Assembly: GCA_963924565.1 (NCBI GenBank)
Contig: OZ004609.1
Span: 33,046,001 to 33,110,000 of the forward strand
DNA: 64,000 bases
Direction: 5' to 3'
Source of the DNA: Ascidiella aspersa
Lineage: Eukaryota
The notes beneath the pieces were generated by a model. That model searched no databases. It was not told the origin of the DNA and saw nothing but the letters and a program-made list of their open reading frames with translations. Shown here in pieces: positions 1-64,000 of this stretch; position 1 is the stretch's first letter; each line of letters opens with the position of its first letter. The translations under genes and the position numbers were made by a program.

Positions 1-916
1 ATCTAAATGAATATAGCATGGAAACTTTAGTTTAATCTAAGAAAATAGTGTCGTAGATGTATATTTTCATTTCGTGCCAACCATGTAACTTTCCGCACGA
101 AAAATTGTGAACACACCTAACAAAAATTAATAAAATATCTCGATTTTTTAAACAAAGGTTAAGGCATAAAAATTCTATAATTGAGCTATTTATAATTGTC
201 TGCATTCGAGCGTAACTTAATGGATCTCGTGCGAAACGTAATATTCTAATTTTATAAACATTTTAAAACAACAACTGACAAACTGTTTTTAATATTTTGC
301 TTTTGAACTTTGTTTTTTTAAATGGCTTACGATTTAGGACTCTGTCGTACATCGTTGCCAAAATCCCCTTTTACCGTATTTTAGTGTTTAGAAAACTACT
401 TGTGGCGCTGGTTTACAATTCTATCACATTTTAGTACGGTGGTTTCTAAATTGCTAATATTATTTGAGTTGTGGTACGAGTTAGTGTTCAGGTTTCGGTG
501 GGTCAATAATTATTATATTTACTCCAACATTTATTTATTGCCATTTCAGTTTTGCCGACTCGTTTCATTAGTGTAAAACAAATAGATTATAATCTCTTTG
601 GTGTAAAAAAAGTGGGAGGATTCGAGACAGTTTTTTTTTATTAAGGCGCAGCCCCAGGCCAAACTGTTAACTGAAGAATTTACATTTGAATTACATTGCT
701 AAAAATAAAAAAAAATTGGAATCTTAGTAGTCAAAACCTGAATATATGTACATTGTACAACTACATTTATATGGCTTGTATGACAGAAATACACGACAAT
801 TAAAACTACTAGTTTCAATAGTTATACATACCCAAGTTAGTGTTTGGTAATTTATTCAACTGTTTTTAGTAAAGCGATAAACCTCCCCTTTAAATGAAGA
901 GGTGATCACAAACACA

Positions 917-2163
917 ATGCCACTAGGAAAAATATACCTACAGCTTGTGACTGGAAATGTAGGTGAGCCTGTATATCAAATAGAATGTGAAGGGAACTGG
1001 ACAATCAGCGATTTGAGACATATAGCAGAAACCAAATATCCTTGTGCAAGGGTAGGCATGGCATGTATTTTTAAGCATTTAATCTATTTTGTTTTAACGT
1101 ATGGCAAAACATGCTTATGTAAAAACTGTTTCAGAGTCTCTACAACATCCGGTATATGAATAATGGAGAACTATTGCCACCAGACACTCCTTTATCAGAT
1201 ATATATGAGGTAAGACAAGGATAGATAACATAAATCGGTATGTATAGAAGTTCAAACTACACAACCTTATAAGTGTAACCACATTATGTATCTCTTAAGC
1301 AAGTTATCGTTCTTAAACTTATATGTACAACCAGTAGATTATTTTTTTTTAATCATTGTTGTATACACTTGACTATTTTAAAGCAATTTGTGTTCATACC
1401 TGGGTTAGTAAATTGCCCACTTGAATTATGTAAAAGGTTTAGTTGTGGTTGGGTCCTAACCTAAAAAGTATTTTTCCATTTTTAAACACCCGGAATTCAG
1501 CTAAAAGTGTTATGAAATAATACAGGCGTCCAGTATAAAAAAATGGTTTACAAGTACAACGCTGGGCTTTAAGGGGCAAAGTAGTCCTAATTTGCAGTAA
1601 TGCTTTTTTCAGTTACTATAAAACTTAATCAGAAATTTGATGTTTAAAGATCAGAGATGAGCCTCACATTGAACTCATCAACGAAAAAGGTCCTTATACA
1701 CCGTCCTATCCAGACCCCCCACCTAATTTGTAAGTAATAAATTTAGAAATTTATAATAAAAATTTAGTTTTAACAGACACTAATTTATTATATCTTTTGA
1801 ATATTAATAATTTTTATTGCAAGATTTATATCTGTAAATAATCAAGTGCAACTTTTTATATGTTAATAAGAGTCATCTATTCTGAAAAACTGAATTTTCA
1901 TTGCTATCTGACAGCCAACTTTAAAACAGATCTCAATTCTTTTTCTGTGATGAATAGCAATAAAACCAATTGCTTCTTTTTTTGCAACAGTGTGCGCATA
2001 AGCAAAATTGTTTAAATGAGAGCTTTACGAAAATATCTTTAAATTGTTTTGTCGCAGCACTGAGGCTGGTTGGACACCTGAGAGGGTTGCCGGCTACTAC
2101 AGAGAATTCAGTTCTCAGGCCAGCTCTCATTATAGAGATGAAATGGAAAGACTGTGTTTGTAA
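917..2163 (+). CDS. Small ubiquitin-like (beta-grasp) domain protein, ~131 aa, 4 coding exons, family not recognised
   Basis: Exons 917-1051, 1135-1209, 1650-1729 and 2058-2163 join in phase across GT..AG introns; an in-frame TAA at 878 lies upstream of the ATG. Translation: MPLGKIYLQLVTGNVGEPVYQIECEGNWTISDLRHIAETKYPCARSLYNIRYMNNGELLPPDTPLSDIYEIRDEPHIELINEKGPYTPSYPDPPPNFTEAGWTPERVAGYYREFSSQASSHYRDEMERLCL*. YQIECEGNWTISDLR and IRYMNNGELLPPDTPLSDIY parallel ubiquitin ITLEVEPSDTIENVK and QRLIFAGKQLEDGRTLSDY. AATAAA at 2334-2339. Confidence 0.7.
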
Positions 2164-2457
2164 AGCTTCACCATTTAAAAAGTTGTGAATGATTTGTATG
2201 TCGAATTTTAAATAATGTAACAGAACATTTTTGCCCTTTTATTGTATGTTTCAATAATTATGCATTCTCTACATTGTCTTACGTGATTTTTTGGATAATT
2301 TTAAACATTTATCTATTGGTGATTTTTAACATCAATAAAGAACTGCATTGCACTTGTAAATTTTTTGAAAAGTATCAGAAAGTTGCTATAACAAAAAGCA
2401 GTAGATAGGTTGCAAAATAGGGAAATACCCTTTATCTCAAACTGCTTTCAGAAAAAG

Positions 2458-5400
2458 ATGACATGGAAATTGGAAACTTCGTTTAGTGATTTTAAGCACA
2501 TCTTTCGGCGCTTAAAGTTTGTACTATTAGTATATGCCATTGGGGCATATGTATGCTTACAGCAGATTATTTACAAATATGTCTATATTACCAAGAATAC
2601 GAAAAATGTTGATTGCTTAAAAGACGAAACAGAAAAGCCTCAAGGTATGGTCTCCATTTGATATGATTTATATAAAGTTGCAACCTGAATATAAATGGTT
2701 TTAAAAGTGGTTTGCCAAATAATAAACACAATTCTGTTAAAGCAAATAAATAATAATGGCTCAGGTTAAGTCATATCACTCAGTTTAAAGGTGTTTTTTA
2801 GACAATACAAACGTTTTGTGTTCAGCCTAAGCAAATATTGTTGACTTTATTATTCTCAAAATGTTTTTTTTAATATTTCACAAAAAGTCTTGTTATTTCT
2901 ATTGTTTTTCTAAAAATCTTATGTAGTTAGGGTTATTTTGTTGATGGAATGGATGAAGGGCATCAGCCCTTGCCTTTGGTTTAGAAAACAAATTACTTCA
3001 AAATACATCTTCTATTTTTAGATGAAAGAGTTGCGATTGTAACAGGAGGTTCTTCAGGAATTGGTCAGGCCAGTGTTAAGAAGTTGTTAAACCTGGGGTA
3101 CGTTGTAATTTCAGCCTCAAGAAACCATTGTGAAAGAGGTAGTTAACTTTACTATTTATTTACATATGACTTTAGGCAGTTGTTACCAGACTGAAGCCTG
3201 TGGGCCTTCTCTGGCCTTATATACCTAAAATATCATCATTAGTTGTTTGTTTACAAATAAGTTTGTTAGTTACAAATCTAAACAAAATTTTAACGAAATT
3301 TTTAAAAAAACAATAATTTTGTAAAGCTTTATTTTGTCAATGCATGATTTGTTTTTCGTGCATTTTACAGTAATAAAGTCACAAATGTTTTGAACTAAAT
3401 TTTATCTGGCCTGCACTTTTAGTCCTTTTTGTTACCGGCCCTTTATAAAAATGTTTCAAAGCAATCTTCAAACATGAGTGATAAATAAAAATACAAATCA
3501 ATATTATCTATGTTTAATGGTAAAAATAGCGGCCCAAATAGACGTTAAAAGCGACATGCTTTTTATACCGATGTGGCCTTCATATCACTGATGATGGCAT
3601 TAGAATTTGCCGAAACGTGATCCGTATATAGTGTTCCAAAATGTTATCTATGATTTTAAAGTCATCTTTTAATATTATAGTTGTTAATTATATAATAGCT
3701 TTTCCTTTTCAGTTTTTGTCAAATATTCTGAGTAATGTATTTATGCTTTAGAATTATTTCCTACTGAAGAGAATTACCATGAACTTTTTTTAAATCTTGC
3801 TGACCAGGAAAGTGTTGTTGATTTTGCCAACCATATTAAGAAAAACTATGAAAAAATTGATTTGCTTCTTAACTGTGGTAAGATTGCACAACAGCAAATA
3901 TTTATGTGTCATTCCAAATACATATACCAGAGTGAAATAAACTATCTTTTTTAGCTTTGTTCAATATTATGAATCAAGCAAAATGTTTGATATTATGTTT
4001 ACTCTTTTTTAGGGTTTTACATTTATGGCCAACATTTTATTAACATTAGTGATCATAAAGTACATTATCAAGCTATGGTAGCTGCATTATGTTTACCCTT
4101 TAAAATATACCAGTAGGCCTATACTTATGATTGATTTGAGAATGGATTTTCTTTTATTAGTATTGCAAAGCTCAAAGCCTATATTTTTTACAGCTGGTGT
4201 TATGTTTGTCCCATTGCAAATGGCAAGTAAAAATGTGGAAAATCATGTGGCAATCAACTACCAGGGTCATTTCTTGCTGGTGAAACTATTGCTACATCAT
4301 CTTACCAAGGCCCAGGATTCTTGCGTAATCAACTTGACATCTTCTACAGCTTGGTTGTGCACCGAAAATACTCCTGAACTATTTAGTACTCCAACCACTA
4401 AGTAACTACCTTTGGCTAGTACTCTAGATTTTATTTTTAAATGTTTGTTTTACAGTGTTCTAATGACTTAAGTCAGTCAAAGAAAATTGTTTTAATTAAG
4501 TATTACTGGTATACAAAATAGGGTTACTTGTTTTAATGTTTGTACATACAATGTATTGCCTGCTGTTGCATTTTTGATATTTCTTTAGTTGAATTATTGC
4601 TCAGAATAAAGAGGTATTTGTTTACCAATATCAGTACTATAATGTTTAATTTTTATGACAAGGAATTGACATGGAATTGACTTTCTCTAATTATGACTCG
4701 AACTATCCTAAAAGACTTAACTTGGACTTACGTTGTTTTATGAATGACTTGACTTGTACTTAAGTCATTTCAAAATGACTTGTTTACAACCCTGAAGTTT
4801 GATTTTGTTACAGTTCAGCTTACCAGCCCAATTTCAAAGGTTGTGTTGCATCAAGTATTTTCAAATCTCATTTCAGATCTTATTCTCCCCATGCTTCATA
4901 TGCAGCAAGCAAGATGATGCTTATTCTATTCACCTACAAACTGCAGAATAATTTGAAGTTTACTGATGGTCACGTTAATGCCGTAGTCTATGATCCTGGG
5001 ACAGTTTTAACACCACTTTACCAACATTCTGGTTCACTGTTTAATTTTTTTATGTGGATGTTTGGAAAAATATTACTGAGGGTAAGTGTATGAATATTGA
5101 TAATTTGAATGTACCTATGATTATGGTGTTACTTTAGTCTTTTAAATAAATTATCCACATTAGATTTGAATGACCATTTAAACCTAAATAAGATTATCTA
5201 AAATTTAGATAAAGTTATATAAAAAATAGCTTGGATTTTTTTCTTCATGGTTAAAATATTTCTAAATATTGTGTAAGAAGAATTTTATTTTCTAATATTA
5301 AAAATAACCTAAAACTATTTTTTTGTAAATCATGTTATTCTAGACTCCAGATGAAGCAGCAGATGATATTGAACACATATTGAAGAATGACAAACCAAAA

Positions 5401-5514
5401 AACAAATATTTTGTTGGTTGGAAAAGAAAATATGAATACAGTGGTGTTTGTACCTACAAGGCTGACTTACAAAACATCTTATGGCAAAACAGCGAATGTG
5501 CCATTATTAAATAA
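2458..5514 (+). CDS. DHRSX: DHRSX-like short-chain dehydrogenase/reductase (polyprenol/dolichol pathway SDR)
   Basis: Exons 2458-2644, 3022-3138, 3752-3877, 4194-4401, 4877-5081 and 5344-5514 join in phase. SDR motifs: RVAIVTGGSSGIG, LNCAGVMFVP, NYQGHFLL, YSPHASYAASK (catalytic YxxxK), DPGTVLTPLY, TPDEAA. N-terminal LLVYAIGAYVCLQQII matches the DHRSX-type LRVYAVGAAVILAQLL, and YSPHAxY..SK..L.LFTY.LQ is also DHRSX-typical. Confidence 0.88.
4453..4794. mobile_element. Degenerate MITE of the CAGTGTTGTAA / GACTT-repeat family
   Basis: Ends cagtgttctaatgacttaagtc and tgtttacaaccctg, with internal gactt repeats; same family as 43247-43695 and 27880-28311. Confidence 0.6.
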
Positions 5515-5839
5515 AAAAAATGTTGTTATTTTCTCTCTCTTTATCCAATTAAAATAAAGCTTTGACAGATAAATTGTAAAAAAGTGGCACTTCTTTGTGT
5601 ATATAAGGTTTTCCAAGGTGAAATTTTATATATCATTGTCAAAATTACCCCTTGAGGGGTAATAACCCACAGATCAAGAACCCTGAATTAAAATGTCGGC
5701 AGTATCTCAGCTCTTTATTAATGCGATCTGTACTTTTGTGTACCACCAATCCACAATGTTTTTTGATAGTGAATAAAATTGTTTTTTTGTTTTTTATATT
5801 TGATGTATTTGTCCGTTTCTGTGGTTTGTGTTCTACGTT

Positions 5840-6263
5840 ACCTATTGGCAATGACGCGCAACAATAAAACGATGCCTTGCATGTGGTATTTACCACAGCG
5901 GCACCTGAGTGTAATTTAACGGGGCCCGTTTAAAAGAGAAATGTTCCAGAGCTTTGCCCGATAAATCCTTCCGCAATACGAAAGTGAACTGAAGCAGAAC
6001 GACGACCCAGTAAACCAGCAACAGCAGAAAATTCAGAGACCGGAGCAATTCCTATCAGTTCACGCGTATCAAAGCATTACGTACAAAGCACATACAAACA
6101 GGCCTAACACCGGCTGGCTGATCATCGTTACGCTGCAGATATTATTAAGCGGTCAGTTCTGCAATTTTGACGCTACTCGCGAGACGAGACGTGAACTGTT
6201 CCATTATATTGATTCGTTTACTAATCGAGTATTTGGCGTATAAAACGATTCAAGCTTATTGAG
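5840..6263 (+). promoter_or_regulatory. CpG-rich putative promoter and non-coding first exon of the SLC9A gene
   Basis: Local CpG-rich island between CpG-poor flanks; ATTGG (CCAAT) and TGACG near 5845-5856; donor-like GAG|GTAGTG at about 6263; lies upstream of the first coding exon. Confidence 0.4.
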
Positions 6264-6586
6264 GTAGTGAGCTAGCCGAGTATTTGGGCAGTATAGGTTA
6301 TTTTCAGAAAAGTTAATTATTGACTAAACCACGTTGATAATGTTTGAAGAATGTAGTTAGACCTGTTAATAAACACCAGTGCCTATACTTGCAGTTGACG
6401 TTACAAGTGTGAACGTTACGAATACATGTTTGCCGCAATAAACATATGTTTTTATGTATTCCTACAAGCTGTCAAATGCAGATCGTTTCTTGCCAATAAC
6501 AGATCTGCAAATGGCGCCTAATTGGAAACAGTCAAAGGAAAATGCCATCTACGTTGAGCCCAGCATGCTGTTTAGTTGTATTAAGA

Positions 6587-6931
6587 TAGCGGTTCTCAAT
6601 CAGTGGGCCATGGCTCACTGGTGGGCCGTAAGAACATTTTGAGAGGGCCACAGACCAATTTAAACAAGCTAGACTTAGTTTTATTTGTGTCACTGTCTTT
6701 AGTTTTACAGGAATAGTGGATTGAGGGGAATTAAAAAGGATTGTAAATTTATTGTTCAGCCGCAAGTATCTCACTAATGCACGGTTGAATAAATAATCTG
6801 TTTTGAAATCTGTTCTGCTGTGTTTTGTTCTAAACCTATTTTACAGTTTTTTCATTCACAAAAATTAATTGGGCTGCAGAATTTTTCTGCAACATAAATG
6901 GGCCATGAAAGAAAAAGGTTGAGAACCACTG
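6587..6931. mobile_element. Non-autonomous hAT (Buster/Charlie-type) MITE
   Basis: TIRs tagcggttctcaa / ttgagaaccactg; perfect 8-bp TSD TATTAAGA at 6579-6586 and 6932-6939. Confidence 0.85.
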
Positions 6932-7260
6932 TATTAAGACGATATAGACCAAGTGTAGCATAGTTCAGACAAGTCTGTATTTTGTGGTGGGTGCACAATC
7001 AGGATTTTTTAAGTAATTTTTTTCTAACCTTAATTAAGTACTGCACAGCTGCAATTTAAAATGTGGATTTTTAACCTAAGGTGTGCAAAATCCATAATTG
7101 CTTACCTCGAAATTTAGTACTGCTCACCTAAGATCTCATCAAAAAGTTCCATGAAATGTAGACTAGGTTCAAGGAAATGTGTCAAGTGACCAGACAATGA
7201 TTAAAATATTAGAGTTATACAGACAATATACTAAAACAATGTTTTAAATATTTTTTGTCA

Positions 7261-7308
7261 TGCTGTCATCAAAGCCTGAATTCCTGCTGTCATCAAAGCC
7301 TGAATTCC
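7261..7308. repeat. Perfect 24-bp tandem duplication
   Basis: tgctgtcatcaaagcctgaattcc occurs twice in tandem. Confidence 0.85.
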
Positions 7309-7397
7309 ACTTTAAAATTTTATTTTTTATTTTAGGCAGGTGATAACAAAAAATATGCTTAGGAGTAAATTAATTTGATATCAACCAACTAATAAAC

Positions 7398-10300
7398 ATG
7401 GGATTTAAGGCAAGAGGCAGCATAAGAAAGAAAATCATTCCCATTTTATTTCTTCTTTCTGGAGGAATTTTGTTCTACACATACCAGCGGTGTTCTACTC
7501 ATGGTTTGTTACGTGTTTTTTTCTCTTTTTTGATTTAATTTGTTCTGCAGTAAATAAGTGTAAACCATGACAGCTCTTAAGTCTGTAATGATTAACACTG
7601 GAAAATAGCAATTTAAAGTAAAAACACTGTTTTGTTTGCGAAGGTGCTGTAAACTACTACTTGCCTATATAGATTTGTTACTACTGTCTTGTAAAATGCA
7701 ATTATGTTTTTTAAGCAATCATTTCAAACTTTGTATTTCACAGCACTGGAATTCTGATTTGTTTGTTTTATGTTGTTGACCAACAAAACCTTTCTGTTAA
7801 TTGCAGATGGATTTGTGCAACGTTTGTACAATCACAGACACATCCGCTCTGAAGGAGGTAGATTAAAATTTGATGTTCAAACATGTTTGTTTGTTTGTAC
7901 TTTGTTAGTGCATAAAATCCCCTAGTTATAACATGTTTTATCTTTGTGCTATATAATTTACAGATAGCTGAATTTTTTTGTTGTCCCAGTATTATTGTTC
8001 TTGGGTAAAGCCCAAAGCTATATAACACGTTCTTTACTATATTAAGTATAGGCTTTGTTCCAGTAATTTAGTTGTGTTCCTTTGGGAGCATTTATCCAAT
8101 TGATCTTGAAAGGGCGCATTGATTTTTAAAGCTATTCCTTGTAAATCCGTGACGGATATATATGCTCAGCAGCTTACAATTTACCACTGCCTTTATGCTT
8201 AGTAGTTTATATCTTTTGCATCAATACTAAATAAGAGTGTGATCTTAAGTCTGATTGCACAATATAAATTAGAAGACTGCAAAATAATTTTGTTAAATTT
8301 GTAATGTTGAATACCTTTACCACAATGGTTAACTGTTTTCAGTTAAAAAAACGTGTGCATACCTTTTATTACCATCTTTAATTACTGTTGTTGTAAGCAA
8401 ATTTATGAATAGGTTTTGTAATGTGTTTGTATATTGACAGCTACAACAACAAACACTTCTGGAAACCATTCAAGCACCAGTCATAACAGTAAGTTGCAAA
8501 CATGCTTTTCATGCAATTTACTCAGTGGTACTTCAGCTTTTAAGCTTACTGCACACAAATAAAACAAAAAACAAGTCGCTGTACACAGGATTTTAATTGA
8601 GTACGAAACTGCATTAAAAAAACTCCCTTACTATATGGCAAGGGATAAATGCATTGTGTTTATTTCAGTCTTGCATTTTGCTGCTGGATGTTGATTTTGT
8701 AAAGTGAATAGTTTTTCACAAATTACATAAAGTCTGTGACCCATTCCCGAAACTATAAGGGCACATTGCACATAATTCACTGAGTTGAACTATAAACTAC
8801 TTTTGAGTTTATTTAACTGTGTTTGTTAAAGTTTTTTTTTATCTCGGTTTCAACAACTAAAACTACGCTGAAGGACAAAACAATGTTTTTTCTCAATTTG
8901 TCATATGTTAAGGTTGTGCCCAGCAGCTATAAACAGTACCTGTACATAGTGGTTTACCAATGCACTTTGTTTGATTAGATGTGCGATACCAAGTGGCCCA
9001 GGTGAACTGGGAAAGGGTTTCAAACCCTTACTTGATCTCTGTATGGATTATTTTCGCTGGACTTGCAAAACTTGGTGAGTTATAGTCATAATCTTAAACC
9101 TGAAAAAATGCCTATAATTGAATGGCATAAATGAAAACAATTTTTTTTTTATTTAACTTTAATTACAATGTTTTTATTTCTTCAACCTAAACTTCATTTA
9201 ATGCTTAAAAATTATTCATATGATGTTTAGTTTCAACTAGAGTTGTACTACCCGAATAGCATTTAACCTATTAACTGCTCAGGATATTTTTCCTATCTGA
9301 TAACTGTGTTACTGTTGAGTGATTTTCCAATCATATATTTACATAAATTGTGAAAGATTTATAGCTAGTCTAAAAATAGATTTTTATTATCCAGTTCACC
9401 GATTAACTTAAAACAAATATCGGTATCCTACATTATCAATATCTGAATCAAGCCCTGGTTTCAACTAACTTATTTTATTTTATACATGGCTTTTAACAGA
9501 CACACTTTTTTACACTTTTTACGAAGTAGATAAACTATAAAATTATCGCTTACACCAAGGCGATTTATTTCTTTATGGGCTGGTTCCTTATCTTAGTTTT
9601 CTGATAATAAAGCAAATATTAGCTAAAGACACAATTTTCTTAAGTAAACATTCATACATTAGCATGAAAAAGAGTTTTTCAATTCTATTTATTTTTTAGG
9701 TTTCCACCTAATTCATAGAGTAGTGAAACGGGTGCCAGAGAGTTGTATTCTGATCTGTGTGGGGCTGATAGTGGGTGGCGTGGCCTACTCAATCGACCGG
9801 AACCACCACATAGAACAGCTCCTTTTCAATCCCGACACCTTTTTCCTTTTTATTCTGCCTCCTATTGTGATGGAGGCTGGATATTTCATGCCCAAGGAGC
9901 CCTTCTTTGAAAACCTTGGCACCATCCTAACTTATGCAATCATCGGAACTGTGTTTAACGCCATGGCTATCGGCGGATCGCTGTATGCTGTCTATTCGTG
10001 GCAGTGGATGCCCTGTAAGTAAATATTGATTTGTGGTGTTTTATCGCTGTTTTATATTAGTGGTTGGTCCTCAACCCCAACCATTTTAAAACCACCCGGG
10101 CATTGAAGAAATAAAAAATTACCTGCCTCAGCTTTTTGACTCATAACATAAAAATTGCTTGCGACACTCTTAGTAGTATTTTACCAAATTAGTTTTTACT
10201 GTAATGCTGCAATCAACCAAATTAAATAATAAACATCGTCTGTGTACAATGAAGGGAAATAATTTTTAATTAATTGTATCCAATCGCGCATATATAATTG

Positions 10301-13300
10301 TATCTTAAAAGCCAAGCTTTGAGAAGCTAACAAACTTTAAAAGTGCAAAATGTTGTTTAGCACGCTTTACTACTAGACACTCTTCCCTGTTTGACAATCA
10401 CTGCATTGGTTGATGTGGTCACATAGATAGAATCAATCAGTCTAGTTTCTGTTGCATTACTGTTACCTTACATTGGGACATGTTTAAAACCCAAATAAAA
10501 TTAAAAGTGTAAAAAGTGCATTATAATCCAGAGCAAATCAGAGACTTATAAATAGGTTGCCTGTTTGAGTACTAACGCTTTGTTTAATCGCATACATTGC
10601 ATAGTTTACCGAACCATTAAACCTTATGTGCCTGCCGGCATGCTAGATTTATGCAAGTTTGCAGAACGTTAAATTCTGTGCTTTAATGGACATATATAGA
10701 AATATAGGTGTATATATATTAGGAAAAAATATGTTTATTCAACTAACTAATTATGCTTTAAATAAATCAATATCATCCAAAACTAAGGTCAGACACTGAA
10801 AATAAAAAATTAAAACATTGACGCCACTGTTTTTTGCTAATTACACAAAACTAGTGCAGTTAAACTTTGAGTTAAATTTTTTTGCTTAAAGATTATGTGT
10901 CAATTTGTAAAATCTATTTTTCTGATCAGACATAGTTAAAAAGATATTTCAAGATTGTTGTATTTTGTTGTTAGACCTAGACGTGGAACTTACAGTGTTG
11001 CAGTGCCTTTTGTTTGGAAGTATAATTTCGGCCGTAGATCCGGTTGCCGTTATTTCTGTGTTCGAGGAAATTCATGTCAACACTGTCCTTTACATTTGCG
11101 TTTTCGGTGAATCACTTCTTAACGATGGAGTGGCCGTGGTAAGTTTCTAATAAAATATCCCCTTTGTCTAACTACAGTAATAGAAGATCTTTGTTTAAAT
11201 TGTTGCTTCTTTGATCAAAAGACGAAGTTTAAGTATCAATCTTTACAACTTGCTTTTCAATTTTGATTAAAATAAACACACATTTTTCTGCTTTTTAAAC
11301 AAGAAAAAAACAGATATCAAACAAGTACAAGAAAGAGTTTCACAGCAATTATATATATTATATTGATGTGCATAACCAGTTATAAATCAAATCAGTTTTA
11401 TTTTCGTAGATATTTCATAAAGGTTTTAGATTTCCTTAACAATACCACGCTTAAAAAATAAAAATTTGCTTAAAATTCTTTGTACCATATTCAATTTATT
11501 ATTGCTACCATTTAACACCGTAATGTTCTAACCAAATGAAGCAGTGTAGCTTGCTTTAGAGTCAAAAGTTTAAAGTCAGTGTCCCCTATAAAATAGTGTG
11601 AACTCATTCAAGGCTACCATTCTTCTGGGAATTGTGTACTGCACTCTGGCCCTCACATTTCCTTTCATGAGGAAGCATGTGGTAGACTGTAATTGATTTA
11701 GTTAAAAATGACTGTGATGTACTGAAGTCATTTGCCAGTGTGAGGTTTTAAACTTCATTCTCACTCTATACAATTTTATAATGTATTATTTCTTAGGGGT
11801 GGAAATAAATAGTGTATCAAATTACATGACCTTGTCATGTATTATCTTAACCTTTGATTTTTTCAAACATTTTTAAACAGTTGTTCTGCATAATAATGAT
11901 AATTTGTTTTTGAAGACAATAATTTTTTTTATTGATTGTGTTACTTAAACATATTATATTATGTCTTGCTATAACCTCCAAATATGTTGCTTTAAACATA
12001 TTCCTTGTGTGTATTTATTCTGCCTTGCTATAGGTAGATTTGCTGACTGTAGATTAAATGTTAATGATATGAAGTAAAAGTTAAAATTATTTATTTTAAA
12101 CACTCTTTTGTGTGATGTTTACATATATGTATCATTTGAACAATAAAATCAGTCAGCCATAGTTTGCTTCTACTGCATATAGCCACATCCTGTTCAACAC
12201 TGAATAAAACATCAACAATCATTTTTAGTTTGGTCAATCAACACATTTTGGCTTTGTTTCAGGGATAACATCCCTTAAAACTATTTTAAATGGATGGTAA
12301 ATATCAATGAAAATATGGTTGCTGTGCTATTCGTCAAACAACCCAGTCCAGTACTAAACATCCTGTATTATAATTTAGCAGACTATGTGTGCATAACCAT
12401 GCTTTGTAGCTTCTGGCAATGTTTAATCATGATAAGGCAAGATTATGTTTCTTGGACCTTGTTCAATGTTCATAGCATGAAACACATTTTTATATTTATA
12501 TATATAAAATTATGTATATATATATATATACCTTTTTATTTAATTTAGGCCATGGCAAAACGGAAGTATATTTTTTAGCTCTTTCATCAATATGAATAAT
12601 TGCACTACTTCAGTCATTTGCAAAAATAGGAATTTGATTTTTTTTTTTTAATTAAAGTTTTAATTACACAGGTGTAATTTCGTTTCCACCTTTAAGATAT
12701 TGTTTTTCTTGTCAAACGTGCAAAGGGGTCAGTCATGCCATAAAACAGTCTAATTGGATTTTGTGTTTTGTAACTACCCACCAATGTCATTTTTTAATAA
12801 TATTTTTCAGGTTCTGTTCAAAATGTTTGAGGGATACATACACATTGGCGAGAAAAACATCATTGGAATCGACATCGTGGCAGCGATTGCATCTTTTTTT
12901 GTTGTTGCTGGTGGCGGCCTGTTCATCGGAATATTTTTCGGCTACCTCGGCTCTTTTATTACAAAGTACACGGTGCACAATCGAATCATCGAGCCCACTT
13001 TCATTTTCGTTATCTGCTACATGGCTTATCTCACCGCTGAGCTCTTTCATTTGTCTGGAATCATAGCGTGAGTTTTGAAAAGCAATTTATTATGTAATTT
13101 TCATTCAACAGGAAACTCTTGGCATTTTAATCTTATGTCGAATGCTTAAGGTCATATGTCACTTTGAGATATCCTGAGAATTTACATATAAAAAATAAGA
13201 TCTCCAAGCAGAAAGAATATGAACAGCTGGCTGTATGTTGGCATTTTATTTCAAAAACATGTTTTCCAACACCAGTGTACATGGTTGAAAACTGATTGTG

Positions 13301-25300: not shown

Positions 25301-28300
25301 GTTCCTTTACGGTAGCAAGCACGGCGTTTTTTATCTTCAAAATAAAAAAAAATTATTATGTTAACAAGCGTCATTTACCCGAAATCACACCGGAATAATG
25401 CACAAAGTAACTGTTCGTTTCAAGTCGCGAGCACGGTGTGTCTGACGCCATCATTGATATGCACGCTCTGGAGATCCAGAACCGATCAAAGGCTGCCGTC
25501 AGAACAGAGGAAGACGCCGACTTCCATCACGTGCTCGAGCAGAACATGTACAAGCCAAGATCGAGGGTTTGTTCGGTGTTTTTTTATACAGAATTGTCGT
25601 TGTATCTTGCGCTGGTCATACTTATATATAAGTTGCAAATCAGGTTCGCTTATTCCGTGCAGGTTTACAATTTTTTTAAAAAACTTGGTTAGATATTTTT
25701 TTTAATATTAAACTGGCTCTGCTGTATCTAGCGCAAAGTTGTAACCTTTTGCTCCACACTTTTCAGCTTTTGTTCATTAAAAAATCAACAAAAAGCTATA
25801 AATAATCAAGACTGTCAGCGTTTGGAAAACGACAACGCTTTCCTTTGGTATTTAATGTATAAGAATCTAGAATCAAATCAACCTTTTTTAAGCCGCTTTT
25901 CGAAAATCGGTGAATAGACTTACACACACCGGCAATAAAGTAAATAGCACGCATCAAATGAAACGTTTTCTTTTTACAATTCTGTCAAAAAGGACACGAA
26001 TTGTAATATCCTTTCAGATTTCATTCCACGTTTTATCAAACAACTCTCATCGATAAGCCAGCTATAATTTTTGCAGACAGACATACAAAACTTAAGATTT
26101 GTTTAAAAAGCCCCTTACTAAATCAAAATATATATAACATTTATTCATCAAAATTTAAACTAAACAAACTGCTTTAGGTTATTTATTTTAAATTCGAATC
26201 ATTCCAATCAGTTTTTTTCAAATTTACCGCCTCCTATTAAAAGAAAGACTTTCCCAAAAAAGCATATTTTTTGCGTTTTAATAAAAAAATACCTAGTATT
26301 TAAAACGTATATTTGTAAAGTCCTTTCCCGCCGTTTGTTGTTTATTGAAATACTCTATTAAAAATGTTGCCGAAAAGTACAAAGTTTAACTCGAGAAATT
26401 TGTTTCTAAAACAACTCCTTAACACCGTGAGAGAAGCTTAATTTTATTTCCAACCCATCAATTCCATTTCCCTCCCATTTAAAGGAAACGACTCGTCACC
26501 GTCGCGGTTACATAGACGAGGACACGACACGTAAGAAGCAGGAACAAGAGATTCTGATCAGACACAAGATCCACCAAAAGCAACGACGACATAAGCATTA
26601 CAAGCACAAACACAATAGGCATAAGGTGAAGCAAGTGTGTCCGTTTACAAGCTGTTTTAATAGTGGTTATGTCAAGACTGTTTATAAAAAAACAGGTATA
26701 AAACATAAAATAATTTCGCTTTAAAAATCAGTTTCTTTTTAGGAAATGATTTTATGTTTTGTAGCATTAAATTAAAAGATTTCGTATTTGCGTAATGAAC
26801 TTCATACCAAAATACAGATCAATAAGAACCTTGCTTTGAATCAGATGAGTACTTAGAAAGTTAAATGTAAACTGAAAAAAAAAAAACTCTAGGACTGATC
26901 AACAACGACAAAAATGTATAGTTCCTTTTTTAGGAAACGGTTCCTCTAAAGTTTTAAGATTTTTTCTTTCCTGATATTTTTTAACTGTATTATGTTATGC
27001 CGATTTATTTAGTTTTTCAACTGTTTCGCACACGCGTAACCTTATATTTGTTGACGATTTAGCAACGATCGGGGTCCAGAGCCGGAGGTATGTCTACTTC
27101 AGCGAGCGGCAAACAAATCAGAAGAGGTATATGGTGTAAAAAATTGTTCGGGCATTTGAAACCAAGTCGATAACGCTCGATCACTTTTTCTCCGGTCTCG
27201 CATTAGTTTAAAACGGCCTTTTTGGATTATCCACTTTTTATTTTGACTGAAAATGTACATTTCGGTGTTTTTTTTAATTCCAAACTTTGTTGCCTATCGT
27301 CCCTTTAAGTTTTTTTTATTTACAGCTTGGTTCGTTTGTTGTAAATGCTTGCTATTGGCAAACGTTCAGCTCAAATTTGTGGCATTCATTTCAACCTGGT
27401 TAAAAATTTCATTTGTTTGGTATGCTCTTCACTATTTATAGCATCAGACGTAACTTTTATTTTTATTTTTTTATTAATGATAAGTAATCCGACGAAAGAT
27501 GTTAATTAATTACTCCTAGTAGCTAGTTTGGTCTAAAAAGTAATAACCATAAAACTTATGTTTTTTATGACAGGTTTAAAACAAATTTCAGTGGCAAAAT
27601 CACAATTAAATTCTTATTATTAAGACTTCTTTAAATTTTCTCACTCTATTTAGATGTCTTGTTAGTAAGCACGACATGGTAGCAAATCGAATAAAATGTA
27701 GGGTTATGAAGTATTTCATGCATGGGTAATTTCTGCGGTGATCTGCGAAATAACCTCCTCATTCAATCTATAAAATTATATATATAACTAATGATAATTT
27801 CTGACAAAGCAAAATTAGTCATTAATATAACCTAATAACCATTAACACTAAAATTGTTTTAACATAAGAGTGGTAATACCAGTGTTGTAAACAAGTCATT
27901 TTGAAATGGCTTTAGTCCCAGTCAAGTTATTTGTAAAATAACTTCGGTCCAAGTCCAGTCTTTTCAAATGAATAACAAATGAAGTCCCAGTCAGGACATA
28001 ATTCAGGCAAGTCAACTCCACGTCGATTCGTTGTCATTAAGATTAAATATTAAACTGTTAAAATTATTAAAATTGTCCGATTATATGAGCAATAAATCGA
28101 TTGCAAAATAACAAAACCGCATTTAAAGCAAGCAAATTGTTTTTATGCAAAAATTAATACAAATACTCCAATTTTATAAAAAAAATTGCCTAATGAAAAC
28201 ATTTTATGTCAACCTAATTCATTTGTCCAAAAGACTTAACGTAAAGCCATTAAAGGACAACGACGTAAGTGCACTTAATTTTAGTCATTGGCTTACGTCA

Positions 28301-31300
28301 TTACAACACTAGTATTAACCCAAGTGGTATAAAGTCAGTTTAACCCAAAAAACAAGAAGGATTCAGTCTTGGAAGTTTCCGTGACTGTTTTGATTTGTCA
28401 TTGCGTTAAGCAACGGGCCGAACACTACTTATGGCCGGTAATGTGCATGTTACTCTTGTTGACATCAATATAGCGCCGAGTAATAACGTCAATCCGGGAG
28501 AAACGACCAGTCTGCTGGGTAAGCGTGTAGGCATGTCAAGCAAGCTGCTGCCCTGGAGTGCATGTGTTTCTTTGTCATCATGTCTCTGCATTGTCCTTAT
28601 GTGCAGTGGTTCTCAAACTGGGGACACGTAATGAAATTTCAAAAAAATGAAAAACAAATTTAAAGCAACTTTTTTGTAATCACCTAATGAATTATGTTAG
28701 TCTTTGTAATTAGGGATGTATTAAAGTGGGATCCTCGATATTCTACATTCAACTTTCTCATAGTTATAATAATACTATATTATTTGACAGCTTGTTTGCA
28801 GTGAGTAGTTTGTTCAACTACTAATTTAAATTTATTTTTTACCGTGTCTTTTCTGATTTTTCTTTTCTGAGAATTTGATTGGGTTCAACCATTATTTCAA
28901 GACAAGTTTTATAAAGGGCTTGGTTAGGTGAAAAAGTTTGAGAACCACTGTTCCATATTGTTTCCTTTTACGACATTGATAGAAATGTCGAAAGCTTGCT
29001 GTGCTCTATCGATTTTAAATCAATCGTTGTAATTTTTTTATTTATGAAACATTTAGTTATTAAAAATATATACCATTTTTCTCCCTTGAACTATCTTTTT
29101 TTTAGCTATTTACTTTCGGCCTTTGTTAATTTTAACAGTAAATCTTCGAATGTACGTTTGAAAAAGGTCTATGTACCGCCATAGCAGATTTTTGTCACGT
29201 AATGAAATAACAATCCAGGCACATTTATCGCCTTAAAATACTATTAACAGATTTCGGATTTTCAAATCTGATTTATGCAATGCTCTTTAATGCCTACTTT
29301 ATGAAATGTGTAGCTTGCTGCAAAGTTATGTATCATCTATAGCACTGCTTGCAAATGGCATTCATCTTGCATGTCTAATTCATTTTTTCTTAAAACAAGC
29401 ATACTTTGCATTTTTCAGTCTAAGTTGTATTAGAAATTTAGGACTTGGTCTAAAGTATTTTTCATCTCCCTGAAATAGATGTGACCCGGTATGGTTTTTT
29501 TTTTCCTCGTCTTTTATTTTTTAGAAAAATATTTTTAGTACCATATTTTTGTAATACGTGGTATTCCATAAAACTAGTTTGTTACAACCAGGTATTTTGT
29601 TTGCCTCTACCCCGCAATAGACCATTAGTATAATGTTTTTGTAAATTCTTAGCCTTCCCCTTTATTCAAAAGTCCCAAAATACAACGTTTTGCTCAATAT
29701 TTTGCCTCCTTTTTTTTTTTCACACATTTAAACTCGTTATTATTTTAAAGTACCCAGATTTGTTGTTTTTATAGATACGCAAATAATAACGTTTTTTATG
29801 CATTTTATTTGTAGTTTATTTTATTTTTCATTTATTTTTTCACTTATAAATACAACTTTACTTAATTAAGGTAGTGTTCATCAAAAACCGTAGAATGATT
29901 AACCTAATCATTTAAGATTGTTGCAATCGCCAAAATTTTTTAGTTCCACTAATTTAGCTCAAAAAATGTATATGTATATATATATAGATATAGATATATA
30001 TTTTCTTATGATAAAAGCTAATTGTTACTACAACTGCATTCAGTACCAGTTATCAATAGTTTGATTTTTCTTTTTAATGCAATTTACTTATTTTGCAATT
30101 TCTTGTACTTTTTTAAATTTACTTAAATCAAGCCCAAATACCTGATTATGCCTTGAGATTTTCGTTGTTTTTGTAATGATTAAAAAATGTCTGTGGTTTT
30201 AGTATTTTGAAAGTTGCACGTTCAAATGCCTCTATATCTGCGTGGCTCCGTCCCGTTTCTAACTAATTTAAATTTCCTAGTACCAAATCTACAAGTTGGT
30301 AACTTGGTATTTTTTAACCAGGATACCTGACGCTTGCTTCTTATTAACCTGTTATTTTATCTTAAGACCCAACTTTTGTTGTGGACCCGGCAAAGGAAGA
30401 AAATTCTCCAGTAAATCCCGGATTTGAAGATGACTCGGGTATTACCTTCATTGCTAAGAAAGGTGAGAAACTGTTCGTTATTTCGATATTTGTTCTTTAA
30501 CGGCGATATACGCTCTAGTTTGATTCGACGGTTGATGAGTTGTCGTATTCTGTGTTTTGTCAACGAAAAGTGTCCATTAAGTTTTAAACAAAAATTGTTT
30601 CAATATATTGTCCCATTTCCATTATGGGTGTCCGACGTATTTGATCGTTGCATGAAAATCAAAGCAAATCGACGTATATTTAAACTAATCATTTTCTGGT
30701 TTGAAAAAAAACCCAAAAAATAAGGGGGGGTCTTTATAAGGTCTTAATGACAAGTGTATCTTGAATTTAATGCGAATTTTAAATCCATTGAAGGGCATAT
30801 TTTAACTTTGGAGATTTGTTTTATTTTACCTTATAATGAATATTTATTGGAAAATTCATCACTGATCGTCCGACAGAAATTTTGATTTTTATAGGATTTT
30901 TTTAAGATTCATACAAATTAAATATTGGACATCCATAAAGGCATGAAGTATATTTTCAAAAAACATTAAATATTTTTTTTACCGTAACTATTTTTTTGAT
31001 TTGTCATTATATCATTGCAATCAATGTAAATGTCGACCCATTTGGGGTTGATATTGTAAATTAGGCATTTCATACCAAATGTGTTTTACGTGTAAATGTA
31101 AATTTGTATTTTATTTTACTTTTTAGAATGTTGGTATTAAAAAAGCAAAGAAACATAAACACGTCCAAATACAGTAAACTTCTCTCGTTTAATACAGAAA
31201 AACATTACTAGCCTTAGCATCAGCATAGTGTATTGTTTTTGGTACTGAAGAGTGTGATTTTTCGCCTAACCATGTACTTTGAATGCGCGTTAAAACGTAA

Positions 31301-34300
31301 CCTTTTATTTCCCTTGCAATCTTTCAAAAGCGGCCGTTAAAAACGGATGGAACATGACTCGCAACCCGCTCGGGTTTATGAGTTCTTTCGACGCTTTACC
31401 AGAGGAAGGGCCTGAAGGTTTGACTTTTGTGACTGCGTGTCTGTGAGCATGAAAAAACTGCCAGTTTTTTTGGCCGAATTTAGAACTAGAAAACAACAGT
31501 AGTTCGCGCGCGCGCGTTGCCGACACCTTTATGTGCTCTGTCGCTTGTAGCTTTTCTGCTCTGCTCTGCAGTTTGAGAAATGTTTAATTCGTGTTTAAAA
31601 AATACAGAAAAACTTTGGTAATTAAAAAAAACGCATTGAAATAAATTGTAATTTAAAAAAAATGGAAAGTTTTTAATTAAAAAAGACGCATTTAAAAATA
31701 TCGCTTATTGTTAAATCGGATTTTGCAATTGTCCGCGTTCATAAAAATACCTTTGTTTGAACCAGGGATGTCGAATAATATCGTCTCGTAACCGATACCC
31801 GATGCCAAGTGTTGATATCGGCACTCTTTTGACACTAAGGTGTTATTCGATGCCAAATTTATAAAAATCATCCATGTTTTGCGATCCAATACAGTGATTT
31901 CTACTTTAAAAGGGAAATTTATCAAAAAACTAGTAGATTCGCAACTGGATGTTAACTATTCTACGTAATGACTTTGCAAAATTGCCTTTAAGCGTTTCAA
32001 TTTCGTTCAATTTGCTTGGTAGAGCATATTAATGACGTCATTTAGTATCGGATCGTATCGCGATACATTCCTTTCAAAATATCGGATATCGGTATCGACC
32101 AAATATCAAGTATCGGACATCCCTAGTTTTAACTGCAATTGTGTTTCTAAAAAAGTAGTGCTTATAGTTAATCAGGATGATATATTAACGCGTTTGTTGT
32201 GCCTGTAGTTTGTAGACTACGGATGTTATTTGTTTTCAATCAATAGTTAAATTTAAAATACCTGCTGTAGTTAATTACCAAGGAATGTTAATGCCTAGCG
32301 AGTAGCCTTAAGGTTTTGCTTGTTTTGAATTCCAAGTTAAATAAACAAAAAAATAGGTAATTATGAAGCTGTAATAGCGCGTTGTTTTTACGTAGTTAGT
32401 CGCCTATTTGGGTTTCATTTGGTGTTTTACGTCATTTGTATTGTTTTATATTCTAACGATTAATTTGCACATCATGCTCTTTCCTTAGTTTTGCTGCTAA
32501 ACACACTTCCTACTCAAGTTCAGCTGCTGCTTCGTAGGCTTTTGTTGCAAAATAAATGTTTAAATGATTTAGATTTTTGTTGAGGATGTTAAACTTCTCT
32601 TTATGATGTTATTTTACCAGTTTTGCGGCCAATTGGTGTGCTATTGGTGGTTTCAATTTTTAGTGTTGGTTTGATCAAAGTTTTGTAATCTTTTACCAAA
32701 ATTGAGTGCTTTAATTTAAATAAATGAACGGTGTTTTTGGTTGGCTTTTCCAACATGGGTTTTGAAATTAAAGAAATTTAATTTTATGTTTTAAAAAGTA
32801 GTAGCTTTATTTGTTAGACTTTCTTAGCTCGTCTATTGAAAACCTTACCACACACTTCGCTGCCAATTAAACCTACAAAATCATCTTGTCGATTTCTTCA
32901 TTGATCGAACAACGAAAAGTTTAATGAAAACGTTTTCGTGACATAACCTGCTGAAGGATTCAATAAAAACACACACTTTCATTGCAAGATGCACCGTTCA
33001 GTAATTACCTGCTTTTCGTGTTTCGATGTCCAATTACTTTGCACCGCTTAATGTCGTATAATATCTGTTAATTTGAGAGAAAAAAAATCCCTACAAAAAG
33101 GCAAAATGAAAGAAAAACGCAAAAACGCCTAAAGCCACGCCGAATTAAGTACAGACTTCTAACTGCGAAACGTTTCCCGCCCTTTTCAGTGGACGGGGCC
33201 GAGGAGCCACCAGCGGCGGAAGAGAGCCCCAAAAAGGCTGACGAATCGGTCGCGCTTGACCGCGCACTGCCTTGGAGGTGCAACGACAACAGTGTGGTGT
33301 GCGACCCGCATAACACACCCGCCTCACCTGCAGGTAACTAAAATAAATGAAGAAGAGCTAGTTGTATTTTATTGCCTTCAAGGAGGGGACATAATCGGCC
33401 AAGATTGTGTAGATATTCAGCAGTCCACTCGTTGGGGTATAATATGACACCAACTGTTCGCTGCACTGACTTTACACCTGTGTTATCCATTTTTGAACCT
33501 GGCGATATCAATTTTTTTAAGTTTGTGTGAATTTAGATATTTTTGGTTAAGTAAAACGAGGTCATATGCTAAGCATTCGGCCCGCACTCTTTTTCACAAA
33601 CTGGGCACGGGGCCATTCCTCATATTTTTTGGGCCATTTTTAACTAAGTAAAAAAATTTTTTTTTTAAATCTTGGTGCTGCATCGAGTGGTCTAACATGT
33701 AGCTGGGCCCTCTTTTTAAATGCAAATACCCTAGTATTATCCCTGATTGACAGTCGTTTGGGTTCTTGTAATGAGATGCGTAAAGTCTGCACAGTTAAAA
33801 TTGAACTTCCGCCCGGTTTTCTGAGTTTGATTTTTGCCCGCAACTAAAAAAACGCTGACTTGTACCTTGTGGCCTTAAATAAACCTATACTAGGTCGAGT
33901 TAGAGTCTGACTACGCAGCCCTGGGTTTAACATAAACTGTATACCAAATGACAAATACGTGCAGCTAGCTCTTATACCCTTCACATTAAGCTTGGTTTCC
34001 TGACCTTACACCTTGCGGCCTTAAAACCGACTTCTCCTTGCTTAAGAGTCCGACTCCTAGTCTTGGCGAACAAGCCCTGATGTTAACACAAACCGTGTAC
34101 AAAGTGACCCTAACGTGCAGCTAGCTCTTATAACCCTCATTCACATTATCTCTTCTCAGTGCACTCGGCCTGGATGGACAACCACCCTCAATACGGGGAA
34201 GACGAAGATGATCCGAAGAAAGAAGACGAGACCAACCAAGGGAAGGAGGAAGAACAAATGGATGCTCCCATTGTGAGGGTGGAGGTCAACGCGCCCTCTG

Positions 34301-34347
34301 GCATCGTCAACGAACAATGGGAGTCGATGGCGGAGGACAAAGTCTAG
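7398..34347 (+). CDS. Plasma-membrane sodium/hydrogen exchanger (SLC9A1-5 group, NHE3/5-like tail)
   Basis: Phase-consistent exons: 7398-7503, 7807-7857, 8441-8488, 8979-9074, 9700-10014, 10975-11138, 12811-13067, 14043-14263, 16306-16508, 18415-18504, 19072-19142, 21163-21302, (22220-22258), 22738-22840, 25425-25566, 26485-26625, 27063-27126, (28411-28518), 33190-33333, 34160-34347. Motifs: [128 protein letters not shown]. The N-terminal and distal-tail exons are less certain. Confidence 0.92.
17513..17965. repeat. Diverged tandem duplication (period ~200 bp, 2 copies)
   Basis: gtgtgacgaaagcagt...ttgatttaacc.agtgcttcccaacatttactcacc at ~17513 and ~17716; both copies end aaacgct...ttgtaat.tcgtca.ttt.tgacgtc. 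Confidence 0.75.
20684..20862. repeat. 30-bp minisatellite, ~6 copies
   Basis: Unit tttggatagctgactgcagtagtttgaaaa, near-perfect; it accounts for the three repetitive ORFs at 20609-20964. Confidence 0.95.
21475..21934. mobile_element. hAT MITE whose right terminus is repeated 4 times in tandem
   Basis: Left end gaggggttcttaaac, right end gtttaagaacctctg, flanked by cattaaa on both sides; a ~46-bp unit aaaaaaatgttaggggtccgcggtaaaaaaagtttaagaacccct repeats 4 times at ~21752-21934. Confidence 0.85.
22330..22644. mobile_element. hAT (Buster-type) MITE
   Basis: Ends caatggt...ggttctcaacc and ggttgataaccactg; 8-bp TSD CATTAAAG at 22322-22329 and 22645-22652. Confidence 0.75.
27880..28311. mobile_element. 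MITE of the CAGTGTTGTAA family, opposite orientation to 43247-43695
   Basis: TIRs cagtgttgtaa / ttacaacacta; internal aagtc repeats. Confidence 0.7.
28604..28950. mobile_element. hAT-type MITE
   Basis: Perfect TIRs cagtggttctcaaact / agtttgagaaccactg; no TSD evident. Confidence 0.7.
31763..32125. mobile_element. hAT-type MITE of the AGGGATGTC / ATCGG-repeat family
   Basis: TIRs cagggatgtc / gacatcccta; TSD GTTTGAAC / GTTTTAAC (7 of 8); subterminal atcgg/ccgat repeats; a partial right-end copy lies at ~45398-45500. Confidence 0.75.
33866..34148. repeat. Diverged tandem duplication (period ~140 bp) just upstream of the last SLC9A exon
   Basis: ccttg.ggccttaaa...agagtc.gact...gccctg...ttaaca.aaac.gt.tac.aa.tgac...acgtgcagctagctcttata...ttcacatta occurs twice. 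Confidence 0.7.
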
Positions 34348-37300
34348 TGTGACGTCACAATTTTGATTGTTGTGATTGTGACGCAACGACGGTAAATTTG
34401 CACTTACACGGTTTCACAACGCCGCGGTCACGTTAAAGTAAACTGCGCCGACCGACGACTAACGCCTCAGCTTTAGAAAATGTATTTTTTGGACCAAAGG
34501 GGGGTGTTCACAATTTGAAAATACCATCGTTTCTGATCGTACGATCCACATTAAGCCTTTTTTTTTTCAACTTTCCACTCTTGAACCTTAACGCTGGCCA
34601 CAATATACCTGCTAATACACAAGTCATTTTGTTTTGTAATCTTGTTTACCGGAAAAACAAAATTATTATAAAGTATTTTAGTAAACTAAATTTTCAAAAA
34701 AAAAATTATAGATCAACTTAAAATCGCCTTAAACTGGCTTTTTGACTAATTTAGTTAAAAAAGTGTGGGATATTATTTTAACCCCTCTGAACGTATGCTC
34801 CAGTTAAGTTTGCTTTTGTACATTGCATCCTCGATTCGTTCCATGATTTTTGTTTGTGTTTCGTTCCGTGCTTTGCTGCCTAGCAAAACGTCCAGGAACG
34901 TAACACATCAGGGTGGAAACATGTGCCGAGTTTAAGCTTATTTGAATGCAGGCGCGATAATCGCTATGATTCGCTTTTTAACAGGCAACGCAATAACCTG
35001 TTTTTATCGTGCCACGTATTCACTATTCGCCAAGCAAGGCAATTTACATGTACGAATGGTCGAATTATGTAGCCTGAAAAACAAATAACGAATCTTGTTT
35101 TTGTCCGATTTTTCAGTAAATCGGTCAAGTTTATGAAAAAAATCATGCGGATTAAACTATGTAAGCTTGCTTACCGCCGACTTAAAAGTGGCATTGCCCT
35201 AAATTTTCTTTAAACCGATCTCAAAACCTACTTTACAACGTTAGAATGTTTTTTTTTTCTGCTTCAATACGCATTTTCCCCGCCCGTCAATGGTGTATTA
35301 CGCATTCGCGTTATTTCTGACATTGTGAAGTGTGCGTTTCAAAATGCCTAAAAAGGACAGGGTTAAAAATATTTTTTTCAGGGGGGGTACTTGTAATTTT
35401 TTTGGGTAAATTTGGGGTAGATTGATATACTTTGCTTATTTTTTTTCTAAAGCGTTATTTAAAAAACAATTGCGTGCAAATCTGTTAAGATTAGAGTTGC
35501 AACTTGTGTCAACAGTACGTTATAAAGTATAACTATATATATATCCACTTTTTCACATTGTGCGCTAATTGATTTCGAAGCTTATCCTATTGCTTGCAGC
35601 TACTAGCTATGCACTGGTGAACAATCATTTCTGCGTGCTATTAATATATTTCCTCGTGCTTATGCGTTGTCGCGTTTTTATTTTAGAAATCTAACGCCAA
35701 TCTAGTTTTGGCTGGACTTGTTATCACCGTTTTCCCGCTAATAAGCTCATTTAACCAGTATCGAAACGAATGGAACCTTTATTAGCTTTTGTTTATGTTC
35801 AAATCGTTTGCGATTGTTGTATTACAACGTCACAAAGCCAATAATGGGAAATCGGGTGTCAGTAATTTCTGAGTTAAATTTAGAAATCCGTGGAAGTCTG
35901 AATTTATGTTGTAACGCTATTGTGTGCCATCAATTTTACACGTTTTGCGTGTTTACCAGCGAAGTCTTTCTTTCCTTCTTTTTTTGGCTTCTTTGATTTT
36001 AAAAGGTTTAAATAAATTTTGCTTAACTTGCATTTTTAACTTTAATGGGAAAGTTATCATCACAGTTAAGACCGAAGACGGTAAATATTTAAGTGATAAT
36101 TTATAACGAAATACTTGTTTTATCTTGTAAATAAATTGTATTTACCGTGGCTTAATATATAAACTAATAATTTATATATCTATAAACTGTCTTAAAACTT
36201 AGCAATTGCAGTTTTAGCTTTACATACTTCGCAATCCATTTTCCTCGAAGGAAAATTCCAATTACAATAATTCGTGAAAAATCTATGTTGTTGTCGTTGT
36301 TTTTTTCTTTTTTGTTGCTTTTTTCTGGGATTCGATTGTGGACGACAAAAGCATTCCCGGCACAAGCACTAATTTCTTGTGTTTCCTTGCTTAAAATAAA
36401 AGTTCCACTCAGCAGCAAAATCAATGCGTATGTACTTGGTTGCCGATCATGTTATGAAAGGAAGTTCATTTATAGGTCTCGAGGTTGATTTTATTTTTCT
36501 GCGAGTTTTTTCTGCTACAAACAGTTTGGTACGTTATTCGCTATAGTCAAATTTAATTTGAAAGCTAAGTTTTTTTTAACTTCTTTTTAAATAATGAATT
36601 TTCAAAAAATCGCATTTTCAAAATAATTAAAACATTTAATTTAGGAATAAAATTTCCTTTTTTACCATCAATAATACCCAGTTTAAAGGAGTTTAAGCAA
36701 AGTTTCAGGCCAGGTTATATCAGTTTTAACAAATATTTGTGTTTTGAAAAACGGAATTTTTGGTGTATTTCTTCTACCTCTTAATTTGCACGAGTTGATT
36801 TGAATCTAAAAAATTGTACGTATGTTTTACTTTAATTAAACATCTTTGGCGATTGAAAACATGTATCTGCTTTGTTTGTATAATGAATCACGTTTACATA
36901 TTCAATATTATACATCCCGTTAGATTTAACACATAAATTAAACATTTGAAAAATCCCTCCTTTACAGAAACGTTCTAAAAACTTCAACGTTTCACCCAGC
37001 ACTACTAATTTGTTTCCACCGGTCTACAAATATGATCTTAAACCTAATATTTTAAGTAAAGCTTTTTTTAGCTGAGGTTAAATTGTACAGATTTTACCTA
37101 TTTTAAAACAACCTCAAGGTTTATTTACAAAAAAGTTCAGTAACCTTTTTGCCCCAACCGAACTAGATTGTTTCTAGGTAAACTTCATGCAAAAGAACAA
37201 GTAAAATTTTAGCAAATATATTGGTAACGACAAAAACGCAGTAGCCTGAACAAAACAGTATGCACAAAAAAACGTGAAAATGAACAATTGAACTCTAGCA

Positions 37301-37873
37301 ACATTGTTTACATGCAACTATACAGCAGAGGTCTCAATAAATTGCTATCGAACACTTCTAGCAGCTGTACAATGGAATATATATTTGTACAACAAACTTA
37401 TTCAAATATTTTATCTTTAAAAAATTAAAAATTAATATTTTTCTGCCATGAACATTACTTTTTTCTTTCTATGTTATGCTACATTTGCAGACAAAAACAA
37501 CAAAATGCATACGATAAAACACAACAAATATGATAATAATCACGCAGTTGAATAATATTTATGTTTGTAGTAAAAACGAAGTTGTCATGTGTGCTTACCG
37601 TTGAGGTTTAAAAACATTAGAAAAATATGTAAAATGCTGTGTGTTTATAATTTGTGTGTAGCATGGAGGGAAAAACAGTGACAAAATTGCAAGACACATA
37701 GCAACTACCAAAATCAAACTGAGCAGAAAGGCGTAGCACCTGAATTTACGTCCAAAAGCTACAAAATAAAATAAAATATGAACTTAAAACCCGTGTCATG
37801 CATAAAAAAGCAAAGCCCGAATTAAGTACAGCAACAGTTTGAAGCGAAAATGAACACAAAAACGCGGTAAAAA

Positions 37874-40800
37874 TTAGGTACGCTTTGTCGCGGACGGACT
37901 TGTAAGTTCCTGAAGCATTCTTTCCACGTCAGTTGTCATCTGCTGGTAAAAAAGCAAAACAATAATTGTTTTAATCGTTACTAGGAAAACTTTGTTATTT
38001 TAAAACATTTTTTTATCAAAAAATTGTCATTTTCCTAGTTATTTTAAAACATTATTTACACAAAAAATTGTCATTTTCCTAGTTTTTATAATGTAGAAAT
38101 ATCAAATTAGGTTGTACAATAATTTAACTCGGTGTGCTAACGTGCTCTGATTTAATGGGATTTTCAAGTCTTAAAATTGTTAATCATACAGATAATACTA
38201 CTACTTACTGCATATTTACAGACTATCGATCATTAGATTATAGACAGAAACATGCAAGCTTCTTTTCACGGTGGAACAAGGCTTTGATTTAATTGTTAAA
38301 TTTTCATTCATGCTTATGTGGTAATTATATAATAGTGAGGATGCCATGCATATGTTAAGGTGGACTATACAAAGTAACAGTCTAAAACTTAACATTTTTA
38401 TTACGGTAATAAACTTAAAATATTAAGAACATATTTCAGAACTTTAAATTATATAATTTATCTAGCCTGTTATGTCAAACTTAAAGGAGTTTTCAAAAGG
38501 GCCGTTCTTTAACAGTGTAAGTTCACATTTTAAACATACAGTTACAAGGGTCCCCTTTCCGCTGGTTGTGTTTAGTTCGAAATTGCAGACTAAACTGCTG
38601 CTTAAAAAGCAAGACCAGTCGGTCGCTGTTCATAGTGGCAGCATCCGCCTGCTGAATTTAAGATGTACCTGTGCGCTGACTGCACTTTTACTTGCCGATC
38701 GTTGCCTGTGGCTGCTCAACGGAGAATCGGGAAATTGAAGCGACGAGGTTTTGTGGAATTCCAGGTTGATATTTACTTGGTTCATTTCGCCCGATTTTGT
38801 CGCTAAAGTTTTCACAAAAAAAAAACGGTAACAGTACCGACAATGACATGCACACTTCATGCTTCTGAATATTTAGCGTTAGATATTTGGGGGAGAACAG
38901 GCATTCAAGATTAGATAGTGTTGATTCTAGCAAGCACTTAAAACCTATACAGGGCAAGCATTTTTTTTTAATTTTCTAAAATAACTATATGTTACATAAT
39001 TTTGAAATGCAACGGTTACTTCTAAGAAAATATACATATCACTGAATTATTTCTGCTTCTTTTAGCAGGAGTTAAGTATCGTATCATATTTCAAGTTAAA
39101 AGTTAGGCATTGTGGTAGTATTAGGATATATACAAATACAAGGTATTCATGCATTTATAACAAAAGAGTATTACAATTTCTTCTTAGTCAATAGGTTCAC
39201 TAAAAAAACTAATTTACCCCGAGCAAAAACGAAAAATAAATGAATCAGTTGACTTTTATGTCAAGAGTCTTCTAAGATTGCAAAACGTGCTGCTTAAATT
39301 GTAAATAAGGATTTATTACCACGATACCGTCATTTTGCTACAAAAACTTGAATCAATAAAAAAAAATTGATTTAATTTCCCCAAAAACCCAGTAACTAGT
39401 ACAATTGGACTATCCTCTTCCAAAAAATATTGCATTTGCTTATTTACATTCAAAGTTTTTCATAAGATTAATTATAAGGCTTTCACATCTGAACGACTCA
39501 AATTTAAACAATATTTTTTTATGCAACTTAACAGTTGAACAACCCACTTTTAACCAAAGAGCATTTAAACAGCCTAAATTAGAAAAAAAAAATTAGAAAA
39601 TTAGGCAACGCATATTTAAACAGATAAACTATAAACAACAAATAATTAAACAGCTTAGCTCAAAGAAACGAACACTTATACAACTAAGTATTTTCAAACA
39701 TATAAATATGGAAAATTTACGCAACGCCTTTTTGCGCAATCCACTTTTACGTAGTCACACCTAAATAACTAACATTATTTATACCACGCACCTTTCTGCT
39801 TTTGAATTTTAGATTGCTTAAGAAAACCAACTAACATTTAATAAACAAGGCAGTTTAACACAAAGGTACCTTTAACAGCGGCCTCCCGCTTATAAGATTC
39901 CAACATCTTGTCAACATCCACCGACTCTACCACCTTGGCTCCGTGCTTCTTCTTCGGAGCGTTTGTTCCGGAGCTGGTGGCTTTGATCTTCTTCCCGAAT
40001 CCTACCTTGCTCTTGTGACGCTTCACCTTCTCCGCTGGGTGGGGCTCTTCAGCCACTTTCGCCACTTCCCTGTGAAACAAAGTTTTCCGAATTTTATTTC
40101 TGATGTTACTTTTTCTTTCGCCTCTTAAGATCTTGAATTCAAATGAACTTCAATGAAAAACGGAGATGAGTCCACTACAGCATTTAGTTTAAAATACAAT
40201 TTTTTTTTCACCTTTATGCGAATTATTACATCTCCTAAAATACAACACCTTTTAATGCAGTTCATATTTAAGCTTAAAAAAGCACTTATAGATGCATTTT
40301 TAAAACTCTGTTCCATCTAGTATTCGAAGTCGAAGTCGGACTCGGGACTCAAGTAAGACTTTACGTCATACTCAGGTTACCCAAATTTAAAATCCGACGT
40401 GCACCTTGAACGGAATAAGCGGGACGCAAAATTGCAGTTGAGAGTATAATCGGGATTTCTAGTTAAATGCCTAGCCTTGTTAAACTGTTATAGGACTTAT
40501 TGTGCGCCTGAACTTTTCGTTTATCTTGTTTCATTTTACTACACTAATAAAACAATACTTCATGAAAAATGTAGCAAAAATAACTCAAAAGAAAAGTAGG
40601 GAAGAGGTTTGGATAAACCAGGCGTACATTACCCGACAAAAAGTGCCTTACACTGTCGTAGTTGAAAAGAAGAATGACCTCGAACGTTTTAAATATAGTT
40701 TATTCCTACCTCACCAAAAAAAGGTCAATTTAATTCAGATTTAATAAATGTATATATATATATATATATATACACTAATCCAGTGTTAAAAAATGACTAA

Positions 40801-43800
40801 TTTCTATCTGTGCTCTAAAATAAATTTCAAATGGTGGTAATACATAGAACCGGTTATTACTAATCACCTTATCCTTCTTCAAAATATTAGATTCTAGAGC
40901 TCGGTATGGGTAACGCAAGCACTTACTGTTGTTTAGGGGGGCTCTTGACCCGCACCGGTTCCTGTTTCTTCGGTATAGAGCTGACGGGAGCGATTAGTCC
41001 TTGCAACGCTGCCCTCTTCAAGATGTCCTTCGCCGCCAACGAGTCATTCCGGTCGAACTGTTTATAACAAACGATCGCGCTGATTAAGGTGGAATTTAGT
41101 GTTTTGAACCCATGATCCTGCTAAGAACAGCTTTTTAAGAATGACGCCTGTTTTAGTGATAAGCTGTTGTTATTTTAAAACAAACAAAAAAAGATGTGTA
41201 ACAGTAAACTTTTTTGTGTAGATATTTAAACTAATTTTAATATGCTAGGCTTGCTAGATTAAAGAATTCGAAAACCTTGCCAATGTTTAATCGCTATCTA
41301 TTAAAACTTGTTATCATGAAGAGAGGGCGAAACCTTATTAAGTCCAAACGACTGCAAAAACTAGCCATCTTGGGTAGGACGAGAGAAAAGTCTCTAAACG
41401 TTGAAAAATTTTGCCAAACAAAAAAGGAAAATTTTGCCAACAAAAAATTACCAATTAAAGTACTGCAAACTGATTGATTCTAAGCTTTTGATCTTTTATA
41501 CTGGCCAATAGGAACTAAAATAACAGCAAAAACTTATCAATGTAAATCAACAGCAAAATTTTCTTTTCAATTATACAAGTGGTCGTGGATCCAGTCAAAA
41601 TTTGAACTGGCCACAATCCACAGAAGCACCAAAAGCTTGCTAATGCAAATAAGTCACACACTAATGAAGTCGATATTTCGATTTTTGGATAAAAAAAAAC
41701 CTACATAGCAGCATAAAAAAAAAACAAATACGGGGGACAGTTTATAAAATAGCGATCACACTCACCTCTCAAGTTAGGGTATCGAAAAAAAATGTCAAGT
41801 TCTCGGACATTCCTAATGCAAACTATAGCCAACTTGAAATGTCTGCGACCCGAGGTGGCAGCAAACCCAGGCAACAGTTGATAACAGCAGCCATTACTCA
41901 CTTCTCTAGAAAGCACAGCAATGAAGCATCCATTCATCCCAGGAGTCTGACGCATCCTCAGGAAATTCTGCTTCAGTGCCTGCGCCTTCTGCCCTCTAGG
42001 GACCACCACAGTCTCCCTCTCCCCGTCTCTGACGTCATTGGAGGTGAGGGGCAGCGTGGGCGGGCAGACCCGGAACGGCCGGGCGCCCTCCCCCGTGTCA
42101 CGGTGCCATCGGGTGGCGCTGTTGACCGCTTGTTCGTTTTCTGCTGGGTGGATGCTGCGAGTGGCGTAAACCACTGCCTGGACGCTCGGCACTAAGTGGA
42201 AAGAATGGAGGAGTCGTTTGCGTTGGTAAATGGATAGCACCGATGGTTGGTTGCGAACACTCCTTACTCCTTTCGTGTTTCTTAATTTTTGTTCTCCCAA
42301 TTTTTAATTTTAAGGTTAATTTCGTTAAGTTCACATCCAAAAATTTTATTTAGGCTTAACGATTAAGAACGCAGTTTTTAGTCTTTTATAAAAAAAAAAT
42401 GCCTTCTGTAGTCATCCGGTGCAGTTTTTATTTTCCCTTTAAGGATCAGGTATATGCATGTCATTCTATTAGATCGGCCTTTTATTTTGTTAAAAAGGTA
42501 TCATTTTCATAAGGCATTTAACATTTTCTTTAAAAGTTCTCCACTGTAGCATCTTGTTTAAAATATGAGAATTTTTCTCCAAAGCGCAGTTTATATTTAC
42601 ATAAAAAAAACCTGTAGGTTCATTTTTTATCCATACGTTTCACCTCGTATCCTAGTTTTCAACCTTTAAAAAATCAGGTCGGAGTCGGACTCGGGACTCA
42701 AGTAAGGCTAAACGTCATACTCAGATTATCCGATTTCCGAATCCGACTTGCGCATGCGCAAAACCAAATTCGAAACCGACAAGACCGCAAATTGTAAATC
42801 ACAAAGGTGTAACAGCATATCGAACAAATTACATCCACGTATAGTGGGTTGTTTTAAGTCTAAAATTAAATAAAATCTTACCTTTTAGCGCTGCCTTTAG
42901 CACCTCGAGGTGCGACTTTCCGCATTCTGTGGCTCGGTTGTGTCGCTCTCCGTGCGAGAGATCGCGCAGCACAGAGAAGTTCTCGCTGTCGCCCTCGTTC
43001 AGCATGAAGTCGACCGGGTTGGCGACGGCTGTGCGCGTGCACTGCGGAGTCACCAACACCACTTTGACGCGCGAGAAACGAGAGTCGCGCTTTAGGTCCA
43101 GGTTCTCGAAGCGGTCGTTTAGCAACTTCACGTCTGCGAGGAATTGTTTTTAGGTAAAATCGACTGTTTGTTTGACAGTGGGGGGTTGGTATGAAAGCGG
43201 TAAGACTCGAATGTTTGCAAGTTGAATGAAATTCATATCTGCGTACCAGTGTTGTAATGACTTAAGTCATTGACTTCATTGACTTGACTTAAGTCTTTTG
43301 ACCAAAATAACTAGACTTGACATAAGTCTTTTGGACAAATGACTTGACTTGGACTTAAGTCATTTTATCAAATAACTTGGGATAAAATTAATTGTTTTTT
43401 TATAAAATTGTTCTCAATTTATCTCTGTTTTGTACATTAAACACTTTTATTGCTGTATATTGCGTTTGTGTTGTTTTATTAGTTAAATTGTTGCTTATAA
43501 TAATCGAACGAGTTTACCAATTTTACTAGTTTAACGTTTCATTTTTATGTCAATGACATGACTTGAAATTGACTTGCTCTCATAAGGAAATTACTGGGAC
43601 TTTACTTGCGCAACCGATGACTTGGACTGGGACTTGACTTGTTATTTTTGCAAAAGACTTGACTGGGACTTAAAATTTACTTGTTTACAACACTGCTGCG
43701 TACCATTTAGTCTCCTTTATTGTTATGCCTTTTAAACGTATCGACATAATACTTTGAAAATAAATCACAAATATTTTTCGATATGTTTTAAATTCGACCA

Positions 43801-46800
43801 TATAGTTATTCGTCATTCGGTTTAGGCCAGAGGTTCCCAACGTGGGCGGTACCGCCCCCTTGTGGGCGTTGGCGACTTACAAGGGGGCGTTTTGGGTCTT
43901 TTTCTAATTTGGGGGGCGCTGAACGCACATAAGGGGGCGTTACATGAAAGTACTGATGGCAAAATTTTGTAAAAGGTTCACATAAAAATAGTAACAAACA
44001 GCATTGTAGGTAACTTTTAGCCTTATGGCAACTTCCGTACTGCGAACTTGTAGTAATTTCCCGACCATTGTTACGTAATAATTGGCTTTCTTATATTAAG
44101 TTGTTTGTTGCGTTTCACCGTTTTATACGCGGCAAAATGTTTGTATATTTAAAGCAGGGCTCGCCGCCGGATTCGGCCAGCCGCGCCCCTATGACAACTA
44201 GACATGAGTTCATTTCAAATACTTTTTGACTATTTTACGTTTAGTACGGTAGAAAAATTTTAGCGCTTCGCGCGAATGATCTTTCTACGTCCGGCTTGTT
44301 TACACATTTTGAAGCTGTTTCTGGACTAGATCAGCGCTTCTTTACCGTTGCACCGTGGAAGGCTACCAAGTGCGTCACGGAAAAACGGAAAACGTATTAA
44401 AAATATTACACATATATTTTTAACATTTTTTTGGCAATGTAATAACAAAAACTAGCAGGAAATTTAAGAGAAATGCCGGTATACCCCCAAAAATCGCGCT
44501 CGCTTCCCTCGCCAGGTGCGCCCGGACTTAAAAGATTAACAAACACTGCACTATCTATTAAGGTTAACGCGTTTCCTAAAAGCAGCTTTATTACACTTTT
44601 CATTAGTAGTATGGATGAAACAATGCGGCCAACGGAGACCTTTCTGAGTTTGGTTGGCGACTAGAAAAGGTTGCCGACCCCTGATTTAAATTTTCCTGGT
44701 AATGACATAACCTGGTGAAATAATGTATCTATAAATTCCCACAGTGAATGTATGTTAGACAACCTAAAATATGACTGACAGCTTATCGAAACGAAAGTGA
44801 AGACAATATGATGTTAGACAACGATTAATATAATACTTTACTGTAAAACAAGATGAGGGTGGGCGATATGAAATAATATTGAGCCCAAGGGGGCACTAGT
44901 GTAAAAAAGGTTGGGAAACACTGGTTTAGGCGGCCGTAAGCATCGGACATTCCCTACACTTACTTTTCAATCCGAGTTGCTTCAGCAGTCCATTGAGTTG
45001 TTCCCTGTGTGCGTCACTTCGCACTCCGCAAGCATACACGGTCGGTCTTCGCATCGAATCATCAGTTTCTTCATTTGATTCGCTGTTTCCTTCCAGCAGC
45101 AAGTTGGAGTTGCGCGTTAGGGGATTCCCGTACATCAGCTGCTTCGCTTCGACGCGTTTTCTTGTGACGCTAAAGTCGGTCGAAAAATAAAAGACTTTTT
45201 TAAAAAAGTAATTCATTTTCCAATCTTTTTTTTTTTTTATTGTGGCACAAAAACAAAATTAACCCGATTGACAATTTTTTTCCTTTTATTGATCAAGTAA
45301 GTAATGTTTTTTTTTTTTCTTTGTAAAAGTGAAACGTTCAAAGAACTTGTTAAATGGTTATTTGGCAAAATTTGCGGCTTAAGTTCCTGAATTATATTGA
45401 TATCGGATCGGTAACGATACGACCCTAGTATTGGACGAGTACAAATACTACCACTCGGGAACGGGTATCGGCTCCGATCCGATATTATCGGACATCCCTA
45501 CAGAGACAGGTTGAGCCTCTCAACCGAATCTGTTCTAACTTACTTGTGCAGATAGACGGCGAGGTGCGCGGTTGTGAGTCCTGACAAAACGTCGGTGTGG
45601 AGCAAGTCGCACTCGTCGTCCTCTGTAAGCAGAGCAGCCACCGACTTCACGGCCAGACTGCTCGTCTTGTCCTGAACGTATAACAACAGCTTATTCGTGA
45701 CTTCGTGGCCTGCCATTAAATTTAACTACACCAATACTAAGAATTCCCCACTATTTATCATTAGTGGCCCAAAAAACAATAGGCAGACTCTGTTGACCAC
45801 GGTACTGCTTACGAATTAAAAAAAATCAATATTTCACAATTAATTATATGCATAGTTTTACTCTATTAATTTTGTGCTATTACCAGCTGCCTAAAATTTA
45901 AAAGCAAAACGATCCCAGACTGGTACTTTCATTGAATAGCAACGAAGTGGATAAGCTCAGAAAATCCTCTAAACTCGTTCCCTAGGCCAGTTTTTGACCT
46001 TAGTGTACATGGAAATAAGTTTTAGGCGTCAGTAGAAATATTTGCATTGTTTTTGTGAGGGCTTTAAAATGAAACCTCTAAGTCTAACATAATGCCGTGA
46101 ATAGACTTTGTTTAATTAAAATTTTTACATAGTGCTAATTGGTAGCCTACCCCTGTGTACAAAATAACCGTTTTCAGTTGATCCTCCCATGGTCCTTTTT
46201 ATTGGCAACGTCTTTATTTAAAGAAAGGATGTTGAAAACGTGCTATTCAATTTTGTTGCCAAGTTAAAGATTTTTTTTTTCATTTTTTTTATAGACAGAG
46301 AAAGAAAGTTTTGAACAAGTTTTCAAAAAAGGTTACATTTAGGAAACAAAGATGCTTGTAAAATCGCCGAATTTTGCTAGAATTCACCTTATCTGCGTTT
46401 GAGGTTTTGCAAACACGTTTTTCGCGTAGACGTACGTTTGCTTTTGACAAATATTACTAGTTAACTAAGCTTTTGTGTCTCCTAACTAAGCTTTGCCAAA
46501 AAATCCCATGTAATTTAGTATTACATCCTCCAATATTATTTTAGTATAGTTATGCGCATGTAACCAAAGGCACAGCGCGTTATAAAAGATTTATCAAACT
46601 TTACTTTTACAATCTGTTTCATGTTGTTCTATCCCCAAAAGCGACATCTCAGTTGAGTCAAAATATAGGTTTTCGGGCCTAATAGAAGGAGTGGTAGACG
46701 GGAAATGCATTCCTGTGTTTCTTCTGTAAACTGTTTATACATCGCGACGCTTCAATTGCTATGCGGTGTATTAACGGCGCCACAACTGCTGCCTTACGGC

Positions 46801-49800
46801 AAATTTATCCGTTTTTTATTGCCAAAACATTTTCATGGTTTTAGTCAATATCCGACTTTTTGTGAACCAACAATAGATTTGGGTCTGAGGTCAGGACACA
46901 AATTACTGTTCAAGTTTTGTGCGCAGGCGTCACAAATCTCGGGAATTGTCATGTTTTGGCCACACAAAGTGTTATGTATTATTATTTATCGTCGTTTACC
47001 ACGTACTTTTACGCTTCAGTGATTACGTGTTATCGCGCCATTGATTCTTGTTTTGCATTCGTGGCGCTATCTAAACGTGCTCGCTTCAACTTGCTACTTG
47101 TTAGACTTGTACTCGAAAGTAAACGCACTCAGTTAATCTGAGAACACAACAAATTGGCGACGAGGATGGGATCCATGCGATCTGCATATTTATTTTAATC
47201 TCCGCGATCAAAATAAAAGTTTACTGAAGAAAAAGAGTACAAAAGAAAATGGCTACTAAAGAACTAGTGGAACTGTTCAAGCACCAGCTCGAAGAGCAGA
47301 AGAAACACATAAGTAGGCAAGCTGCTCAATTGGAGGAACAAAAGGCACATTCTGCTGCTCAGCTCGAAGAGCAGAAGATACACATAAGTAGACACATGGA
47401 GGAACAAAAGGCACGTCACAGAAAAGAACTGGATGAACAATATTCCAGAAACAACGAGCAAATGGCAAGCTTTATGGAAACTCTCCAAAAATTTGCAGCT
47501 GGCAAAAGTGTTTCCCAGCCTGAAGCTTCATTTCCAATCAGCACGGTGCCAAATTTTGCCCAGTTTGAACCAACCATGGAACTGTGGACAGATTATTACA
47601 ACCGGTTTTTGACATTTGTAGGTGCACATTCTGTTCCTGGTAATAAAATACCACAAGTGTTTTTGACTAACCAGTCTGCAGTTGTGTATAAGCTTCTACA
47701 GAATCTTGCAACCCAACAACAACCATCAAAAGATATCAATGAGCTCACTATGGATAATATCATAACCTTTATGGCAGAGCAATTTGACCCAAAAAGGTTT
47801 GTTGTTAGAGAACGGTTCAAGTTCTGGAGTGAAATGCATCGGAAACCCGGCGAAAGTGTAAATGAATTGGCAGCAAGAATTCGCCAAGATGCTATTACAT
47901 GCGATTTTGCTTCAATTAAGAATCCACAAGATGATGCCATGTGTACAAGGTTTATCTGTTCAATAAAAAATGAAGCAGTTTTAAAGGCTATTTTCAAGGT
48001 GCAACAAGGGCTGACATTTTCCAAGGCAATACAAATAGCTCTTGAGACTGAAGATGCAGCCAAAGTGGCAAAAGAGACCGCTATGGGCAACATATTTACC
48101 CCTTCCGTTGAAGCAAATGTTGTAAGGGAAAAGAAAAATGTGGAAGTGAAGACCTCTCGTAATTTTGTCAAAGGTCCACCATGTGGTAGATGTGGTCGAA
48201 AGGGTCATTCAGGTACAACCTGCTTTCACAAAAACTCTATATGTCATTTTTGTAAAAATAAAGGACATCTTGAATCTGTCTGTTTCAAAAAGAAGAAGAG
48301 CCAAGTGAAATCCATCACCAAGCGCAGTGTTTTGCAAACCGTCAAAGCTATTAATTCAACTGGCAAACTGCAACAAGAAGTCAATATTGATGGTCGCACA
48401 TTTAGATTTGAAGTTGACACTGGAGCTGGTGAGAATTTTATTTCCAAAGAAAGATGGCAAGAGCTTGGCAAACCCACACTATATCAAAGCAACTTGTATT
48501 TTGAGTCTGCATCTGGACACAAGTTACCTACACTTGGTGTATTCGAACCAAGGCAAGTAAGTGCTAATAGCAAGGTAATTGATGTTCCAGTTAAATTTAT
48601 CGTCACCCATATTTCTAATCTTAATCTTTTGGGTCGGAGTGGAATTTCTAAATTAGGGATATCTATTGATGCGCTGATGCAACTGAATGGCTGTAAATCT
48701 AAAATTAGTAATGTTACGCCAGTTAGTATCAGTGGTTCACATAAATCTTTACAACTTGCATGTGAACAGCTCTGTAATGAATTTCCGAATTTATTTACAC
48801 CTGGATTGGGTTGTTTGAAAGATTTTGAACTTGATATTAGGTTTAAAACTAATGCAAAGCCTATTTTTTGTAAACCTCGACCAGTGCCCTTTGCATTACA
48901 AGAACATCTGGCACAAGCCTATGAGGCAGGTATAGCAAAAGGTGTTTGGGAGAAATCTCAATTTAATGATTATGGGACTCCTGTGGTGCCTGTGTGGAAA
49001 AAGCGATTACCGGGACAGGAAAACCGACCTATTCGTGTTTGTGGGGATTATTCTGTTACTGTAAATCCACAATTAGAAATCCATCGGCAACCACTTCCCT
49101 TACCTGAAGATTTAATGCGCCAACTTGGGGGTGGACATGGTTTTAGTAAAATTGATTTGGCTGATGCCTATAACCAGATTTTACTTAGTCCACGGAGCCA
49201 AAAGAGGCTTGCATTAAGTACGCATAAAGGGGTATTACTTCAAAAGCGACTTCCTTTTGGAATAAGTTCTGCGCCTGGATATTTTCAAGAAATTATGGGA
49301 CAGCTAACCTCTGACTTAACAGGTGTAGCTGTTTATTTAGATGATATTTTGGTAAGTGGGTCAACTGCTGAAGAACACCTGCAAAACCTCCGCGCACTTT
49401 TGCAGCGACTTCAAGACAGAGGATTGAAATGCAAACAACAAAAGTGTGTGTTTGCGCAACCCAGTGTTGAATATCTTGGACATACGTTGTCACAAGTAGG
49501 AATTAGAAAAGGACAAAAGGTGAGTGCAGTATTGAAAATGCCTGCACCAAAAGACTTAGCTACTCTACGTTCTTTTCTTGGTTGTGTTCAGTTTTATAAC
49601 AAGTTTTTGCCAAACTTAGCTACTGTGTCTGAACCTCTTTACAGGCTTACCCGTAAAGGAACTAAGTGGGATTGGGGTAAAAGCCAAGAGGCTGCTTTCA
49701 ACAATTTGAAAGAAATGTTATGTGCAGATACTGTTCTGGCACATTTTGACCCTTCATTAAAAATAGGGGTTTCTTGTGATGCATCTAACGTAGGGATCGG

Positions 49801-60279: not shown

Positions 60280-61280
60280 CCATTTTGCAGAAAGCACATC
60301 AACATAAATTGGAACATATTTTATCAAACGAATAAAGGAAATCATTTGTGACAATTGCGCCCAAGTTGAACTTTATCTGAAAGCTTCTTAGTTTGTTTTC
60401 GATTGTTGAATTGTAGAGGTTGCGGTATATGCTTTTCCAAGGCAAACCTGCACTTCCGCAACCTTAGATACGGTGCCATTCTAATTAAGCTCTAGGAGAA
60501 AGCGGGCTGTTGTTGTATTTGTTTGTAAACCGGTTTGGTGGAGTTTTACTGGTGTGGAAATCTTTTTATTTAATGTTTCGGTTCTATACGATCGTGACGT
60601 TGTTAGGCAACCTGAACCCATTCTTCTGGGAGACTCGATATTAATTTAATGAATTGGTCAAAATCTGTGTTGTTCGATGGAAAGTTAATTTTATTTGCCA
60701 ATGCGTCATATTGTAGGTACTCGCCGTTTATATTTAACAAGTCCTGGTGAAAAATAATACTAGATTGGATGAGCGATGGCGTAAAAAAACATTTGAATGG
60801 TATTTTATTTTTTATTTAGCTAAAGCGGACGGTCTTTGGATTTATGATTTCTAAGTGCTGTTCGTACGCCGTTATTGCGCAACGTAATGTTACCAGCGGG
60901 AGTCGCCTTGTACTACATTGTTTGTTCCTATGGTCCCATCAAGGAACGCTTCTAGTCTGTTGTTTTGGCGAAAATAAGGACCTTCGATTTGTTTCCAATC
61001 AGCCTCCGCATTTTCGTCGAGTTAGATCCATTTCGTATGTTAGGCTAACAAGTAATTATCGATGTTGATCATGTCTGTAAAATCCTCATCACTACCCGAT
61101 AGAAATACTGTGATGTCGTTAGCAAATAGAGGCGCTTTAAATCCCTTGTCATTTATCTTGATGCCGTTGTAGAGACCCTGTCTTAACGCAGCAGCAAGGC
61201 ATTCAATACACAGGACGAATAAAGTTGGAAAGAGAGGATCTCCTTGGCGTACGCCACGTTACATAACTGTTCTTGATGCA
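60280..61280 (-). pseudogene. Decayed L1/Tx1-clade non-LTR retrotransposon ORF2 fragment
   Basis: Minus strand 61260-61090 reads RGVRQGDPLFPTLFVLCIECLAAALRQGLYNGIKINDKGFKAPLFANDITVFLS (RT motifs 4-5, with YADD degenerated to FAND), flanked by stops. Further on, DLLNINGEYLQY...FIKLISSLPEEW and CAFC resemble the L1/Tx1 C-terminus. Confidence 0.8.
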
Positions 61281-62317
61281 ACCTACTTTAAAAATCTACA
61301 GAGTAGAAATATTGTTTTATTTTAAGGTGACGAGTTACTTATTAAAATGATTTATTTATTTATTATTAAGTATTTAAACTCATTTTACAAATGGCAAATA
61401 ACTTTTTCGAACTTGGCATAACATTCAATTTTTTGGGGGTAACTTAAATAAGTGACCTACACCGACCCTACAAGTAGCCTACAAATAAAACAAAAACGAA
61501 TATTTGTATATATTCAGGATGACTAAGGTGCTCCATATATAGAGTGGGGATTGTCTAGTTGATTTGTATTTTAGGAATACACTTCCTAATGAACCGTCCT
61601 GCGACACGAGCTGTATTGCTCGCGTTGCGGATATATGACGGCAAGCATATGCTTTCCGGTTTTGTCAAGGCGCGACTGTTCTGAAACCTAAATTAATATA
61701 GGCCTAACACGTCATAACAATGAGGTTATGTTTAATGATAGAATTAGTGTCACGTATCTCACGTTAAGTCATACGGCGAGCATATATGCAACGAAAGCGT
61801 ACAGAGACGGATACAAGAGGAGGGTGGTCATGCTCCCCGGAACTGTATTATTTGGCTTTTTTAACCACGTAAAATGTTTCCGGTATGTCTTGGTCCAATA
61901 TATCACACACTTTAAAATGAACGTTTGGGCAACATAAACTGTAAATAAGGCTTTTTCGGGATGTACGCGTCTTCTAACGATCTCATACCACTTGGACGCT
62001 CTGTACTGCCACGCGTACCACTTCTGCAGAACAACTAATTTGTTAGAATTATAGCAGCCACTTCGTCATATTGTGTTTACACAAGAGAATTTTGTTTTAA
62101 TCGATGTGTCGTAACGGAAAATTTTCAGTAAAAAATCTGTGGCCTAAATTCTTTGCAATCCTTTCAATGTTTGCGTTACTTCTTGCAGCCAATGTGCAAA
62201 CGATAAACGGAAAGTTTTCGGTAAAATTCCGTTACGTAGATTTCTTGCAACCACATTCTAATGTTTGCGATATACTTGCAGCGAATTTGCAAAAATTCAA
62301 ATTGCTGACACCAATTC

Positions 62318-62874
62318 TTATGCGTTAAGGCATTTACATCCGTTTTAGCATATGTTTTCAAAACACCGCGGTCTGAACATTAATCGGTTTCCCCGGTCGT
62401 GTGATTTCAAACTGTTGACATTTAACTGAAGTCAGAAGCTGTTTCGCAATCGCATTTTGACGTAAAAATTGTATGTTTTGCGTCAGAAATAAGTGTGAAA
62501 AAGGCTTGAGTTACGCCCTCTTTGTCACGTGGTATTTTGTTAAGTATTATAAGAATTAATGACGTAAATCTTTCTTTATTCACAGAAATTTTCAACTTTT
62601 ATGCGTCAAGGCATTTACATCCGTTTTAGCATATGTTTTCAAAACACCGCGGTCTGAACATTAATCGGTTTCCCCGGTCGTGTGATTTCAAACTGTTGAC
62701 ATTTAACTGAAGTCAAAAGCTGTTTCGCAATCGCATTTTGACGTAAAAATTGTATGTTTCGCGTCAGAAATAAGTGTGAAAAAGGCTTAAGCTACGCCCT
62801 TTTTGTCACGTGGTATTTTGTTAAGTATAATAAGAATTAATGACGTAAATCTTTCTTTATTCGCAGAAATTTTC
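62318..62874. repeat. Near-perfect 281-bp tandem duplication
   Basis: tatgcgt.aaggcatttacatccg... at 62319 and 62600; only a handful of substitutions seen. Confidence 0.92.
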
Positions 62875-63429
62875 TTAACTGATTCTCGTCTATAAATAGC
62901 GTGTTCAATCAATATAAAATGGGCTTTCACGGCTTTTACTCAGACAGCCAACTCGAGTACTTTTGTGACTCAAGACAGCAAAATTGACTGTTCATGTATC
63001 TGAACTAAAGGAAAGAAATGGACCTGTCTGGCCTCACGAAGACAGGCCATCTCAAATCTTGAAGGAGTGTGGTCGATTCATCTTGGCAATTATATAAATG
63101 AAGACTCATTAATCCGACCCATACCCCTACAGAATCATATTTTTGTATTTTTAGCTTACAACTGGCATTATTCAACGCTATTTGTAACTTAAGCTGTCAA
63201 ACAGTATAGATGCTATCTATCAAGAGCAATCATTTGAAATAATTAACGCCCACTGTCTCACATTGTTGAACGCTTTACGAAGCAACTGTGCTTCTTGTTG
63301 ACAATTGACTTGACCTGTGTTTTGAAGATCGAAATGATACGAAACAACAGGAATAGTTACATAACATTGAATAGGCTTCGGGGGATTTTTCTTGCAAACA
63401 AAACCAGATAAACAAAATATAACGTTGCA

Positions 63430-63467
63430 ACACTAGTGGTACGCGTACCACAGGTTGGGAACCCCTG
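63430..63467. mobile_element. hAT-like right terminus (left end not resolved)
   Basis: gtggtacgcgtaccacaggttgggaacccctg followed by the Buster-like target ctttaaaa; a related acgcgtaccac lies at ~62011. Confidence 0.45.
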
Positions 63468-64000
63468 CTTTAAAACATAGTTGCCTGTTTTCTTCGCGGC
63501 CAGGATGAACTTAAGTTGGTAAAATTACTCCGATAATTATTACCTCGTTCTAGTCGTTCTTCACGTTTCGCTTAAAATTAACCAAATCGAGAAAAAAATT
63601 TCCACTTGATTTGCGTTGAGAAGAATCGTGTTTTCGCTTTTTATCTCAATATAATGAAGTCGATGTCAAACGAAAGCTTAAAATTATTTTTTACCTAAAC
63701 CCGGATTTTCCTGTGTGTTTACTCGGAATGCAGTACGTTTATGTTGTTTTTGTCAAACACTCCAAACAGTGGCGTACTTTTTTGTAGGATGTTACATCAA
63801 TGACTTCGTTTTGAACGCTGTGTGATATCACCAGAACTCGCCAAAAATATCAAAATAGGTTCAAAATAGTAAAGCTACTGGTTTCCATCGGCTTGCTATT
63901 TTTGCCTTAACTCTCGTGGTTCGTCACCTTGCCATTGACCTCAAAGAAGGTTTAAATTTTAATAAACGCAAACAAATTAACCATATTACGGGTGTACATT

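Follow-up and report, generated by a model that had tools for sequence, protein, structure and literature searches.

Among the sequences sampled, arginine is the usual residue of NSUN7 outside vertebrates at the site where NSUN m5C methyltransferases carry their nucleophilic cysteine. NSUN7 of the ascidian Ascidiella aspersa, encoded in the window analysed here (64,000 nucleotides of contig OZ004609.1, positions 33,046,001 to 33,110,000 of the forward strand), has this arginine in place of the cysteine. Our best reading is that the protein is a pseudoenzyme, the active-site arginine of which is maintained by selection, since three of four active-site residues are lost, the gene is intact and spliced, and variation in the exons that encode the motifs is silent only. 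The initial annotation had already proposed a pseudoenzyme, and our data support this proposal.

The ascidian NSUN7 gene and its active site

The NSUN7 coding region occupies positions 37874 to 58652 of the window on the minus strand. Its 16 exons all have GT-AG ends and form a single open frame of 806 amino acids, which together with a spliced contig from run X3 bears out the earlier claim of an intact reading frame over 16 exons. The X3 contig (2460 bases) lacks the intron of 690 bases that separates the two motif exons, and its RNA origin is inferred from this splicing, the kind of run not being on record. Pieces of the contig place on exons 12, 11, 10, 8, 4 and 1, with gaps equal to the lengths of the intervening exons, so that exons 1 to 13 and part of exon 14 agree with it, by place or by length. 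The transcript extends to at least 58987. Coding exon 1 (58630-58652) starts with the ATG at 58652 and has its donor at 58630 according to the contig, which rules out a candidate first exon with an ATG at 58853 that lies outside the tree columns anyway. The reading frame and contig gap lengths define exon 2 (58477-58544), exon 3 (57814-57974), exon 5 (57086-57144), exon 6 (56643-56813) and exon 7 (55193-55305). Frame and direct contig matches define exon 4 (57394-57625), which encodes an N-terminal helical domain, exon 8 (54373-54556), with an NSUN5-type ferredoxin-like domain (PF21148, weak and below cut-off), exon 10 (44964-45169), exon 11 (42882-43133), with motif IV, and exon 12 (41902-42191), with motif VI (PF01189, weak and below cut-off). 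Exon 9 (45544-45671), which contains a degenerate motif I, follows from the frame, and exon 13 (40927-41057) from the frame and a loose end of the contig. Exon 14 (39870-40069) is placed by frame and encodes a lysine-rich tail, which the Phallusia protein model predicts with low confidence. Exons 15 (38669-38802) and 16 (37874-37942, with the stop codon) lie outside the spliced contig and were placed by splice signals and by resemblance, judged by eye, to the Phallusia tail. Over the tree columns, the protein is 75% identical to Phallusia NSUN7. Exon 12 has a single match in the genome. Exon 10 carries an extended acidic insert, which follows motif I in ascidian NSUN7 proteins.

Motif IV reads VLVTPQCTR (43059-43033, minus strand). 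By translation and alignment to NSUN5, it has Thr477 (ACT, 43048-43050) in place of the aspartate, and it retains the motif IV cysteine as Cys480 (TGC, 43039-43041). Motif VI reads VVYATRSIH (42174-42148, minus strand), and translation, contigs of three runs and alignment all give Arg544 (CGC, 42157-42159) in place of the nucleophile. Both replacements are thus found where the initial annotation had placed them, and the mammalian motifs that it named, LLLPRC and YCTCS, agree with retrieved sequences. In motif I (45573-45599, minus strand, coordinates derived by counting along the exon translation), alignment to the NSUN5 encoded in the same genome shows His362 in place of the aspartate and Thr370 in place of the active-site lysine. 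The motif IV and VI positions can be considered equivalent to those of NSUN5, because in the alignment of a 32-sequence NSUN7 profile to human NSUN5 (PDB 2B9E, E 7e-58) they match LDPSCSG and YSTCS..EENE with no gaps. NSUN6 has four strictly conserved active-site residues, Lys248, Asp323, Cys326 and Cys373, and its Cys373Ala and Asp323Ala mutants are inactive (PMC5499824). Three of these four are lost in ascidian NSUN7, and the counterpart of Cys326 alone is kept. Elsewhere in this genome, the NSUN genes identified retain Asp-x-x-Cys, and the three with a visible motif VI also retain Thr-Cys. Of the features of active NSUN/RsmB m5C methyltransferases, the motif VI cysteine, the motif IV aspartate and the motif I aspartate and lysine are therefore absent, and the motif IV cysteine is present. 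Judged by sequence, the protein is an NSUN7 ortholog that these three absences place outside the active m5C methyltransferases.

The codon CGC is one transition from TGC, and the initial annotation had warned that a single base separates the two. Contigs discard rare variants, which leaves room for minor editing. Nevertheless, we regard it as barely credible that the arginine reflects a decaying gene, an assembly error, a rare allele or a codon that is edited back to cysteine. The recommended check of base 42159 gave CGC in contigs of all three runs (X1, X2 and the spliced X3), which carry no alternative letter in the arginine codon, although X1 is possibly the source of the assembly, and X2 and X3 have many differences from the window in common. 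The differences listed fully explain the contigs that cover this codon (0/0 for X1, 4/4 for X2, 10/10 for X3), and at the threonine codon all four X3 differences fall elsewhere. Arginine is present in all 18 tunicate-type sequences, six of them named (including the window) and 12 unnamed and assigned by best hit, which removes error and rare allele as explanations. A second tunicate-type gene has CGC in 4/4 metagenome loci, which represent one haplotype. All 14 X3 differences in exons 11 and 12 are silent, against an expected fraction of 0.245 (p ~3e-9, assuming uniform changes and ignoring transition bias). Among five further differences listed in exons 10 and 13, two are amino-acid replacements, and these fall in the acidic insert. 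Broken frame, splicing loss and neutral variation, the features of a pseudogene, were not found, and a pseudoenzyme under selection remains our best reading.

The window contains other features besides NSUN7. Intron 8 harbors a full-length LTR retrotransposon (46970-51677, plus strand), antisense to the gene and a passenger that forms no part of the protein. It has the Ty3/Gypsy domain order, with protease, reverse transcriptase, RNase H and integrase in a stop-free frame of 1410 codons. Its LTRs are identical, and a target duplication of 5 bases flanks the element. Of 17 matches in the genome, 16 reach 93-100% identity across almost the full probe, and run X3 contains a 4402-base contig of the element, which is a very recent insertion. 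Exons of a short-chain dehydrogenase (weak Pfam hits) lie at ~3700-5100 on the plus strand and those of a Na+/H+ exchanger gene (PF00999) at ~9660-26700 on the same strand, and a reverse-transcriptase fragment (61040-61258, minus strand, PF00078, weak) lies upstream of NSUN7.

Arginine at the nucleophile site outside vertebrates

Sequence searches and name look-ups for 30 proteins gave 298 aligned NSUN7 sequences, with motif VI readable in 265. The survey drew on 150 of 579 representatives, and isoforms are counted in the tallies. In the alignment of invertebrate motif VI suggested by the initial annotation, none of the 53 named non-vertebrate sequences has cysteine, and 41 have arginine. The nucleophile loss that had been noted for this gene is therefore real, but it is not peculiar to the lineage, as arginine is typical of non-vertebrate NSUN7. 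Arginine-type groups are tunicates, amphioxus, molluscs, annelids and zoosporic fungi. All six named tunicates (window included) and all three named zoosporic fungi have arginine, as do two of three amphioxus sequences (the third has Ser). The 35 named spiralians have 30 Arg, 2 His, 2 Tyr and 1 Thr, the echinoderms and hemichordate Leu, Leu, Ser and His, and the two arthropods His. Histidine occupies the site in insects, Lingula and a hemichordate, and Leu, Ser, Asn, Tyr, Thr, Phe and Gln also occur, so the site is not always basic. Named vertebrates have cysteine in 91 of 103 sequences, the remainder being Ser, Tyr or Arg. Among 106 unnamed sequences, cysteine is found in 1 of 47 with a non-vertebrate best hit and in 41 of 59 with a vertebrate best hit, although two of the latter, P0168 and P0182, appear to be non-vertebrate (P0168 is placed with tunicates). 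The one exception among the 47, P0164, groups with insects and lacks both the cysteine and the aspartate of motif IV. It is the sole non-vertebrate-type sequence with a motif VI cysteine, and where it comes from is relevant to which way the site changed between cysteine and arginine. Among the sequences gathered, which cover 150 of 579 representatives, none is a named NSUN7 from a cnidarian, sponge, ctenophore or choanoflagellate. The Atlas has NSUN7 and NSUN5 clusters.

A purely structural or protein-scaffold role, with an arginine that merely packs the fold and makes no contact with RNA, would fit the variation of the motif VI residue among lineages, and mouse work suggests a protein hub role (PMC12785897). 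We consider this unlikely, because a basic residue, Arg or His, occupies the site in 46 of the 53 named non-vertebrate sequences, and mouse NSUN7 cross-links to RNA (PMC12001970).

Within vertebrates, the motif VI cysteine has been lost independently, to Tyr in four toothed whales (P0242, P0253, P0254, P0256), to Ser in two galliform birds (P0031, P0266) and to Arg in a clade of teleost copies (P0051, P0087). A divergent second vertebrate lineage (P0104 and P0142, from Latimeria and Pleurodeles) has Gly in place of the motif IV cysteine, and the coelacanth has both kinds. Amphioxus, too, has two kinds of NSUN7 (P0296, P0112).

Neither the motif I lysine nor the motif IV aspartate is a common state in any animal NSUN7 sampled. 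The motif IV cysteine is kept in 12/12 tunicate-type, 52/54 spiralian-type and 138/147 vertebrate-type sequences, and lost in fungi, insects and echinoderms. A dead active site leaves the good conservation of this cysteine unexplained. It is conceivable that NSUN7 has remained an enzyme and that its site is rearranged, so that the motif IV cysteine serves as nucleophile as in DNMT2 while the arginine orients the cytosine, or that some other chemistry takes place. DNMT2 indeed employs a motif IV cysteine together with arginine residues (PMC2836557), and the title of one paper names a re-arranged site. This explanation is highly unlikely in our judgment, as animals have lost the motif I aspartate and lysine and the motif IV aspartate, the mouse and human domains are reported not to bind SAM (PMC12804707), fungi, insects and echinoderms lack the motif IV cysteine itself, and C382A mice are, according to second-hand accounts, fertile (PMC12785897, PMC13663535).

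The fungal-type NSUN7-like sequences (P0167, P0189 and P0190 from Olpidium, Rhizophlyctis and Geranomyces, and also P0186, P0193 and P0149) share the motif VI arginine with the ascidian protein in these three named genera. Unlike it, they have kept Asp or Glu as well as Lys in motif I, together with an acidic motif IV residue, and both cysteines are missing. Because of the retained residues, they may still bind SAM, and could represent an intermediate that binds SAM and does not methylate. All three named genera are zoosporic, which fits a flagellar link of NSUN7.

Direction of the change between cysteine and arginine

Trees were built without the motif columns and rooted with two NSUN5 sequences, using LG+G4 for 49 rows and further trees of 71 and 69 rows, hand-picked from the 298, of which the 69-row tree came from a quick search. 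The branching of NSUN7 tracks the species tree, with fungi, arthropods, spiralians, ambulacrarians and amphioxus, then tunicates and vertebrates. Supports in the 49-row tree are 98/98 for tunicates with vertebrates and 96/98 for vertebrates. The window protein is sister to Phallusia NSUN7 (100/99). With two outgroups, the fungal NSUN7-like proteins cluster with animal NSUN7 against NSUN5 (100/100). AU tests with 43 rows reject hidden paralogy in which vertebrate NSUN7 would branch outside the rest (p 0.0036 for a non-vertebrate clade, p 0.031 for a clade of invertebrate animals); the groups in these tests were defined after inspection of the trees.

Parsimony explains the motif VI site with 17 steps when changes are free and with 20 when a return to cysteine is forbidden, and in 100/100 bootstrap trees examined this prohibition costs 1 to 4 additional steps. 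Reversible amino-acid models give arginine a probability of 0.83-0.998 at the NSUN7 root and of 0.73-0.996 at the tunicate-vertebrate node. Three-state asymmetric models are about equal on two trees (AIC without and with regain 99.4 vs 98.4, and 103.3 vs 103.7), and on a 156-row tree the model without regain is better (132.6 vs 136.7). They never estimate a direct rate from Arg to Cys above zero, and in the fits without regain, exit from Arg is about 12 to 14 times slower than from Cys. Codon mutation-selection models are 0.9 to 2.1 log units better with a cysteine backbone from which the site repeatedly changed to a favored Arg or His. These models are our own and treat a single column, with synonymous rate and stem length fixed. 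A firm claim of ancestral arginine is not upheld, as repeated loss fits equally well or better under the asymmetric and codon models.

Parsimony and reversible models favor regain, and codon models slightly favor repeated loss. Regain of the vertebrate cysteine has, from these sequences, an even chance at best. In the history that includes it, arginine would have replaced the nucleophile before animals and fungi split, NSUN7 would since have been a flagellum-linked, non-catalytic RNA binder, the SAM site would have decayed later in animals, and cysteine would have returned secondarily from arginine in the stem lineage of vertebrates, giving a site that resembles an active one but has at no time worked as such in vertebrates. 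We put the whole of this history slightly below an even chance. Under regain and repeated loss alike, arginine and not cysteine is stable outside vertebrates, and the vertebrate cysteine is itself labile.

A probable non-catalytic role of NSUN7

Mouse sperm tails need NSUN7. That NSUN7 is inactive in mammals is already published. According to Li et al. (2025, PMC12804707), mouse and human NSUN7 do not bind SAM, and knockouts show no m5C change. The authors ascribe the inactivity to an Asp-to-Leu change (the vertebrate motif IV aspartate is replaced by Leu, Val or Thr), consider vertebrates only and describe both motifs as retained; in the text searched, the word "invertebrate" occurs 0 times. 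Mouse NSUN7 binds RNA by CLIP (Guseva et al., 2025, PMC12001970), and the two studies report opposite changes of target mRNA levels in mouse knockouts. Planarian nsun-7 is reported to be expressed in areas of mechanosensory neurons (PMC12132226). Neither the motif VI arginine nor a fungal NSUN7 was found reported in the literature that we searched, though older family phylogenies and pictured alignments may already show the arginine. Nucleophile loss across the family, conservation of the arginine and a possible vertebrate regain appear to be new.

Mouse and human NSUN7 resemble the ascidian protein in being orthologs (98/98), in the lost motif IV aspartate and degenerate motif I, in a long disordered tail, and in the non-catalytic reading. 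They differ from it at motif VI, where vertebrates mostly have cysteine and the ascidian, like most non-vertebrates sampled, has arginine. NSUN5/Rcm1 (PDB 2B9E) is nearest among solved proteins in both sequence and fold, with the ferredoxin-like and Rossmann layout in common; unlike NSUN7, NSUN5, including the copy in this genome, keeps the motif I aspartate and lysine, the motif IV aspartate and both cysteines. The fold match comes from an AlphaFold model (pLDDT 75.9) of the Phallusia ortholog, which has the same Thr and Arg as the window's own protein, with human NSUN5 as top match of the overall fold (E 4.7e-18). From this model, an NSUN5-like fold is predicted to be retained in ascidian NSUN7. 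A search of solved structures with a single exon gave chance hits only.

In NSUN enzymes, the motif VI cysteine attacks C6 of the cytosine, and the motif IV aspartate binds SAM and cytosine (PMC2836557, PMC5499824). With both absent, neither C6 attack nor SAM binding should be able to proceed. No covalent bond to C6 would form, and SAM would stay unbound. The retained fold could still dock on RNA and leave it unmodified. Arginine, or the histidine of some lineages, would add positive charge to the emptied pocket, where the arginine might hold a phosphate or base non-covalently or substitute for the lost motif I lysine. By analogy with mouse, the targets would be mRNAs for axoneme and flagellar parts, and ascidian NSUN7 is presumed on the same basis to bind RNA and to act in sperm or flagella. 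Taken together, we consider it quite likely that this intact, spliced protein, for which the four missing residues predict an inability to bind SAM or to methylate cytosine, is a non-catalytic RNA-binding protein that acts in the building of sperm flagella or cilia. As arginine is found at the cysteine site in most invertebrate and flagellated-fungus relatives sampled, this role is likely ancient.

Since both cysteines are present in mammals, many reviews count NSUN7 among the m5C writers, and methylation of eRNA, mRNA and circRNA by NSUN7 is still cited (PMC12564306). Cancer and enhancer-RNA papers depend on this assignment. The comparative pattern is independent support for the two 2025 mouse studies that argue for inactivity, since most non-vertebrate NSUN7 sampled should be incapable of NSUN chemistry and is nonetheless conserved. 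Arg544 and the fungal proteins, natural intermediates that have a SAM site and neither cysteine, make a non-catalytic mechanism testable, and the sperm of Ascidiella aspersa are easy to study. If the vertebrate cysteine is a regain, NSUN7 would be an unusual pseudoenzyme that has re-acquired a catalytic-looking residue and thereby misled its annotation.
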